Virus record (IMG/VR): IMGVR_UViG_3300037346_000580
Location: 64,001-118,848 of that record
Reading direction: 5' to 3' (one strand)
Length of the DNA stretch: 54,848 bases
DNA from: a virus
Lineage: Duplodnaviria > Heunggongvirae > Uroviricota > Caudoviricetes
The notes below the pieces were generated by a model. The model did not search any database, was not told where the DNA came from, and worked only from the letters and a program-made list of their open reading frames with translations. Of the stretch, positions 1-54,848 are shown one piece after another. The number at the start of each line of letters is the position of its first letter. Positions within the stretch are counted from its first letter, which is position 1. The position numbers were made by a program, and so were the translations under genes.

Positions 1-98
1 AATGAGATAGGAAGACAATGTATACCGCTCCCACCTATAAGCCATTTAAGTATCTTGGCCTTCTCGTCCAGTTGATCTAAGCAATCCTGTACTGTCAT
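1..98 (-). CDS. hypothetical protein, runs off window start
   Basis: ATG at 98-96 overlaps the TGA of the upstream ORF (ATGA); open for 32 codons to the edge (MTVQDCLDQLDEKAKILKWL...). Confidence 0.5.
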   Translation of the reverse strand, partial: MTVQDCLDQLDEKAKILKWLIGGSGIHCLPIS

Positions 99-481
99 TT
101 CCATATTGATTTCAGATTATCCAATAAATTGGTTTTTATGATATTAGAAAGATGTGGATTTCTACGAATCATCCTCTTCATGCTCTCCTCTGTATATTTA
201 CCTGGCCCATTTTTAATCTGCTTAGAAAACCAACCATCTATTCCAGCTATACCATATGGTGTATAGAATGATGATATTAGTCTATTTCCTACCTTTAAAT
301 TTTTTACCGAATGATCGCAATATGCTAATTCCATCTCTTCGCTATTCTCCTTTGTTGGCTTGGGATATTTTTTTTTAAATGTGTCAGGATATCTATTTCC
401 ATACATTTCACATTCCAGTGAATGTTCCATGTCGATGATTTCCTCCCTAGTCATTTCTGATCTACCCTTAAATTCTCTCAT
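95..481 (-). CDS. hypothetical protein
   Basis: 128-aa ORF, co-oriented and tightly packed. Confidence 0.7.
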   Translation of the reverse strand: MREFKGRSEMTREEIIDMEHSLECEMYGNRYPDTFKKKYPKPTKENSEEMELAYCDHSVKNLKVGNRLISSFYTPYGIAGIDGWFSKQIKNGPGKYTEESMKRMIRRNPHLSNIIKTNLLDNLKSIWK

Positions 482-487
482 TGTTTC

Positions 488-1480
488 TTAGTTTAAAATT
501 TCAATTTGCAGAGCTGGATCTTCCGCTTCCAATCCCCATTTTGATAAAACCTGTATTCCCCCCTTGACATAACGGAATACTATTGGATCTTTAATAATGC
601 GAACAGTTTTAGCTTCATAATAGCCTTTCTTTTCATCAAAAGTTAATCCACTTAAATCAAAGTGTTCCTTGGGAGCTGCAATGAATAATCCAGTTCTATC
701 ATAGGTAGTCTCTATTGCATCAGCAATAAATCCTTCTTTTATTACTGGATTTTTAATTTTTCCTTTACTTGCCAGATGTCCATAATACCAAAAAGTATCA
801 GGTATTCTATGTGTAGATATTTCACCAAAATGTTACAAATGTATTTTATTCAGTTCAGCTTCAGTAAAAGTGTCACCGCCAAAAAGATTAACCACCTTCA
901 TGAAATCCGATCTTCTTGTCTCCCATTTATTTACAAACTGGTAGGTAACAAGATTCTCTTGTTCATCATAGCTTCTAAGTGTCTGTGCATTCTCAATCTC
1001 TTTTAGATTCTTTCCGGAACAGGCATCCTGTAATGTTTTACTGGTGCATAAACCAATCCATACTTGTCGCATATTCTATCAAGCTCCGATTCAGGAAGAA
1101 ACTTTAGGAATGGATAGGAGCTTGTGTAATATCCAATTCTATGAGCCATCTCATTATTCATATCAATAAGCCCCTCAGATCTCCTGATCTCCCTCTCAGT
1201 ATGTGTAAGATTATAGACTAGAGCATTTTTTTCGAAACCAAGTGATTTTAAACGTAGTGCTTTTTCTACTATAGTGGTTTGAAGCTCTATTTTAACATCA
1301 GATTGGCTATTAATAATCTCTAATGCCTGCTCCAGAATACGTTGTGGAGCTGTATCAAATTCATTATGAATTTCGTCAATCAATCTTTGATCCTCTGGAA
1401 ATATCAGAGATACCCACCACGATTTCCACGTCTTTTTCTGCTGTGGATTTCTTGAAACTTTTAAATAGCTTGCTTATCAT
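488..1480 (-). pseudogene. ~330-aa hypothetical protein broken by two frameshifts and one in-frame TAA
   Basis: ATG 1480 coupled to upstream TAA; frameshift at duplicated caat (1377-1384); frameshift near 1012 (VPE then KNLKE needs one more A); in-frame TAA at 833-835 followed by 114 open codons to TAA 488-490. Confidence 0.75.
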
Positions 1481-1844
1481 TATTCAATTATTTTTATTAA
1501 ATTAACTCCCTGAAGATTCTCTGCAATCCAACATTCCATAGAATTAACAGATTTAAAAGATTTTGATATTGATTCACCACCTGACATTTTAATAATTAAA
1601 TGTGGATCATAATATAGTCCTCCCCCTGGCTCTTTTTCATAGTATCCATCAGCTTCCCATTGTTTCTTTGTAAAATAGCTTCGAAGAAATGAAGATTCAT
1701 ATCTTGAATCCCATTCCTCTATTTTTATCAAACCGAAAAATATTGTGATTTCCCAGCCTCTATCCATTTAGAATAATATCCTGACTTTAGAGAGTTATGT
1801 TGGGTAACGCTAGATATTTGATCCTTATTTATTTTTATAGACAT
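1480..1844 (-). pseudogene. hypothetical protein with single-base frameshift
   Basis: ATG 1844 gives MSIKINKDQ...WIEAGKSQYF; one extra T in the run at 1736-1740 joins it to FGLIKIEEW... of the track ORF 1480..1767. Confidence 0.65.
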
Positions 1845-1861
1845 GGTTTTTTTTTATGTTA

Positions 1862-1890
1862 CAAATATAATAAAAATCCTCGGGAATAAA
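1862..1890 (-). promoter_or_regulatory. early-type promoter CCG-N11-TATATTTG
   Basis: TATATTTG at 1869-1862, CCG at 1883-1881; matches the Bacteroidota -7 consensus TAnnTTTG. Confidence 0.7.
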
Positions 1891-1910
1891 AAATATTACC
1901 GAGGATTTTT
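1872..1910. terminator. inverted repeat, probable terminator overlapping the promoter
   Basis: aaaaatcctcgg ... ccgaggattttt, 12-bp arms with 15-nt loop, just downstream of the 1933..2718 stop. Confidence 0.55.
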
Positions 1911-1932
1911 TGAAAAATAAAAATAATTAATA

Positions 1933-2718
1933 CTAATGGTAAATCACAAAGGTCTCGCCTTCGACAAATTTATCAATAATATTTCTTTTGAAATCCTCCC
2001 GCATCTCATTGTCTTCCTTACTGTATTCCACCCACGATCCCCATCCACCCTTACTTTCCGGTGTTTGATGTGAGAAGTATTTTTTCCAATGTTTATTAAG
2101 AGTTTTTAAATCAACAATGCATGCTGAATCCCATATGCCATCCTCATAGAATTTCTTATTAGCTCCCTTTCTTTGGTATCCAACTTCCTCAAATCCTATA
2201 CATGTTTCTATCTCATCTATTGCTGGAGGATCTACTATTGTTATTTTTACCCACTTCTCAGCAAAATCCATTGCTGAGTTCAGATTATAATAGGTAGTCA
2301 TATTACCGCTTGCAAAATATTTATATTTAGGTCTATACCCAAATTTCTTCATCACAGAAGCAAATCTTCTAACATAGTCATTATATAAACTAGAAGAGAA
2401 TAGCTCCTCTTTAGTTTCAAAATATGCTGAGTCCCAATTTCCATTTAGAAATTCATAGGTCTCATATAACTCATGTTTTGAATCAAGATAACTGAAAGCC
2501 GTTTTTTCCCCATATGAGATCCCGGTACATAGAAAATCATCCGGGTCTCTGCCCAATGCTTTTAAAGCAGACTCAGGATCGAAATATGAATTTTTTTTCT
2601 CGAAAGCAAATTCCATGAATACCTCTAATTCTGGCATATCCTTAAGAACATAGTAGTCCTCAATTTTTTCAATATCTGTAACCTTTATTGGTTTATAAAC
2701 TGTTATATCTAGTCCCAT
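1933..2718 (-). CDS. hypothetical protein (MGLDITVY N-terminus)
   Basis: 261-aa ORF. Confidence 0.75.
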   Translation of the reverse strand: MGLDITVYKPIKVTDIEKIEDYYVLKDMPELEVFMEFAFEKKNSYFDPESALKALGRDPDDFLCTGISYGEKTAFSYLDSKHELYETYEFLNGNWDSAYFETKEELFSSSLYNDYVRRFASVMKKFGYRPKYKYFASGNMTTYYNLNSAMDFAEKWVKITIVDPPAIDEIETCIGFEEVGYQRKGANKKFYEDGIWDSACIVDLKTLNKHWKKYFSHQTPESKGGWGSWVEYSKEDNEMREDFKRNIIDKFVEGETFVIYH

Positions 2719-2719
2719 A

Positions 2720-3037
2720 TTATTCTTCTATTTCTTCCGCTACCGAGTTTCTGACAGCCGTTAAGTTTTCTAAAAATTCATCAATCTCAAAATCCATAAG
2801 GATTATATTAGCCTCCATGTCTCTTGCAAATTGGTGGATGAACTCAGCTGTGTTGGCTGTATATTCACCATAATCCCCGCCGGAGTAGAATTCTTCAAAT
2901 TCCACTCTTAGCTTCTCTGGTATTGAATGTTTACTTAGAAATGAGCTTCCAGAGATAAGATAAAATTCCTTAACCCCTTTCTCATGTAGGATCTTCGATA
3001 AGTCAGTCATGCTGTCTCTAAAATCGCTTACTGTCAT
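2720..3037 (-). CDS. acidic hypothetical protein
   Basis: ATG 3037 overlaps TGA of the upstream small ORF; track start at 3070 is probably too long. Confidence 0.65.
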   Translation of the reverse strand: MTVSDFRDSMTDLSKILHEKGVKEFYLISGSSFLSKHSIPEKLRVEFEEFYSGGDYGEYTANTAEFIHQFARDMEANIILMDFEIDEFLENLTAVRNSVAEEIEE

Positions 3038-3198
3038 AATATAGTTTTTCCGTTTATGTTTAGTGACCATCCATTATCAAAACACCAATCATTAATTTGC
3101 TCATCGTCAGCATTACTAAAGAAACAATCTTTAAATTGCCCTCTCGTACCTTCAAACATTTCACCATTTTCAACCAATATAATGTCAGAATCCTCCAT
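3034..3198 (-). CDS. small hypothetical protein (54 aa, not in track)
   Basis: MEDSDIILVENGEMFEGTRGQFKDCFFSNADDEQINDWCFDNGWSLNINGKTIL; directly follows promoter, ATGA-coupled to next gene. Confidence 0.65.
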   Translation of the reverse strand: MEDSDIILVENGEMFEGTRGQFKDCFFSNADDEQINDWCFDNGWSLNINGKTIL

Positions 3199-3215
3199 AC
3201 TTTATTTTTATAATG

Positions 3216-3246
3216 CAAATATAAAACAATCTTGCGGATAAAAAAA
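3216..3246 (-). promoter_or_regulatory. early-type promoter CCG-N11-TATATTTG
   Basis: TATATTTG at 3223-3216, CCG at 3237-3235. Confidence 0.7.
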
Positions 3247-3304
3247 AATATAGATATATAATTCATGGATAAAAAAAAATATAGATATATAATTCATGGA
3301 TAAA
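3236..3304 (+). repeat. 31-nt tandem duplication containing GATATATAAT and a start codon
   Basis: ggataaaaaaaaatatagatatataattcat at 3236-3266 and 3267-3297, then partial ggataaa. Confidence 0.9.
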
Positions 3305-4033
3305 TTAAAAAGACTTTATAACTACATTAAGAAAGACAAGAAAAAGAAAATTCTTTTTTTAACCACTTCGAATAGATGGGAGGGGGAAAAAGAATTACCC
3401 AAATCATCCATCATTGCTGCTGAGCTTAAAAAGAAATTGAAAAATGCAGAAATAATTGACGTTAGTAAACTTAAGATCTTTCCTTGTGAAGGTAATGTCT
3501 CCGGAAAGGATGGCAACAATTGTGGGGTCAAAGATGCAATGCTAAAAAGTAATAATCCCGAAAAATTTATAAGATGCTGGGCCTCAATAAATAATAAAAG
3601 TGATGAAATGCACAAGGTTGCAAATGCTATTTATGATGCTGATATTATCATATTCTTTGGATCCATTAGGTGGGGAAAAATGAATGCTATTTATTCCCAA
3701 ATAATAGAGAGATTAACTTGGCTTGAAAATAGACACACCACCCTGGGTGAATCTAATCTTATTAAAGACAAGGAATGTGGTGTTGTTGCAATCGGGCATA
3801 ATTGGAACGGCGAGCAGGCTATTAAAACAGAAAGGGAAGTTCTTGGGTTTTTCGGTTTTAAAACACCGAGTCAATTATCATTTAATTGGCAATACACTAA
3901 AGACACGAACGATGAAACCCAGAGAGGTTACAAAGACGATTATAGTAAATTCATCAAGGATTTTAACTTCAAAGAAACACTAAACGAATCCATTATAAGA
4001 TTCGGTGAATTTATAAAAAATATAACATCATGA
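3296..4033 (+). CDS. flavodoxin-like NAD(P)H-dependent FMN reductase / iron-sulfur flavoprotein-like
   Basis: ILFLTTSNR, PCEG..CG..CWAS cysteine cluster, YDADIIIFFGSIRWG, IERL. Confidence 0.7.
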   Translation: MDKLKRLYNYIKKDKKKKILFLTTSNRWEGEKELPKSSIIAAELKKKLKNAEIIDVSKLKIFPCEGNVSGKDGNNCGVKDAMLKSNNPEKFIRCWASINNKSDEMHKVANAIYDADIIIFFGSIRWGKMNAIYSQIIERLTWLENRHTTLGESNLIKDKECGVVAIGHNWNGEQAIKTEREVLGFFGFKTPSQLSFNWQYTKDTNDETQRGYKDDYSKFIKDFNFKETLNESIIRFGEFIKNITS

Positions 4034-4608
4034 AATATCCAAAGAAATATTTAAAAACTAATCCCAACATAATGAAGAGGGAAATTAAAAAACATAAAGA
4101 CAAAGCTGACGATGATGCTTCTGCATATGGTCCATGGGATGCCGATTATAAAAGCAGAAAGACAGGTAAGGGTAAACCTGTGCCCACTAAGACATCTAAA
4201 TATACAAAAAAATTCAAGGAACTCTACGGTGAATCTGAGGAATCTATAAATAAAGAAGCAATCATGGAAAATTTGATAAAATATGACCAGTTTGGATTAG
4301 AAATAGAAAAAGTAGCTTATGATGTTTTTATAGAATGTGCAGATTTAATAGACGAATCGGGGGGATCTTCAATAGAAACAGCATTAAAAAATAAAGCCAA
4401 AAAATCAGGATTCCCATTAGGAATATTGAGGCAAGTTTATAATCGCGGAAAAGCAGCTTGGAAAAATGGGCACATACCAGGGACAAATCCAGAACAGTGG
4501 GGATTAGCCCGTGTTAATTCATTCGTAACTGGAGGTAGAACAACAAAAGTGGGTGACGGTGCTTTATATGCACAGGGTAAGAAAGCAAAAAGTGAAAGAA
4601 AAAAATAA
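4030..4608 (+). CDS. conserved viral protein (DUF5824-like, recalled, unverified)
   Basis: KAKKSGFPLGILRQVYNRGKAAW..GH.PG...QW..ARVNSF..GG.T pattern. Confidence 0.55.
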   Translation: MKYPKKYLKTNPNIMKREIKKHKDKADDDASAYGPWDADYKSRKTGKGKPVPTKTSKYTKKFKELYGESEESINKEAIMENLIKYDQFGLEIEKVAYDVFIECADLIDESGGSSIETALKNKAKKSGFPLGILRQVYNRGKAAWKNGHIPGTNPEQWGLARVNSFVTGGRTTKVGDGALYAQGKKAKSERKK

Positions 4609-4613
4609 TCAAA

Positions 4614-5183
4614 ATAAAACACTTATCAGATTTTAATGAATTTAATGGCATCAACGAGGGAATAATGTCAAAATCCCTGATTGCAGGACTTCTTATGGGA
4701 ATAGGTAATCTGTCAGCACAGGAGAAAGACAACTTTATAAGAAAAGCTGATTCTATAAATTCAACTTCGATGACAGCAGCCAAAAAAAGTGCAGCTATAA
4801 GCATTATAAAACCAAACGTTATTCAAAAAATAAAAGCAGCTGCAAGAAAAGCGGAGACGGAGATAAGAAATAGAACCGATCTTGATGCAGCTCAAAAGAA
4901 TAGTGAAATTTCAAAAATAAAAGTTCAAGAAAGGGAAGACATTAAAACTGTTAATGGTAAATGGGGAGATGCAGAAAGGTCAGCAATAAAGGTAAGAGTT
5001 GATGCATGGATAGCAGCAAACCCAGGAAAAACTGAAAAAGACTATTGGAAAGAGCAGGAAAGACTTGCTAAAGCTGACGACGTTCCATTGGATGGTTTAC
5101 AGGGACCAGATTTTAAACCTACCAGTTGTGGTATATCTAAAGCAGCTAGTAAGGAATCAAAAAAGGATTGGAAGAATAAATAA
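4614..5183 (+). CDS. hypothetical protein with CTS-like N-terminus
   Basis: frame of track ORF 4665..5183 is open upstream to ATA 4614: IKHLSDFNEFNGINEG-IMSK; start may be ATA or a mutated ATG. Confidence 0.6.
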   Translation: MKHLSDFNEFNGINEGIMSKSLIAGLLMGIGNLSAQEKDNFIRKADSINSTSMTAAKKSAAISIIKPNVIQKIKAAARKAETEIRNRTDLDAAQKNSEISKIKVQEREDIKTVNGKWGDAERSAIKVRVDAWIAANPGKTEKDYWKEQERLAKADDVPLDGLQGPDFKPTSCGISKAASKESKKDWKNK

Positions 5184-5190
5184 TTAAATC

Positions 5191-5796
5191 ATGATAAATT
5201 ATAAGAATTTTATAAATGAAGCATCATTGAGTACCATTGGTCTAGAAGATGTGATAAATAAAAAATTTATAAGTATAGTATTATCTGATAGTTACAATAG
5301 AGAATCCTTGATCTACCAATATATGGGAGAGGAAAGTATTTCAGATGAGAATGAAATTGACGACGCTGAATTCAACAATTGGGTCAAATACGAATTGGAC
5401 TATCTAGCATCAGAATTTATCACCAAGGTTAACAAGGATCTTATAAAAAATGGAAAGATTAAAATTTGGAGGGCAATGTCAGTAAATAAAGAATGGGAAT
5501 CCAGATTACAGACAGAAGCAAAACACCTCGGAATATATTGGTCATGGGATCAGGAAGGTGCAGAACCTCACTGGGGGTACAATACGGAACTGCCATTTAC
5601 TACCATAATGGAAGCGGAAGTAGACGAAACCTCTGTCGACTGGTATCCAACAATAAGACTAAATACTGAACCGATTTCCTTTGAGGAGAAGGAAATAAGA
5701 TTGGTAAAAGGTGCCAAAATTAAAATCATATCCATAAAAATCAATGAAAATGAAATAGATCTTTCTGATATATCTGGGGATAGATTTATAGCATAG
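5191..5796 (+). CDS. putative ADP-ribosyltransferase-like protein with CTS-like N-terminus
   Basis: MINYKNFINE tag; R-S-E-like motifs IKIWRAM, GIYWSWD, EEKEIRL. Confidence 0.45.
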   Translation: MINYKNFINEASLSTIGLEDVINKKFISIVLSDSYNRESLIYQYMGEESISDENEIDDAEFNNWVKYELDYLASEFITKVNKDLIKNGKIKIWRAMSVNKEWESRLQTEAKHLGIYWSWDQEGAEPHWGYNTELPFTTIMEAEVDETSVDWYPTIRLNTEPISFEEKEIRLVKGAKIKIISIKINENEIDLSDISGDRFIA

Positions 5797-6534
5797 CTAA
5801 TTCTTAATTAGCTTTTCAAATCTATCATAAACCAATTTTAAATAATCACATCCTGCTTCTGTATTCTTAATTGGTGATAATGGGGCTTTAATTCCACTGT
5901 ACTTTGAGGGATATATTCTTTTAAGCTCTGTCCAAGCACTATCTCCAATCTGAAATAAACCTCTATAAGCTTTATTTGTCTTGGGATCCGGATTGAATCT
6001 AGATTCCTTATAAGCAACTGTTGTTATGAAATCCTTGCTAAATTCTGGAATTTTAGACTTAGCTTTCTCTATTGCTTGTTTAACTTTTGCATTCTGAGGT
6101 TCATTTATCTTAGCTAGTGCCTCCTTTTTATATTGACCCCATGTTGATTGCTGGTATTCTAGGAATGCCTTAACTGCTTCCTTACTTTTTCCATTCTTAA
6201 CTTTGGCGTATCTCGTATCAGATTGAGGCATATTATTAAGAAGCTTATCCCTGGAATCTTGTTGTATCTCAACTTCACCTCTGAGGATATCCATTATATT
6301 GGCAAGCCCGGTAGGACCTTGTTGGTGTGTCAAATAGATCATATGCTCACCTGTTATAAGTGTGGGATCCATAATTTTGGCAGCCTTGACACCAGGCTTC
6401 TTGATTATTGTTTTTTTTCTGCTGAAGAAGTCACCTACAGCTTTTTTAAATCTGTCCCATAAATCGCCAAGACCCTCGTTTATGGTATCATCTAAGAAAT
6501 TATATTCCTCGTATTCTTTTATATGTTTAAGCAT
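5797..6534 (-). CDS. lytic transglycosylase (SLT/lysozyme-like) domain protein, probably virion-associated
   Basis: TVAYKESRFNP, YRGLFQIG, NTEAGCDYL; N-terminal MLKHIKEYEEY...INE tag. Confidence 0.75.
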   Translation of the reverse strand: MLKHIKEYEEYNFLDDTINEGLGDLWDRFKKAVGDFFSRKKTIIKKPGVKAAKIMDPTLITGEHMIYLTHQQGPTGLANIMDILRGEVEIQQDSRDKLLNNMPQSDTRYAKVKNGKSKEAVKAFLEYQQSTWGQYKKEALAKINEPQNAKVKQAIEKAKSKIPEFSKDFITTVAYKESRFNPDPKTNKAYRGLFQIGDSAWTELKRIYPSKYSGIKAPLSPIKNTEAGCDYLKLVYDRFEKLIKN

Positions 6535-6536
6535 GG

Positions 6537-6546
6537 ATTATATATC
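6537..6546 (-). promoter_or_regulatory. late-type motif GATATATAAT
   Basis: 2 nt upstream of ATG 6534; same spacing as at 3284-3293 before ATG 3296. Confidence 0.6.
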
Positions 6547-6558
6547 CGAAAGGTATTT

Positions 6559-6822
6559 TTATAAATCAAATAAACCTTTAAACTTCTCCTTTAAAATATA
6601 AGCTCCAATAGAATACATATAGTTTCTAAGTTCACCCAGTATTGCCTCCTCGGTTTCATCCTGATATATTATTAATGGTTCTAGATCTTTATGATTTAGA
6701 CTTTCTATCCTAATCCATCCCCTCTCTTCCCAATTATCAAGATCGATATACAATCCGAATGTTTTTATTGAATCTATAATAAACTCGTGTTTCTTTTTAA
6801 TTGCTTCTTCCTCAGTGCTCAT
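6559..6822 (-). CDS. hypothetical protein
   Basis: likely start ATG 6822 (MSTEEE), overlapping the upstream gene end. Confidence 0.65.
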   Translation of the reverse strand: MSTEEEAIKKKHEFIIDSIKTFGLYIDLDNWEERGWIRIESLNHKDLEPLIIYQDETEEAILGELRNYMYSIGAYILKEKFKGLFDL

Positions 6823-7222
6823 AATATCTGAAATAATAATTAATTTCACCCATACTAAACGGAAATCCCCCTCCAGTAACAACATCAATATAAACATAGA
6901 ATCTAATTTTATATAGATTCTCATTAAGTAATTCCTTTATAATCGGTCTAACAACTCTAAAGATTTCGTATGGTCCATTAAGATAGCTTTCACCTCTTAG
7001 CGTCATCTTTATTTCCTTCCTATAGGGAAGAGAATAGGGATCGGTTTTAACGATCCCTTGAATATCGATTCTTTTAAAAGTTTCGATAAGAGATTTCTCA
7101 ACTTTTCTTTCAAATTCCTGTATCTTCTCCATATACCTCTCCTCCGTGTGCTTTCTAGCTTCCCAGCCAACTAATGGATGAAGAATCGGAGCCTCTAGAT
7201 TACTTGGTATTTTTCTTTCCAT
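6812..7222 (-). CDS. hypothetical protein
   Basis: 136-aa ORF coupled to the clpP stop. Confidence 0.7.
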   Translation of the reverse strand: MERKIPSNLEAPILHPLVGWEARKHTEERYMEKIQEFERKVEKSLIETFKRIDIQGIVKTDPYSLPYRKEIKMTLRGESYLNGPYEIFRVVRPIIKELLNENLYKIRFYVYIDVVTGGGFPFSMGEINYYFRYYEH

Positions 7223-7899
7223 TATCTTACTCTTTTCCCCTTCACGATCTCATCAATGATTCCATAATCAACAGCCTCTTGAGCGCTCATCCAAAAATCT
7301 CTTTGTGAATCTTTCTTAACTTGTTCGGGATCTTTATCGCAGAAATCACCAAGTAAATCAAATAGAATGGAGTTTACCTCTTTCCATTCTTTCCAATCAA
7401 TCTCAGCATCCTGGATGTTTCCTCTAAATCCGCCACTTGATTGGTGAAGCATAACTTTACTAAATCTCAATGATGATCTCTTGCCCTTTGTTCCTGCACC
7501 CAAAAGAACAGATCCCATGGAAGCAGCCATACCTGTATTGATTGTAGCAATATCTGATTTGATATAGTCCATAACATCCACCATACTCAATCCACTTTTA
7601 ACAGATCCACCAGGTGAGTCGATGTGCATAATGATGTCTTTCTTTTCAACAGAATCCAAGAACATAAGTTGTGCTTGTACTATTGTTGACATCCTATCAT
7701 TAACTGGACCAGCAACCCAAAGAATTCTGTCCATCATAAGTCTATCAAAAACAGTCATCTGTGTTGCTCTTAATTCTCTCTCCTCGAGGATCATTGGTGT
7801 CATTGATGCCTCCACCTGTTTTGCATGATAGTCCATTGTTAATGAACTAATCCCTTTCTCACTCTGAGCGTACTTTCTAAATTCTGTTCCGTAATCCAT
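7222..7899 (-). CDS. clpP: ATP-dependent Clp protease proteolytic subunit
   Basis: MDRILW, IDSPGGSV, GMAASMGSVLL (catalytic Ser), VMLHQ (His), RDFWMSA.EAV.YGIIDEI. Confidence 0.95.
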   Translation of the reverse strand: MDYGTEFRKYAQSEKGISSLTMDYHAKQVEASMTPMILEERELRATQMTVFDRLMMDRILWVAGPVNDRMSTIVQAQLMFLDSVEKKDIIMHIDSPGGSVKSGLSMVDVMDYIKSDIATINTGMAASMGSVLLGAGTKGKRSSLRFSKVMLHQSSGGFRGNIQDAEIDWKEWKEVNSILFDLLGDFCDKDPEQVKKDSQRDFWMSAQEAVDYGIIDEIVKGKRVR

Positions 7900-7903
7900 G
7901 TTA

Positions 7904-8860
7904 TTAATTTTTATGTTGAAATTCTTTAAATTGATCTAATAGCGATTTTATATTCTCCCTGCCAGCAGGGTTCATTGAGTGAACCACATAATCAGGTAAT
8001 TCTTTCTTGTTGTCTATACAATAATCAACAAGCCATTTTGCACAATCCATACCGGTTTTCTCCATCTTCGGTGGGTTATGTACATATTCAGATCTTTCTA
8101 GATGCTTGGTCTTTTCGCTAACCGTTGATAATTTGTCCTCATATCTCCAAATAAATCCACCAGCAGAATTTCTATCACCTCTTGCACATTTTGCTATATT
8201 TGCATAATGAATACCAAGATGTCTTTCCGCCTCTGCAGTGCTACCATATACATTTAACACAAAACCATCAAGAGAATATTGGGTAACGCTTTTGCTATTT
8301 GCGTGGTTAGATCCGTATGCTGTAAAATTCCTATTCAGATTGTCATGTGAGTGTTTTATATTTTCACTTCCTGTATTCCATTCCAAATTTGTTACAAAAT
8401 TATTGCTTCTGTTTCCATCCTTATGGTTAACCTCGGGCTTATTATCAGAATTTGCTATATATGATTCAGCAACTAATCTATGTATGGATCTATGGTGATG
8501 CTTACCTCCACTTGTTAATATAACAAAACAAGTTCCTGTTTTTTTATTATATTGTACGGAAATCTCCCCTCCCGAGGTTCCTCTTGAAATACTATCCCTT
8601 CTAACCCTACCGTCACGGGAAACACTATAATCACCAAATCCAACAACTTTCATCCATTCTGGATAATAGTCTATATCGGAAAGATCATGATCAAATGATA
8701 TAAATTCAGGAATTCCCCTTTCTGTTATGGCTGAAATAAATTCTTCATAGTTTTTAACTATTACCCATTCCCACTTGGAATATATCCCTTCATTCCCCTT
8801 CATGTATGATATGCAATCATAAGGATGCCTGACGTCGTCCAAAAATAAATTATACTTCAT
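7904..8860 (-). CDS. cyclic-phosphate-processing receiver-domain protein with in-frame NUMOD4-HNH-NUMOD1 insertion
   Basis: host part LFLDDVR...ISFDHDL and KTGMDCAKWLV...VHSMNPAG; insert EWMKVVG..YSVSRDGRV, IHRLVA, VNHKDGNRSNN..TNLEW, VTQYSLDG..AGGFIWRY. Confidence 0.8.
   Translation of the reverse strand: MKYNLFLDDVRHPYDCISYMKGNEGIYSKWEWVIVKNYEEFISAITERGIPEFISFDHDLSDIDYYPEWMKVVGFGDYSVSRDGRVRRDSISRGTSGGEISVQYNKKTGTCFVILTSGGKHHHRSIHRLVAESYIANSDNKPEVNHKDGNRSNNFVTNLEWNTGSENIKHSHDNLNRNFTAYGSNHANSKSVTQYSLDGFVLNVYGSTAEAERHLGIHYANIAKCARGDRNSAGGFIWRYEDKLSTVSEKTKHLERSEYVHNPPKMEKTGMDCAKWLVDYCIDNKKELPDYVVHSMNPAGRENIKSLLDQFKEFQHKN
8135..8659 (-). mobile_element. HNH homing endonuclease coding segment inserted in frame
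   Basis: approx. aa 68-242 of the 7904..8860 ORF; boundaries approximate. Confidence 0.75.
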
Positions 8861-8955
8861 TTTATTTAATTTTTATAAAAGCATCGCCATTGCTGACAAG
8901 ACTATTGATTAGTAGATATTGTGATAATGAATATTTATGCCTACCCCTGCAAATA

Positions 8956-9099
8956 TCAATTGAATTTAATATTGTTCCTGCGGTTATTCTTTTTTTTATA
9001 TAGCGATTTATTAAATTCCAGTCTATATTCACGATTTTTGCCCAATATTGATTTATTAATATCTGATAGCATTCTTGACATGTTTTCTTTACCCTCCAT
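8956..9099 (-). CDS. small basic hypothetical protein (47 aa)
   Basis: MEGKENMSRMLSDINKSILGKNREYRLEFNKSLYKKKNNRRNNIKFN; fills the gap in gene orientation. Confidence 0.4.
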   Translation of the reverse strand: MEGKENMSRMLSDINKSILGKNREYRLEFNKSLYKKKNNRRNNIKFN

Positions 9100-9101
9100 C
9101 T

Positions 9102-9485
9102 CTATAATGTTATATTAAATCTTTCTTTCATTGCAGCCATTGTTTCTTCCGGAACATTATGTTCGTTTACTCCACCGTGTCGGTTTTCTACTATTAACGA
9201 AAATACAGTATAGCCCAACTCCTCAGCGAGAATATAGTATGCTTCCATCTCCCATTCTTGTGTAAATGTATTGGAAACAATAACTTTAAGTCCCCATTCC
9301 ATTGCTCTTCCGCATTCAAATTGACACCACTCATGTGCATCTTTAACTTTTTCTGGCTTCCAATCATATATTCCATCCTTATTAACATGATACATATCGG
9401 CTTCGAGATGGGTTCCACCTATTGACACAGACAGTGTAGATTTTCCTGCTCCTGGTAATCCTCTTAATAAAAATAACTCCTTCAT
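9102..9485 (-). CDS. P-loop kinase, polynucleotide-kinase-like (AAA_33 type)
   Basis: LLRGLPGAGKST, EAD, VIVSNTF, HNVPEE. Confidence 0.8.
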   Translation of the reverse strand: MKELFLLRGLPGAGKSTLSVSIGGTHLEADMYHVNKDGIYDWKPEKVKDAHEWCQFECGRAMEWGLKVIVSNTFTQEWEMEAYYILAEELGYTVFSLIVENRHGGVNEHNVPEETMAAMKERFNITL

Positions 9486-9784
9486 ATCGGTTCTCCTTTT
9501 TCAAGTTCTTCTTTCCGGTTAAGAAGATCCAGTTCTTTTAATATCTTGACTTTCCATTCTTTCTTAGTTGTTCGATTATCTGTACATGACATGTTTATTT
9601 TGAATGCAAGCTTTGGAACCTCAATCTGAACGGTGGTACCAAAGATTTTTAAGATATCACACCAGCCAGATTTTACCCTTTTAGTTACGATCTCTGTTCC
9701 CTCGTAGAATTCCGTCCATTCCCACTCTTCATCACCCATCAGCTGGTACTTAAGTACCCTTCCATCTATATTAATTTCCTTCAT
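9482..9784 (-). CDS. hypothetical protein
   Basis: 100-aa coupled ORF. Confidence 0.7.
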   Translation of the reverse strand: MKEINIDGRVLKYQLMGDEEWEWTEFYEGTEIVTKRVKSGWCDILKIFGTTVQIEVPKLAFKINMSCTDNRTTKKEWKVKILKELDLLNRKEELEKGEPI

Positions 9785-10428
9785 TATTCTCCGTCCGTAT
9801 GATGATCCTTTGGTAATGATAAGTGCATTTTAGGTCTTCCTTCCAATGCCTTAAGTATTTCGTTCAATGAATATGGCTTGTAGTTATTACCATCTACGCC
9901 AACATCCATTGCTCTACCTTTGTGTATTTTTAAATGGCCAGGTAAATGAACATGACCATGGAGATGCTGATATCCCTTTCCGAGTCCATCCCAGCTAGCT
10001 ATTGGAAAATGACAACATTCGAATGTGTATTTCTTAGTTTCCTTACCCTGAGGAACACGAAGTTCAATTGTTTCAAGTTTATTGACACTAGCAAAAAGAT
10101 CCCTTACATTTTCTTTGTTGTTAGCTATATGGTGATCATGGTTACCTAAAAATAAATGAATAGTTTTACAATTTATTCTATTTCTGAATTCAGATATTGA
10201 TTCTATTCCGCCAAAGCTCCAGTCGCCCAGATGTATTAATATATCATTCTCACCCACTGCTGCATTAAACTCGTATACTAATCTATCATTCATTTCATTC
10301 AAAGAATTGAATTTTCTGGTTCCTCTTCCCTCCGGCCACTGTGATGTAGCACTGCATATATTACTGTGATTATAGTGAGAATCGCTGGTGAAGAATATCT
10401 TCTGATGCCCTTGCAATATTATTTTCAT
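9784..10428 (-). CDS. calcineurin-like metallophosphoesterase
   Basis: FTSDSHYNH, LGDWSFG, LGNHD, CHFP, HLHGHVH, DVGVD. Confidence 0.9.
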   Translation of the reverse strand: MKIILQGHQKIFFTSDSHYNHSNICSATSQWPEGRGTRKFNSLNEMNDRLVYEFNAAVGENDILIHLGDWSFGGIESISEFRNRINCKTIHLFLGNHDHHIANNKENVRDLFASVNKLETIELRVPQGKETKKYTFECCHFPIASWDGLGKGYQHLHGHVHLPGHLKIHKGRAMDVGVDGNNYKPYSLNEILKALEGRPKMHLSLPKDHHTDGE

Positions 10429-10429
10429 A

Positions 10430-10690
10430 CTAATTGAATTTATAGCTTTCCTTAATTATTTTAGCTTTTTTTCCCTCTTTTGTTAATTTTAACAATATTC
10501 TTATTGCTAAATCGTCATGGCCTCCAAATTCACCATATTCATTTATTCCATGACACCCTGGGTGGAAATCCCAAAAGTTCCCTGACATTACACATTTATC
10601 GTCTATTGCTACCGCCGCCATCTCGCAAGATCTGTCAGATTGTACCAATATTATAATTTCTTTTTCCCCCTTGTTATTCAACGTTTCCAT
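10430..10690 (-). CDS. hypothetical protein
   Basis: 86-aa ORF. Confidence 0.65.
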   Translation of the reverse strand: METLNNKGEKEIIILVQSDRSCEMAAVAIDDKCVMSGNFWDFHPGCHGINEYGEFGGHDDLAIRILLKLTKEGKKAKIIKESYKFN

Positions 10691-10889
10691 CTATATTCTT
10701 AGTTTGTGATTTAAAGTATCCTCTAACCCTCTTTTGCCACTTTTTCTTATCGAACCTGCCATAAGCACGGCCTTTCTCCGACATGCTTCCGATCGGTCTC
10801 GTAATATGAGATATACAGCTTTTGCAATCGTTGATTCCCTGTAATCTAGAATCTGCTCCAGCCTTATGTCTTCTCCCCTTATTTTTCAT
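10674..10889 (-). CDS. small basic hypothetical protein
   Basis: likely start ATG 10889 (MKNKGRR). Confidence 0.55.
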   Translation of the reverse strand: MKNKGRRHKAGADSRLQGINDCKSCISHITRPIGSMSEKGRAYGRFDKKKWQKRVRGYFKSQTKNIDGNVE

Positions 10890-11034
10890 AATCTGCAATC
10901 TGGGTTTTTAACTCCTTAATTTTATCCATCACATCATGTCTTCGGTAACCCGGCTTCATTGGATGAACTATATGTTGCTCCAATTGGGCAATTGCAAACT
11001 CTAGCTTTTCTTTTTCTATTTGTTGCTGCGTCAT
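10879..11034 (-). CDS. small hypothetical protein (51 aa, not in track)
   Basis: MTQQQIEKEKLEFAIAQLEQHIVHPMKPGYRRHDVMDKIKELKTQIADYEK; ATGA-coupled. Confidence 0.6.
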   Translation of the reverse strand: MTQQQIEKEKLEFAIAQLEQHIVHPMKPGYRRHDVMDKIKELKTQIADYEK

Positions 11035-11249
11035 TCAATTTCAGGTTCTAAAATTCTATTAATCTCTAATATTTTTTCGTTTCTTCCTCTTATCCTGCCA
11101 GCATTAAATCCAAGATTAAATATCATCCTATGTATTTCATCAATTTGATAATAATCTGGTATTTTAATTTCCATTTCTAAACCAGGAACCCAGAATTTGC
11201 GGTCCTTTATATGGGGGAAACCAAATTTTACTATTTGTGATACTGTCAT
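11031..11249 (-). CDS. hypothetical protein
   Basis: 72-aa coupled ORF. Confidence 0.6.
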   Translation of the reverse strand: MTVSQIVKFGFPHIKDRKFWVPGLEMEIKIPDYYQIDEIHRMIFNLGFNAGRIRGRNEKILEINRILEPEIE

Positions 11250-11485
11250 TATTGGATATAATTTTTATTCATTAAACCATTATGTGTTAATACACCAATT
11301 AGCCAATAAATATTAAGGTCCTTGCTAAACATATGTCCTTGGTCCATTTCTACACAATAGTGATCATCCTCTATAATAACTGAACAGTATTCATTAAAAA
11401 ACCCGCGCCCATTATCTTCAAACCCATTCTTACCTAAAAATTCACCTACCTTAGATCTTACCTTATGGTTTACTATTTCTTCCAT
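11249..11485 (-). CDS. hypothetical protein
   Basis: 78-aa coupled ORF. Confidence 0.65.
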   Translation of the reverse strand: MEEIVNHKVRSKVGEFLGKNGFEDNGRGFFNEYCSVIIEDDHYCVEMDQGHMFSKDLNIYWLIGVLTHNGLMNKNYIQ

Positions 11486-11778
11486 TTCTTATTTTTAAAT
11501 AATCTTGTTATTCTTGCCCGCAATGTATAATATTCTGGACTTTCCATCCTTCTGACGAAATCGATTTTTTCGGTGTGTTTCAGATCATCGAATCCATACC
11601 AATTTTTTATATAACTAATAGATTCATTTAATCCAGAAACCTCCGTTCTTTTAGCTACTAGTTTTATGAATTCGTTAGGAACAATATTTGTGTAATTACA
11701 TAAAGTTTCTATTTTGGAATTACTAATCTTATTAGTTCTTTTTTGGTTTAATAAAAAGAATGGTGCTGGTGTTATCAT
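11473..11778 (-). CDS. hypothetical protein
   Basis: 101-aa coupled ORF. Confidence 0.55.
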   Translation of the reverse strand: MITPAPFFLLNQKRTNKISNSKIETLCNYTNIVPNEFIKLVAKRTEVSGLNESISYIKNWYGFDDLKHTEKIDFVRRMESPEYYTLRARITRLFKNKKWKK

Positions 11779-12899
11779 AATTTATTTCTATTTGTTGAAT
11801 AGTTAGTCCAAAATGGTTTTTCATAATCAGGTCTGATCTGATTCCATATTGATCTTGAATAGTCAGAATTTGTGTGATGTGCTAGTAGATATCCACTCAA
11901 TCTATGATGCTTAACAAGACCAAAAAACTCCTTATTATATGCTTTAAGGATCGGAGAATTTCTATCTTCTCTATCTGTTTCTGAAGGCATCTGACTTTTA
12001 ACCTTCTTAATTATAAGTTTATATTCAGCTTTTACTGTTGTATCTATGAAATTAAAATTTGATTTCAGATCATTCTCAATATTAGTAACCCAGACATCAT
12101 ATTCATCAGGTACGTCAATCATTCTTGATCTATAATCGGTACCTTCTCTTAAACATTCCCATATATCCAAATTTGAGAATCTAGTTAAAACTCCATGTAG
12201 TCTAACATATTCCTCGCCCTTGGCCTTAACCCTTGTACCATCAGAGAATCTTATAACGAATCCCTCCTGATTGTCGCATATTAGCGATTTTATTTTTTTA
12301 AGATCTTTTATGCCATCATATCTTTTAGCACATTCAAATCCGGTTCTTTCAGCAATAGCAATTAACTCATTATATGTGGTTTCCCTTCCGTTATCGTTTT
12401 TAAACGCACCAAGAAGAACTAATTTTTCTTCATCACCATAGGAACAAACAATTCTATTCTTTGGATATAGGATCTCAAAAAGAAAAGTGAATTTCTCAGA
12501 GAAAACATCCTTATAAGTTTCATTTCTTTTTAATATCTCCTGTGCATAAATAGCAACATCTGAATAAAAAGATCCTTGTGTTGCCAAATGCCATTCGTCC
12601 ATATAATTGAAAAGTATCCCTAATGATCCATCAAGTTTCTCAAAAACTTCAAATGGAAGATTTGGAAAATTGTCCGACTCTATATTGAAAAATTTCGGAA
12701 ACGTTTTAGCAACAACATTTCCTTCATCATCCAGAACAGTCCCTCTCATATTCATAGTAACATCGTCCCAATTCCATTCGAATTGACAATTACGAGAATA
12801 TTTATAAATAGCTATTGGAAGCTCCTTGTGCTCACATTTATCAAGCAATCCCTTTGCTACATATTCATTGATTGTTTCAATATTGTATCTCATTTTCAT
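11775..12899 (-). CDS. RNA ligase, T4 Rnl1 family
   Basis: KTFPKFFN, motif I EKLDGSLGI, FEIL, motif IV EGFVIRF, motif V KAKGEEY. Confidence 0.9.
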   Translation of the reverse strand: MKMRYNIETINEYVAKGLLDKCEHKELPIAIYKYSRNCQFEWNWDDVTMNMRGTVLDDEGNVVAKTFPKFFNIESDNFPNLPFEVFEKLDGSLGILFNYMDEWHLATQGSFYSDVAIYAQEILKRNETYKDVFSEKFTFLFEILYPKNRIVCSYGDEEKLVLLGAFKNDNGRETTYNELIAIAERTGFECAKRYDGIKDLKKIKSLICDNQEGFVIRFSDGTRVKAKGEEYVRLHGVLTRFSNLDIWECLREGTDYRSRMIDVPDEYDVWVTNIENDLKSNFNFIDTTVKAEYKLIIKKVKSQMPSETDREDRNSPILKAYNKEFFGLVKHHRLSGYLLAHHTNSDYSRSIWNQIRPDYEKPFWTNYSTNRNKL

Positions 12900-13347
12900 C
12901 CAGTTTTTTTTCGATGTATGATGCTATGTTTATGACAGAATTGTCATCTATCCAATTATAAGAAACCTCATTAAAGACAACAGAAAAATCTCCGTCCGTC
13001 CAATCATAGATTGCCTCGTCAAATGTTTCTATTGTTATAGTTCTAGAATCTAGATCTTTTAATATGGATGTCAACATCTCAGATCTTGAAACCACTCTAG
13101 ATCTTTTTGGTCCAAAATAGAATCTATTCCCCGTTGCTCCGCTTCTTAACATCAAATCGAGTTCAGTATAATCACCAATCAATTTATAATTATCAATAAC
13201 ATAGATTTTGGCAGCTTCAATCAAAGAATTGTGTGCAACCCATATTTTACTATTATTATTCTGAAAATTCATCTCTGAATATTCCTTAGTTGATCTTATG
13301 TGATTTAGAGCTCTCTCCTCGGCTTCTGCCAGATCTTTATTCATCAT
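12877..13347 (-). CDS. hypothetical protein
   Basis: 156-aa ORF behind an early-type promoter. Confidence 0.7.
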   Translation of the reverse strand: MMNKDLAEAEERALNHIRSTKEYSEMNFQNNNSKIWVAHNSLIEAAKIYVIDNYKLIGDYTELDLMLRSGATGNRFYFGPKRSRVVSRSEMLTSILKDLDSRTITIETFDEAIYDWTDGDFSVVFNEVSYNWIDDNSVINIASYIEKKLDENEIQY

Positions 13348-13363
13348 TTTATTTTTTATATTA

Positions 13364-13394
13364 CAAAAGTAATAAATTCTTTCGGAATATAAAA
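13364..13394 (-). promoter_or_regulatory. early-type promoter CCG-N11-TACTTTTG
   Basis: core 13371-13364, CCG 13385-13383. Confidence 0.65.
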
Positions 13395-13402
13395 ATAATT
13401 TA

Positions 13403-14845
13403 TCAAAATCTTTTTAAAATGTAAACTTTCTTGCTCGATCTTGTATAAGCAGTATATTTAATTCTATTTCTTTCAACAACATTATAGTTTTCGTCAATGT
13501 CATCCTCAATTACGAATGTTGTGTTATATGTACTTCCCTGACTTTTATGTGCAGTTATAGCATATCCATAACTTATATCAGCGAAATTTCTAAGAAAATC
13601 ATAATAATCAAGCCAGCTCCTGTCCCTACCTTTTTTTTCTATCGCCTTCAACTTAAGAAGATTTGCAATTTTGGAAAATTCAGCTTCACTATCCTCATGT
13701 AATATTTCTATGTGGGTCTTCTCTATTTCATCTTCGTCATTGAGATAAGATACTACTGTATCATAGAACTTTAGTTTAACCTCGACAACAGGTGAAAATG
13801 TTTTAAGCACCATATTTTTTTCTTTTATATTCGTCGATTCAACTGAAAATTCATCATTGGTGTTAAATAATATAAGATTTCCCTGTATGATTATAGGGGT
13901 ATTGGCAATCAATTTCTCACCTACCAGGATTTTAGTTTTGCTCCCGTCTTCACCAAAAAGAATCCTTCTGACAATATTATTCATGCTGGTAACCGTTTTA
14001 TTCCTCCATGCTATTATTTTGCAATATTCGGGATCTTTGTTGAATTCTTCAGATTTAAAATATCTAGAAAGTATATCACCAAATCCCCTTCTGGTTTCAC
14101 TATCATTAAGGTTTAGAAATTCTACACCCTCACCGTGACTATTCAATGATGTAATAGGCGGTACTGGATTTCTTTCCGACCAAAGGTCCTCCCTGATCAT
14201 AACAGAGGATTCTATTATTGCATTACCTTCCTTCTGCCTCATTATTCTTTTGAGCTGAAGAGTCTTTATGCCATATACATCCGCTAGCTCGTCTCTGAAT
14301 GGAATACAGTCAGGTTTACCAACTGGTGGAATTTGTGCAGGATCTCCCATACAAATAATCTTTAACCTATCCCTATATTTAAGAACCTCATGGAAAAGCT
14401 CGTCATTAAGCATGGAAACCTCATCTATAATTAAGAGCTTAATTGAGTTGATCTGGGGTTTAAAGTTTTTCTCCTGATTGACAAAAACCTGCTGTCCATC
14501 GTTTGTTATCTTCTCCGTTAAGCCAAGCAGTTTATGTATAGTTTGGAATGTAACTCTAGGATTCCTAAGATTACTAGTTTTCTTTATAACTCTAACTGAC
14601 TTGTTTGTTGGTCCTGTTACTGCTATCTTATACCAAGCACTTTTGGGATGAACGACTTCTAAAATGTATCTAGCAAGAACACTTATACAAAAGGTTTTGC
14701 CTGTACCTGCCCATCCTTTAAGAACGTAAACATTTTCGTCGCTAGTGTCGCATATAAAGTCTCTCAGATTTTCAAAAGCTTCCTTCTGGTCGGAATTTAG
14801 AACATCTATATCAACTATTGGTTTTTTCTTTCTCTTTGGAGTCAT
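13403..14845 (-). CDS. Dda/RecD-like SF1B DNA helicase
   Basis: GWAGTGKT, TIHKLL, IIDEVSM, GDPAQIPPV, IMRQ, YAITAHKSQGSTY, YTAYTR. Confidence 0.9.
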   Translation of the reverse strand: MTPKRKKKPIVDIDVLNSDQKEAFENLRDFICDTSDENVYVLKGWAGTGKTFCISVLARYILEVVHPKSAWYKIAVTGPTNKSVRVIKKTSNLRNPRVTFQTIHKLLGLTEKITNDGQQVFVNQEKNFKPQINSIKLLIIDEVSMLNDELFHEVLKYRDRLKIICMGDPAQIPPVGKPDCIPFRDELADVYGIKTLQLKRIMRQKEGNAIIESSVMIREDLWSERNPVPPITSLNSHGEGVEFLNLNDSETRRGFGDILSRYFKSEEFNKDPEYCKIIAWRNKTVTSMNNIVRRILFGEDGSKTKILVGEKLIANTPIIIQGNLILFNTNDEFSVESTNIKEKNMVLKTFSPVVEVKLKFYDTVVSYLNDEDEIEKTHIEILHEDSEAEFSKIANLLKLKAIEKKGRDRSWLDYYDFLRNFADISYGYAITAHKSQGSTYNTTFVIEDDIDENYNVVERNRIKYTAYTRSSKKVYILKRF

Positions 14846-15195
14846 TAAAATTCTGGGTTTAAGGAAACATCATTGGTCAATTTAAAAACCATATCCAGGA
14901 GGTCAAACATGGTTTTAGTCATTGTATCCTGATTTCTATCTGTTATCGGTTTTGCTAGTTCCTCTATTGTCACAGCAGCATCTCTGCACTCCTTTTTATA
15001 CTTATGATCTCTAATTCTAGAAACACCACTTATTGGCATCCATTGTTTCTGTATCGTCCCGTGCGTCCCTCCCGAATAATCACCTTCAAGTTCAAGCTCA
15101 CATTCTCTAACGCCTACAATCTTTAGCGGTTCTCCATGATCATAGATATCTCTATGATAAACAGTCTGACCAAGTTTGAATTCTGGGTTTCCCAT
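14845..15195 (-). CDS. hypothetical protein
   Basis: 116-aa coupled ORF. Confidence 0.7.
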   Translation of the reverse strand: MGNPEFKLGQTVYHRDIYDHGEPLKIVGVRECELELEGDYSGGTHGTIQKQWMPISGVSRIRDHKYKKECRDAAVTIEELAKPITDRNQDTMTKTMFDLLDMVFKLTNDVSLNPEF

Positions 15196-15210
15196 GTTTT
15201 ATTATTTTTA

Positions 15211-15834
15211 TTAAGGTTGGTATAGACAAGTTGGATTATCCTTGTGAACGTCTATTTTTGGCCAATGCTTTTCAAATTCATCCAGTCTGAATGGGCTAAC
15301 TATAAGATGCATACCATTCATAGTTTGTATTCTTGTTATATTCTGGATAGCATCTGGTCTATATGATTTAGTTACTGACTCGATTGAAAAAATAACTGAA
15401 TCTACATATATCTCCTTAGTGAATCCTTGCGGTATTTCACTCCAATCCAAATCAACTATCCATGTCTTATTTTTTTCCGATTGATACTTACCTGCACATG
15501 ACGCATAGACGCTCCTAGCCGGCTTATAATTTTCAGACAACACATATTCAACCATAAGCTTTAAAGCCTCGCTAGCGACACGTTTCTCATCCCTACGATT
15601 AAGTCTGAAGTATGCTCTGGCATTCTCAGCTTCACATTGTCTGATTATCATCGGTTTCAGGTCGTCATATTTAGCTAAGCTGTCTATATAATAGTCAGCT
15701 ATGTGTATCATATCCTTCCCAAGATCAGGATTATCCTTACGTCTTTTCAATATTTGAAGAAAATAAAAAGTACCACCGATCGAGAAATCCAGCATACCCC
15801 TTATCTGATCAAAATTATTCATTGGCATTCTCAT
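15211..15834 (-). CDS. conserved phage hypothetical protein
   Basis: 207 aa; FYFLQILKRRKDNP, WIVDLD, T.NG.HLI.SPF, DNPTCLY. Confidence 0.7.
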   Translation of the reverse strand: MRMPMNNFDQIRGMLDFSIGGTFYFLQILKRRKDNPDLGKDMIHIADYYIDSLAKYDDLKPMIIRQCEAENARAYFRLNRRDEKRVASEALKLMVEYVLSENYKPARSVYASCAGKYQSEKNKTWIVDLDWSEIPQGFTKEIYVDSVIFSIESVTKSYRPDAIQNITRIQTMNGMHLIVSPFRLDEFEKHWPKIDVHKDNPTCLYQP

Positions 15835-16234
15835 ATTTTATTTTATTTTTAGTAAATATACAATCCCTACCTATTCTGTGATGCCCATACCACGTTGAAC
15901 ACCATATATGAATTTCACCCTCAGGATCCTTTATGTACTTAAAGACCTCATGGACAGATCCATCCTCGACATTCTTAACCCACAAATCTGGGAAATCCGT
16001 AGAATATGGGAAATCATAGGGTGACTTTGGTACAAGCTTTGCAATTTTTGGTTCACCGCGATCATCCTCTATCAAATAGGCATCAACCCTTTCACCATCA
16101 TTAATAGAATGGATATATTCTGGGGATAGCTGTACTTCTTTCATATGAACAGAATCACCATCCTCTATTAGATATACCCATCTGAATATCCAGTTATTAT
16201 CTTTTCTTACTACGTATCCTTTAGTTGTTATCAT
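15815..16234 (-). CDS. hypothetical protein
   Basis: likely start ATG 16234 (MITTKGYVV), overlapping the full-length NUDIX end. Confidence 0.65.
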   Translation of the reverse strand: MITTKGYVVRKDNNWIFRWVYLIEDGDSVHMKEVQLSPEYIHSINDGERVDAYLIEDDRGEPKIAKLVPKSPYDFPYSTDFPDLWVKNVEDGSVHEVFKYIKDPEGEIHIWCSTWYGHHRIGRDCIFTKNKIKYENANE

Positions 16235-16619
16235 TCTTAGTTTTTTTATAATCTGATAATGACTTGAAAACCTTAAGATTCCATTCACCATATGTTCCGG
16301 ATACAAGGTCAGTAAAATCACCTCATTTAACAATATGTGGTTCTTCCGTTTCTATATCACCATACCATTCAGTTGCTAGGTATGTATAACCCATGGAGCC
16401 TCTTCTATGTTCTGCGTATATCAATTTTGCTTCCTTTACAATTATACCAGTTTCCTCTAATGTTTCTCTTATAGCTGCTGCCTTATTGCTGATATCCTTT
16501 TTTTCGATTTTTCCGCCTGGCAATCCGAAATCATTATGATCATCCTTCCTACTAACACAAAGAACCTGGCCATTATTATTTAATACTACAACGTGTGCAC
16601 TTGATTTTTTTCTTACCAT
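16221..16619 (-). pseudogene. NUDIX hydrolase with in-frame TGA
   Basis: Nudix box GGKIEKKDISNKAAAIRETLEETG; after TGA 16323-16325 the frame continues GDFTDLVSGTYGEWNLKVFKSL.. to TAA 16221. Confidence 0.75.
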
Positions 16620-16621
16620 CT

Positions 16622-16906
16622 CTATATCTTACAAATCGTTTTTGTTGCTTCTTTTACATCCATAGGACTGCTAATTTGGACTTCGTTAAATGTTTCTACC
16701 CAAACCTTGGCACCACACGCTAATGGATTATTTGGTGAATATATCACCCTTGCAGCTTCCTTTCCATCCTGTCCCAATATAACTATATCATTCGAATACT
16801 TATTTCCTTTATGAGTCTTGCAAGTTAATACAGGTCTATCCTCACCCTTAGCATTGGCTTTTATATTATGCTGATTAACATGTATAATTGTTCTTGCTTT
16901 TCTCAT
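16622..16906 (-). CDS. conserved phage hypothetical protein
   Basis: IIHVNQHNIKAN..PVLTCKT..YSP..PLACGAKVWVET. Confidence 0.7.
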   Translation of the reverse strand: MRKARTIIHVNQHNIKANAKGEDRPVLTCKTHKGNKYSNDIVILGQDGKEAARVIYSPNNPLACGAKVWVETFNEVQISSPMDVKEATKTICKI

Positions 16907-16910
16907 ATTG

Positions 16911-16940
16911 CAAAGATAAAAAAATGTTGCGGATTAAAAA
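16911..16940 (-). promoter_or_regulatory. early-type promoter CCG-N11-TATCTTTG
   Basis: core 16918-16911, CCG 16932-16930. Confidence 0.7.
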
Positions 16941-16981
16941 AATAAATGTGAATTTATTTGGATTTATTGGATAGTTTATCA

Positions 16982-17764
16982 TCAATTAATTGGTATTATT
17001 ACATTGTCCATTATATCAAAGGTAACGTCCTTATAACCAAGCATCTCCAGTTTAAGTCTAGATATATCAAGAGAGGTATTTCTTGTTTCCCCTATTCCAC
17101 CCTTATGACTTATATCAAATTTAAAATTCTCAGATGGAACCGTATATGTAGGTGGATTAAAATGAAAATAAGCATTTATATAACTCTCGTCATTGACTCC
17201 AGGTTCATATGGTATTTTTTTATCCTGAATCTGCCATTCTCTAAGGGTTTTACAAAAATCAACAACCTGATCTTTCTTACCACCAAAAAATGCACCATAA
17301 TGATATGTATATGGTAGTGTGCTATCTAAAGGAACATAAGCCCTGGATAATTCAAATCTATCGAATCCCACACCATTAGCTAGCCATGTTTTGTTTCCAT
17401 AATGCTCACCCCCTACCAGATCACCAATAAACCATTCCTCCGTGAAATTTTCGGACACACTAGTATCTGCATCAAAATAATATAAATAATCGCTACTGCA
17501 TTCTGATAGATTAATTATATTTCTAAATTTATCATTAGTAGCATCAACCCAGCTATCATGCTTGGATGTATAATACTCAAAATTTATATCATCCTGTAGA
17601 TAATCAGAGGGATCTGTATCAGAGAAAAAGTAGAACTTAATCTCGCAATCACCCATATAGTGATGAATAAATTTCTTTATAAATCTGATACCAAGTACAA
17701 AGTATGAATTGGTAGCTAATATGACGATTCCTATTTTTTTTCTTTCCATAAATATTCTACTCAT
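16982..17764 (-). CDS. family 6 (ABO-like) glycosyltransferase
   Basis: IGIVILATNSY, YLYYFDAD, GDLVGGEHYG, YHYGAFFGG, DESYINAYF; start may be ATG 17749. Confidence 0.8.
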   Translation of the reverse strand: MSRIFMERKKIGIVILATNSYFVLGIRFIKKFIHHYMGDCEIKFYFFSDTDPSDYLQDDINFEYYTSKHDSWVDATNDKFRNIINLSECSSDYLYYFDADTSVSENFTEEWFIGDLVGGEHYGNKTWLANGVGFDRFELSRAYVPLDSTLPYTYHYGAFFGGKKDQVVDFCKTLREWQIQDKKIPYEPGVNDESYINAYFHFNPPTYTVPSENFKFDISHKGGIGETRNTSLDISRLKLEMLGYKDVTFDIMDNVIIPIN

Positions 17765-17771
17765 ATATCAA

Positions 17772-17801
17772 AAAAAATTCCGGACAAAGCCGGAATTTTT
17801 T
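17772..17801. terminator. intrinsic terminator (bidirectional-type)
   Basis: aaaaaattccgg-acaaag-ccggaatttttt. Confidence 0.75.
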
Positions 17802-18046
17802 TAAAAATCATCAAATGGTATTATATTTCGGAGAGGTGGTGAATTCTCACTTAACTTCTGGTTTGGTTGCATTACTGGTGAGCTTTGGACCCACTTAGAA
17901 ATATTTAGGGTTTTAGCTGCTGCTCTCTCGTGATATGCTTTATGTGGAAAAGCTCCGCATGTTGGGCATTCCTTTTCAGGATCAGCTATTTGCTTACCAC
18001 AGCCATCACAGACTTCCTGTTTTTTCCTTTCGTCAATTGCTTCCAT
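17801..18046 (-). CDS. zinc-ribbon protein
   Basis: CDGC...CPTC. Confidence 0.65.
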   Translation of the reverse strand: MEAIDERKKQEVCDGCGKQIADPEKECPTCGAFPHKAYHERAAAKTLNISKWVQSSPVMQPNQKLSENSPPLRNIIPFDDF

Positions 18047-19314
18047 TAAATGAATCTAAGAGCTCTAGAAACTCTAATTAATTTTCTAGTTGCATCGTCT
18101 ATATCTTCATGTTTAGTAGTAATAGAAACAAGCTCATCAAGATCTGAATTTTTCATTATTCTCTCTCTTATCTCAGCTGATCCATGTTTCATAAGATATT
18201 TAATTAATAATGCATTAGCATTATCCATTATAGATCTGTTGTTATCATCCTCAGGATTAATAAATATAGTAGGTTCTAGCCTTGCAGCAGCTTCAGTAAA
18301 ATAATCGGATAGTAGTCCATTAAGATCAGTTGCAACTTCAATAGTTTCCTGACCCTCGTTTCTTAATATATAAGAATTAGAATTTATTAGCTTTTCATTT
18401 TCATATCTTCCCTTAGCTCTCTTGAATGTTCTAATGAATATAGAAACAAAAACAGAACCAAATATTTCCTCATCCTGTATGTTGCATTTAACAGAATTGT
18501 CACCAGTTCTATAATTAATACTATTAAGTGGGAGACGGTTGGAGTTATTAACTCTCCATATTTCCTGTCCATCATCAAATAATAAGCCCTTACCTTTACT
18601 TGATTTTTTAAGATCGTCATATTTAACTTTTAATATACCGGCAATTGTTTTACCGTATATCTCTCCAACTCTAAATGCTGCTCTTGAATAGAATTTATAC
18701 TTAGGTGAAATGATATCAACTTTTTTGATAATCGTTTCCCTGTTATCAATTCTTCTACCCACCATGCCCATATCTTCAAGATTCTGTATGATAGGTAATT
18801 TCTGAACTGCATTAGCATCAAGGTCTGTTAATTCCTCCCCTCCTATCGCACCTTTCATTCTAGCAAGTATTTCAGGAAATGCCATTTGTGATCCAATTGG
18901 CACAAGCTCATTAAAGTTAAGACTAGGTATGTCTTTTTTAGGTATAATAGCAGCGGGTATATTATTTCTTATGATTCTTAAAAGGAATCCTCTTAGACAT
19001 GCAGTTGGTGTATCAAATCTAGAAAGATTGTATCTTTCAACACCTTTTTTACTTGATGTGTACTCATAGCAATATTTATCATCTGCATCTTTCCATGTCT
19101 CAACAGTTGCCATTGGACCACCTCTTCTTTTAAATATAAGAATATTTGGTGTTCTTTCCTCTACGTAAACACCGATAGAAGCTAGGTCCTTACCCTCGTT
19201 GCTTTCTTCGAATGCTCTATAGATATCGCTGGTTTTATCATTCAGGTTGTCCCATCTCTTCCTAGCCTCAAGAATATATTCCTCGAATCTTATTACCTTT
19301 TGTGTTTTTTCCAT
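18046..19314 (-). CDS. hypothetical protein with CTS-like N-terminus
   Basis: 422 aa; MEKTQKVIRFEEYILEA. Confidence 0.8.
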   Translation of the reverse strand: MEKTQKVIRFEEYILEARKRWDNLNDKTSDIYRAFEESNEGKDLASIGVYVEERTPNILIFKRRGGPMATVETWKDADDKYCYEYTSSKKGVERYNLSRFDTPTACLRGFLLRIIRNNIPAAIIPKKDIPSLNFNELVPIGSQMAFPEILARMKGAIGGEELTDLDANAVQKLPIIQNLEDMGMVGRRIDNRETIIKKVDIISPKYKFYSRAAFRVGEIYGKTIAGILKVKYDDLKKSSKGKGLLFDDGQEIWRVNNSNRLPLNSINYRTGDNSVKCNIQDEEIFGSVFVSIFIRTFKRAKGRYENEKLINSNSYILRNEGQETIEVATDLNGLLSDYFTEAAARLEPTIFINPEDDNNRSIMDNANALLIKYLMKHGSAEIRERIMKNSDLDELVSITTKHEDIDDATRKLIRVSRALRFI

Positions 19315-19356
19315 TTTTATTTGTGTTTTATTGGTTCAGTAATTTTAGAATATCTA

Positions 19357-21015
19357 TTATTCATTCTTGATTAATTTTTTAAATTTAGTCAATGACTTAT
19401 CTTTATATTCCAATGCATTTTTCATGCCCTTAATATCGCTTTCTTTCATATGGGGATATTCTCCAGCTTCTATATCCTGCATAATTTCTTCCATAGCCTC
19501 ATACCCCAATAATGATTCGGAATATAGCTTTTTCATTTGCTCCTGTGTATAATCATTCTTAACAAGTTTGTCGAATATATTCCATGCGGCTTCACTAAAT
19601 ATTCCTCCCATGCTATCGGCTCTCTCCCCTCCAAGAAATGCTCTAAGGAAATCTTTCGATGTTAGTCCCTTCAATTCGGAGATTATTTGTGATACAAGAG
19701 CAGATATTTTTTCCCAATGATCCTCTGACATACTTCCGCTTAAAAATCCTCTATTGAATTTTAGAAGAGACGTTATTATATCAAGCGGTGTTAATTTAGT
19801 TGAATCCTTAAAGAATAGCTCAAGAGCAATTTTTATATCAGCCTCCACTGGGAATTCTCTCTCAAATGCTTCTATACCAGCCTGAGGTACACCAATTCTT
19901 CTAAGTAACTCGGAAGCTGGTTTACCTGTATAGTTTCCTCCTCCTGGTGCATTTATTCTTCCGTTTGGTCTATCTGCATCAGTATGAACGGTCCCGTTTT
20001 TATTTATGGTTATACCAACTAAGCTATTTCTTTCCGATGTCGGTATATTGTTATTAATAACGTTTACTTGTACTCTACCTGAACTATAGCTCCAGAAAGT
20101 TGAATCAGTTCTAATACACCATCCAGTTTCAGAGCAAACCAATCTCTGTGCATCCGGTGTTCTCGCAGACATAATTAAGAATCCATCTCTAGCATAAATA
20201 ATACCAGCTTGAGGTCCAAGAGCTTTTATCTTAGCAATAACAGCGTCCTCGTCTTCTCCCCATTTTTCGATGAATTGTTCTGCGTCAAATATTATACCAT
20301 CTAGAGCTTTTACTGGTTCATTATAATCCGGATATGTTCTTACGTCATCGTAAGATCCCATTCTACCTTTAACCTTACCAAATTCATTAACAACACCAAG
20401 ATCAGGATAGAAAAAAGCATCCCATGCTTCTCTACCTTCATCATTTTTAGGCATAAGTTTCAATTGGTTTGATATTTCTTCCAGCTTTTCTAGTTGCTTC
20501 GTCGATGCCTTTTTAGAAACATATTCTTTCATTCTAGGCGTTAATCTATCTGTGAAATTTTTAAGTTTTCTTTTTCTCTCTATATTTGAAAGATCATCTC
20601 TAAGCATTTCCCATCCTGGTCTATAGTCGTCGTCACTATCCTCCTTTTTATCGCTTTTCTTTCTTCTGTCGATTTTTGCATATTCAATAATGGTCATCGG
20701 AAGAGAATTTAGATTATTTTTATTATCTTTCAATAACTCAATAATCTCCTCAAGCTGATCAATTGTTGCACCCTGGTCAATACGGAACATAAGAAACGGA
20801 AATGTATTACCTGGCATCTTATTTTTATCCATAAGATCCTTGATCTCCAAAAATTTCGGGTTATTTGTTATATTTTTCTTTGTTTCATCATCTATATCTG
20901 ATGCCTTAATGTTGTTTTTTTCTGCATAGCCCTTGATTAGATAGGATTTTGCATCCTGTACATTTTCCATTAGAGGCTCGATATCGAAAAAGGTACGAAA
21001 ACTTTGATTCTTCAT
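19357..21015 (-). CDS. large hypothetical protein (WCI motif)
   Basis: likely start ATG 21015 (MKNQSFRTFFDIEPLMEN); contains SETGWCIRTDSTFWSY. Confidence 0.8.
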   Translation of the reverse strand: MKNQSFRTFFDIEPLMENVQDAKSYLIKGYAEKNNIKASDIDDETKKNITNNPKFLEIKDLMDKNKMPGNTFPFLMFRIDQGATIDQLEEIIELLKDNKNNLNSLPMTIIEYAKIDRRKKSDKKEDSDDDYRPGWEMLRDDLSNIERKRKLKNFTDRLTPRMKEYVSKKASTKQLEKLEEISNQLKLMPKNDEGREAWDAFFYPDLGVVNEFGKVKGRMGSYDDVRTYPDYNEPVKALDGIIFDAEQFIEKWGEDEDAVIAKIKALGPQAGIIYARDGFLIMSARTPDAQRLVCSETGWCIRTDSTFWSYSSGRVQVNVINNNIPTSERNSLVGITINKNGTVHTDADRPNGRINAPGGGNYTGKPASELLRRIGVPQAGIEAFEREFPVEADIKIALELFFKDSTKLTPLDIITSLLKFNRGFLSGSMSEDHWEKISALVSQIISELKGLTSKDFLRAFLGGERADSMGGIFSEAAWNIFDKLVKNDYTQEQMKKLYSESLLGYEAMEEIMQDIEAGEYPHMKESDIKGMKNALEYKDKSLTKFKKLIKNE

Positions 21016-21037
21016 AATAATTATAATATTAGATTTG

Positions 21038-21049
21038 GATATATATATC
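21038..21049. promoter_or_regulatory. palindromic GATATATATATC, candidate bidirectional late promoter
   Basis: perfect 12-nt palindrome between divergent starts 21015(-) and 21073(+). Confidence 0.6.
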
Positions 21050-21072
21050 AACATATAAAAATAATAATAGTT

Positions 21073-21462
21073 ATGATTTATACAAAAATTGATGAGTTTT
21101 TATCAGGCAGCCCAAAGGAGGCGCCAGCTAAACCTACACCAACAATTAAGCCTGGAACTGCTCCAGGAAAATCGCCTCAAAGACCTAGTCCTATAAGAAG
21201 AGATAAGCCAGCTGCTGATCCACAACCGAAAGCTGGGGGACAAGAAGCTCCTTCAAGACCGGCACCAACAATTAAACCGGGTACTGCACCAGGAAAAACC
21301 CCGCAAAGACCCAGTCCTATAAGAAGAGATAAACCAGCTGCTGATCCACAACCGAAAGCAATTGCTAAAGACGTTGTTTCTAGATTCATGGTGGAATTAA
21401 GAAAAAATAGAATTCCATTGGAATTTAATTTACCAAAATTAAAAGTTAAATATAATGATTAA
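21073..21462 (+). CDS. proline-rich tandem-repeat protein
   Basis: likely start ATG 21073 (MIYTKIDEFL); two 38-aa PTIKPGTAPGK.PQRPSPIRRDKPAADPQPKA units. Confidence 0.75.
   Translation: MIYTKIDEFLSGSPKEAPAKPTPTIKPGTAPGKSPQRPSPIRRDKPAADPQPKAGGQEAPSRPAPTIKPGTAPGKTPQRPSPIRRDKPAADPQPKAIAKDVVSRFMVELRKNRIPLEFNLPKLKVKYND
21121..21360 (+). repeat. 126-nt-period coding repeat
   Basis: units start at 21121 and 21247; differences are mostly synonymous. Confidence 0.9.
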
Positions 21463-22927
21463 GAAGTTTGATGAATATGCAATGGACGAAGCATCATTGC
21501 AAGGAAATCCGGGAATTCCTGGTCAAGGTGGAACCGCTGGAGTACCTGGAAATTATTTACAGGATATTGAAACAAGAGCACAAAATATAAATGCTGAGTT
21601 TCAGAGAAGATTCGGTAGGGAAATACCTATGTTCATGCAATATGTTAGTAGAGCAAGACAAATACAAAGAGGACACGAAGATGCATTAGAAAGACTAGCT
21701 GTTGATGTTATATTAGAACATTATGGCGATATACTGGATGGTGTTAAACTTAATGTAAAATTACAAAGAGACGAAGAGATCAAGAATATGATGAAGGACG
21801 TTCCACCAGAACCACCAACAGAACAAATGCTTAAGGCTCTCGAAGACGAGGAGATAATATCAGAGGTACATAGGAGAAAAATTGCTAATAATATAGCACA
21901 GGGTATGGCAAAAAATACCAAATTAATTCTAAACCTTGAGGATTGTGTGGAAGGATTGGTTACAATTCTTGGAAGAGAACAAGGAGAAGAATATCTAATG
22001 CTTCTTAATAAGATCACAGAAATTGCATCGTTCTTCGATTGGGCAATTCCTATGGATGTACAAAAGGAAATGTGGACAAGAGACAAATCAGGATTTGCTG
22101 GATCTGTTAAGGTTGAATGGGACACACCTGAAGATTCGGATGAATCTGAAAAATTAGCACAGAAAATCATTGATGGTCTAAGGGATAATGACGAGATCGA
22201 TTCGGAGGACGCTGAAGATCTAATGGATTCGATAGGACCAACAATAAATGCATTGGGTACTGAATTTGTTATGTTACTTCATGAAACTGTAAAAGGTGTA
22301 TATGAATTAATAACAGCAGCTGCACTACCATCGGATGATGCAGAGAAAGCAGAAACAATCATTGCAAATACTGATTCATTAGCTGATGAATTAGAGGATC
22401 TTAGATTTGGTCCTGAAATGGCAGCAGATTTAAGGGATTTTATTAATACGTTTAAAGAGTCAGATAAGATAAAAAATCTACATGAATACGTTTTTGGTCA
22501 AATGATGAGAATGCCAGCAAGAGACTTTCTTGAATTATTCAGTAATATATTGGCAGGAACAAAAGAGGGCAGAGAAGGCGTTCAAGAAATCATTGATACA
22601 ATAGCTGAAACATTGAATGATTATGAAATGGAAATGGCGGGAATTAAAGATACTGATGATTATAATAAGTACGATGATGAGGATGATCAATATGCTAATC
22701 CAGACGATGAGGTTGAAGCACCAGCTGAAATATTAACTGACGATGACTATGAGAGTATGTCGCAAAAAGAACTTCATGCATTAATTGATAAATATTTAGA
22801 TGCAGGTGATTATACAAACCCCGAACTTGCTAAGATATCAAGATACATTAATGAATCTAAGCAAGATCATGTTGCTAATAGGATTAACGAGTGTATGAAT
22901 AATAATATGGCAAACGGATATAGATAA
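21455..22927 (+). CDS. large acidic hypothetical protein with CTS-like N-terminus
   Basis: 490 aa; MIKKFDEYAMDEAS. Confidence 0.8.
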   Translation: MIKKFDEYAMDEASLQGNPGIPGQGGTAGVPGNYLQDIETRAQNINAEFQRRFGREIPMFMQYVSRARQIQRGHEDALERLAVDVILEHYGDILDGVKLNVKLQRDEEIKNMMKDVPPEPPTEQMLKALEDEEIISEVHRRKIANNIAQGMAKNTKLILNLEDCVEGLVTILGREQGEEYLMLLNKITEIASFFDWAIPMDVQKEMWTRDKSGFAGSVKVEWDTPEDSDESEKLAQKIIDGLRDNDEIDSEDAEDLMDSIGPTINALGTEFVMLLHETVKGVYELITAAALPSDDAEKAETIIANTDSLADELEDLRFGPEMAADLRDFINTFKESDKIKNLHEYVFGQMMRMPARDFLELFSNILAGTKEGREGVQEIIDTIAETLNDYEMEMAGIKDTDDYNKYDDEDDQYANPDDEVEAPAEILTDDDYESMSQKELHALIDKYLDAGDYTNPELAKISRYINESKQDHVANRINECMNNNMANGYR

Positions 22928-22950
22928 TCATAATATATAATAACAAAAAT

Positions 22951-22976
22951 AAAAAGGACTCATATGAGTCCTTTTT
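22951..22976. terminator. bidirectional intrinsic terminator
   Basis: aaaaaggactc-atat-gagtccttttt between convergent genes. Confidence 0.85.
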
Positions 22977-23166
22977 TATTGTTTATTCTTTTTAAAAGAT
23001 CTTTCAACCTTATTCTAGATCTCTCCAACTCAAGTTTTTCTTCATCGGAAATTGATTCAGTAGATTCCAATTCTATTATTCTATCATCCAGATCATTTAT
23101 AACATTCCAGACATTCATCTCGAATATTGCCATATCCAAGTCATCATCCGATAGATCTTTAATCAT
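22960..23166 (-). CDS. hypothetical protein
   Basis: 68-aa coupled ORF. Confidence 0.55.
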   Translation of the reverse strand: MIKDLSDDDLDMAIFEMNVWNVINDLDDRIIELESTESISDEEKLELERSRIRLKDLLKRINNKKGLI

Positions 23167-23873
23167 TACTTTGTTTCCTGATCTTTTCTTTGTTCCTCAC
23201 TGAAATCAAGACTTCTTTTAAGACCCTGTAAATCATTTAGTGTTATTTCCTTATCCATATTCATAGCAGCATAGTTTAACTTTGATGACCTATAGTTAGA
23301 GATATTGCTGGAAAATGATGCAAAAGCACTAGCTGTTCCATCATCGGTTGCAGCATATGTGAATGACTTATTACCAGATATACCCATTCCTCCGCCCGCA
23401 GCTATTGCATCCTGGTTGGCTCCTAAGAATAGGAAATACCATCCCTTCTCATCCTCTAGAGTTTTAATCATTGTCATGATAGCATCTCTTTTGTATTCTC
23501 TGCTGGCGTTCTCGGCACCATCAGTAATAATAACAAAAACAACATCCCTGTCAGTTTCAAGCTCATTTATAGTTTTACCGATTGAGTCCAATAAGGCAGT
23601 CACCCCTCTAGGCTTAAAAGTTTCACCATTAATTAATGGTTGTACCTCACTAACAGGAACACTCTTATAATCAACCTCATACCTATCATCAAACTGAACA
23701 AGCGTCATGAATGCCTCACCCTCAGCATTTTGTTGCTCATTAAGAAAAGTATTAAATCCATCTACTGTTGATCCAGCAATCGATTGCATGGATCCTGATC
23801 TATCAAGGACAACAACAATTTCCGTTTGCTTTGCTTTCTCTGCTTGATCCTCCTTAATTTTTTTATTTGTCAT
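23166..23873 (-). CDS. von Willebrand factor A domain protein
   Basis: VVVLDRSGSM (MIDAS), T.LLD.IG, IITDGAENASREY. Confidence 0.85.
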   Translation of the reverse strand: MTNKKIKEDQAEKAKQTEIVVVLDRSGSMQSIAGSTVDGFNTFLNEQQNAEGEAFMTLVQFDDRYEVDYKSVPVSEVQPLINGETFKPRGVTALLDSIGKTINELETDRDVVFVIITDGAENASREYKRDAIMTMIKTLEDEKGWYFLFLGANQDAIAAGGGMGISGNKSFTYAATDDGTASAFASFSSNISNYRSSKLNYAAMNMDKEITLNDLQGLKRSLDFSEEQRKDQETK

Positions 23874-23891
23874 TTTTATATAATTTTATAA

Positions 23892-24161
23892 TTAATTTTC
23901 TTCCATTATTTTAATAAAATCACCCTCCTTCAAGGATGGATCCTGTATATCATCGATGTGTATCATTTTGTCCCTATAAAATACTACAGCCTTATCACTT
24001 TTCGGATTTATTGGATTTGTTGCATCACCTTTAATTGATACAACAACTCCTTCGTTCTCATCAAGAAGAATCGATAGAGCTCTAGAAAATATAAGAGATG
24101 AATTCAGCCAATCCTTTGGTGAATCCTTATAACCTTCATCATTTGGTCTTGTGTAATTCAT
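23892..24161 (-). CDS. hypothetical protein
   Basis: 89-aa ORF. Confidence 0.7.
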   Translation of the reverse strand: MNYTRPNDEGYKDSPKDWLNSSLIFSRALSILLDENEGVVVSIKGDATNPINPKSDKAVVFYRDKMIHIDDIQDPSLKEGDFIKIMEEN

Positions 24162-24162
24162 A

Positions 24163-24846
24163 TTAATATTTTTTTCTTAGCAATTCGATAACATCCCAAG
24201 CATCCTCTAGTGCATTGTGTGTAACCACTCCTTCAATCCCGCCTCTCTCTTTACATTCTCCAAGAGAAGGTAAACTCAAATCATTCTTCCAATCCACATA
24301 TAGGATAGCAGGATCTAATATTCTCTGTTTGATTCTTATAACCTGTTTCCATCTAGGAAGCTTCTCAAGAAAGAGTTTATCGAATGTTGCAAAATTCTTA
24401 CCAGCCACCGTTATATGTGTTGGTTTTATACTTGAAGACAGAACAGGAACTGATTTACCTTCGGAGTTTAATTTCATAACTCTCTCCAGCATGTTCATAT
24501 TGGGATCAACGTGAACCATCCCGTTAAGATAAAGAAAATGATAGAATGCTTCAACTATGTCATCTCTATGATAGAATTTCATACCAGATGATTTCTCAAC
24601 ATCGGATCTTTCATCATCATTGTTACATGTCTGGTAAGAAACTATAGTTTGTATTAGATCCCGATTCAAATTTATAGCAAAAGGTGATCCTTGTATTTCG
24701 TCATGTTTAATTACACCATGAAACTTTGGACATTTATCAAAAGGTAATGGATTTTCGCTATCCTCTATTATTGCACCTATTGACAAAATTTGATTTGATT
24801 CTGGATCTAATCCGGTGGTTTCCACGTCTATGCTAATAAATTTCAT
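24163..24846 (-). CDS. DEDDh 3'-5' exonuclease (DnaQ-like)
   Basis: SIDVETTG, AGKNFATFD, HNALEDA. Confidence 0.85.
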   Translation of the reverse strand: MKFISIDVETTGLDPESNQILSIGAIIEDSENPLPFDKCPKFHGVIKHDEIQGSPFAINLNRDLIQTIVSYQTCNNDDERSDVEKSSGMKFYHRDDIVEAFYHFLYLNGMVHVDPNMNMLERVMKLNSEGKSVPVLSSSIKPTHITVAGKNFATFDKLFLEKLPRWKQVIRIKQRILDPAILYVDWKNDLSLPSLGECKERGGIEGVVTHNALEDAWDVIELLRKKY

Positions 24847-24963
24847 ATCAATATCTTTTAATTGTTTATATTTTTACATAATATTATAAAAAAGTTCCAA
24901 TTAGAAATAAAGTGACGATAATTTTACAGATATAAAAAAATATATACATATAAAAACAAAGTC

Positions 24964-25776
24964 ATGATTTTAAAAATTGGATCCAAAGGAGAGGATATTA
25001 AAAAACTCCAAGCAAAATTAGGTCTAGCTGCTGATGGTGATTTCGGTTCGGGTACAGAAAAAGCTGTAAAAGCATGGCAAGCTGCTAACGGATTAACAGC
25101 TGATGGTATAGTTGGCGATGAAACATGGAAAAAAATGTTTAGTGCAGATAACACATCTGTTTCAATTCATTCTAGCACATTCAAACTTGAGGCTTTAAGA
25201 GGTCACATTCCTGATTCTGTAATTGCACAAATTCCAACAACCGCAGAAAAATTCGGAATTACAAATACACTAAGACTTGCACATTTTTTAGCTCAGTGCG
25301 GACACGAATCTGGAGGATTTAAAGCAGTTAGTGAAAATCTTAATTATTCAGCTGACGGTCTTAAGAAAATCTTTGGTAAATATTTTCCAGGTGCTCTTAA
25401 TGAATCTTACGCAAGAAATCCTGAGAAAATTGCATCAAAAGTTTATGCATCAAGAATGGGTAACGGTAACGAAGCTTCAAAAGAAGGCTTCAAATTCAGA
25501 GGTAGAGGATATATTCAGCTAACAGGTAAATCTAATTACACAGAATTTGATAAAATGGTACCTGAGGACATTATTGCTAATCCAGATTTAGTTGCAACTA
25601 AATATCCTTTAGCCTCCGCAGCTTTCTTCTTTAACTCCAATAATCTTTGGGCTATTTGCGATCGGGGAGCAGACGATGCAACCGTTACTGCAGTAACAAA
25701 AAGAGTAAACGGGGGTACTATTGGACTGTCCGATAGATTGAAGCATTTTAAGAAGTACTATGCTCTTTTAAAATAA
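24964..25776 (+). CDS. endolysin: peptidoglycan-binding domain plus GH19 catalytic domain
   Basis: LQAKLGLAADGDFG..T..AVKAWQ..GL.ADGIVG; RLAHFLAQCGHESG, FRGRGYIQLTGKSNY, TKRVNGG. Confidence 0.9.
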   Translation: MILKIGSKGEDIKKLQAKLGLAADGDFGSGTEKAVKAWQAANGLTADGIVGDETWKKMFSADNTSVSIHSSTFKLEALRGHIPDSVIAQIPTTAEKFGITNTLRLAHFLAQCGHESGGFKAVSENLNYSADGLKKIFGKYFPGALNESYARNPEKIASKVYASRMGNGNEASKEGFKFRGRGYIQLTGKSNYTEFDKMVPEDIIANPDLVATKYPLASAAFFFNSNNLWAICDRGADDATVTAVTKRVNGGTIGLSDRLKHFKKYYALLK

Positions 25777-25889
25777 ACCAAAAACAAGCATAACGTGGTT
25801 AAACTTGAGATTTTTAACTCAAGTTCTTCCTCTAATATTACTAAAAATCCCACAGGAAATGGGAGCATCTAACAAATTAATTTAAAAAA

Positions 25890-26030
25890 ATGGCAAAGAC
25901 AAAATCATCATCGGAGAACAAATCAGTTTCGAAATCTTCTAAATCTTGTGATCGTCACTCAAAAAGTAACGAATCAAAAAATAAGAATTCTAAGAATTAC
26001 AAGAAAGCTTACAGAGGACAGGGAAGATAA
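25890..26030 (+). CDS. small Ser/Lys-rich basic protein ending YRGQGR (46 aa, not in track)
   Basis: MAKTKSSSENKSVSKSSKSCDRHSKSNESKNKNSKNYKKAYRGQGR; followed by terminator. Confidence 0.75.
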   Translation: MAKTKSSSENKSVSKSSKSCDRHSKSNESKNKNSKNYKKAYRGQGR

Positions 26031-26063
26031 AAAAAAGCCGAGCGTATATGCTCGGTTTTTTTT
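26031..26063. terminator. bidirectional intrinsic terminator
   Basis: aaaaaagccgagc-gtatat-gctcggtttttttt. Confidence 0.85.
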
Positions 26064-26070
26064 ATCATAA

Positions 26071-26355
26071 TTACTTTGTATGATTATCAATCTTAGCAAC
26101 CAAAACTGCTTTAGATTGAAGACCAGTAACTCTCTCGAGAACCTCACCGTCCTTCTCGAATACAATTGTAGGTATGCTTCTAATTGAATATTTTTCAGCT
26201 AATTCCTTATGGTCATCAACATTTATTTTTTCAACAAGGACACCAGATTTTTCACCATCCCCATATTCATCCATAAGATCTTTAATGATAGGAGCTAATG
26301 TTCTGCAGGGACCGCACCATTCGGCATAGAAATCCATTACTTTTAATTTTGACAT
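26071..26355 (-). CDS. trxA: thioredoxin
   Basis: DFYAEWCGPC, IRSIPT. Confidence 0.9.
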   Translation of the reverse strand: MSKLKVMDFYAEWCGPCRTLAPIIKDLMDEYGDGEKSGVLVEKINVDDHKELAEKYSIRSIPTIVFEKDGEVLERVTGLQSKAVLVAKIDNHTK

Positions 26356-26359
26356 ATTT

Positions 26360-26872
26360 TTAATTTTTTAATTTTTTGTCTATCTCTTTTCCGATTAGAG
26401 TATAAACATATAAATCCAAATGAGGATTTTTAACAGACCCAATCGGGGGATCTATAATATAAGCCCCATAAGATCTAAAGATCTCATAGAAAGCTTTAAC
26501 ACTACTTTCTTTTATCCCTCTATTGTTACCCCATCCCCATGATCCCTGAACAACTATAAAATTAGCACATGGGTATGCTCTTCTTAGACTCGAAAAAAGA
26601 TTACCTATATCGGAATGTATATTGAAAGCATCATTGGTTCCAATATTTATTATAACATTCGCTACGTCAGAATCAGATTTTCTTACATCCAGCGAACATA
26701 TCAACCAATTTATACCAATCCCTGACTTCCATATAGAAAGCTTTGCATTTTCTGTATGTTTAGATATCAGTGGTGTACAGGAATCCCCAATTATCACATT
26801 CTTTTTTATACTGTCACAATCCTGTCCATAGATCAGGAATGGCAAGAGAAAAAAGAATATGTATTTTTTCAT
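26360..26872 (-). CDS. SGNH/GDSL-like hydrolase with signal peptide
   Basis: hydrophobic N-terminus, IIGDS, NIGTND, C-terminal NPH. Confidence 0.6.
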   Translation of the reverse strand: MKKYIFFFLLPFLIYGQDCDSIKKNVIIGDSCTPLISKHTENAKLSIWKSGIGINWLICSLDVRKSDSDVANVIINIGTNDAFNIHSDIGNLFSSLRRAYPCANFIVVQGSWGWGNNRGIKESSVKAFYEIFRSYGAYIIDPPIGSVKNPHLDLYVYTLIGKEIDKKLKN

Positions 26873-26875
26873 TCT

Positions 26876-27442
26876 CTATATATTATCTGTTAAAAATGAC
26901 ATTATTTTTTCCTTTATGCCGGACTGCTTAATACCTTCCCTCATTAATGGGGTTAATACAAAATTTTGAACCCCCCAGTCCTTTCGCATTGACATATCAA
27001 GATCATCAACAGCCACCCAGTGTGTTATTTCAGGGAAGTCTCTGACATATTGGTTTATCTCGAACGATCTTTCCTGTTCGTACATCAAGCTTCTATTCCA
27101 CACAAAATTTTCAGGTCTTTCACAGCCGATAAAACTTCTAGTAACAGCTATTGGTCTTTTAACTATTCCCTGGGATTCGTAATAGTCACCAAGCTCATTC
27201 AGTGTTGCATGTTTTTTCCAATCTGAACTAACCACGATCTCAGCTCCGGTTTCGTCCAATATAGAATTTAGAACTCTAATAGCCTTGGTGTCAAAATTAT
27301 CAAATCTATGAAAAACGTCAACAGTACTCCATGAATTTGCATCGGGATGTAATTTTCTATACTCCTCGTATTTTCTTGTTCTCCCTCCCCAGTTATTAGA
27401 AAGACAAATTACGCCATCGTTATCTAAAAAAATTATCTTCAT
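26876..27442 (-). CDS. HAD-family phosphatase (HAD_SAK / RNA-repair type)
   Basis: IIFLDNDGV, IVVSSDW, WVAVDDL. Confidence 0.8.
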   Translation of the reverse strand: MKIIFLDNDGVICLSNNWGGRTRKYEEYRKLHPDANSWSTVDVFHRFDNFDTKAIRVLNSILDETGAEIVVSSDWKKHATLNELGDYYESQGIVKRPIAVTRSFIGCERPENFVWNRSLMYEQERSFEINQYVRDFPEITHWVAVDDLDMSMRKDWGVQNFVLTPLMREGIKQSGIKEKIMSFLTDNI

Positions 27443-27443
27443 T

Positions 27444-27782
27444 TTATTTACCTCTAGTTATCCGGCCAACAAGATCCTTGTTATCCTTTCTAAGTTTATT
27501 TAATTCTTTTTCAATTTTATTCCTACTTTCCATCTCAGATTTCATAGAGACATATTGATCATATTCTTTTCTCTGTTCTTCAGTTAATGGAATTTGTTTT
27601 TCTTTCTTTAGTAATTCCTTCTCAAGCATAGTGACTTTATCCTCAAGCTCATGAATATATGCATTATTCTGTCCCCTCTCTATAAGCATAGCTTTCAGCT
27701 TATTCAGAGCCCACATAACAGCTTCATTCTCGGAATATGTTCTTCTTAATTTAATAAGTACAGTACTATCATATTTTTTCAT
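27444..27782 (-). CDS. coiled-coil hypothetical protein
   Basis: 112 aa, heptad-rich. Confidence 0.7.
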   Translation of the reverse strand: MKKYDSTVLIKLRRTYSENEAVMWALNKLKAMLIERGQNNAYIHELEDKVTMLEKELLKKEKQIPLTEEQRKEYDQYVSMKSEMESRNKIEKELNKLRKDNKDLVGRITRGK

Positions 27783-27786
27783 AAGA

Positions 27787-28797
27787 TTAATCTGGGCTTG
27801 ATGTTGTACTAAATCCTACTCCTTTTTGGTTTTTGCTTCTTGGTGTCTTCTTAAGATCTCTTAGATGTTTAAGAGCATCTTCATATTTATTATCCAATAG
27901 GAATACTGATATGAATAATTCTTTCAGATGAGAAATAGACATCCCGTCTGTGTCCTTAACCCACACGCTAAAGTCAATTTTGGCTTCGCTGCCGAGTTTA
28001 TTTTTTAAATAAGACATTCTTACTTCCGGAGACGGAGGAGCTATATAATACCTTCTATCAAAGCGAGAAGGACGGTTAGTGATTCTCTCCGCTAACTTTT
28101 CTGGGTAGTTAGTGGTTGCTATATAAACAACATTCTCAATTTGCTTAATTCCATCAAGCATATTTAGAAGCTGCGATGTAACATAACTACCTTCAGCAGC
28201 TATACCATCTATATCTTCTATGATAACTATAATTGGTCTCTCCGGTTCAATTTGTCTCAATTTTCCAATAACCTCCAGATAACCTCTAACTGTATCCTCG
28301 TCCTTAACATTTATTACTATACCTGACAGATCCCTAATTATATGCTTCATACAAAGTTGAAGAATACCAGATTTACCGCATCCAGGATCTCCATATAATA
28401 GGATTCCTCTTTTGTGCATAAGCTTATATTTGGCATACTCATCCTTTTTAGTCCAGAAACTCTTAAGATCCGTTAGAATTAACTCTATCTCCTTGGTAGG
28501 TAATTCATAAAGCTCGTCAGTGTTAACATCCTGCTTCATAAGACTCCATTCACTAGCTCTATTATTAAAATGTGGTTCATAAAGACCTGGAAATAGAACC
28601 TTCTGGGTTTTTTGAGCTGCTATATAACTACCATCGCCAACTATATTCCACTGGGTAAAATCATTTTTTCTTTTAGTTTCTTCTTCGTCTTCTGGAAGAT
28701 CTGATATAGATCCTGACTGGTGATATTCATTCATAGTATAGGTTTTAAATTTCTTAAGTGTTCGTCTTATTTCCTCAGATCTTTCTCTCTTCGACAT
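27787..28797 (-). CDS. AAA+ ATPase (classic clade)
   Basis: LLYGDPGCGKS, IIIEDID, LLNMLDG, TTNYPEKL, RPSRFD; start may be internal (MNEYH). Confidence 0.9.
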   Translation of the reverse strand: MSKRERSEEIRRTLKKFKTYTMNEYHQSGSISDLPEDEEETKRKNDFTQWNIVGDGSYIAAQKTQKVLFPGLYEPHFNNRASEWSLMKQDVNTDELYELPTKEIELILTDLKSFWTKKDEYAKYKLMHKRGILLYGDPGCGKSGILQLCMKHIIRDLSGIVINVKDEDTVRGYLEVIGKLRQIEPERPIIVIIEDIDGIAAEGSYVTSQLLNMLDGIKQIENVVYIATTNYPEKLAERITNRPSRFDRRYYIAPPSPEVRMSYLKNKLGSEAKIDFSVWVKDTDGMSISHLKELFISVFLLDNKYEDALKHLRDLKKTPRSKNQKGVGFSTTSSPD

Positions 28798-28990
28798 TCT
28801 TGATTTTTTTTAATTTCTCATATGTATCAATGACCTTCCATCTCTGATATCTAGGTTTTATATAAATATCTTTACTGTTGATCTCACTAATTGTTCCATA
28901 AAAAGGTCCAATTTTTCAACCAATTATAAAACCAATGGTGTTACTTATGATTTCTATCTTTTCTCCTGTTTTATATTTTGTGTATGTCAT
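28775..28990 (-). pseudogene. small hypothetical protein with in-frame TGA
   Basis: MTYTKYKTGEKIEIISNTIGFIIG*KIGPFYGTISEINSKDIYIKPRYQRW...; TGA at 28916-28918; start coupled to upstream TAA. Confidence 0.55.
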
Positions 28991-29538
28991 TACGTGTGCA
29001 TTTTTTTACCAACAAGCTGACATAAAAATTCAGATACCAAATCCATTTCTGGATTTCTCCATGCATGATTTAGATAATCAACTGGACTTCTATAGTGATA
29101 TCCGTTTCTCATTATATGTTCCTTACACGCTTTAGCAGTAAAGAAACAATTTGAATATTCAGGTTCCTCACTAACGCTACATGCTTTGAGCTCTGTGAAA
29201 TCCTCAATAAAATCGCTGATATCATAGTCTCTGTTCTTCCATTCTATTGTTGAATAGGGATCTTTCCATATTTTAATAAGATCATCGTCGGATGGCCGAT
29301 CAACTCCCATGTCATCCAAATATGATATAAAATCCTTTGCAGATTCAATCTCAAGCGAATTACTACAATCAATCCATATTTGATCATGCCCATTCAGCCC
29401 CCAATCATAAACTCTTTTATCGGATCTAACCTGGAACATATGTGGCATTCTTGTTCCTCTTGGATCCTGTGTTGTCATTTCAGTAGCAAGCTCAATAAGC
29501 TTATCGTACATTTCATCGGATAATTCTATTGTTTTCAT
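28990..29538 (-). CDS. hypothetical protein
   Basis: likely start ATG 29538, coupled to the Fpg stop. Confidence 0.75.
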   Translation of the reverse strand: MKTIELSDEMYDKLIELATEMTTQDPRGTRMPHMFQVRSDKRVYDWGLNGHDQIWIDCSNSLEIESAKDFISYLDDMGVDRPSDDDLIKIWKDPYSTIEWKNRDYDISDFIEDFTELKACSVSEEPEYSNCFFTAKACKEHIMRNGYHYRSPVDYLNHAWRNPEMDLVSEFLCQLVGKKMHT

Positions 29539-30356
29539 TATTTTTGTATTTGTGGTACCCAATGGGTCATTCTTTTATCCTTTGTTGTTTCTCTAATGAC
29601 GGTAAATCCATTTTCACATGTTTCTCTACCATACACTCTAAAATAAAATGCGAAATTGCCAACATCCCCATCAATATACTTATATGTGCTGATTGTGGCA
29701 CCTCTTCTGGCATATGAACTTCCAACAACATCCAGTGTTGCTTTATTTAATGCAGAAAACTCAGGATCTCTCAACGAGCCAACCAGCCTATGTGGGGAAA
29801 TCCCGGCTATATAGAGAACCTCAGCTTTTATATAATTTCCAATACCACCGATTAAAGATTGATTCATCAGAACCTCGGGTAGTGTCCGGTTTGGATATTT
29901 CATTAAACGTTCCTTAAATAGAACATCCGATATCTTGTCGCTTAGATGATTTGGCCCGATTGTTCTTTTCTTTTTATTTGTTTCCGCCAAGCTATCAGTA
30001 AATTTAAGTGTACCGAAATTGCGGATATCTGTGAAAAAAACGGAGGCTAATGTGGTTCTAAATTCTATATGACTATGTTTAATTTTGTCATTTCTCCATC
30101 CGCCAGACATACCTAAGGTGTTCCATGCCCACCATTTTCTTCCACTCATACCAGAGAATTCAAAAATTATAAGCTTACCTTGAAACGAAATGTCATCTAT
30201 TTTTGCTGGTAGATCATTTCTGAAGTTTTCCAATCCAACCGGATCACCATGCTTTGCATAGCGTCCGGAATGTATAATAACATCCTCTAATATTTCCTTG
30301 TCTATTGCTTGTTTAAGGGAATAAACTGTTCGTGCTACTTCAGGTAATTCTGGCAT
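29538..30356 (-). CDS. Fpg/Nei-family DNA glycosylase/AP lyase
   Basis: MPELPEV, LGMSG, DIRNFG, H2TH LMNQSLIGGIGNYIKAEVL, VYGR. Confidence 0.9.
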   Translation of the reverse strand: MPELPEVARTVYSLKQAIDKEILEDVIIHSGRYAKHGDPVGLENFRNDLPAKIDDISFQGKLIIFEFSGMSGRKWWAWNTLGMSGGWRNDKIKHSHIEFRTTLASVFFTDIRNFGTLKFTDSLAETNKKKRTIGPNHLSDKISDVLFKERLMKYPNRTLPEVLMNQSLIGGIGNYIKAEVLYIAGISPHRLVGSLRDPEFSALNKATLDVVGSSYARRGATISTYKYIDGDVGNFAFYFRVYGRETCENGFTVIRETTKDKRMTHWVPQIQK

Positions 30357-30359
30357 ATC

Positions 30360-30731
30360 TTATTTTTTTACATAATTAGTTTCTAAATATTCCCAGGTCG
30401 ATTGAACTGAATAACAAATAGGTTCGCCGTTTTCGTCACTAGTTTCCCATCTTGGATCCCCTTCCTCCTTTATTTTTTTCATGACACCATCAACGTTTTC
30501 ATATGTTGCCGATTTGCTCCAATCCTTCTCCCCGAAATCTGCTTCAAAACAGAACCAATCAAACCATCCAGCTCCTTCTTCCCCATATACCTCCCTTATG
30601 AGAAGGCTTATTATAGTTTCCAGATCGTCGCAGAAATTAGCAAGATCTATATCAATTGCAAAAGCCTTGCTGTTTTTTTCACCATGACTCCTCATTCTTT
30701 TGATTATCTCCTCAAACTTAGAATACTCCAT
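30360..30731 (-). CDS. hypothetical protein
   Basis: 123-aa ORF. Confidence 0.7.
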   Translation of the reverse strand: MEYSKFEEIIKRMRSHGEKNSKAFAIDIDLANFCDDLETIISLLIREVYGEEGAGWFDWFCFEADFGEKDWSKSATYENVDGVMKKIKEEGDPRWETSDENGEPICYSVQSTWEYLETNYVKK

Positions 30732-31787
30732 TTATTTTACTTTTATTAATTTAGAATATATGACATTACCGTTGCAAGGAAAGTCATAATAGTGTTCAAT
30801 CTCCCAAGTTCCGGGTTCAACCTTCAGTGTAACAACATCAATATAATCATTCTTGAGTGCTTCCAAGTCTTCACCATAGGAATCGAGTACAAATTTATCA
30901 GCACATTGCCATCTCCAAACGCTCATTGAAACGTTACCATTCAATATAAATCCATCAGATACAAATTTTTTTTCTAAATTTTCTGAATCCTCAAGATCCT
31001 TATAAAACATCTTTTTCTCCTTTTCAGTCATTTCATCAAACCTTTCCGGATGATCCTCGTAGTATTTGGCATTATCCCGGGCAGCTGGATAGGTATTACA
31101 AACGTAAATTTCGTCCTTTCCATTACTACAGATATCAGCACTCATATTTCCCATCTGACCGAAACCAACATTTCTTGTTGCTAAATTCTGCATAAGAGCA
31201 TCTCTACCTAAAATTGAATTTATACCAGGCTTACCCCATTCGTTATTAGGGTCACAATATAATTCCTTGGTTCTGAATAAGTTAGAAAAAACTAATTCTC
31301 CGGTTGGAACCTCTATTCTAGAAACCATCTTGGATCTTTCCCTGAGATTCCCGCAAGCACATGGCTTTACATCAGAAATCAGAAATTTTCTTCCTTCCCC
31401 ACTCTTCTCTGATACTATCGAATAAAAATGTTCGTAATCAGAATAAGCGATTGTTTTCTCGTCAATAAGAACAACCCGCAGATTTTCATCACAATCGAAA
31501 CAATACCCATCAATTCTTAATAGATCATCTCCAAACTCAAGATCATCATTAAGATCACTTGTATACCAATTAAGCATTCCTTGATGTTGATTCTCTCTTG
31601 TTTCTGGTTCATTGTCCTTTATCTTTTGTGTGTACTCTTTAATTCTATCGCGCAGATGTCCAACCTCTCTCTCGAGTTTATCTATAAGTGGATTTGTATA
31701 ATGGGATCCCATTATTGTTATACCTCCTTCCTTGAGTCCATCTATTACATGTTGTAATTTCATATTATTTGGTTTTACAGTATTCAC
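30732..31787 (-). CDS. hypothetical protein
   Basis: 351-aa ORF with CFDC/CAC motifs. Confidence 0.75.
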   Translation of the reverse strand: MNTVKPNNMKLQHVIDGLKEGGITIMGSHYTNPLIDKLEREVGHLRDRIKEYTQKIKDNEPETRENQHQGMLNWYTSDLNDDLEFGDDLLRIDGYCFDCDENLRVVLIDEKTIAYSDYEHFYSIVSEKSGEGRKFLISDVKPCACGNLRERSKMVSRIEVPTGELVFSNLFRTKELYCDPNNEWGKPGINSILGRDALMQNLATRNVGFGQMGNMSADICSNGKDEIYVCNTYPAARDNAKYYEDHPERFDEMTEKEKKMFYKDLEDSENLEKKFVSDGFILNGNVSMSVWRWQCADKFVLDSYGEDLEALKNDYIDVVTLKVEPGTWEIEHYYDFPCNGNVIYSKLIKVK

Positions 31788-32132
31788 TTAGATCCTTCCA
31801 TGTTGGTGTTTCTCCAGGATTTACAAACATCTCCCAGCCATTCTCATACACGTGTCTCTGATTACTAAGCCAATTTTCGTCACTATAGTCAATGTATCTC
31901 AATTCAGTATTTCCGTCCCCGCTCTGGTGCAAATATGCGCTGTCAAATTTTGCTCCGTCAGTTATGAAATGATCACAACTGGATGACCCAGAAAGCCAGG
32001 GTTCCTCGTCCATAACCTCGACATATTTCTTTTTTGCATTAAACCAATCCTTCACAAAATCACCAGAGTCGAATATAAACTCTCCCTTATTGGTATGTAG
32101 ATACCAAAATTAACTCCAGTGTATGTTCCCAT
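31765..32132 (-). pseudogene. hypothetical protein with single-base frameshift
   Basis: ATG 32132 MGTYTGVNF; one extra T in the run at 32106-32109 gives WYLHTNKGEFIFDSGDFVKDWF, joining the track ORF. Confidence 0.7.
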
Positions 32133-32148
32133 CGATTATTATTTTATG

Positions 32149-32178
32149 CAAATATAATAAAAAGTATCGGAAATAAAA
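32149..32178 (-). promoter_or_regulatory. early-type promoter CCG-N11-TATATTTG
   Basis: core 32156-32149, CCG 32170-32168. Confidence 0.7.
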
Positions 32179-32207
32179 AATAAATATATAAATAAAATTA
32201 AAAGATA

Positions 32208-32423
32208 ATGAAACCAAGTCAAGAATATTTAGACATGATCTCTAAAAGACTGGAGGCTATGAATCCAGGTTTGGTAGGTGGGGTTAATATAGGTGGCGAA
32301 TGTATGGAGCCATTCAAAATGCCGAGTTTTATAGACCAGGTCGGGTTAACCGCCATGGAATATCTAAAAAGCAAAAATGAAATAGCTACCGAGCCGGATC
32401 CTTTGTTTCCTAATAGAAATTAA
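32208..32423 (+). CDS. hypothetical protein
   Basis: 71 aa; preceded by AATATATAAAT (32183-32193). Confidence 0.6.
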   Translation: MKPSQEYLDMISKRLEAMNPGLVGGVNIGGECMEPFKMPSFIDQVGLTAMEYLKSKNEIATEPDPLFPNRN

Positions 32424-32548
32424 AATATAAGATTATACAGCCAGACAAATATGTTATATGCTATAGTAAAAATAACAGCCCATGCTATAATAGCAGACCA
32501 GTTTAAGCATCTCATATTTTTTTTCCGACATTCAAATTTCTTTTTCAT
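32420..32548 (-). CDS. small membrane protein (42 aa, not in track)
   Basis: MKKKFECRKKNMRCLNWSAIIAWAVIFTIAYNIFVWLYNLIF. Confidence 0.5.
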   Translation of the reverse strand: MKKKFECRKKNMRCLNWSAIIAWAVIFTIAYNIFVWLYNLIF

Positions 32549-32551
32549 TGT

Positions 32552-32851
32552 TTAATCAGTTACGTATTTCAAATCATATTTCTTAGCTGCAGCTTTAAAA
32601 TGGTGAGTAATAAAATCATCTATTGATTTCCAATCTTCCATTTCACTTGCTTTCTCCCACCAAAGACCTCTTATTTCATTAAGATCTTCAATGGCTCTTG
32701 AAAATTCTAAAACTTCAGTTGTTGATTGTTTAGCTCTGTTTAAAACTTCAATTGTATAGTTCCAGAGGTAAATAGAAGCACTAAGATCCTCATCCATTGC
32801 TTCACATTCTATTAATGTTTGACCTTTAGGGTTTCTTAAAAAGTGTATCAT
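32552..32851 (-). CDS. hypothetical protein
   Basis: 99-aa ORF. Confidence 0.7.
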   Translation of the reverse strand: MIHFLRNPKGQTLIECEAMDEDLSASIYLWNYTIEVLNRAKQSTTEVLEFSRAIEDLNEIRGLWWEKASEMEDWKSIDDFITHHFKAAAKKYDLKYVTD

Positions 32852-32863
32852 TTCTTAATTTGG

Positions 32864-33202
32864 TTATTTTTTTATTATTGCCCATTCAACATTTTTTCTC
32901 ATCCATTTTTCTGCATCCATATCAATTTGTTCTTCATCGGTATAAACTGGAGAAATGTCAAAGTAATGAAGCATACCATTCGGTAGAGACATTGGCTTTA
33001 CCTCAACAAGATCCAGCCCAACAGTTTTTGGAAAAACCCTCAGTAACGGGAGGAATAGGTTGGAAGCATTATCAGTTTTATTATACAGATCAGAAACTAA
33101 TGTTCTATCCGCTATTTCAGAGATATGCTCCCAATGTCCCATTAGTTCATTGATACATTTTTCCTTATCTGCGATATTATTTGGATTCTTTCTTTTCCCC
33201 AT
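32864..33202 (-). CDS. small protein containing a T4 gp23 (major capsid)-like segment
   Basis: LPLLRVFPKTVGLDLVEVKPMSLPNGMLHYFD resembles RR..P.L...D..GVQPM..P.G.IF. Confidence 0.5.
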   Translation of the reverse strand: MGKRKNPNNIADKEKCINELMGHWEHISEIADRTLVSDLYNKTDNASNLFLPLLRVFPKTVGLDLVEVKPMSLPNGMLHYFDISPVYTDEEQIDMDAEKWMRKNVEWAIIKK

Positions 33203-33586
33203 TATCTATATATTTATCCTTTACCTTATCAGAAATCGGTATAGGGTCTCCATTCTCATCTATACGAACGAATTTCATATTTGTAGATAAAATTACTGAT
33301 TGTGTTCCAGAATAAACATTATGTGATCTAGCTTCCATATATAATGTGATGGAGGTGTTACCTATGCTTAATACCTCACCATATATCTTTATAATTTGGC
33401 CCTCCTTAGCTGGCTTCTTAAAAACACATTTATCTATTAGTATGGTTACCATCCTAGGGAATCACAAGCTTCCATAGCATAAACAGCCGCACCTGCATCC
33501 ATCCATGCCATTAGCTTACCACCGAAAAGGTTTCCATGAAATCCAAGATCAGATTTCTTTATTGGGTGTGATGATATTAGCTCCAT
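33177..33586 (-). pseudogene. HotDog-fold acyl-CoA thioesterase with single-base frameshift
   Basis: MELISSHPIKKSDLGFHGNLFGGKLMAWMDAGAAVYAMEACDS; one more C near 33457 gives PRMVTILID.. of the track ORF. Confidence 0.8.
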
Positions 33587-33879
33587 TATCTTATTTTTTG
33601 CATATCAAATTCAAAATACTTAATATTTTTCTTTATTATGGTTTTTACTAGTTTTTCATTAAAAGATAAAATCTCGTTAGCATGTTTATATTCCTCTCCT
33701 GTAACTAGTTTTGGATTGATACAATCAACTCTAGTTTCGCCTTCCGTTATTGGGTAAATATAATGTAAAATATCTTCATGAGCACCTAATGATCTAGATA
33801 TTTTATCCATAATCTCAGCTGCCTTTGCTGGAATAACATTACCAACGTTTATATAATGTGCTAATATGATCTTATCCAT
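33586..33879 (-). CDS. hypothetical protein
   Basis: 97-aa coupled ORF. Confidence 0.7.
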   Translation of the reverse strand: MDKIILAHYINVGNVIPAKAAEIMDKISRSLGAHEDILHYIYPITEGETRVDCINPKLVTGEEYKHANEILSFNEKLVKTIIKKNIKYFEFDMQKIR

Positions 33880-34388
33880 TATCTTACTAGATTACCTTTT
33901 CTAACTTTAATTTTTCTTTTATAGTATATTTTATCATTAGACATAATAATTATTTCATAATTACCATCGCTAATCGATGACCAAGAATTCATTATACCAT
34001 TTGTAGACATATAACTATCATAATAGAAATAAACTATTCTACAATAGCCAAGCATTGGACTATTTTGTATTTCATAGGAAACCTCGGTATCACCGCAGCT
34101 TTCACCTTTTTTGTTCATATATTCACATAACCTATCCTGATAAACAACAGCTAAACTATCCTCTGACTTCCTGAATTCCAAAAGACTATTAAATTCCAAT
34201 ATACCTACCGTTATCTTTTCACCAACCAGATGGAAATAATAGGTATCGGGAAGTTCGATATGTATACCACCTTTTAAATATCCATGGTCTACACTAAACC
34301 CGTAATTTTTAACATCTAATGTACATTTATCCTGTGAGAAAGATGAAATCGACATAGCTAATAGCGAAAATAATAAATAATTTTTCAT
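33879..34388 (-). CDS. secreted hypothetical protein
   Basis: signal peptide MKNYLLFSLLAMSISSFSQ. Confidence 0.7.
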   Translation of the reverse strand: MKNYLLFSLLAMSISSFSQDKCTLDVKNYGFSVDHGYLKGGIHIELPDTYYFHLVGEKITVGILEFNSLLEFRKSEDSLAVVYQDRLCEYMNKKGESCGDTEVSYEIQNSPMLGYCRIVYFYYDSYMSTNGIMNSWSSISDGNYEIIIMSNDKIYYKRKIKVRKGNLVR

Positions 34389-34417
34389 ATTTTAATGATT
34401 TTATTAGAAAATATTAG

Positions 34418-34447
34418 CAAATATAAATAATTATTACGGTAATTAAA
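34418..34447 (-). promoter_or_regulatory. early-type promoter CCG-N11-TATATTTG
   Basis: core 34425-34418, CCG 34439-34437. Confidence 0.7.
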
Positions 34448-34449
34448 AA

Positions 34450-34833
34450 TTATTTTTGATTTTCTTTAAAATTATATTCAAATATTTTACATTCTGTATT
34501 CAGAGCAGAAAGATCAGGATACGCCGTATCGCCAGCAGATTTATTTTCTATTCTTGATATGTGAAGCTCTGTAAACAAATGACAGTATTTTTCATAAGTT
34601 TTTTTACCTCCTATACACCAATCTATACCATCAGTTATAATAACTCCTCTTTCGTCGCTTACTACTGTTCTACCAGGAAGAGGTGGCATCTTCTGAGCTG
34701 TATTATGACCTACCAAAAGGGTACAACCATCAGTCATTTTTTTAAAGTGTTTTAGATCTTCAGAACATCTCCAAGGAAGTGAATCATTCAGACCAATATA
34801 ATCTAGTTCATTTACTGCTATTATTGCTTTCAT
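34450..34833 (-). CDS. folA: dihydrofolate reductase (short)
   Basis: IIAV...IG...LPW...DLKHFK..T...LVG..T...PPLPGR, IGG..TY, GDTAYP. Confidence 0.9.
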   Translation of the reverse strand: MKAIIAVNELDYIGLNDSLPWRCSEDLKHFKKMTDGCTLLVGHNTAQKMPPLPGRTVVSDERGVIITDGIDWCIGGKKTYEKYCHLFTELHISRIENKSAGDTAYPDLSALNTECKIFEYNFKENQK

Positions 34834-35008
34834 TATTTAATTGTTTTTTATATATTTCTAATTGTAAGCTATCTCTTTGGAATCTTATATGTTCCCTATG
34901 CGATTTTAGATCCGAACTTTTTTTCAATTCATGACCAAAAGTAAACAGGCCAAGTATAAATAGGGAGGCTATCGCAAATAAGCCGATTGTTTTTAAATTT
35001 CTATTCAT
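34808..35008 (-). CDS. small membrane protein
   Basis: N-terminal hydrophobic helix. Confidence 0.6.
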   Translation of the reverse strand: MNRNLKTIGLFAIASLFILGLFTFGHELKKSSDLKSHREHIRFQRDSLQLEIYKKQLNNESNNSSK

Positions 35009-35014
35009 AACTAC

Positions 35015-35773
35015 CTATTTGAAAACTCTGTCTCTTTCCATTCTCCTTAAACATTCTAATGCGGTCTCTCCCGCTCTGAATTCATAGCTACATCCCGTGC
35101 ATCCACCTTTCCAACTACCACTTCTTTCCCCAACCTCACCACTAAACTCTATCTCCAAATAATGATGGCATTTTACATGCAACCCAAACCACCTTCTCCA
35201 ATATCTTTTCTCCTGATATACCGTTGCTATTCTTTCCTGGATTTCCCCGAATTTTAGTGTGTATGTGTATGGATATTCATCTAAAACCATTTCATTTTTC
35301 CATTTTTCTTTATCCCAAAAATCATCTCCTCTTTCCTCTTTCCTCCATCCCGATTTATGAAGGACCTCTCTTTTTAGAAATTTATATCCCCACGGAAAAT
35401 CGAAACTCAATTTAGAAAATCCTCTAACCAAAAATTGATTAGGAAATCCGCTATCCGCATGGTAGAACATAAGGCCATAGGTCTTAGATTCTGCAGTATT
35501 ATTTCTTCCAGTATCATATGGCAGATGCATATATAAGCTTCCCCAGCTATAAAAGCATAGAAATAGAGATACTGGGATTAACCATAAGCTTATGAATGGA
35601 AGGATCAGAGCTGCAAGTGTCGTTAGATTTGTGTTTATCTGCGGTCTTGGGTCAAAGTAACCATTATTTTCATAAGTTAAAGAGAATCCAGTTCCTTTGT
35701 CTCTATTCGGATAAAAGCTTATCCATTTTTTGTAATCCTCAGTTTCTGCGTAGGTGAAGTTAAATTTTATCAT
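35015..35773 (-). CDS. hypothetical protein
   Basis: 252-aa ORF. Confidence 0.75.
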   Translation of the reverse strand: MIKFNFTYAETEDYKKWISFYPNRDKGTGFSLTYENNGYFDPRPQINTNLTTLAALILPFISLWLIPVSLFLCFYSWGSLYMHLPYDTGRNNTAESKTYGLMFYHADSGFPNQFLVRGFSKLSFDFPWGYKFLKREVLHKSGWRKEERGDDFWDKEKWKNEMVLDEYPYTYTLKFGEIQERIATVYQEKRYWRRWFGLHVKCHHYLEIEFSGEVGERSGSWKGGCTGCSYEFRAGETALECLRRMERDRVFK

Positions 35774-35788
35774 TTTTAATTTTTTATA

Positions 35789-37033
35789 TTAATTAGAGAG
35801 TGGAGCTTTAATTGTTGGATGTGATTGGTAATCCTCCATTTCAAAATCACATGGTAGTAATCTTTGGATTAATTCATCAATTGTATTATATGGAATCTCA
35901 TCTAATGCTGGACAATCAAATGTTGGTAAAGGATAAGGTTCACGTGTTCTCTTTGGCGTAGGCTCATAATATTCATCATCGTAGTTAGGTAAATTATTAG
36001 GATTAAAATTCCTCTCCATGCCGGTCTCATAGTTAAGACGAAACCATTCATTATATCTTTCTTCTCCGGTTAATTCTCTACCAATTTGTTCTTTTGCCTG
36101 CTCGATATGATTAGAATATAAGTGGGTATCTCCTAAATTTCCAATTAGTTCATCAGGAACCATATTAACTACTTTAGCAATGATTTCTAATAATAAACCA
36201 TAAGAGGCTATATTGAATGGTAAACCTAAAAATGTATCTACAGAGCGTTGATTCCACATTAAAGATATTGCTCGTGTTGGAATTTCGCAATCATTCATTA
36301 GTTTAGCGTTAAACCCTTTGATATATTTCTTATCCTCTATCTTAAATCTTTCAGTTGATTGAAATATGTTACATCTTTCTTCGTAACTCAACTCCCTAGT
36401 ATAAACTTGAAATCCGTAATGACATGGGGGAAGTACTTGATTCTGGAGATCCGATGGATTCCACGTCGTTACCATTAATCGTCTACTGTCGGGGTTTGTT
36501 TTTATGTCGTTTATTAAGTTTGCGATTTGGTCTATACCTTTTTCATAGACTCCAGGATTGGTTATTTTTTCTTCTCGAGTTGTTTTAGTTAAACCGAAAT
36601 TTCGCCATTGTGCACCATAAATTTTCCCTAATTCTCCAAATTTATTACTAAATTCTTCATCATTTTTTATTTTATCAATAAACTCTGTCTGTGATAAGCA
36701 CCCATCGGTATACGGCCCAGAAAATGGCGGATTTTCCTTTAACCAATTACCTTTATATGCCTGATAACAATCGCCATTCCAGATATTACATCCATTATCA
36801 ACCAAGTATTTGATATTAGTATCACCACGGAGGAACCATAGTAACTCAGTTACGATTCCCTTAAAATAGAGACGTTTTGTAGTCAATAGCGGGAATTTAC
36901 CATCATTAAATTTATATCTAATAGTTCTACCAAATACACTTAATGTTTTCCCGTTACGGGTTTCTTTTTCAACTCCGTTCTCTAATATATCCTTCAATAA
37001 TTCAATATACTGTTCGTCTAGACCATTTTTCAT
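35789..37033 (-). CDS. thyA: thymidylate synthase with large insertions
   Basis: FPLLTTK, ELLWFLRG, YGAQWR, SRRL, LPPCH, QRSVDTFLGLPFN, DTHLYSNH. Confidence 0.95.
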   Translation of the reverse strand: MKNGLDEQYIELLKDILENGVEKETRNGKTLSVFGRTIRYKFNDGKFPLLTTKRLYFKGIVTELLWFLRGDTNIKYLVDNGCNIWNGDCYQAYKGNWLKENPPFSGPYTDGCLSQTEFIDKIKNDEEFSNKFGELGKIYGAQWRNFGLTKTTREEKITNPGVYEKGIDQIANLINDIKTNPDSRRLMVTTWNPSDLQNQVLPPCHYGFQVYTRELSYEERCNIFQSTERFKIEDKKYIKGFNAKLMNDCEIPTRAISLMWNQRSVDTFLGLPFNIASYGLLLEIIAKVVNMVPDELIGNLGDTHLYSNHIEQAKEQIGRELTGEERYNEWFRLNYETGMERNFNPNNLPNYDDEYYEPTPKRTREPYPLPTFDCPALDEIPYNTIDELIQRLLPCDFEMEDYQSHPTIKAPLSN

Positions 37034-38055
37034 ATTATAATAAAATTAAAATTTATACCTGCATTTAAAATTGAATCTCTTTTTAATAGATTCTTTTTCT
37101 TTTCCTTATTGAATGTGTATGTTGACTTTACCTCAATAACCCTATTTTCTGATTTGATGTAAATGTCTGGATAATATCTATGTTCTTTATTTTCATATAT
37201 ATAGTGAAAAAATCCAATACAATCAATTATATTTTGAACTCCTACCACAATATCATGCTCATCATAATCAATAACTAATTTAGCTAATACTCTTGGTTCA
37301 TATCCTTGAACTCTAACGACCTTTCCTGACGGAAATTCAAAATCATAATACGAATATCCACCTGATTGTTGTTTTGCATTTATATAATCCACTTTCGAAA
37401 CCCATTCTTTACCATGTTTCTTAATAGCAGTTTCGACACACATATCATACCATTCTGATGTTTTGGAAAAATATTCAACATTGTATTTTTCTATATTGGT
37501 ATTTTTCATTTTAGTAAATAATTCTGGTGATGCCATTCCAACTCCTCCATATTTTTCAATACATGTATTATTCCTTCTATCCGAAACATCTTTATTTCTC
37601 ATAGCATAATCACCCCAATTATTAATATGTGATTGTTTATTTTTCTCAATAACACATGGTAACTTAGATGCTATATCAACGCCGTATTTTTCTAGATTAG
37701 TACTTCTTCTTCTATCTTGTATTTCAGTAACTTCATATATACTTTTATTAATCCATTTTTGTTTCATTTTATTAGTAACAGATTCATTATTATTACTACA
37801 TTTACTAGAACAATATTCATTATAAACATTTATTAAAATATTTTTATTACATGTTCTACACAATTTAGGTGTGTTTATATAACCTTCTTTGATATAATTA
37901 AATCTAAATCTAAGATGTGTATCTTCTGGTAAAAAACTAGTAGTTTCTAATAAAGTATCTAAATATATTTTATTATGTGAGATTTTTATTTTTTTAGTGT
38001 TAATTCCGCCTTTTTTATTTGTAAAATCTTTTAGAAGTTTATCTATAATATCCAT
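37030..38055 (-). mobile_element. free-standing putative homing endonuclease (Zn finger, EKYGV repeats, PD-(D/E)xK nuclease)
   Basis: CRTC..YCSSKC, repeated T.IEKYG/NV, QGYEP, YYPDIYIKSENRVIEVKS; visibly more AT-rich than flanks. Confidence 0.75.
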
Positions 38056-38058
38056 AAT

Positions 38059-38133
38059 GGGTTTCCTTTATTATATATATCTACTAATATTGGAAAACCA
38101 TCAAAAATGTTAAAATTTTTAACAAGGAAACCC
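38059..38133 (-). promoter_or_regulatory. RBS-sequestering long-range hairpin with internal late-type promoter
   Basis: minus-strand GGGTTTCCTT (38133-38124) is complementary to AAGGAAACCC (38068-38059); GATATATATAA at 38081-38071. Confidence 0.7.
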
Positions 38134-38265
38134 CGTTTTCATATCGTGTCTTATAGTTCTACTGAAAACACTTATAGTTCCGGTTCCAGTTCTATCTGAT
38201 TTTGTTACACCGTTATCTAAAATGTCCTGTAGGAGTGTTTGATATTGTTTATCTAGATTGTTCAT
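38119..38265 (-). pseudogene. thyA: orphan thymidylate synthase N-terminal fragment (48 aa)
   Basis: [48 protein letters not shown], matches a ThyA N-terminus up to the FP of FPLLTTK. Confidence 0.9.
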
Positions 38266-38494
38266 TATATTTTTTTATAAACCATTTAATTTTCGTTATT
38301 CTATAAAGATAATACAGGATTATCTTATTTTTGTTTATTGTCCAGACTCTTCTAGTACCATTTTTATCCGAAAGTATCATATATGGGGTGGTTACTAAAA
38401 CATAGGGAGCCCTGATTATTCCAGTTTTAGCCTCAACTGTCTTAGTTTCCACCTTTAGGTTAAGTTCTGGTATTTTATTCTCAATATTATTCAT
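38249..38494 (-). CDS. hypothetical protein
   Basis: likely start ATG 38494. Confidence 0.6.
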
Positions 38495-38684
38495 ATCTTC
38501 TAAATATAACAACAGCATTAACCAATCTCATAGGTCCTGCATTATTACTAAATATAGTTGGTTCTATTAAATATACGTCCCATCCATCCTCCGCTTCAGA
38601 TCTCAAATAATCAGCGAAAGACTCCGGATCAATGTCATTATACTGAGCTTGCCATGTAACTATTTTTTGCTTTCCTGTTGCCAT
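38487..38684 (-). CDS. hypothetical protein
   Basis: 65-aa coupled ORF. Confidence 0.65.
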   Translation of the reverse strand: MATGKQKIVTWQAQYNDIDPESFADYLRSEAEDGWDVYLIEPTIFSNNAGPMRLVNAVVIFRRYE

Positions 38685-38929
38685 TTTATCCCTGTTTTAA
38701 TTGGTATTAATATTGTTTCAAGAGTTGCTTCGAATGCAGAGGATCTGAATATATTATTTCTTGTCCTTGCCTCCTCAGCAGCTCCCTCGAATAATTCAAT
38801 TGCAGTATCATTGCCTCTATACGTGGAAATCATCTTACCAGCGGAGGGAACACTGATGGGCTTCTTTAGAAGCTGTTCCTCGCAAATTAAATCTATCATT
38901 TCATTTATTTTATTCTCGTATGTTTTCAT
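38660..38929 (-). CDS. hypothetical protein
   Basis: 89-aa ORF. Confidence 0.6.
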   Translation of the reverse strand: MKTYENKINEMIDLICEEQLLKKPISVPSAGKMISTYRGNDTAIELFEGAAEEARTRNNIFRSSAFEATLETILIPIKTGIKWQQESKK

Positions 38930-39254
38930 TCTTTAATTTTTTTAAATCCCCTTCAAGTCTGGTCATAAAGGATTCATCACAATCATCACCAGATAATAGC
39001 CAGTCAACTCTTTGCATATAGATCTGTGCTATCTCAATATGTTTAAGACCTTCCTTAAATTTCAATATCATCTCATCAGAATATCGGTAATGAAATCTAT
39101 CATCAGGATATTTTTCAAGCCAATCATCACTCGCATAGCTATATTTAAGCTCTTCTTCGGTCTTTTCCTTTCCGTTCTTATCAATAAGCTTTCTTATATC
39201 CTCCACAACATCAGTAAATCTATACTGAAGGTATTCCCAGTGACCCCCGCTCAT
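38910..39254 (-). CDS. hypothetical protein
   Basis: 114 aa, MSGGHWEY start. Confidence 0.7.
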   Translation of the reverse strand: MSGGHWEYLQYRFTDVVEDIRKLIDKNGKEKTEEELKYSYASDDWLEKYPDDRFHYRYSDEMILKFKEGLKHIEIAQIYMQRVDWLLSGDDCDESFMTRLEGDLKKLKNENIRE

Positions 39255-39260
39255 ATCTGA

Positions 39261-39692
39261 TTAAATTACTGATATTGATAATATTTTATCACCCGGTTGA
39301 ATTTGATCAATCACATCAATACCATCAATCACCTTGCCAAAGCATGTATGATTACCATCCAGATGTGCTGTATTCTGCCTACTGTGGCAAATAAAGAACT
39401 GCGATCCACCTGTATTTCTTCCCGCGTGTGCCATTGAAAGAACACCTTTGTCATGGAATTGATTCGACGCGGTAACCTCACATGGAATATTATAGCCAGG
39501 ACCACCTTGTCCATTACCATTTGGGCATCCTCCCTGAATAACAAAATTAGGAATAACTCTATGGAAATTTAATCCATCATAAAACCTTTCGTTTATTAAT
39601 TTTAAGAAGTTATTAGCTGTAATTGGTGTTTCCTGATCATATAGTTCTGCAACCATATCACCTCTGTCTGTTGAAATTTTTACTTTACTCAT
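39261..39692 (-). CDS. cyclophilin-type peptidyl-prolyl isomerase
   Basis: FYDGLNFHRVIPNFVIQGG, GVLSMAHAG..TGGSQFFI, HLDG.HTCFGKV. Confidence 0.95.
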   Translation of the reverse strand: MSKVKISTDRGDMVAELYDQETPITANNFLKLINERFYDGLNFHRVIPNFVIQGGCPNGNGQGGPGYNIPCEVTASNQFHDKGVLSMAHAGRNTGGSQFFICHSRQNTAHLDGNHTCFGKVIDGIDVIDQIQPGDKILSISVI

Positions 39693-39724
39693 TTTTTATT
39701 TGTTTTGTAGTCTATAATAATTGT

Positions 39725-39860
39725 CTAATTTGGGCTCTCCCCGTTTTCTATTTTTCTTGAGTTCATAAACTCATATCCGGATTCATTTTCTACTGAAGAT
39801 CACCTAATTAAAGTTAGGATTATCCGATCCGAAACCAGCTCTTACATTTTCATTAGCCAT
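39725..39860 (-). pseudogene. small disrupted ORF
   Basis: MANENVRAGFGSDNPNFN* then VENESGYEFMNSRKIENGESPN in another frame. Confidence 0.3.
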
Positions 39861-40335
39861 TTTTCACTGATTCTAAAAATTTTATAATATCGGAGACTTC
39901 TCTGTGTATGACCTCCGTTTCGTCCTGATATCTAACGATAATTGACGGTACCATGGATCTTTCAGTTATCATTTGCATATCAGTTATTAGATTTCTCACC
40001 AGATCTACCTTGTTAATGCTAAGAAGAAGCTCAGTTATTCTATTAACAATGACAGGAAGATCAACTATGCCTATAAACAAGTCAAGTTTTTCACTTCCTG
40101 GTTTGCAGTCTTGTCCCCAGTCGGTATATCTGTATTCCTTACCATAACTTGTCATTACTGAGAAATCACCTCTAGTAAATTCAAACATTTTCAAGCTGTC
40201 CCACTCCTCTATAATTTCAAGATGGTCGTCAACTATGATAAATTCATCATATTTTTTATATGCCCTTACTACATCACCTTCAAAATTTAATAAACCCAGA
40301 TGTGGCAATTTTCTGTCTTCCCTTGATATTTTCAT
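39853..40335 (-). CDS. hypothetical protein
   Basis: 160-aa ORF. Confidence 0.7.
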   Translation of the reverse strand: MKISREDRKLPHLGLLNFEGDVVRAYKKYDEFIIVDDHLEIIEEWDSLKMFEFTRGDFSVMTSYGKEYRYTDWGQDCKPGSEKLDLFIGIVDLPVIVNRITELLLSINKVDLVRNLITDMQMITERSMVPSIIVRYQDETEVIHREVSDIIKFLESVKNG

Positions 40336-40565
40336 AAATCTAAATAATACATTGATTTTTTACTGCTGTAACATCCTCCATTCCTGCCATCATACCATTC
40401 ACCGTCGCCGATATGATATACTGGAAATTTCTCACCAGTCTTCTCATCAAATCTCCAATCTACCTTGGTTATCTTTACAAGCTGGGAATTCTGTTGAGCT
40501 ATTGGAGTGTATCCATCAAGATGCACTGTATCACCAGCTTCTCTTAATTTTTTATAATTCTCCAT
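40332..40565 (-). CDS. hypothetical protein
   Basis: 77-aa coupled ORF. Confidence 0.65.
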   Translation of the reverse strand: MENYKKLREAGDTVHLDGYTPIAQQNSQLVKITKVDWRFDEKTGEKFPVYHIGDGEWYDGRNGGCYSSKKSMYYLDL

Positions 40566-40995
40566 TTGATTTTATTTTAATTCCATGAACGGTGTAATAT
40601 ACCATATCAACAACTCTATCAGAGGATACACCAGATTGCCTATATTCTATTATGCTATTAACATGGGAATAATTTTCCTTTATATGAGATACAAGCTCTT
40701 TCTTGAGCTTCTTTGGTTTTATAGCTGAGAAGTTCTTATTAAGATCGGTGTTTCTAGATATAGGTGTTTTTGTAAGTCTGCATTTTTGAGAATTTCCATT
40801 ACAAATAAAAACCGTCTCAACTTTAAGACTAACAAGTCCAAGCTCTTCCGGATCTATATCATATCTCCAAGGTTTATTTATTTCAGTAATCTCCGAGGTG
40901 TGCTCATCCTTACATTCTTCAAAAGCTTCAACAAACTCCTGGTCATTCCAGATTGTTTTTTCCTCTAATTTTTCGTTGATAATTTCACTACCCAT
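40552..40995 (-). CDS. hypothetical protein
   Basis: 147-aa ORF. Confidence 0.7.
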   Translation of the reverse strand: MGSEIINEKLEEKTIWNDQEFVEAFEECKDEHTSEITEINKPWRYDIDPEELGLVSLKVETVFICNGNSQKCRLTKTPISRNTDLNKNFSAIKPKKLKKELVSHIKENYSHVNSIIEYRQSGVSSDRVVDMVYYTVHGIKIKSNGEL

Positions 40996-41124
40996 ATGTT
41001 TATTTTTATTGATATACTATTATTAATACTTTTATCTATTGTTTATTTATACGTACATGAACTAAAATTCATTTTACTCTAAAACATATACATTTAAAAA
41101 TAGATCCGCTTAAACAAGCTTATT

Positions 41125-41418
41125 TTAATCCATGTCTGGTCCATCATAATCCCATTCGCAACATGGCCATCTCCTACCCTTACCGTCGATATTAGCCCAT
41201 GAGGTTTTTTCCTCATTAGTCCAAATCCAATCAACTCCTTCCTTAGTATCATCATCCGGATGAATCCCGCCAGGAGGATGATAATGTTCAGCAACTACTG
41301 AGTATTCGTTACACGAACAACCTCGATCAACATGTTCCTCACATTTTTGGTAATCTACGGGCATATAAAACCATACCGCGGGGGAATCACAATCATCGCA
41401 TTTCTCTATTTCACTCAT
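41125..41418 (-). CDS. Cys-rich hypothetical protein
   Basis: CDDC, C..H, CSC, WPCCEW. Confidence 0.7.
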   Translation of the reverse strand: MSEIEKCDDCDSPAVWFYMPVDYQKCEEHVDRGCSCNEYSVVAEHYHPPGGIHPDDDTKEGVDWIWTNEEKTSWANIDGKGRRWPCCEWDYDGPDMD

Positions 41419-41633
41419 TTTATGTACTGTCTTACAAATCTGGTTTGCCTATTATTTAATACAATAATATACTTTCTTCCATTCTTAGTTTGATAAACCT
41501 GAAATCTCATGGTATCTATATAATGCCACTCGTTTGTGTATGAATAATAATAAATCCTTTCCTCCACTGTTTTACAGGAGAATAAACTCAGCAGTAAGAA
41601 TAAAACGAATAAATTTTTAATATTACTTATCAT
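41415..41633 (-). CDS. putative lipoprotein
   Basis: signal peptide ending LLSLFSC (lipobox-like). Confidence 0.6.
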   Translation of the reverse strand: MISNIKNLFVLFLLLSLFSCKTVEERIYYYSYTNEWHYIDTMRFQVYQTKNGRKYIIVLNNRQTRFVRQYIK

Positions 41634-41859
41634 TATTTTTTATTTCCGTGGATTTTTTAAAATTCAAAAGTTCCATTAACATCTTTCTTACATTATATCC
41701 GAGCTCCATGTCATTAGGTAACGAGTTTATATGGGTATCAGATATCTCTATAACTATGCCGGATCCATGCTTAGATGAGTCCAGCATATCAGGTGAACAC
41801 GTCTTAATGATTCCAGTTTTTTCATTATATTCAAATTCGTTATTTTCGTTATTATTCAT
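41623..41859 (-). CDS. hypothetical protein
   Basis: 78-aa ORF. Confidence 0.6.
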   Translation of the reverse strand: MNNNENNEFEYNEKTGIIKTCSPDMLDSSKHGSGIVIEISDTHINSLPNDMELGYNVRKMLMELLNFKKSTEIKNNDK

Positions 41860-42343
41860 GCTTTATGTATTTTTTTCTCTTTGGTTTCATTTTATATTTT
41901 AACCACCATCCAAATTCCCTAATTATCACTATTTTTACATTTGCCAGATAATTACTAAATTTTCCGATAGGACTATAATCCCATTCAACATCAGTAATAA
42001 AGTTCTCCATATAGATTCTAAGCTCCTTTAATTCATCACCCGTTACTGGATCCGCCTCCGATATCTCCGTTACATAAATTATTCTATCAAATATGGTTGT
42101 TTCTTCTTTCCTATATTCCTCAGTTATTATTTCTTTTGGAGTTCTATATTCAATTACATTTGAGCAAAGATTCTCTATCTCAGAAAGACAAAAATCTATA
42201 TCACCAATCAATTCACCATAGGTAAATACTCTACTTCTGGCATGGTCTATCATTACCTCGAATGCCTGAGACCCCTTAGTGTTCCCACTGAATGCGGTAT
42301 AGAACGTATACCATCTACTATTTGACCATCTTGAATATGACAT
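41852..42343 (-). CDS. hypothetical protein (MSYSRWS start)
   Basis: 163-aa ORF. Confidence 0.7.
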   Translation of the reverse strand: MSYSRWSNSRWYTFYTAFSGNTKGSQAFEVMIDHARSRVFTYGELIGDIDFCLSEIENLCSNVIEYRTPKEIITEEYRKEETTIFDRIIYVTEISEADPVTGDELKELRIYMENFITDVEWDYSPIGKFSNYLANVKIVIIREFGWWLKYKMKPKRKKYIKHE

Positions 42344-42354
42344 TAGTTACTAGT

Positions 42355-42777
42355 TTAAATCAAATGGAGTAGAATATAAGAAATCTTATACCCTGCAAAT
42401 GCACCGAGGGCGGATGGGAATGGAAAAACAATAAGTTTTCCAAGATCTGTTACGTATTTTGGTCTATTTACAATTTTACCCATAAATGAATAATATAGGA
42501 AATAACCAAATAAAACAGCAATATCTGTTCGTGTAGCTATAAAAACAACAAGCATGGCACCAAGAAACCCAAATATAAAATTATCTCTTATACCTTCCCA
42601 AATCTCGTGAGGTGTAGCCTTCTTATATTCTCCAACAATCCTATCTATATTTGATTTTTTATTTTTAAAATAAACATTATAGAATGATTTATTATTATTT
42701 TCAGCCCTGGGTGTTTTTTCTGGTTCTTTTTCAGTCCCTATTATTTCACTCATATGATCATTAATTCTCCTGCTCAT
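42355..42777 (-). CDS. membrane protein
   Basis: 2-3 hydrophobic segments in the C-terminal half. Confidence 0.7.
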   Translation of the reverse strand: MSRRINDHMSEIIGTEKEPEKTPRAENNNKSFYNVYFKNKKSNIDRIVGEYKKATPHEIWEGIRDNFIFGFLGAMLVVFIATRTDIAVLFGYFLYYSFMGKIVNRPKYVTDLGKLIVFPFPSALGAFAGYKISYILLHLI

Positions 42778-42910
42778 CCTCTTTATTTTTAAAAAAATCG
42801 TCCGCTTTATAATCGGGAAAGTTTTTATTCATGTGGTTTATTCCGGTAACCGCTATAAAGCAGCATACTATAAGTGCTACTATAACTATTAATATAAATA
42901 CCCAATTCAT
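42761..42910 (-). CDS. small membrane protein (49 aa, not in track)
   Basis: MNWVFILIVIVALIVCCFIAVTGINHMNKNFPDYKADDFF... Confidence 0.6.
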   Translation of the reverse strand: MNWVFILIVIVALIVCCFIAVTGINHMNKNFPDYKADDFFKNKEDEQEN

Positions 42911-42938
42911 TATTTATTATTAATTACTAAGAACACGG

Positions 42939-43571
42939 TCAGTCCCACCATCCCTCTATTTGAGTGTCAATTATTTTAAATAGGAGGGATTTGGCTCTTT
43001 GATGATTCAAATGTGCCATGCTAAGTGCAATGACGTGTTTATCATCCTCTCTACCTTCGAGCGAGGTAAACCCATCACCATTCATTACTCTTTTGTAAAC
43101 AAGAGGGTATTTTTTAAAATAATCATCATATTTTTCCCAAATGTTTTCACTCTCCCATGTCGAGTTTCCAGTGCCATCGTTACATGACTCGAACCAATGT
43201 CTATCTTTAGAATAATCCATATATTCTAATGTATAAACGTCGTCCTGTATATTCTGTATCAATTTAACACAAATTCTCATGTTACGAGCATCCTGTTGAG
43301 CTCTTGTGTGAAAATCCCTTCTCCCTATATAATTAGCCTGTGAAACCAATTTATGTTTCATCATCTCAAAGATGTAATGTCCGTCCCAATTACGATCTTT
43401 CCATATTACTGGAAACCAATAGACAAGGTTCTGAATCCCCCATTTAATTTCTTTATGCAGATATCTACCATCATTGTCCCACCACAACCACATTCTTCTA
43501 AAAAAGTTGGGTCTTGGTCTACTTTTTATGTCCTCAAAAAAATCCCGAGTATCTTTATCAGAATCTACCAT
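42939..43571 (-). CDS. conserved phage hypothetical protein
   Basis: 210 aa; WFPVIWKDRNWD, IEGWWD end. Confidence 0.75.
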   Translation of the reverse strand: MVDSDKDTRDFFEDIKSRPRPNFFRRMWLWWDNDGRYLHKEIKWGIQNLVYWFPVIWKDRNWDGHYIFEMMKHKLVSQANYIGRRDFHTRAQQDARNMRICVKLIQNIQDDVYTLEYMDYSKDRHWFESCNDGTGNSTWESENIWEKYDDYFKKYPLVYKRVMNGDGFTSLEGREDDKHVIALSMAHLNHQRAKSLLFKIIDTQIEGWWD

Positions 43572-43744
43572 TACGTAAATCTTAATATTAGATTAGTAGC
43601 AAAGCAAATAAATGCTATTACATTAGCTGCAAGTTGTATCTTATATAATCTCATTTCTTTCTTCTTATTGAAAAAATAAATTACCCAAGAACCCAATAAG
43701 AATACCCAGCCTAATACGTTTAATACTAAATGTGTTGTTTCCAT
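43571..43744 (-). CDS. small two-TM membrane protein (57 aa, not in track)
   Basis: METTHLVLNVLGWVFLLGSWVIYFFNKKKEMRLYKIQLAANVIAFICFATNLILRFT; TAATG-coupled. Confidence 0.65.
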   Translation of the reverse strand: METTHLVLNVLGWVFLLGSWVIYFFNKKKEMRLYKIQLAANVIAFICFATNLILRFT

Positions 43745-43763
43745 AGTTAATCTTTTTAAAATG

Positions 43764-43792
43764 TAAATATAATATAAAAATTCGATTAAAAA
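43764..43792 (-). promoter_or_regulatory. early-type promoter variant TCG-N11-TATATTTA
   Basis: core 43771-43764, TCG 43785-43783. Confidence 0.5.
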
Positions 43793-43836
43793 AATAATCA
43801 GATATTATATTTAAAATAAAATTTATGTTCCACAAA

Positions 43837-43860
43837 AAAACCAGCTTAATAGCTGGTTTT
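43837..43860. terminator. intrinsic terminator
   Basis: aaaaccagct-taat-agctggtttt. Confidence 0.75.
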
Positions 43861-43878
43861 AGTTTTTTATGTCTGATA

Positions 43879-44340
43879 TTATAACTGTTGTTTAGTTGTT
43901 TCTTCCCCAGTCTCAACTTCCTCTTCATCTTCCTCTTCATCTTCCTCATCCTCTTCAGTTTCATCCTCTTCAGTTTCAACCTCATCCTCTTCAGTTTCAT
44001 CCTCTTCAGTTTCAACCTCATCCTCTTCATCATCAGATTCAGTTGGATCATCAAATTCACCAATTAACCATTCGGAAACTTCCTGAACATCATCCTTAGA
44101 TGTTGCTATATGGTCAGAAGCCCAATCATGCCCATTATTTAAAAGTTCATCAACCTTATCCGGATCCATCTTTAATATTTCATCAACATGATGTTTTATC
44201 GTTGCAAGATTTCTAAAAAACATATAATGCTTTCTATCGTCATTATTGCTCTCGTTCGTTACTGCTAAAACAATCTCGTTATTTACGATTTCGTGTTTTT
44301 CGCTATTTTTGAATTGTTCAAATGAAGCTATTCTTTCCAT
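43879..44340 (-). CDS. hypothetical protein with CTS-like N-terminus and acidic repeat tail
   Basis: MERIASFEQF; core YMFFRNL...GHDWASDHI; E/D-rich tail; GATATATAAT at 44367-44358. Confidence 0.8.
   Translation of the reverse strand: MERIASFEQFKNSEKHEIVNNEIVLAVTNESNNDDRKHYMFFRNLATIKHHVDEILKMDPDKVDELLNNGHDWASDHIATSKDDVQEVSEWLIGEFDDPTESDDEEDEVETEEDETEEDEVETEEDETEEDEEDEEEDEEEVETGEETTKQQL
43946..44029 (-). repeat. nested 15/36-nt coding tandem repeat (acidic tail)
   Basis: tcatcctcttcagtt x4 with tcaacc spacers; perfect 36-nt unit x2 plus partial. Confidence 0.9.
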
Positions 44341-44416
44341 CTTTGTGTATTTTTTTAATTATATATCCATACGGATTAATTTTTATTATATCGAGGTGCC
44401 TTTGTACGATATTATA

Positions 44417-45289
44417 TTAGTCCAGTGACTCTCCGCAAGTTGGACAGAATTTCCAGTTTTGTTTTTTCATTCTAGTACCACACCCTGGACAGTATGATCT
44501 GATTTCAGAAACCTCCACTGGTTTAGCGGATCTTGGTAATACCTTATATTCAGAAGTCCAAGATGCATAGGAATTATAAGTTCCATTATCATTATCGAAG
44601 CTCTGTTTAGATTTGCTACCTTTCTCTATTCTCCCAGTTTCTATACTATCTGATGATTTAGACACTGTATTATTAGAGCTAGTTAAATAGCCTAAAGTGT
44701 TAATAGTAACTGGATTCTGAGCACAAAAATATGTATTCGTTGTTCCGCTTGTGTAAGATATATTACCGCTTGTCGTAGTAGTAAATGTTGATACTGGTGC
44801 GGTATAATTACCATAGTCTCTAAAAATACTATTAGCAGGAATAGTTAATGTACTTGGGAATTGTGTGAAGGTTGTTGTTCCCGTATTAACCCATGCAAAG
44901 TTTTGAAAATACTCCGCGTGGAAATCAACCTTAAGATTACCATTCTTTAAAATTGCCTCCTTAACTCCCTTTGTGCTCTCAACCTCATAGGTCGAAAAGA
45001 TAAGCTTTTTATTCTCATCTATAAACCTATCAAGGAAATATCTCTGACCTGGTTTTAAAACCAATCCGGAGGAACTAATGATTTGACCATTTATGTAGAT
45101 CTTAGCTACATAAGAAATTTGTGTGGGATTATAGAGCTCGATTTGAAACTCTTGTCCATCATCCAGGTAGACTTTTTCAGCTCCTGTGTTTACGTCATAG
45201 ATTTTCTGACGATTGCTGGATACTGCGATCCAGGCTTGTGGTTTCTCAACGGAAAGTCCGTTGAGAATACCAGGTTTTTTGTTTTTCAT
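44417..45289 (-). CDS. hypothetical protein with C-terminal zinc ribbon
   Basis: beta-rich N-terminal domain, Thr/Ser linker, YCPGCG...FCPTCG. Confidence 0.8.
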   Translation of the reverse strand: MKNKKPGILNGLSVEKPQAWIAVSSNRQKIYDVNTGAEKVYLDDGQEFQIELYNPTQISYVAKIYINGQIISSSGLVLKPGQRYFLDRFIDENKKLIFSTYEVESTKGVKEAILKNGNLKVDFHAEYFQNFAWVNTGTTTFTQFPSTLTIPANSIFRDYGNYTAPVSTFTTTTSGNISYTSGTTNTYFCAQNPVTINTLGYLTSSNNTVSKSSDSIETGRIEKGSKSKQSFDNDNGTYNSYASWTSEYKVLPRSAKPVEVSEIRSYCPGCGTRMKKQNWKFCPTCGESLD

Positions 45290-45405
45290 TTTTACCTTAT
45301 TTATTTTTTAAAATCCCATCGATGCTCATTCGAACATCTCAAAGGTTGTTAAACCCGGGACATCAAGTACTAAAGGCACCTTCAATACAATTGATATTAT
45401 ATATC
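45290..45405 (-). promoter_or_regulatory. GATATATAAT motif plus ~105-nt structured 5' leader
   Basis: motif 45405-45396; hairpin 45321-45338; further pairings 45378-82/45342-46 and 45357-61/45313-17. Confidence 0.45.
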
Positions 45406-45406
45406 C

Positions 45407-45856
45407 TTACCAGGAATCTTCATCATAATCATCATAGGAACCATACGAATCACTGGAATCTTCATCCCATTCCTCTTCCTCTCCTATAAATCCTCTATCA
45501 TGTTCTTTAATGACGCTTGACCATACGTCGCCATCCTTAAACCAAACATATGTCTGATCAGGAATTTCACTTACCCATTCGATCTTCGAATCACTTACCC
45601 ATCCACCAGAAATGAATGAATCCAAATTTTCAATAAGTTCCTCAACCTCGCTCAATATATCATTATCGAAGGGTTGATCCTCTATGTAGATCTCAATATA
45701 CCCATTAAAATTCACATCTAATTCTGCACTAAATAAAGTACAAAATTTTAAGAAATCCTCATTGAGCTCAAGATTTGATTTGATCCCATCTATCTGATCT
45801 CTTAGAAATTTTTTATTTGACGTTAGGTCAACAGTTAAAAAATAATTACTTTTCAT
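45407..45856 (-). CDS. acidic hypothetical protein
   Basis: 149-aa ORF. Confidence 0.75.
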   Translation of the reverse strand: MKSNYFLTVDLTSNKKFLRDQIDGIKSNLELNEDFLKFCTLFSAELDVNFNGYIEIYIEDQPFDNDILSEVEELIENLDSFISGGWVSDSKIEWVSEIPDQTYVWFKDGDVWSSVIKEHDRGFIGEEEEWDEDSSDSYGSYDDYDEDSW

Positions 45857-45915
45857 TATTAACTTTTTTAGTTGTATATACCAAAAAAATATAATTTTTT
45901 ATTGGAATTTTGAAA

Positions 45916-46239
45916 TTATTCTTCGATTTTTTTACCTCTACCTAATTCGTCTCTCTTTTCATTGCTCATAGATCTAGCAAATAATCTAAGTGTTTTATTA
46001 CCATCAACTGACTGGAATACTATTCTACTCTCGTTATTTGCCTTCAACATGAAAGTTAATTCACCTGGTTCGCTTTCGCTATTACTCCATGCGATTGAAA
46101 TTGGCTCTTCGTCATCAAATTGAAAGCACCATTCCGCTTGATCGAAATACTCTATACCAATAGCTTTCTGTATTTGTTCCTCGTCCATTATGCTAAATTC
46201 ATCAGCAACTATAAACTCTTTTTCTGTGTTGTTTTCCAT
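45916..46239 (-). CDS. hypothetical protein
   Basis: 107-aa ORF. Confidence 0.7.
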   Translation of the reverse strand: MENNTEKEFIVADEFSIMDEEQIQKAIGIEYFDQAEWCFQFDDEEPISIAWSNSESEPGELTFMLKANNESRIVFQSVDGNKTLRLFARSMSNEKRDELGRGKKIEE

Positions 46240-46240
46240 A

Positions 46241-46844
46241 TTAAATAAAATTTTGACAAAATGTCTTTCTGTGATATTTAGTTATACCTATTTCTCTTAT
46301 TGCTTTTATATGATCAGCAGTACCGTAACCAACGTTAGTTACCCATCCATATTTAGGATATTCATTATCTAATGATTTCATTAACATATCCCTATATACT
46401 TTAGCAAGTATTGATGCCGCTGCTATTGATTGTATTTTAGAATCACCCTTTATTACACACTCGTATGGTATGCCGTTATATCCAGGAAATTTATCACCGT
46501 CTATGTATAAAAAATCCGGTACTTTACCACAAGAATCTATCGCTCTTTTCATAGCTAGAAACGTAGCTTGTAGTATATTTATTCTATCAACCTCCTCTGG
46601 TGAAGCTGCACCAATTCCCCAGCAGATAGCATTATCCATTATTAGTTTCTCTGCCTCCTCTCTTTTCTTAAGACTCTTAATAGTCTTACTGTCTTTTATC
46701 CTGGGATCACTAAATCCTGGTGGCAATATAACAGCTGCGGCCACTACCGCTCCGGAAAGACATCCTCTACCTCTAGCCCACCTCATCAACGCCAGCTATG
46801 TATTTCAGCTCGCGAAGTTGAGGTGGATCATTTTTTATTATCAT
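46241..46844 (-). pseudogene. rnhB: ribonuclease HII with 7-nt frameshifting insertion
   Basis: MIIKND...YIAGVDEVG then insertion (46770-46776) then RGCLSGAVVAAAVILP, DSK, YIDG, KGD..SIAAASILAKV.RD, GYGT. Confidence 0.9.
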
Positions 46845-46863
46845 TGTTTTTATTTTTAATTGT

Positions 46864-46917
46864 TTCTCTCATCTTTTCTATTGATACAGTGGAATGTTTT
46901 TTACCATAGTATTAATT
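46864..46917 (-). mobile_element. NUMOD3-like homing endonuclease remnant
   Basis: N*YYGKKHSTVSIEKMRE resembles the NUMOD3 pattern FYGKKHS.E...KM.E. Confidence 0.4.
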
Positions 46918-46961
46918 TTTTATGCTATATCTCATAAAAATCATGTCTATCTGGTCCATCT

Positions 46962-48533
46962 CTATTTTAAAGTTGTAAATTCTCCCTTTATGAAGTTTAT
47001 GTGCTGAGCTTTGCCATCCTCGTGTATAATGACATGGGATTGGAGCCAACCACTAGGACCTATATTATAATTAACCCTTAATTTTGTTGATGTACCAACG
47101 GCTAAAGCTCCGTCTTTTCTACCGGGTGAATGATAGTGTCCAACAACTATTTTAGTATTTAGTTTTCTAAATTGTATCAGAGATCCTCTAGTCCCATTTG
47201 AACCTATATCCCCATGCTGACCAAGTTCCCATCCATTTATAACAAAACTATCACTGCGACCTAATGTTATATAATTTGGGAATTTCTCATTTATTAAATA
47301 AGGTATGATTCCATTTGGAGCTTTACCCTTAAGTAATAGAGCACTATATTCCATATATTCTATGGAATTCTTCATGGTTGAAGCTTTTCTCCAGTCAGTT
47401 CCTTTTAACCATCTGTCCAGAAAATCATCATGATTACTCCTAACTATAATGGTATTATAATCCTTAAATACTTCCAATCCTTCAAGCATCTCATCAACTT
47501 CTCTCCTTAATGAATTAGTACCATCAACTTCTCTCTGGAATTGTATAAATGGATCCTTCGATTCATGGTGGTTGATTGAAAGTCCATCAAAAACATCATG
47601 CAGAATGACATTTTCTGGTCTTATAAGGGAAAATAAATCCAGGGTCTTACTTATCACTCGTTCATCATGCTGTCCGTAGTGTAGATCCCCCAATATCGCT
47701 GCAGACACCCTCTCGATTCTTTTAACCACACCCTTACCATCTCCAGGATCATAAGATGTATTAAAATATAAATCAGTAAAATCCCCATGATCGTCTGCAG
47801 TAACTTGTCTAGCAAAAAAAGTGTCCTTGTCTTTTATTTCTATAACAACAAAACCAAGAGTATGATGAAATTCACCCTTCTTACCGGCTTTTGAGTCTGT
47901 GTAGTTATTAACTGTGCATGCACCAGTCGTCATCATCATTTTTGGTAGATTACCTTCCAGTACGGGAATAGTCTCCATATGCACTCTAGGTGATCCAAAT
48001 ACGCAAGAGTTTATACCGCTCATTCCCTGAAGACCGGTCATAGGATCTACTGCGGTCGGTTGTATCTTAACATCTGACATAATCCACATATGCTTATGAA
48101 CTTCGTGTCTTCCAGCATCTAGATACTCTTCGATCCGTTCAGACCAAGTGTCATAATTTATATCAGTAAATATGGAGGTTGGGTTTTTATACCTCCCAGC
48201 TATTATATGAATATCAGCATTCAGAAAATCCGCATAAGCTTCCATATTTTCAACAAAGGTTTCATGTACGGGTGTATCATTCTGAGCCCACGTTATAATG
48301 AATCTTTTCTTCCTCTTATTGAATTTTCTTTCTTTAGCTTTTATAAATTGTGGGGATTCCTGTAGAGCTTTCTCTGTTATTCCTAGCTTAGAAGCCCAAG
48401 CCTGAACAGTTCTCTCAGATTTACCGAGATAGTTTTTAAGCTTTAGCATTCTATCATCCCAAGCTAAATTTCTATCCCAATAAACATCGGAAATTATTGT
48501 AATCTGTTCTGTAGTTAGATCTGAAAATTTCAT
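46962..48533 (-). CDS. T5 A1-like nuclease (HTH plus calcineurin-like domain)
   Basis: RFIITWAQNDT, TTGACTVNNY..KAGKKGE.HH.LG, FFARQV, GDLH, HDVFDG.SINHH, VRSNHD, QHGDIGSNG.RG, GHYH, YNIGPSGW, each paralleling recalled T5 A1 motifs. Confidence 0.75.
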   Translation of the reverse strand: MKFSDLTTEQITIISDVYWDRNLAWDDRMLKLKNYLGKSERTVQAWASKLGITEKALQESPQFIKAKERKFNKRKKRFIITWAQNDTPVHETFVENMEAYADFLNADIHIIAGRYKNPTSIFTDINYDTWSERIEEYLDAGRHEVHKHMWIMSDVKIQPTAVDPMTGLQGMSGINSCVFGSPRVHMETIPVLEGNLPKMMMTTGACTVNNYTDSKAGKKGEFHHTLGFVVIEIKDKDTFFARQVTADDHGDFTDLYFNTSYDPGDGKGVVKRIERVSAAILGDLHYGQHDERVISKTLDLFSLIRPENVILHDVFDGLSINHHESKDPFIQFQREVDGTNSLRREVDEMLEGLEVFKDYNTIIVRSNHDDFLDRWLKGTDWRKASTMKNSIEYMEYSALLLKGKAPNGIIPYLINEKFPNYITLGRSDSFVINGWELGQHGDIGSNGTRGSLIQFRKLNTKIVVGHYHSPGRKDGALAVGTSTKLRVNYNIGPSGWLQSHVIIHEDGKAQHINFIKGEFTTLK

Positions 48534-48557
48534 TAATTGATTTTTAATGTTTAATGA

Positions 48558-48567
48558 TATTTATATC
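48558..48567 (-). promoter_or_regulatory. GATATAAATA (contains the T4 late consensus TATAAATA)
   Basis: 24 nt upstream of the A1-like ATG. Confidence 0.5.
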
Positions 48568-48577
48568 TATTAACAAA

Positions 48578-48610
48578 ACAAAGGTTTCAGTATTTTTCTG
48601 AAACCTTTGT
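48578..48610. terminator. 13-bp hairpin, probable terminator
   Basis: acaaaggtttcag-tattttt-ctgaaacctttgt. Confidence 0.7.
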
Positions 48611-48628
48611 CTTTTTGCGGTATATTTA

Positions 48629-48883
48629 TTATAAATTATCTATATTCATAGTTTCTGGACTCTCGTGGAGAGTTTCATCAAGGTCTTTAAAGAAGTCAAG
48701 AATATATTTACATTTCTCAAATTCCTCAGTATATTCATAATATTTTAACATTGATGATTCTATTTCCTCTCTACTGGATAATATTTTTCTGGACATCATG
48801 CTCTTCTTCCCGTATTTAACCATACTGTTGAATGCGCTCTCAAAAACATATCTCTGATTTTCTCTATTGTTTATTGTCATCAC
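48629..48883 (-). CDS. small protein with UVR-like E.E.EKC..I motif
   Basis: YYEYTEEFEKCKYI. Confidence 0.65.
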   Translation of the reverse strand: MMTINNRENQRYVFESAFNSMVKYGKKSMMSRKILSSREEIESSMLKYYEYTEEFEKCKYILDFFKDLDETLHESPETMNIDNL

Positions 48884-49067
48884 TATTATTAAATTGTATT
48901 CTCATAAGATTTAAAAGATCCCGGCACTTATCGTAATCCTCAAGTCTTTCGAAAGTTTCCATACATTCTCTTATTTCTGTGATTGTTTTATTCTTTCCGT
49001 GTGTGCTCATTATGTCAGAATATAATTTAAGAGATGTCTCGTATATCAATATATCTGAACTTTTCAT
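48864..49067 (-). CDS. small protein with UVR-like motif
   Basis: likely start ATG 49067; TFERLEDYDKCRDL. Confidence 0.65.
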   Translation of the reverse strand: MKSSDILIYETSLKLYSDIMSTHGKNKTITEIRECMETFERLEDYDKCRDLLNLMRIQFNNSDDNKQ

Positions 49068-49360
49068 AATATATCTAGATTGATTATATCGGAGCATCTT
49101 TCATACTCCTCCCTGGTCTCACACCAGCTTAAATATTCTCGTAGAAAAATTGGGAATTCCTCACTATATATGCTACACATGAATATTTGGTAAGTACCAG
49201 GATTATTTGGGTCATTGTCTGCAGAGGTAAAAAGTGAAGCCATATCTCTATCCTTCATTATTGCAGATTTTACCTTCTCATAGAAAAGATCACCAAGATA
49301 CATACCACTTTTATCCTTTATATCTATAAAATCACTAAAAGTGCTAGAATTTATCTCCAT
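49064..49360 (-). CDS. small protein with UVR-like motif
   Basis: WCETREEYERCSDI. Confidence 0.65.
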   Translation of the reverse strand: MEINSSTFSDFIDIKDKSGMYLGDLFYEKVKSAIMKDRDMASLFTSADNDPNNPGTYQIFMCSIYSEEFPIFLREYLSWCETREEYERCSDIINLDIL

Positions 49361-49363
49361 GAT

Positions 49364-49750
49364 TTATCCACCTACTCCAAATATTACTTTAGCAGCTACC
49401 GCTATTAGTGCACCAAAAAGAATCCAGAGTGCCTGGTTTACACCCTTTTTCCAAGTTTTCATTTCCTGGATATCTATAGTAAATTGCATATAATTGTCGT
49501 AGCGATCCTGCTCCTGCATTCTAAATTTAGTATTCTCGTTTACCTTTACTATAACGCCATCATCGGGATCCAATAATTTCTTCTTTATGTCAGACATATC
49601 GTCCTTGATAGATTTTTGTTCTCTTTTTAAATCATCCATACTCGTTTGAAGAACTTTTATTTCACCGTTAGGCATACTAGATTTGAGATCTTTGATCTCA
49701 CCTAATATTTCCTTCATTAGAAAAGCTTGTGTTATTTCTTTTTCGTCCAT
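49364..49750 (-). CDS. coiled-coil protein with C-terminal TM helix
   Basis: ALWILFGALIAVAAKVIFG; GATATATAAG at 49803-49794 upstream. Confidence 0.7.
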   Translation of the reverse strand: MDEKEITQAFLMKEILGEIKDLKSSMPNGEIKVLQTSMDDLKREQKSIKDDMSDIKKKLLDPDDGVIVKVNENTKFRMQEQDRYDNYMQFTIDIQEMKTWKKGVNQALWILFGALIAVAAKVIFGVGG

Positions 49751-49822
49751 ATTTTATTTAGTTTATCTCCCAATAAACCAAAAATTTATTTGACTTATAT
49801 ATCAAAGTAACACATCCGATTT

Positions 49823-50044
49823 TTATCTAATAACCTTATTTATTGGGAAATCTATTACTATATCTGGGAGCTCCACAAAGACATCAAATCCCTCTGTGTC
49901 AGAAATAAGTTTAAAAATACCATAATAATCATCATCGGGACCGCCAAAACCATCCTCTAGTATTTCTATCCCCATTAGAGAAATTATTTCACATACTCCT
50001 ATATGTGATCTTGGATCGATTGTTTTTATATAGTATTCTAACAA
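49823..50044 (-). CDS. hypothetical protein
   Basis: 73-aa ORF. Confidence 0.6.
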   Translation of the reverse strand: MLEYYIKTIDPRSHIGVCEIISLMGIEILEDGFGGPDDDYYGIFKLISDTEGFDVFVELPDIVIDFPINKVIR

Positions 50045-50048
50045 AACT

Positions 50049-50336
50049 TTATTTTTTGTTTAATATTGCATTTGTTGGTATATCGGAATGTATTAGATAG
50101 TAGGTATTATCTGATTCATTAACAACAACCATTCTGTCACTATCCGCTGATCCTATTAATCTGAGAGTTAGGCAATCGTATATAAATTCACTATCCAGAT
50201 GTGAATGCTCAAGCTTAGATCTTCTTATGAACTTATTCTGATTTCTCTCATACATTTTAGCATAATGCTTCTTTATACTTTCCGATGGTTCGTTAATCTT
50301 TTTAAAATCCGGACCTAATATTATTGGTTTTTCCAT
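50049..50336 (-). CDS. hypothetical protein
   Basis: 95-aa ORF. Confidence 0.65.
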   Translation of the reverse strand: MEKPIILGPDFKKINEPSESIKKHYAKMYERNQNKFIRRSKLEHSHLDSEFIYDCLTLRLIGSADSDRMVVVNESDNTYYLIHSDIPTNAILNKK

Positions 50337-50338
50337 TG

Positions 50339-51118
50339 TTATAATTTTGATTGTTTTAGTATTCCTTTTTCGCTATTGAAACAATGCAGTGAAACTATAT
50401 GCATCGCAAAATATCCAGGTTTAACGTCCTTCCATCTTTCATAATCCCTTAACTTAAGCATGTCAAGTACATACATAAGTTTTCTACAAGCCATATAAAC
50501 ATCATCTCTGAAATGTCTTATATAATCGCAAGATCGAATATAATAGACAATGTGTATATTCTCACCTCTCCTCATAAAATGATAGCCAATTGTGCAAGGC
50601 ACTCTCTCACCATGAACCGTTCCAGTATCTTCAGGAAACCATATAGGTAGGAATGCCTGTCTTGTAAAAGGTTCTCTTTCCATCAAATCTATAACATCCC
50701 CAAAATCACCATACGCAAATCTAATCCCGGAAAGCTTAGCATCTTCACCATTCTCACCAGAAAACTTCGGCCAAATTCTCTCCGGATATGTGTGTGAGAA
50801 TTTCTCATGTCCACCGAACTGCTCATTGTTCTTTTGAGCAAATGGCCACCATTGATGGGAGGGTGGTGGATTCATTGGCAGTCCGCTGACTCTCTCAAGA
50901 AAGTGATCATCAGCCCAAGGAAGGTTTGGTCTAACCTCACTCTTAAGCTCTTCTAAAGTTTCAGGAACAAAAAACTGAAATGAATGATTCATGGTTTCCC
51001 ACATATCATCGGGGGATTCTATTCCCTGCCATTTTTCAGTTTTAACAACATATCCATAGTTGGATAGTCTTTCCTTTGTCCATTTTATTGCTTCGGCAGG
51101 TTTAGAGAAAGTTTTCAT
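50339..51118 (-). CDS. thymidylate-synthase-fold enzyme, putative dNMP (hydroxy)methylase
   Basis: TRQAFLPIW, VPCTIGYHF (catalytic Cys), IRSCDYIRHFRDD, SLHCF. Confidence 0.75.
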   Translation of the reverse strand: MKTFSKPAEAIKWTKERLSNYGYVVKTEKWQGIESPDDMWETMNHSFQFFVPETLEELKSEVRPNLPWADDHFLERVSGLPMNPPPSHQWWPFAQKNNEQFGGHEKFSHTYPERIWPKFSGENGEDAKLSGIRFAYGDFGDVIDLMEREPFTRQAFLPIWFPEDTGTVHGERVPCTIGYHFMRRGENIHIVYYIRSCDYIRHFRDDVYMACRKLMYVLDMLKLRDYERWKDVKPGYFAMHIVSLHCFNSEKGILKQSKL

Positions 51119-51176
51119 TTATAATGTTTGTATTTTTATATGATAGAAACATCAATAAATTTCGACAATATTAAAA

Positions 51177-51884
51177 CTATTTAGGAAAAAATATCTCATT
51201 AGTGGAAGGATCCCATTCAAACACAAAAGGCTTGTGTGCATAGTTATAATCCTCGTTAAGAACAGAAGCATTAAAGAAGTGCGTATCGCCATCAAAAACA
51301 TACCCATAGCCAGTGTGTATATGGCCACATATATGAATCTTTGGTTTTATCTCCTTTATCCTCTCGATTAACAGTTCACATCCTAAGTTCTCTTGTCTTC
51401 TTCCCTCGACGGTATCCAAGTATCCGAAAGCTGGTCCATGAGTTATTAGTATATCAGTAAGTTCAGGAATAGCTTCCCATTTGGACATAAGACCAGGTCC
51501 ATTCTTAGGTAGATTAAAAGCCCAGTCATAAAACCAGGGTTGCCAGGGAGAACCATAGATACTAACAAAATTATCCTGATTTCCATCTATAAAATGGGAA
51601 TCACTCTCGTCCTGTAAATAAGTAATATTTGGGTATTCGTTAACTATCATATTTGATTCGAGAGGAAAATTCTCAAATATACGATCATGATTACCAGCTA
51701 TGAATATTTTGGTTTCGTACCGGTCTAAAGAATTAAGCCATTTACAGAAATCATGTAATTCTTCCTTTTTATACCCTGTACCCATTATATCACCAGCAAA
51801 AAGAAGAAGATCCCCACCAGGAAGATCTTCTGTTATTTGATGATGTTTGCAATGAGTGTCAGATATTAATGTGATCTTCAACAT
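51177..51884 (-). CDS. calcineurin-like metallophosphoesterase
   Basis: ISDTH, FAGDI, IAGNHD, GSPWQP, LITHGP, HICGHIH. Confidence 0.9.
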   Translation of the reverse strand: MLKITLISDTHCKHHQITEDLPGGDLLLFAGDIMGTGYKKEELHDFCKWLNSLDRYETKIFIAGNHDRIFENFPLESNMIVNEYPNITYLQDESDSHFIDGNQDNFVSIYGSPWQPWFYDWAFNLPKNGPGLMSKWEAIPELTDILITHGPAFGYLDTVEGRRQENLGCELLIERIKEIKPKIHICGHIHTGYGYVFDGDTHFFNASVLNEDYNYAHKPFVFEWDPSTNEIFFPK

Positions 51885-51893
51885 ATTTTTAAT

Positions 51894-52064
51894 TTATTTT
51901 TTTATATTTTTCCAAACTAATTCTTCATATTCATAATATAATCTAAGAAATTACCGTTTGGTTTTTTTGCCGTTGATATAGTCAAACATACACTTCCTGG
52001 TTAATGTTGATACGAGCTTTAGCTCATAAAAAGTTCAACAATCACCACATCTGCTATTGTTCAT
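51894..52064 (-). pseudogene. small ORF with two in-frame stops
   Basis: MNNSRCGDC*TFYELKLVSTLTRKCMFDYINGKKTKR*FLRLLYEYEELVWKNIKK; TGA 52035-37, TAA 51951-53; fills the gap between flanking genes. Confidence 0.4.
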
Positions 52065-52563
52065 TCACCGAATCCTGTAAAATTCTGGATAATGCTGTTT
52101 CTATATTCTTAGATGAAGCTTTCTTAACCAGCGAGGATCTTTTAACAAATTCTATATTACTTCTCAAAAATATATCGTTCATATTACTTAGAAATTTCTT
52201 ATGATCTGATACAACATCATTATCCATTGCCTCTATCTCACTCTCTATCCTAGCAATCACGATTTCAAAAAGTTGGCTACCTATCCTTTCGTTTATTGTA
52301 ATATTAACAAAATTTATTCTTACCTGTCTATTCGTCAGAGCAATCACATATTTTTTGTCCTTCGTCTGGATTCTTATAGTTTTGCTATTGATGGAATATA
52401 TAATCTTATTTTCAGGATTTTCCAGTAGATTTTTAATAATTGATTTTATCTGTCTCTCCTCCCTGTTCATCTTGGGTGTGATATAAAGTATATCCCGCTT
52501 AACAGTTCTACCAAACTTTGGAAGGATTAAACTTATTCTCTTCTTAACATGTCTAAAGCTCAT
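52054..52563 (-). CDS. hypothetical protein
   Basis: 169-aa ORF behind a promoter. Confidence 0.7.
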   Translation of the reverse strand: MSFRHVKKRISLILPKFGRTVKRDILYITPKMNREERQIKSIIKNLLENPENKIIYSINSKTIRIQTKDKKYVIALTNRQVRINFVNITINERIGSQLFEIVIARIESEIEAMDNDVVSDHKKFLSNMNDIFLRSNIEFVKRSSLVKKASSKNIETALSRILQDSVNEQ

Positions 52564-52583
52564 CTTTTTATATTTTAGTTATG

Positions 52584-52612
52584 CAAATATATTACAATGT
52601 TACGAAATAAAA
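52584..52612 (-). promoter_or_regulatory. early-type promoter TCG-N11-TATATTTG
   Basis: core 52591-52584, TCG 52605-52603. Confidence 0.65.
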
Positions 52613-52615
52613 AAA

Positions 52616-53356
52616 TTATTTTTGATTTTTTAATATTTCCTTCATTCTTCTCGCACATAATAACGCGTAATCTCTACCATCCATTCCATATGAACCAATA
52701 GCCCACATGTCATTAACCTCAACCAGTCTGGTTAGACCATTAGAGTCGATACCAACATCCAATGTATATGCAGAAGGGCATTCAATGTAATCTTTAACCA
52801 TATTCTCAACAACGGACCAGCTGATATGCTCCTTCCATGTTCCTTTATAATGCTTAACATCATATATTTTACCACGACTAACAAAAACCCTATATTCGGA
52901 TAGAAACTCAATCACTTCAGATTTTATTACCTGCGTATCTGGCTGACATTTATCAAACATTACAAGATATTCAAGATGCTTAGGATTAGAAACAACATCA
53001 CCAGTAAACATCTTAACCTCATTTGCAGGCTTAACAAAATATGGAAAATCTGTTCCAAGATCTCTAAATGTCATCGTTTCTATTTTTCTACCCATATATT
53101 TCATAAGCTGCACCGGATATCCAATATATTTAGGTGTATCCACTCCACATGCTTCAAAGAATTTTTCGGTACCCTGCACAGAGCCTATGCATATATCTGT
53201 ATTAGGATCGGGGTTTCGCATCACTAGGGTATGTTCAAGATCATCACCGTCGTAAGGAACTATATTATATCCCATATCGATTAACGGTTGTTTTGCTATA
53301 TAAACAAAATCATCAAGCCATTCGCCATTTATTTTTTCCAAAAATGCTTCCATCAT
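52616..53356 (-). CDS. ATP-grasp protein, R2K/DUF4343 type
   Basis: FVKPA...K.FTG, EYRVFV, YTLDVG, LVEVND..AIG.YG. Confidence 0.75.
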   Translation of the reverse strand: MMEAFLEKINGEWLDDFVYIAKQPLIDMGYNIVPYDGDDLEHTLVMRNPDPNTDICIGSVQGTEKFFEACGVDTPKYIGYPVQLMKYMGRKIETMTFRDLGTDFPYFVKPANEVKMFTGDVVSNPKHLEYLVMFDKCQPDTQVIKSEVIEFLSEYRVFVSRGKIYDVKHYKGTWKEHISWSVVENMVKDYIECPSAYTLDVGIDSNGLTRLVEVNDMWAIGSYGMDGRDYALLCARRMKEILKNQK

Positions 53357-53392
53357 ATTAGATTAATTAATTTATCTTTTTATTATAGTATA

Positions 53393-53418
53393 AAAAAAAG
53401 ACTCATACGAGTCTTTTT
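53393..53418. terminator. intrinsic terminator
   Basis: aaaaagactc-atac-gagtcttttt. Confidence 0.8.
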
Positions 53419-53446
53419 AATTTTTTATATTTATTAATAGCGAATA

Positions 53447-53812
53447 TTAACTTAATAGCATTTCATCACCACCTTTTTTATCCTTATTCTTTGGTTTCTT
53501 ACCTTTTTTGGATTTGGGTTTGGTGACAACTGGTTCTATAGGAAATTCTGGTTTCTTTTTCCTGGTTGACTTTTTTTTCCCCGATTTAATAGCCATCTCC
53601 AATTCATTACTTAATATTTTACTAAGAACTTCCACCGCATCAATTGAATTCGAAGGGAATACCTTAATTCCATCTTGATTTTCTTCGAATTTCATATCAC
53701 TATCATAAAACATTTCGTTCCTTTCCTTGATTCTTTTCTTTTTTTCTTTTTTTATACCAATTAATAATATTACAATAACTAATAATAATGCTAATATAAC
53801 TAAGATTCCCAT
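53447..53812 (-). CDS. N-terminally anchored Lys-rich membrane protein
   Basis: MGILVILALLLVIVILLIGI then KKEKKK. Confidence 0.7.
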   Translation of the reverse strand: MGILVILALLLVIVILLIGIKKEKKKRIKERNEMFYDSDMKFEENQDGIKVFPSNSIDAVEVLSKILSNELEMAIKSGKKKSTRKKKPEFPIEPVVTKPKSKKGKKPKNKDKKGGDEMLLS

Positions 53813-53887
53813 TTTTTTATTTTAATTTTTCATCTTTATCTTTCTATACCAATTCAGTATAGTGATATTTTTGTTTCCTGCTATTTC

Positions 53888-53925
53888 TGTACCTTACCTT
53901 ATCTATACATCAAAAGTAAGGTACA
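53888..53925. other. 10-bp inverted repeat immediately 3' of the tmRNA
   Basis: tgtaccttac ... gtaaggtaca with 18-nt loop. Confidence 0.6.
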
Positions 53926-53938
53926 AAATCTCGCAAAG

Positions 53939-54400
53939 TGGACCAAGAGGGATTCGAACCCTCGTCTTGTTCAGATAGTCAAAGGACTCATTCACAGGCT
54001 TAGCTACATTTTCTAACGAAGCGAAATATATTATTCAGTTAACAGAGTTCCGAACAATCAACCAACCCAGTGATATTATTTATCCTGACACTAAGGATTT
54101 TTCTTTCGCCCCCTGTATAGATCTCTAGGATCTGGATGCTCAAGGTACGCCTTGACGACGACCGAAGTCTTGAGGGAGCCACCCGGATTTTCACATTTAC
54201 TTTCCTTGGTAAGTGAGACCAGGTCGGTTAAGCCGCTATTGCAAACTCAGCCTTAGCTGCGGGAGCACCAAACGCGTTGATAGCATCCCAAACATTGTTT
54301 TTGCCGTTTAAAGCTTTGTATAGGTTATTTAAGAGTTTCCAATACTAACTCTGCCTGCATCTCAAAGAACGAACTCTGCCAATCAATACCGTGTTGGCCC
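53939..54400 (-). ncRNA. ssrA: tmRNA (462 nt)
   Basis: 5' GGGCCAA pairs with 3' TTGGTCC including G3.U70; discriminator A; T-arm GAGGG-TTCGAAT-CCCTC; internal tag ORF 54305-54228 ending AIAA-TAA; CCA not fully encoded. Confidence 0.95.
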
Positions 54401-54732
54401 TTGTTTATTATTAAAGAAACAATCTTATGATTTGTTTCGTTTTTCTTGTATAATTTTATTTATAAGATTTAATAATCTTGGGGTTAACATTATCTCAGTT
54501 AACGTTTGTGGCTTTACGAGGTTTGGGGAAAGCCTTCCCAAATTATTGATTTTGAACTAATTATCCAAGCACAAGACCGATTTTTGAATAAAGACTAAAT
54601 CCCAAATCTTGTAAAACCATTGTTGTAGGTAGTTGTTATTCTTTTCGATTAGTTCTTTATTATACAAATATTAATCTATTTTTGTTAAAATTTTGATAAA
54701 AACGATAAATACAGAGTAACTTGGACTTTAAA

Positions 54733-54777
54733 TTAAGTCCAAGTGCCACCGCCTAATAATCTTGTCCTTGTTTTCAT
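54733..54777 (-). other. 14-codon micro-ORF overlapping a 10-bp hairpin (54719-54744)
   Basis: MKTRTRLLGGGTWT*; acttggactt-taaatt-aagtccaagt. Confidence 0.35.
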
Positions 54778-54798
54778 AATGATGTTTTTTAAGTTATA

Positions 54799-54825
54799 CA
54801 AATATACTACAAATATACTACAAAT
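54799..54825 (-). promoter_or_regulatory. tandem TATATTTG cores (11-nt repeat x2.4)
   Basis: caaatatacta at 54799 and 54810, partial at 54821. Confidence 0.6.
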
Positions 54826-54848
54826 TTTATTCCAAAGCATAATTTTTT

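Follow-up and report, generated by a model that had tools for sequence, protein, structure and literature searches.

An I-HmuI-like HNH endonuclease in frame within a loop of a phage cREC protein, without recognizable splicing machinery

In textbook accounts, homing endonuclease genes occupy either intergenic positions or self-splicing introns and inteins, whose removal leaves the host gene functional. The locus described here poses the question of how a complete endonuclease can occupy a phage coding sequence in which neither an intron nor an intein is recognizable, and whether it does so as a mobile element or as a domesticated part of its host protein. The window, by which we mean the whole 54,848-nucleotide stretch of viral DNA that was analyzed, contains at 7904..8860 on the minus strand, on which all features given below also lie, a single open reading frame of 318 codons plus a stop, with no internal stop by ORF call and translation. 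Its product, the cREC::HNH fusion protein (P0001), has a 100% self-match in the 118.8-kb virus record. The original prediction, made from sequence alone, placed an HNH endonuclease in frame inside a receiver-domain protein, between DHDL and KTG and without a stop, and this held by ORF and Pfam analysis. Its estimate of ~175 codons of NUMOD4-HNH-NUMOD1 held in part, with ~206 codons lying between the FDHDL and EKTG motifs and an endonuclease core of ~178. The same architecture occurs at the same position in at least 57 proteins from different metagenomes and is therefore not a product of chance or assembly.

The interrupted host domain belongs to the cREC_REC family (PF20274), scoring 76.2 bits where the Pfam gathering cut-off is 27; the match is split between residues 3-61 and the C-terminal part, whereas in the insert-free allele L013 profile positions 1-87 are matched in one stretch. 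The N-terminal half (codons 1-60, 8681..8860) corresponds to profile positions 1-43 in Pfam and runs through beta1 (LFLDD), alpha1, beta2, alpha2, and beta3 (ISFDHDL), and the C-terminal half (codons 267-318, 7907..8062), the second cREC_REC stretch, comprises the EKTGMDCAKWL helix, the VHSMNPAG strand and loop, and the last helix. The insertion point lies after FDHDL (codons 56-60) and before EKTG (codons 267-270). Across 53 insert-bearing homologues, cREC residues D8, D9, and R11 are invariant and the whole of F56-L60, including D57, H58, and D59, is conserved at 90% or more. The cREC, or cyclic-phosphate-processing receiver domain of Iyer, Burroughs, Aravind et al., is experimentally uncharacterized and is described from gene neighborhoods that serve RNA repair or the processing of NAD-ADPr and that never include histidine kinases (PMC9503650). 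The window's neighborhood is of this type: within 5 kb lie a T4 Rnl1-type RNA ligase (11775..12899; Pfam RNA_lig_T4_1, 54 bits), a P-loop AAA_33 kinase that is polynucleotide-kinase-like (9102..9485; Pfam), and a putative calcineurin-like metallophosphoesterase (9784..10428). The last was assigned from HxxGDxxxxG...GNHD motifs in its translation; the window's own protein had no Pfam match, and its L002 orthologue had a weak Metallophos match. A ClpP-family protease gene (7222..7899; Pfam) is the syntenic downstream neighbor in insert-bearing and insert-free relatives alike, including L002, L086, and L087. We take the host gene to encode a cyclic-phosphate phosphoesterase, an activity predicted from its family, within a jumbo-phage RNA-repair cluster of Rnl1 ligase, kinase, and phosphoesterase.

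Codons 61-266 (8063..8680) constitute the element, a complete I-HmuI-like homing endonuclease with neither a start nor a stop of its own, which stands in place of a native loop of ~22 codons. Its NUMOD4 module (codons 68-116, 8513..8659) scores 18.3 bits in Pfam, under the cut-off in the window's own protein, but is found in the precomputed Pfam lists of most homologues and is modeled with a pLDDT of 75-93. The HNH_3 catalytic module (codons 126-167, 8360..8485) scores 30.4 bits against a cut-off of 24.8. It is followed by a NUMOD1 / I-HmuI NUMOD-like helix-turn-helix DNA-binding module (codons 190-238, 8147..8293; pLDDT 89-96), in which the Pfam spans are 190-226 for NUMOD1 and 203-238 for the I-HmuI NUMOD-like domain. 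The C-terminal tail (codons 246-266, 8063..8125), ending ...HLERSEYVHNPPKM, is a low-confidence linker into cREC (pLDDT 58-73); we assign it to the element and not to the native loop because an equivalent "...FFIP" tail accompanies the HNH at a second insertion site, in L010. An AF2 model of the fusion has a pLDDT of 87 overall; confidence is high in the cREC halves and the endonuclease modules and low in the linkers that join them (61-70, 171-190, and 250-270). In this model the two cREC halves are predicted to pack together as a single receiver-like Rossmannoid fold, and superposition on REC chains (VIA) gives Z of 8-9.3 and an rmsd of 2.4-3.1 A, with 88-99 residues aligned over model 1..310, drawing on both halves. 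The native loop at the insertion site is variable in insert-free homologues, and alignment with them shows that a stretch of 7-35 residues has been replaced by ~205, which supports the prediction of a splice-free invasion of a tolerant surface loop.

The element resembles I-HmuI over its full length and in its order of modules (NUMOD4, HNH_3, NUMOD1/HTH). By phmmer, residues 2-171 of the 174 in the I-HmuI structure (PDB 1u3e) align with the insert (E 5e-13, 31-32% identity), and structural comparison of the modeled insert with I-HmuI gives a Foldseek E of 2.9e-12 and a VIA Z of 14.6 over model residues 67-244. The HNH residues N145-H146, N158, N167, and H170 are all invariant in 53 homologues, and the catalytic residues of the insert align with the VDHKDGN...NLRW...N motif of I-HmuI. 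One position differs, I-HmuI D74 being Asn in the window insert; Asp74 is a metal ligand in I-HmuI (1U3E). Purifying selection acts on the insert, with dN/dS of 0.05-0.16 across 178-199 codons, and none of its 57 copies contains a frameshift or stop. We found no second HNH_3 match in the 118.8-kb record that would indicate a paralogue in the same genome. A tblastn search of 50,697 GenBank phages returned only free HNH genes over the insert and no record covering 80% or more of the protein, and the fusion is therefore absent from that GenBank set.

If the element were carried in an intron or intein, some trace of the splicing machinery should be evident at the junctions or within the insert. 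The claim that the insert has no intron RNA core and no Hint domain was upheld by Rfam and Pfam, respectively. An Rfam E-value scan of 7000-9800 on both strands detected no intron and gave only a chance snoRNA match (E 2.6), although such a negative cannot formally exclude a very divergent intron core. No Hint or intein family was detected by Pfam in the fusion protein even at E<=1. NUMOD4 begins 8 residues past DHDL and homology to I-HmuI fills the insert, so that there is no room for intein N-terminal blocks. The VHN followed by Pro noted at the outset is present, as YVHNPP at residues 259-264, and VHN is limited to one subclade. Among the 57 homologues, inserts mostly open with G, S, E, or A and close with a variable residue (Asn in 3/57), and the +1 residue is Glu in 51/57 and Cys, Ser, or Thr in none. 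We rejected an intein on the lack of a Hint domain and these incompatible junction residues. A group I or II intron was rejected on the negative Rfam scan and on the host frame, which is continuous and open through both junctions in 57/57 copies; purifying selection acts at the codon level in the host frame. Separate expression of the endonuclease from an internal start was also rejected, since homologues do not retain the Met found at codon 70 (they have EWL/EWT/IWK where the window has EWM) and no other internal start is conserved; the other reading frames contain only short ORFs of 43-86 aa. No public RNA run was found to contain this sequence. In a comparison with contigs of four runs, those of the source metagenome carry only the insert-bearing form. 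Contigs from other freshwater metagenomes skip ~637-639 nt, but they derive from related organisms (80-95% alike) and are consequently uninformative on splicing. The absence of recognizable splicing machinery is thus shown, whereas unspliced expression as a fusion is inferred from the sequence, with no transcript or experimental evidence.

The distribution of the insert among alleles bears on whether it is mobile. The original prediction would have been refuted had all homologues carried the HNH, and they do not: insert-free alleles are the majority, some of them near-identical, with the insert in 7/80 of the best IMG/VR loci and 522 relatives found. The N-terminal half of the window gene is 91% identical in DNA and 95% in protein to the insert-free alleles L013/L014, compared with only 69-73% DNA identity to other relatives, and its C-terminal half is 96% identical to the insert-free P0121. 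High identity to both extein halves is never combined in one insert-free allele, which indicates that the window allele is a mosaic with its junctions at the insert. DNA homology to L015, L002, L016, L017, and L018 begins exactly at 8062, and none to insert-free alleles was found between the DHDL and EKTG codons. The insert itself is 84-85% identical in DNA to those of L086 and L087. The insert-bearing L086 and the insert-free L015 share 99.7% identity over the 1473 bp that start at the EKTG codon, and on the other side of the insert they are almost the same up to TTTGATCA. Three insert-bearing alleles have the same element ends and differing flanks. A 420-bp patch made up of the upstream flank of the window gene (8861..9101) and the N-terminal half resembles L013 in a backbone that is otherwise L015/L002-like; identity to L013 is 90.5% over window 9100-8681 and only 71-74% in the remainder of that locus. 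This patch is possibly a co-conversion tract.

A tree of 183 extein sequences gives a consistent picture, in that insert-bearing and insert-free alleles interleave and the distribution of the insert takes 37 changes to explain, of which well-supported branches force at least 6. The tree rests on 105 columns only, and many of the 37 changes are weakly supported. Synonymous divergence is lower in the insert than in the exteins in 5/6 pairs (p<=0.006). Among the three closest insert-bearing genomes, the synonymous divergence of the insert is about that of the neighboring ClpP gene, and here the contrast may stem from unusually diverged exteins and not from an insert that spread recently. Polymorphism for presence or absence alone cannot separate gain from loss by reverse gene conversion. 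The near-identical insert-free alleles, the mosaic breakpoints at the element ends, and the interleaving on the tree nevertheless contradict an ancient fixed fusion.

The HNH lineage is not confined to one position. The cREC-resident HNHs form one clade apart from 53 sampled free-standing HNHs (SH-aLRT 96-99). This clade also takes in L010-L012, in which the HNH is inserted in frame at a second loop of cREC, and a free-standing copy, P0202, which lies directly 3' of an intact cREC gene in L090; P0202 sits between genes and has its own start and stop, which the window element lacks. The lineage is thus shown in three positions relative to cREC. More distant free-standing relatives (P0074, P0095, and P0100; 41-45% identity) have no cREC neighbor, and adjacency to cREC is therefore specific to the closest free-standing relative. 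No second host gene was evident among the best 150 of an insert-only search, which does not establish that none exists. The representatives returned by that search were dominated by proteins with 2-13 tandem HNH copies; longer homologue matches were checked as insertions into other domains and rejected as tandem HNH arrays.

We consider it likely that the endonuclease is still homing, or was until recently, and that it is made as a domain of the protein that hosts it, with both cleavage and the absence of splicing inferred. In this model, the element, seated in frame in the variable loop between beta3 (FDHDL) and helix alpha3 (EKTG...) of cREC, would be transcribed and translated as an internal domain using the signals of the host gene. 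The host part would still fold as a receiver-like domain, with the endonuclease tethered through flexible linkers. During mixed infection, the endonuclease domain would nick or cut insert-free cREC alleles of related phages, and repair of the break by recombination would carry the element into them along with more or less of its flanks, the conserved FDHDL and EKTGMDCAKW codons serving as putative homology arms. DNA cleavage and target specificity are inferred, as is retention of cREC activity. That activity could possibly be impaired in the fusion, given that the insert leaves right after the predicted catalytic DHD motif. The Asn at the position of I-HmuI D74 and the presence of the insert-bearing form alone in the source metagenome also count against this model. 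The original prediction left the choice between a homing strategy and a domesticated fusion open. We favor homing because recombination breakpoints fall at the insert ends, alleles interleave on the extein tree, a single clade includes a second site and a free-standing position, and the insert is under purifying selection.

The alternative that survives best, which we nonetheless regard as unlikely, is that the fusion is a domesticated bifunctional protein whose HNH/NUMOD part was co-opted in the distant past as a partner of the cREC phosphoesterase and is no longer selfish, benefiting the phage, for example, as a nucleic-acid-binding or nicking arm of an RNA-repair or counter-defense system. 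In its favor, the architecture persists from 82% down to 41% identity in at least 57 proteins, purifying selection is strong on both parts, the HNH lineage is strictly tied to cREC, and the gene lies within the Rnl1/kinase/phosphoesterase cluster. Against it, most alleles lack the insert, near-isogenic partners among them, and the alleles interleave on a tree and recombine at the element ends. Occurrence of the lineage at another loop and as a separate gene beside cREC also suits a gene parasite better.

Cryptic removal of the insert appears very unlikely. Under this explanation, an unconventional intron, ribosomal bypass, a non-canonical intein, or proteolytic excision would yield an insert-less cREC. 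An inert domain of 205 residues might interfere with the predicted catalytic DHD motif that it adjoins, members of the window's subclade have a YVHN motif close to the C-terminal junction, and an odd intein was also the initial suspicion in the related ShiLan case (PMC11855218). Opposing these points are the lack of an Rfam intron, a Pfam Hint domain, or room for intein N-terminal blocks; the variable junction residues with Glu at +1; and the restriction of VHN to one subclade, where it is followed by PP. An open frame in 57 diverged sequences with purifying selection in the host frame is predicted by translation as a fusion and not required of an intron, and native loops at the site already range from 7 to 35 residues. 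Equally doubtful is a stranded remnant, that is, a single invasion now inactive and kept by tolerance of the loop, with the polymorphism due to ordinary phage recombination and losses: homing endonuclease genes do commonly decay after fixation, and the phage genomes here are highly mosaic with other indels adjoining the gene, but an inactive remnant should show relaxed constraint, which the low dN/dS, the invariant HNH catalytic residues in 53 sequences, and the intact frame of all 57 copies do not.

Returning to the homing interpretation, an in-frame, splice-free homing endonuclease is a rarely documented way of life for such elements. I-HmuI, the endonuclease of the DNA-polymerase intron of Bacillus phage SPO1 (1U3E), is homologous end to end, with the same module order and HNH motif, but is encoded by a separate ORF in a self-splicing group I intron, whereas the window enzyme is an internal domain of its host protein with no start, stop, or intron. 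Among published cases, the ShiLan domain of actinobacteriophage DNA methylases comes closest (Arsenault, Gosselin and Gogarten 2025, PMC11855218). Both inserts leave the host frame open, have no detectable intron or intein, show a disjunct distribution suggesting active homing, and involve an HNH, and the ShiLan insert is predicted to loop out of the host fold (PMC11855218), as is the window insert. However, the ShiLan HNH is out of frame, in a concealed ORF that overlaps the host gene and has a GTG start and a TAA stop of its own, and what is translated in frame is a hairpin that is not a nuclease. The window HNH is in the host frame and would be made with the host protein, which removes the question of translation that ShiLan poses. 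The two cases also differ in host gene (methylase versus cREC), phage group, and HNH subfamily. A lone in-frame LAGLIDADG endonuclease with no detectable intein or intron has been described in the same actinobacteriophage methylase (PMC11855218); it is not an HNH and is reported to be vertically inherited, forming a single phylogenetic group, whereas the window element shows polymorphism, mosaic flanks, and several positions.

Free-standing phage endonucleases (T4 mobE, Seg, and Mob) likewise home with co-conversion of flanks and without an intron or intein, and nuclease genes mark recombination boundaries in phages (PMC10448857). These enzymes have their own ORFs between genes or split the host into two polypeptides, as in the nrdA-mobE arrangement of Aeromonas phage Aeh1, reportedly a case of "genes in pieces", whereas the window host remains one ORF. 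Inteins with HNH or LAGLIDADG domains are similarly in frame at a conserved site next to active-site residues and are co-translated, but they have a Hint domain and nucleophilic junction residues. The window insert has neither, and so no protein splicing is expected. Borrowing of host expression signals through in-frame fusion also has precedent in LAGLIDADG ORFs reported as in-frame extensions of mitochondrial rps3 in Ophiostoma and relatives (Sethuraman et al. 2009) and in intron ORFs fused to upstream exons by "core creep" (PMC8393795). Those examples are organellar, LAGLIDADG, and mostly terminal or intronic, and none is internal to a loop of a small phage enzyme.

The full endonuclease thus appears to spare its host gene by its position in a tolerant loop and by being translated with the host. 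If so, splicing would be dispensable for invasion of coding sequence, and the expression problem left open for the ShiLan element would be solved through the host's own signals. The L086 / L015 pair would offer tractable near-isogenic alleles for homing tests, and the insertions would identify natural permissive sites in a small enzyme fold. By analogy, the fusion may provide a living model for the birth of nested nuclease domains such as the HNH within RuvC in Cas9. A bolder reading, toward which we lean only slightly when its parts are taken together, is that an I-HmuI-like lineage, having dispensed with splicing and with expression signals of its own, now spreads in the form of a protein domain, entering permissive loops in frame (two cREC loops) and able to revert to a free-standing gene beside cREC. 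Were this true, homing endonucleases would have a third lifestyle in addition to residence in introns or inteins and existence as free-standing genes. Finally, the RNA-repair cluster of close relatives also holds a GIY-YIG endonuclease gene and an intein in Rnl1, which with the present element would make this phage cluster a hot spot for selfish elements.

The cREC gene on the minus strand at window 7904-8860 is a single ORF of 318 codons with no interruption and with Pfam matches to both fusion partners, so the original prediction of an in-frame HNH fusion without a stop held. The host domain, cREC_REC (PF20274; 76.2 bits, cut-off 27), occupies residues 3-61 and the C-terminal ~50 residues, and between these lie NUMOD4 (residues 68-116; 18.3 bits, under its 23.4-bit cut-off), HNH_3 (residues 126-167; 30.4 bits) and a NUMOD1 or I-HmuI NUMOD-like module (residues 190-238; above cut-off). 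PHROGs concurs, with phrog_59 (HNH endonuclease, 7.6e-36) and with phrog_1479 in two stretches. The insert begins after FDHDL (residues 56-60) and ends before EKTG (residues 267-270); at ~206 codons it is somewhat longer than the ~175 predicted, a claim that thus held in part, and the YVHNPP remarked on earlier is present at residues 259-264. The virus record containing the window is 118.8 kb and judged ~40% complete, and relatives occur on contigs of up to 434 kb, which makes it a jumbo phage. A salt-lake metagenome is the sole sequencing run containing the stretch and is possibly its source.

Both partners are ordinary members of their families, and it is their arrangement that is unusual. 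Iyer, Aravind and co-workers predicted that cREC, the 'cyclic-phosphate-processing receiver' domain, opens 2',3'-cyclic phosphate RNA ends or cyclic ADPr derivatives; this remains prediction only, and the domain is experimentally uncharacterised (PMC7824862, PMC9503650). The gene neighbourhood agrees with their description, with an AAA_33 kinase at 9102-9485, a putative metallophosphoesterase at 9784-10428 and a T4 Rnl1-type ligase (374 aa) at 11775-12899. D8, D9 and R11 of cREC are invariant in 53 sequences, and D57, H58 and D59 are at least 90% conserved. The insert is a complete I-HmuI-type endonuclease of the I-HmuI/NUMOD HNH family: its alignment reaches I-HmuI residues 2-171 of 174 (E 5e-13), free-standing HNH proteins of ~180 aa match it along their own entire length, and N145, H146, N158, N167 and H170 are invariant in the 53 sequences. 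An AlphaFold2 model of the fusion, built from 53 homologues (mean pLDDT 87), has high confidence in the cREC halves (91-98), confident endonuclease modules, and low confidence only in three linkers (61-70, 171-190 and 250-270). Foldseek with this model gave I-HmuI (1u3e) as the sole strong match (E 2.9e-12), and VIA-align returned I-HmuI at Z 14.6 across residues 67-244 and many receiver domains at Z 8-9.3, in alignments of 88-99 residues that span model residues 1-310. From these matches the model predicts that the two halves form one receiver-like fold, with the endonuclease looping out between beta3 and alpha3.

The question of whether the insert is removed after transcription or translation was approached from its junctions. 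The earlier claim that there is no non-coding RNA core and no Hint domain held: an Rfam E-value scan of window 7000-9800 on both strands found no intron and only a chance snoRNA match, and Pfam searched down to E<=1 found no intein or Hint family in the fusion protein. With the cREC halves delimited by HMMs across 183 family members, the intervening loop falls into two length classes, 7-35 residues (126 sequences) and 194-210 residues (57 sequences). In the 57 insert-bearing proteins, DHDL is followed by G (25), S (12), or by E, A or others, the final insert residue varies (Asn in three), and position +1 is Glu in 51 proteins, while Cys, Ser and Thr never occur there. NUMOD4 starts 4-9 residues past DHDL, leaving no space for intein N-terminal blocks. 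An intein is ruled out by the lack of a Hint family, the junction residues and this want of room. The reading frame is open across both junctions in every one of the 57 copies, and codon-level constraint acts on the insert in the host frame; this is the pattern expected from translation of the whole ORF, which an intron would not need, and it is an inference from sequence alone, without RNA or protein data.

The insert is polymorphic among close relatives. A database search found ~55 clusters with the same fusion architecture (82% to 41% identity), and when only the C-terminal cREC half was searched against shorter proteins, it recovered insert-free proteins of ~136 aa, 88-96% identical to the C half (P0121, P0122 and P0125). 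The P0121 gene shares the synteny of the window gene: cREC, ClpP (225 aa), a 136-aa ORF, an 87-aa ORF and an SLT transglycosylase. In two further IMG/VR loci, L013 and L014, the gene is insert-free, with an N half 95% identical to that of the window and a diverged C half. At the DNA level, the upstream flank and N half (9101-8681) are 90-91% identical to insert-free L013 and 69-73% to insert-bearing L086/L087, the N half being 69-70% identical to insert-free L015/L002; the insert (8680-8063) is 84-85% identical to L086/L087 and has no match in L013 or L015/L002; and the C half with ClpP (8062-7222) is 77-80% identical to L013, 81-92% to L086/L087 and 89-93% to L015/L002. This makes the window allele a mosaic in which both ancestry switches fall at the insert ends. 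The cleanest pair, insert-bearing L086 (protein P0002) versus insert-free L015, is 99.7% identical across 1473 bp beginning exactly at the EKTG codon, and its N-terminal halves are near-identical as far as TTTGATCA. Up to the DHDL codons, insert-bearing alleles match their own insert-free partners (window/L013, L086/L015 and L087/L017); past this point the window, L086 and L087 have a common element sequence, TCC GAT ATA GAY TAT TAT CCA GAA TGG... (SDIDYYPEW), which ends at GAG AAG AC (EKT), where partner-specific sequence resumes. Thus, the element replaces a native loop of ~22 codons. On either side of it lie the two DNA stretches that are most conserved in the gene, which could plausibly act as homology arms in repair. 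When contigs were aligned to window 7700-9100, some from other freshwater metagenomes, insert-free relatives from other habitats, covered both cREC halves but skipped 637-639 nt (8044/8047 to 8684/8685); the source salt-lake sample had the insert-bearing form only. Distribution alone cannot polarise gain versus loss.

Phylogeny gives softer support for mobility. In an extein tree of the two cREC halves (183 sequences, 105 columns, insert columns left out), insert-bearing and insert-free alleles interleave, with 37 changes of the insert label, six or more of which are required by branches at SH-aLRT >=95, and several tip pairs consist of one allele of each kind, for example P0005 with L021 (95). 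Because the alignment is short, most of the 37 changes are soft, and all trees were made by quick searches on short alignments; the DNA allele pairs are the firmer evidence. The insert has a dN/dS of 0.05-0.16 (Nei-Gojobori, four closest genomes), and in five of six pairs it differs less at synonymous sites than its own exteins do (permutation p<=0.006), which fits an element moved between diverged alleles. Among the three closest genomes, the insert and the neighbouring ClpP gene have similar synonymous values, and the excess divergence sits in the shuffled exteins; only in comparisons with the more distant L088 is the insert clearly younger than its host gene.

A single endonuclease lineage is tied to cREC and occurs in three positions. 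Besides the beta3-alpha3 loop (cREC profile position 43), a closely related NUMOD4-HNH-NUMOD1 unit lies in frame between helix alpha3 and strand beta4 (position ~61) in relatives L010-L012, after ...CARWLVEHCQKRLLYT and before ...CCHSHNPVG (L010:3001-4092, L012:2962-4098), with a '...FFIP' C-terminal tail of the same kind as beta3-alpha3 inserts of L006 and L008. The closest free-standing relative found, P0202 (213 aa, 50% identity), lies directly 3' of an intact 130-aa cREC gene (L090:1537-2563), its ATG overlapping the cREC stop codon (…TATACTATGGATGAA…). In a tree of 57 first-site inserts, the second-site inserts and 53 free-standing HNH proteins, every cREC-resident HNH falls on one side of a branch with support of 96-99, and P0202 is nested among them (25 residents plus P0202, SH-aLRT 95). 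Three more distant free-standing relatives, taken as a control, have unrelated gene contexts. Separately, a representative search with the insert only gave as its top matches proteins of 1044-1791 aa in which 12-13 HNH/NUMOD stretches matched (P0167, P0168 and P0222), and checked matches of 385-552 aa had two to three tandem HNH_3 copies by Pfam.

Sequence comparison of metagenomic contigs, the basis of the whole analysis, establishes how the fusion is built, that recognisable splicing elements are absent, that the insert is polymorphic with breakpoints at its ends, that a single endonuclease lineage is involved and that both partners are under constraint. The mechanism that we consider likely is a homing endonuclease made as a domain of its host protein, the activity of both domains being inferred. 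The promoter and ribosome-binding site of the host gene would drive the element as an internal domain, although no RNA or protein data bear on expression, and the receiver-like fold would assemble around it, an arrangement presumably made possible by a beta3-alpha3 loop whose native form is long and variable. I-HmuI is a nicking enzyme. The I-HmuI-like module, whose activity is untested, may recognise and then nick or cut insert-free cREC DNA of co-infecting relatives, and repair templated on the insert-bearing genome would copy the element with variable flank co-conversion; candidate tracts extend 420 bp upstream in the window and almost nowhere in L086. The best-surviving rival, a domesticated bifunctional protein, is unlikely, as flexible placement in or beside cREC is expected from a parasite of that gene rather than from a fixed functional module. 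Cryptic removal of the insert, set beside its open and constrained frame, and a stranded inactive remnant, set beside its invariant HNH residues, are both very improbable.

The closest published case to the homing domain we favor is the ShiLan domain of actinobacteriophage methylases, which likewise keeps the host frame without an intron or intein and is apparently homing; unlike the window element, its HNH is hidden in another frame and its translation is unresolved (PMC11855218). A lone in-frame LAGLIDADG is apparently vertically inherited (PMC11855218). In behaviour, the window element also resembles phage endonuclease genes that stand alone and flank or split genes, as well as endonuclease ORFs of organelles that are fused to exons or to rps3. 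The literature searched, which left most subscription journals uncovered, described no I-HmuI-type endonuclease that sits in frame without an intein and shows signs of continuing mobility, and the cREC papers (PMC7824862, PMC9503650) mention none; this absence is not proof.

Other elements and variation occur around the locus. The Rnl1-type RNA ligase gene of L086 (L086:225-1187) has a Pfam Intein_splicing match, and we therefore infer a second selfish element in the same repair cluster; the window Rnl1 has no such match. Directly upstream of the insert-free cREC gene of L015, and overlapping its start, is a free-standing gene for a GIY-YIG (SegE-like) endonuclease (268 aa; L015:1625-2431); the ~1.2-kb segment containing this gene is missing from near-isogenic L086. 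In L002, where cREC is likewise insert-free, the variable segment upstream of it contains a 290-aa ORF (L002:3181-4053) with weak NUMOD3 and TnsA-like N-terminal matches, which may be another endonuclease. In the window, the 240-bp interval separating the kinase gene from the start of cREC (8861-9101) has only small ORFs (56 and 47 aa), which are part of the L013-like patch, and gene content at the equivalent position differs in L002, L086 and L087, with ORFs of 246 and 168 aa.

Follow-up and report, generated by a model that had tools for sequence, protein, structure and literature searches.

Intragenic homing endonucleases are thought to be tolerable only with an intron or an intein. The window analyzed here, a stretch of 54,848 nucleotides from the tailed-phage record IMGVR_UViG_3300037346_000580, holds a free-standing endonuclease gene that separates a short thyA head from a complete thyA gene with a different head (Table 1). 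This raises the question of how such a gene could enter thyA, and why the locus now has two heads. We propose, with a probability of roughly 0.85, that the insert is a splice-free homing element in thyA, which would consist of a leader, an endonuclease gene of the DUF7487 family and a resistant copy of thyA codons 1-48.

Table 1. Features of the interrupted thyA locus, in window coordinates.
Feature	Positions	Strand	Description
Orphan native thyA head	38119-38265	-	48-aa ORF; 47 native codons, Cys and stop
Element leader (5' end of the mobile unit)	38056-38118	-	63 nt
Free-standing homing endonuclease gene	37030-38055	-	341 aa, DUF7487 (PF24308)
Element-borne replacement thyA head	36890-37033	-	codons 1-48, M1 to P48
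Resident thyA body	35789-36889	-	codons 49-414

The orphan ORF lies exactly where the initial annotation had placed a 48-codon ThyA head, and it matches positions 1-43 of the Pfam thymidylate synthase profile (Thymidylat_synt, PF00303; E 5e-11). In the window, the end of the orphan carries a small indel relative to other orphans, which finish FPLLK-stop. The spacer between the orphan and the endonuclease gene is likewise present, although it measures 63 nt and not 64 nt as first reported. At the other end, the thyA ATG overlaps the endonuclease TGA as ATGA, in agreement with the earlier description, and opens a complete frame of 414 aa (37033-35789, minus strand) that matches PF00303 at E 3e-85 (286 bits). 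The catalytic motifs are intact in its translation: LPPCHYGFQ with the PPCH cysteine, DSRRLMV, WNQRSVDTFLGLPFNIASY and GDTHLYSNH. The profile match, the catalytic cysteine and the dUMP-binding Arg and Asn motifs together place the product in the ThyA family. The body contains lineage-specific insertions that are also found in phage immuto; the C-terminal insertion common to the window and immuto is missing in the related locus L084.

The inserted frame, of which the contig has only one copy, had been called a PD-(D/E)xK endonuclease, and profile and motif evidence agree. It matches DUF7487 over profile positions 2-219 of 220 with 175.5 bits (E 1.9e-51), far above the curated gathering score of 27 bits that defines membership. 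It also matches PHROG 3339, 'homing endonuclease' (E 6e-13), and the Pfam search gave a weak match to a TnsA-like N-terminal nuclease. An N-terminal Cys4 zinc knuckle (C66, C69, C82, C86) is followed by helical repeats and a C-terminal PD-(D/E)xK nuclease domain with E253, P296-D297 and E308-V-K310; the four cysteines and the catalytic residues E253, D297, E308 and K310 are invariant across 27 homologues. In the AlphaFold model (pLDDT 82.6), residues 230-341 superimpose on TnsA (1t0f_A) with a Z score of 8.9 and an rmsd of 2.9 over 105 aligned residues, and they resemble Vsr (Z 7.0) and I-Bth0305I (Z 5.8). The predicted domain has a restriction-endonuclease-like alpha/beta core, a fold that is under-represented among characterized homing enzymes. 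A Foldseek search of the PDB returned nothing at E below 1e-3, its weak matches all being PD-(D/E)xK nucleases, and a PDB sequence search retrieved only a zinc-ribbon ribosomal protein (E 0.14). The literature collection at our disposal, which is incomplete, contained no papers on DUF7487.

The two heads were described as clearly divergent, and indeed only 57% of their residues are common to both. The orphan is about 80% identical in amino acid sequence to the heads of endonuclease-less thyA genes. The head now attached to the gene is only 57-61% identical to the heads of these relatives, and 84-94% identical to the heads found behind every related endonuclease. At the presumed target, the native stretch HKMSEGFP corresponds to YKFKDGKFP in the carried head, which has one extra codon (AAA, Lys); across the cassettes this divergent stretch reads YKF(N/K)DGKFP. 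In the head tree, the cassette heads form one clade (support 94/96), whereas the orphans are dispersed among native heads with nine changes and cluster no more than shuffled labels do; the orphan of the window pairs with the native head of L057 (support 100/87). These comparisons point firmly to a foreign origin of the head and a native origin of the orphan, which is best read as the former 5' end of the resident thyA, now displaced. A tandem duplication of the resident head, with the endonuclease landing between the copies later, would also leave the insert flanked by two copies of one gene segment, and the second head would then not be foreign. Such an origin is scarcely credible when the copies are so dissimilar in protein sequence, the upstream copy groups with native heads and the downstream copy matches heads from unrelated contigs at 88-92% identity.

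The same arrangement was found at 31 loci in public phage and metagenome contigs, with 17 endonuclease variants that are 65-80% identical in amino acid sequence to that of the window. The recurrence of the three-part pattern in 31 independent loci puts it far beyond chance, and the endonuclease stop overlaps the thyA start as ATGA in all of them. About 80 further loci without the endonuclease, including that of Flavobacterium phage immuto, have a single unbroken thyA, whose head is of the orphan type, and lack a separate head fragment. Thus, the site at thyA codons 48-50 is filled in 31 cases and empty in about 80, the presence/absence pattern of a homing endonuclease gene. The proposed invasion would have been in doubt if the relatives lacking the endonuclease shared both the downstream head and the orphan fragment, and they do not. 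A nucleotide comparison of the filled locus L098 with the empty locus L009 gave 81.6% identity between the orphan and the native head, 68.9% for the current head and 86.6% over the following 186 nt of the body. For the window itself, no close endonuclease-less relative of the phage was found, and the best thyA body match is only about 54-67% identical in amino acid sequence, which makes the before/after comparison at this locus indirect.

Stages of decay are also seen. A full-length orphan, ending about 70 nt before the endonuclease ATG, is kept in 10 of the 17 variants; the orphan is frameshifted in L085, truncated in L102, L084, L106 and L103, and lost in L092 and L175. In L212 and L236, the endonuclease has shrunk to its last 60-73 codons and the cassette head is retained. 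These stages fit a homing cycle. They also bear on the possibility that the 1.2-kb insert is removed by splicing of a group I or group II intron or by ribosomal bypass, the orphan being the true N-terminus and the second head redundant. Group I introns classically reside in thyA, as in T4 td, and removal of the insert would bring its flanking codons together precisely in frame. However, the orphan is defective or absent in seven of the 17 variants with thyA intact, and all 31 loci begin thyA in frame with a complete and conserved second head. The insert ends on a variable base (CCG, CCA, CCT or CCC), and Rfam gave no match at E up to 1 between 35000 and 39000 on either strand. Nor did Pfam reveal a Hint family that would indicate an intein, and the endonuclease ORF stands apart, with a start and a stop codon of its own. 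We consider removal of the insert highly improbable, and a homing element that needs no splicing accounts for the locus better.

How far the mobile unit extends can be read from L095 and L174, which share about 96% identity over a stretch that starts at the orphan/leader junction and stops at thyA codon 48. Outside it they are only 40-65% identical, and over the final 45 nt of the orphan their identity is 0.82. This is the signature of a sharp-edged transfer with flanking co-conversion. The edges of the tract define a mobile unit of leader, endonuclease and codons 1-48, inserted at GFP(LL)|TTK, which in the window corresponds to 38124-36890 (about 1.23 kb, minus strand). The boundaries guessed from the window alone, 38125 and 36890, coincide with these edges, and the confinement of the tract to the unit supports the earlier suggestion of an endonuclease gene and a gene head travelling as one cassette. 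A residue-wise comparison of 11 cassette-bearing with 61 endonuclease-less genes gave a concordant result: over residues 1-51 the carriers exceed the expected similarity to one another by 0.21-0.26, with no excess from residue 52.

A unit that comprised the endonuclease with the whole of thyA, or with a long and variable part of it, instead of a fixed 48-codon head could explain why endonuclease identity correlates weakly with body identity too (Spearman 0.42, compared with 0.65 for head identity), and why the blastn tracts that the window shares with L085 or L094 reach approximately codon 90. Yet the extension to codon 90 falls in a stretch conserved across all thyA genes, and both the loss of excess identity from residue 52 and the drop between L095 and L174 at codon 48 contradict it. 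The bodies themselves differ in insertions and in length (377-414 aa, and 591 aa in one carrier), and for eight of the 11 cassette-bearing genes, the window included, the nearest body is that of an endonuclease-less gene. A larger unit is accordingly very unlikely, and we retain the 48-codon head as the part of thyA that the element would carry.

Next, we considered whether the unit has moved between thyA lineages. The bodies of the carriers are polyphyletic and fall into at least five lineages. A careful body tree, built on columns from residue 95 on, requires six changes. Strongly supported branches force five of these, and a single clade of bodies was rejected by the AU test (p 0.003). A quick-search tree had failed to reject monophyly (AU p 0.84), the constrained tree having outscored a poor free search, and the careful tree reversed this outcome. 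The carrier bodies are nevertheless more clustered than random (six changes against a shuffled mean of 10.4), indicating that the distribution is partly due to vertical inheritance. This clustering and the quick tree are what speak for a single ancient insertion inherited vertically ever since, in which the orphan would be a passive relic and the unit immobile. The rejection of one body clade argues against it, as do the L095/L174 tract that ends abruptly at poorly conserved flanks, the resemblance of the orphans to local native heads and their dispersal in the head tree. Furthermore, most orphans are still open frames despite endonuclease divergence to 65-80% identity. We regard a single insertion as very unlikely; the unit has spread into several thyA lineages. 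Separate trees for heads and bodies, one clade against several lineages, show the discordance of gene-end-replacing elements. Together with the scatter of the orphans, they uphold the initial annotation's idea of an intron-less invasion by an element that brought its own 5' piece of thyA.

The mechanism that we envisage starts in a mixed infection, where the enzyme would cut naive thyA, probably near codons 45-52, at a presumed target with the consensus GAnGGnTTTCCnyTnCTtACnAC, corresponding to (D/E)GFPLLTT. Homing endonucleases are able to cut away from their insertion site. The broken ends would then pair with the orphan head of the donor on the left and with donor thyA from codon 49 on the right, so that the orphan and the thyA body would act as left and right homology arms, and repair would copy all DNA between the two arms. 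The recipient's own head would be displaced upstream as a new orphan, and the gene would stay whole by using the new head of the element, with its translation coupled to the endonuclease ORF. The target would be rebuilt at neither junction of the carrier: leader DNA adjoins the orphan, and an extra AAA codon lies in the new head. The altered head at the target probably gives the carrier immunity. In L102, the endonuclease is present with a native-like GFP stretch and the changes lie on the other side instead (FPAIT), which indicates that resistance could also arise in ways other than the extra Lys codon.

DNA homology between the window and other cassettes begins in the leader, at about 38116, and that with L084 starts directly past the orphan stop. 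Further into the leader, GGTTTTCC (38099-38092) and the ribosome-binding region GGAAACCC (38066-38059) are complementary, with a TATAAT-like stretch in the loop of the stem. In an alignment of 18 sequences (A2), the 8-bp stem is 89.6% paired with compensatory changes at three pairs, a covariation score reached by 14 of 500 shuffles. In the window, the partner of the ribosome-binding region in the minimum-energy fold is the end of the orphan (38134-38124; z -2.05). In the T4 paradigm, a hairpin at the ribosome-binding site and a late promoter control the endonuclease. A hairpin covering the ribosome-binding site might similarly control translation of the endonuclease here, and thyA translation may be coupled to the endonuclease ORF via ATGA. 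The leader sequence GATGGTTTTCCAATATTA, which resembles the native target, initially suggested an operator or a mimic of that target; its pairing and its covariation with the ribosome-binding region are the simpler explanation. A scan for sigma-70 promoters found sites no more common than in shuffled sequence, and the same scan found no terminators. With one occurrence in the window and 0.61 expected, the motif GATATWTATAA found no support as a recurrent phage promoter.

If the proposal is correct, ATGA coupling would make thyA translation depend on the endonuclease ORF and thereby entrench the element, and chimeric essential genes would be created continually. Head replacement would be a different route for intragenic homing endonucleases in phages, a third solution beside introns and inteins, and could account for the orphaned gene fragments and the chimeric core genes seen in phage genomes. 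The separate history of thyA codons 1-48 matters for gene calling and core-gene trees, and DUF7487, an uncharacterized PD-(D/E)xK family, would have a putative function. With a compact unit of 1.2 kb, many natural variants and cultured endonuclease-less relatives (Flavobacterium immuto phages), the system is testable and lends itself to work on target recognition, immunity and co-conversion. We searched the flanks of DUF7487 genes for duplicated gene ends at 141 loci only. We lean, by a small margin, toward a splice-free 'bring-your-own-exon' class in phages, in which DUF7487 enzymes in essential DNA-metabolism genes would carry a resistant copy of the end that they displace, and the displaced native end would be retained because it is the homology arm of the element. 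Its targets would be the 5' end of thyA and the 3' end of an ATP-dependent DNA ligase gene (L237), and a ligase-like gene in L142 is a probable 5' case. No description of phage endonucleases with partial gene duplications was found in our literature collection, whose incompleteness leaves their absence unproven.

The term intron-less homing was reportedly introduced by Belle et al. in 2002. It applies to the free-standing T4-type endonucleases SegF, SegG and MobE, phage genes whose products cut naive genomes and which are copied with flanking DNA during repair (reviewed in PMC2988022), much as proposed here. However, the Seg and Mob genes are intergenic, come without a duplicated gene piece and encode GIY-YIG or HNH nucleases, whereas the thyA element is intragenic, must carry a replacement head and encodes a PD-(D/E)xK enzyme. 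Closer in position is the free-standing endonuclease gene mobE of the T4-like Aeromonas phage Aeh1, which splits nrdA, an essential gene of nucleotide metabolism that stays functional (Friedrich et al., 2007, cited in PMC8351571). According to that secondary account, two NrdA polypeptides reassemble and no segment is duplicated or replaced, while ThyA would remain in one piece by means of the carried head.

The closest known systems come from fungal mitochondria and from yeasts. Gene hybrids created by mobile ORFs in fungal mitochondria, namely atp6 of Allomyces macrogynus and atp6, atp9, cox2 and nad3 of Glomus, share the insertion into a coding gene of an endonuclease ORF that is accompanied by a foreign version of a gene end (Beaudet et al., 2013, PMC3630166). 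There, too, the native end has not been lost but lies across the insert as a second copy, similar to the end in close relatives, and the inserted copy is divergent. In these elements, a LAGLIDADG or GIY-YIG ORF is preceded by a C-terminal piece, often as an in-frame fusion; the thyA element has a 5' piece downstream of its ORF, as a separate cistron, in a phage and not an organelle. The WHO elements that home into FBA1 of Torulaspora and Lachancea yeasts offer a similar parallel (Coughlan et al., 2020, eLife, PMC7282813). In both systems, the endonuclease gene adjoins an essential gene and travels with a copy of one gene end, which resists cleavage in WHO and would do so here. The displaced native end persists as a fragment and proposed homology arm, trees of the two portions of the target gene disagree, and splicing is unnecessary. 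WHO elements replace the 3' end and use intein-derived LAGLIDADG-type enzymes that act in meiosis in a nuclear genome, and their cleavage was demonstrated experimentally; the thyA element replaces the 5' end with a putatively coupled start, in a phage, by a DUF7487 enzyme whose cleavage we infer. With its orphan upstream and its new head downstream, the thyA element has both the carried gene end and the persisting displaced end of gene-end-replacing elements. It works like the WHO and mobile-ORF systems, is not a member of them by descent, and would extend the WHO/HO-type mechanism from yeast to bacterial viruses.

The thyA unit, consisting of a leader, a DUF7487 endonuclease gene and a replacement thyA head (codons 1-48), is a genuine mobile element that recurs at many loci and has well-defined edges, and a homing mechanism for it is strongly supported by sequence comparison. 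The initial annotation had proposed an endonuclease carrying a replacement thyA head. This reading is supported by the recurrence of the unit, its boundaries and the trees of heads and bodies, and the junction positions suggested there coincide with the unit edges in the window. In the window, the ATG of thyA overlaps the TGA of the endonuclease gene. The window belongs to a 118.8-kb IMG/VR viral contig with a single copy of the endonuclease; among named phages, the Flavobacterium immuto phages are closest. Directly downstream of thyA lies a match to the CBASS inhibitor Acb3; L089, one of the public phage and metagenome contigs (L numbers) compared with the window, likewise has an Acb3 homologue, a few genes downstream from its own cassette-bearing thyA.

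Features of the thyA locus in the window
Feature	Position	Strand	Description
Orphan thyA head	38265-38119	minus	48-codon ORF; PF00303 first 43 positions, E 5e-11
Spacer (leader)	38118-38056	minus	63 nt
Endonuclease ORF	38055-37030	minus	341 aa; DUF7487 (PF24308), E 1.9e-51; weak TnsA-like nuclease match
Complete thyA	37033-35789	minus	414 aa; PF00303, E 3e-85
Mobile unit	about 38124-36890	minus	boundaries carried over to window coordinates
Acb3 match	35015-35773	minus	PF25187, E 7.5e-34

Public data contain about 75 protein clusters of the endonuclease at 63-80% identity. We inspected 31 loci, representing 17 variants when grouped at no less than 97% nucleotide identity, and the endonuclease stop overlaps the thyA start (ATGA) in all 31. 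A full-length orphan head ending about 70 nt before the endonuclease ATG is present in 10 of the 17 variants. Elsewhere the orphan is frameshifted (L085 group), truncated (L102, L103, L106), reduced to seven codons (L084 group) or absent (L092, L175), and in L212 and L236 the endonuclease is cut down to its last 60-73 codons, still followed by a cassette-type head. Such a spectrum from intact through decaying to lost is a prediction of the homing cycle. Several cassette-bearing genes deviate further: L098 has a 1.5-kb insert inside the body (2388-3895), the gene of L174 is an ORF of 591 aa that includes an insert of about 210 aa (5020-6792), and the ORFs of L107, L109 and L212 end early, which suggests further introns, inteins or endonuclease insertions. 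In L084, a second endonuclease ORF (7225-7881), GIY-YIG-looking by by-eye motif only, lies directly downstream of the cassette-bearing thyA, so this thyA would be flanked by two selfish nuclease genes.

In phage immuto, which lacks the endonuclease, thyA is uninterrupted and belongs to the same unusual long type as that of the window; the blastn link to this gene runs via the orphan head of the window, not the current head. Against the heads of about 80 endonuclease-less relatives from viral contigs, the orphan shows 77-83% identity, whereas the current head shows 57-66%, with the exception of L017 (75%). Near-copies of the current head (84-94%) are confined to contigs that also carry the endonuclease. 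Between the filled L098 and the empty L009, nucleotide identity is 81.6% for the orphan and native head, 68.9% for the current head and 86.6% over the 186 nt of body after the head. The endonuclease-less thyA of L017 (5998-7231) has TRNGG and a GNNFP loop one residue longer; it may belong to the donor lineage of the resistant head or be an allele left behind once the endonuclease had been lost completely.

The unit boundaries are seen by comparing L095 with L174: identity is about 96% over a tract that starts at the orphan/leader junction, takes in leader, endonuclease and new head, and ends at thyA codon 48. Past this codon identity drops to 0.6 and then 0.4; on the upstream side, the orphans share 0.5-0.64, rising to 0.82 in the last 45 nt. 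When ThyA proteins from 11 cassette-bearing and 61 endonuclease-less genes were aligned, similarity among carriers exceeded that of carrier/non-carrier pairs by 0.21-0.26 over residues 1-51, with no excess from residue 52 onward.

In the head tree, built on 47 columns, all 11 cassette heads group together in a single clade (support 94/96, with 100/99 for nine of the heads). The ten orphans are dispersed among native heads (9 changes, clustering no greater than with shuffled labels), and the orphan of the window pairs with the native head of L057. A clade uniting orphans and cassette heads was rejected (AU p 0.009). In the tree of the bodies, obtained by a careful search on residues from 95 onward, the cassette label has to change 6 times, and strong branch support makes at least 5 of these changes unavoidable; a single clade of cassette-bearing bodies was rejected (AU p 0.003). 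A previous quick search had left a single body clade unrejected, but this result was set aside because its free tree scored worse than the constrained tree. Together, the trees indicate that the unit entered several thyA lineages, with some vertical inheritance. Both comparisons proposed in the initial annotation, relatives with versus without the endonuclease and heads versus bodies, came out in its favour.

At the junction, the native sequence is CAy AAn ATG nnn GAn GGn TTT CCn yTn CTt ACn ACn AAg AAa ATG, which translates as HKMSEGFPLLTTKKM. The carrier sequence, beginning TAy AAa TTT AAA GAT GGt AAA TTT CCa, is one codon longer and translates as YKFKDGKFPLLTTKKM. Orphans typically end in FPLL(K/T/N)-stop, which places the join at the LL codons or immediately behind them. 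In a carrier, leader DNA would follow the native left half-site and the altered head would precede the native right half-site; the cut site would be restored at neither junction, presumably conferring immunity. In L095 (1683-1829), TRNGEVLSVFGR is present in the orphan as well as in the current head, a sign that one copy may have converted the other. In L175 (1410-1560) and L107 (4993-5150), the current head is native-like (DRTGTGT...GRQIR) as far as the (K)FKDGKFP stretch, and keeps KDGKFP; as an exception, L102 has a native-like GFP with changes on the other side. These mosaic heads (L095, L175, L107) point to gene conversion between orphan and new head or to template switching during homing.

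No terminator-like site was found between the orphan, the endonuclease gene and thyA. Because native thyA starts also overlap an upstream ORF (immuto, L017, the orphan of the window), the ATGA overlap probably restores coupling of the native kind, with the endonuclease gene now in the partner role. Leader GGTTTTCC and the ribosome-binding region GGAAACCC are complementary. Over 18 leaders, this 8-bp stem shows 89.6% pairing, with compensatory changes at 3 pairs; support is modest, as 14 of 500 shuffles reached its covariation score. In the window, the last orphan codons could pair with the same region (z -2.05). Endonuclease translation is under control in T4 I-TevI-type systems, which the predicted leader pairing resembles. 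The pairing arm GATGGTTTTCCAATATTA (window 38092-38108, minus strand, and the same position in the 17 other leaders) also resembles the native thyA target GAnGGnTTTCCnyTnCTt, and might additionally serve the enzyme as an operator.

Across 27 homologues of the enzyme, C66, C69, C82 and C86 (zinc knuckle) and E253, D297, E308 and K310 (PD-(D/E)xK motif) are invariant. In the AlphaFold model (mean pLDDT 82.6), the fold of residues 230-341 aligns with those of TnsA (Z 8.9), Vsr (Z 7.0) and I-Bth0305I (Z 5.8), the last a homing endonuclease, and PHROGs labels related families 'homing endonuclease'.

Related layouts occur at other genes. In L237 (2867-5757), a distant DUF7487 endonuclease (4205-4972) separates a complete ATP-dependent DNA ligase (2867-4159) from an orphan copy of the ligase OB-domain tail (5404-5757; 117 aa, 55% identity over 93 aa), which makes it a 3'-end version of the design. 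In L142 (707-2037), a likewise distant DUF7487 endonuclease (1065-1847) follows an orphan head of 103 aa (707-1018) and precedes a new head with 61% identity to the start of the orphan. This new head gives a weak NAD-dependent ligase Ia-domain match that falls short of the Pfam cut-off, and the contig breaks off after 46 codons. Our literature search found neither a description of such a design in phages nor a paper on DUF7487. In yeast WHO elements, the 3' end of FBA1 is replaced and the displaced fragment is retained as a proposed homology arm (PMC7282813), and fungal mitochondrial mobile-ORF gene hybrids use the same trick with C-terminal pieces (PMC3630166). The thyA unit mirrors both designs, although in both it is the 3' end that is replaced and the nucleases belong to other families.
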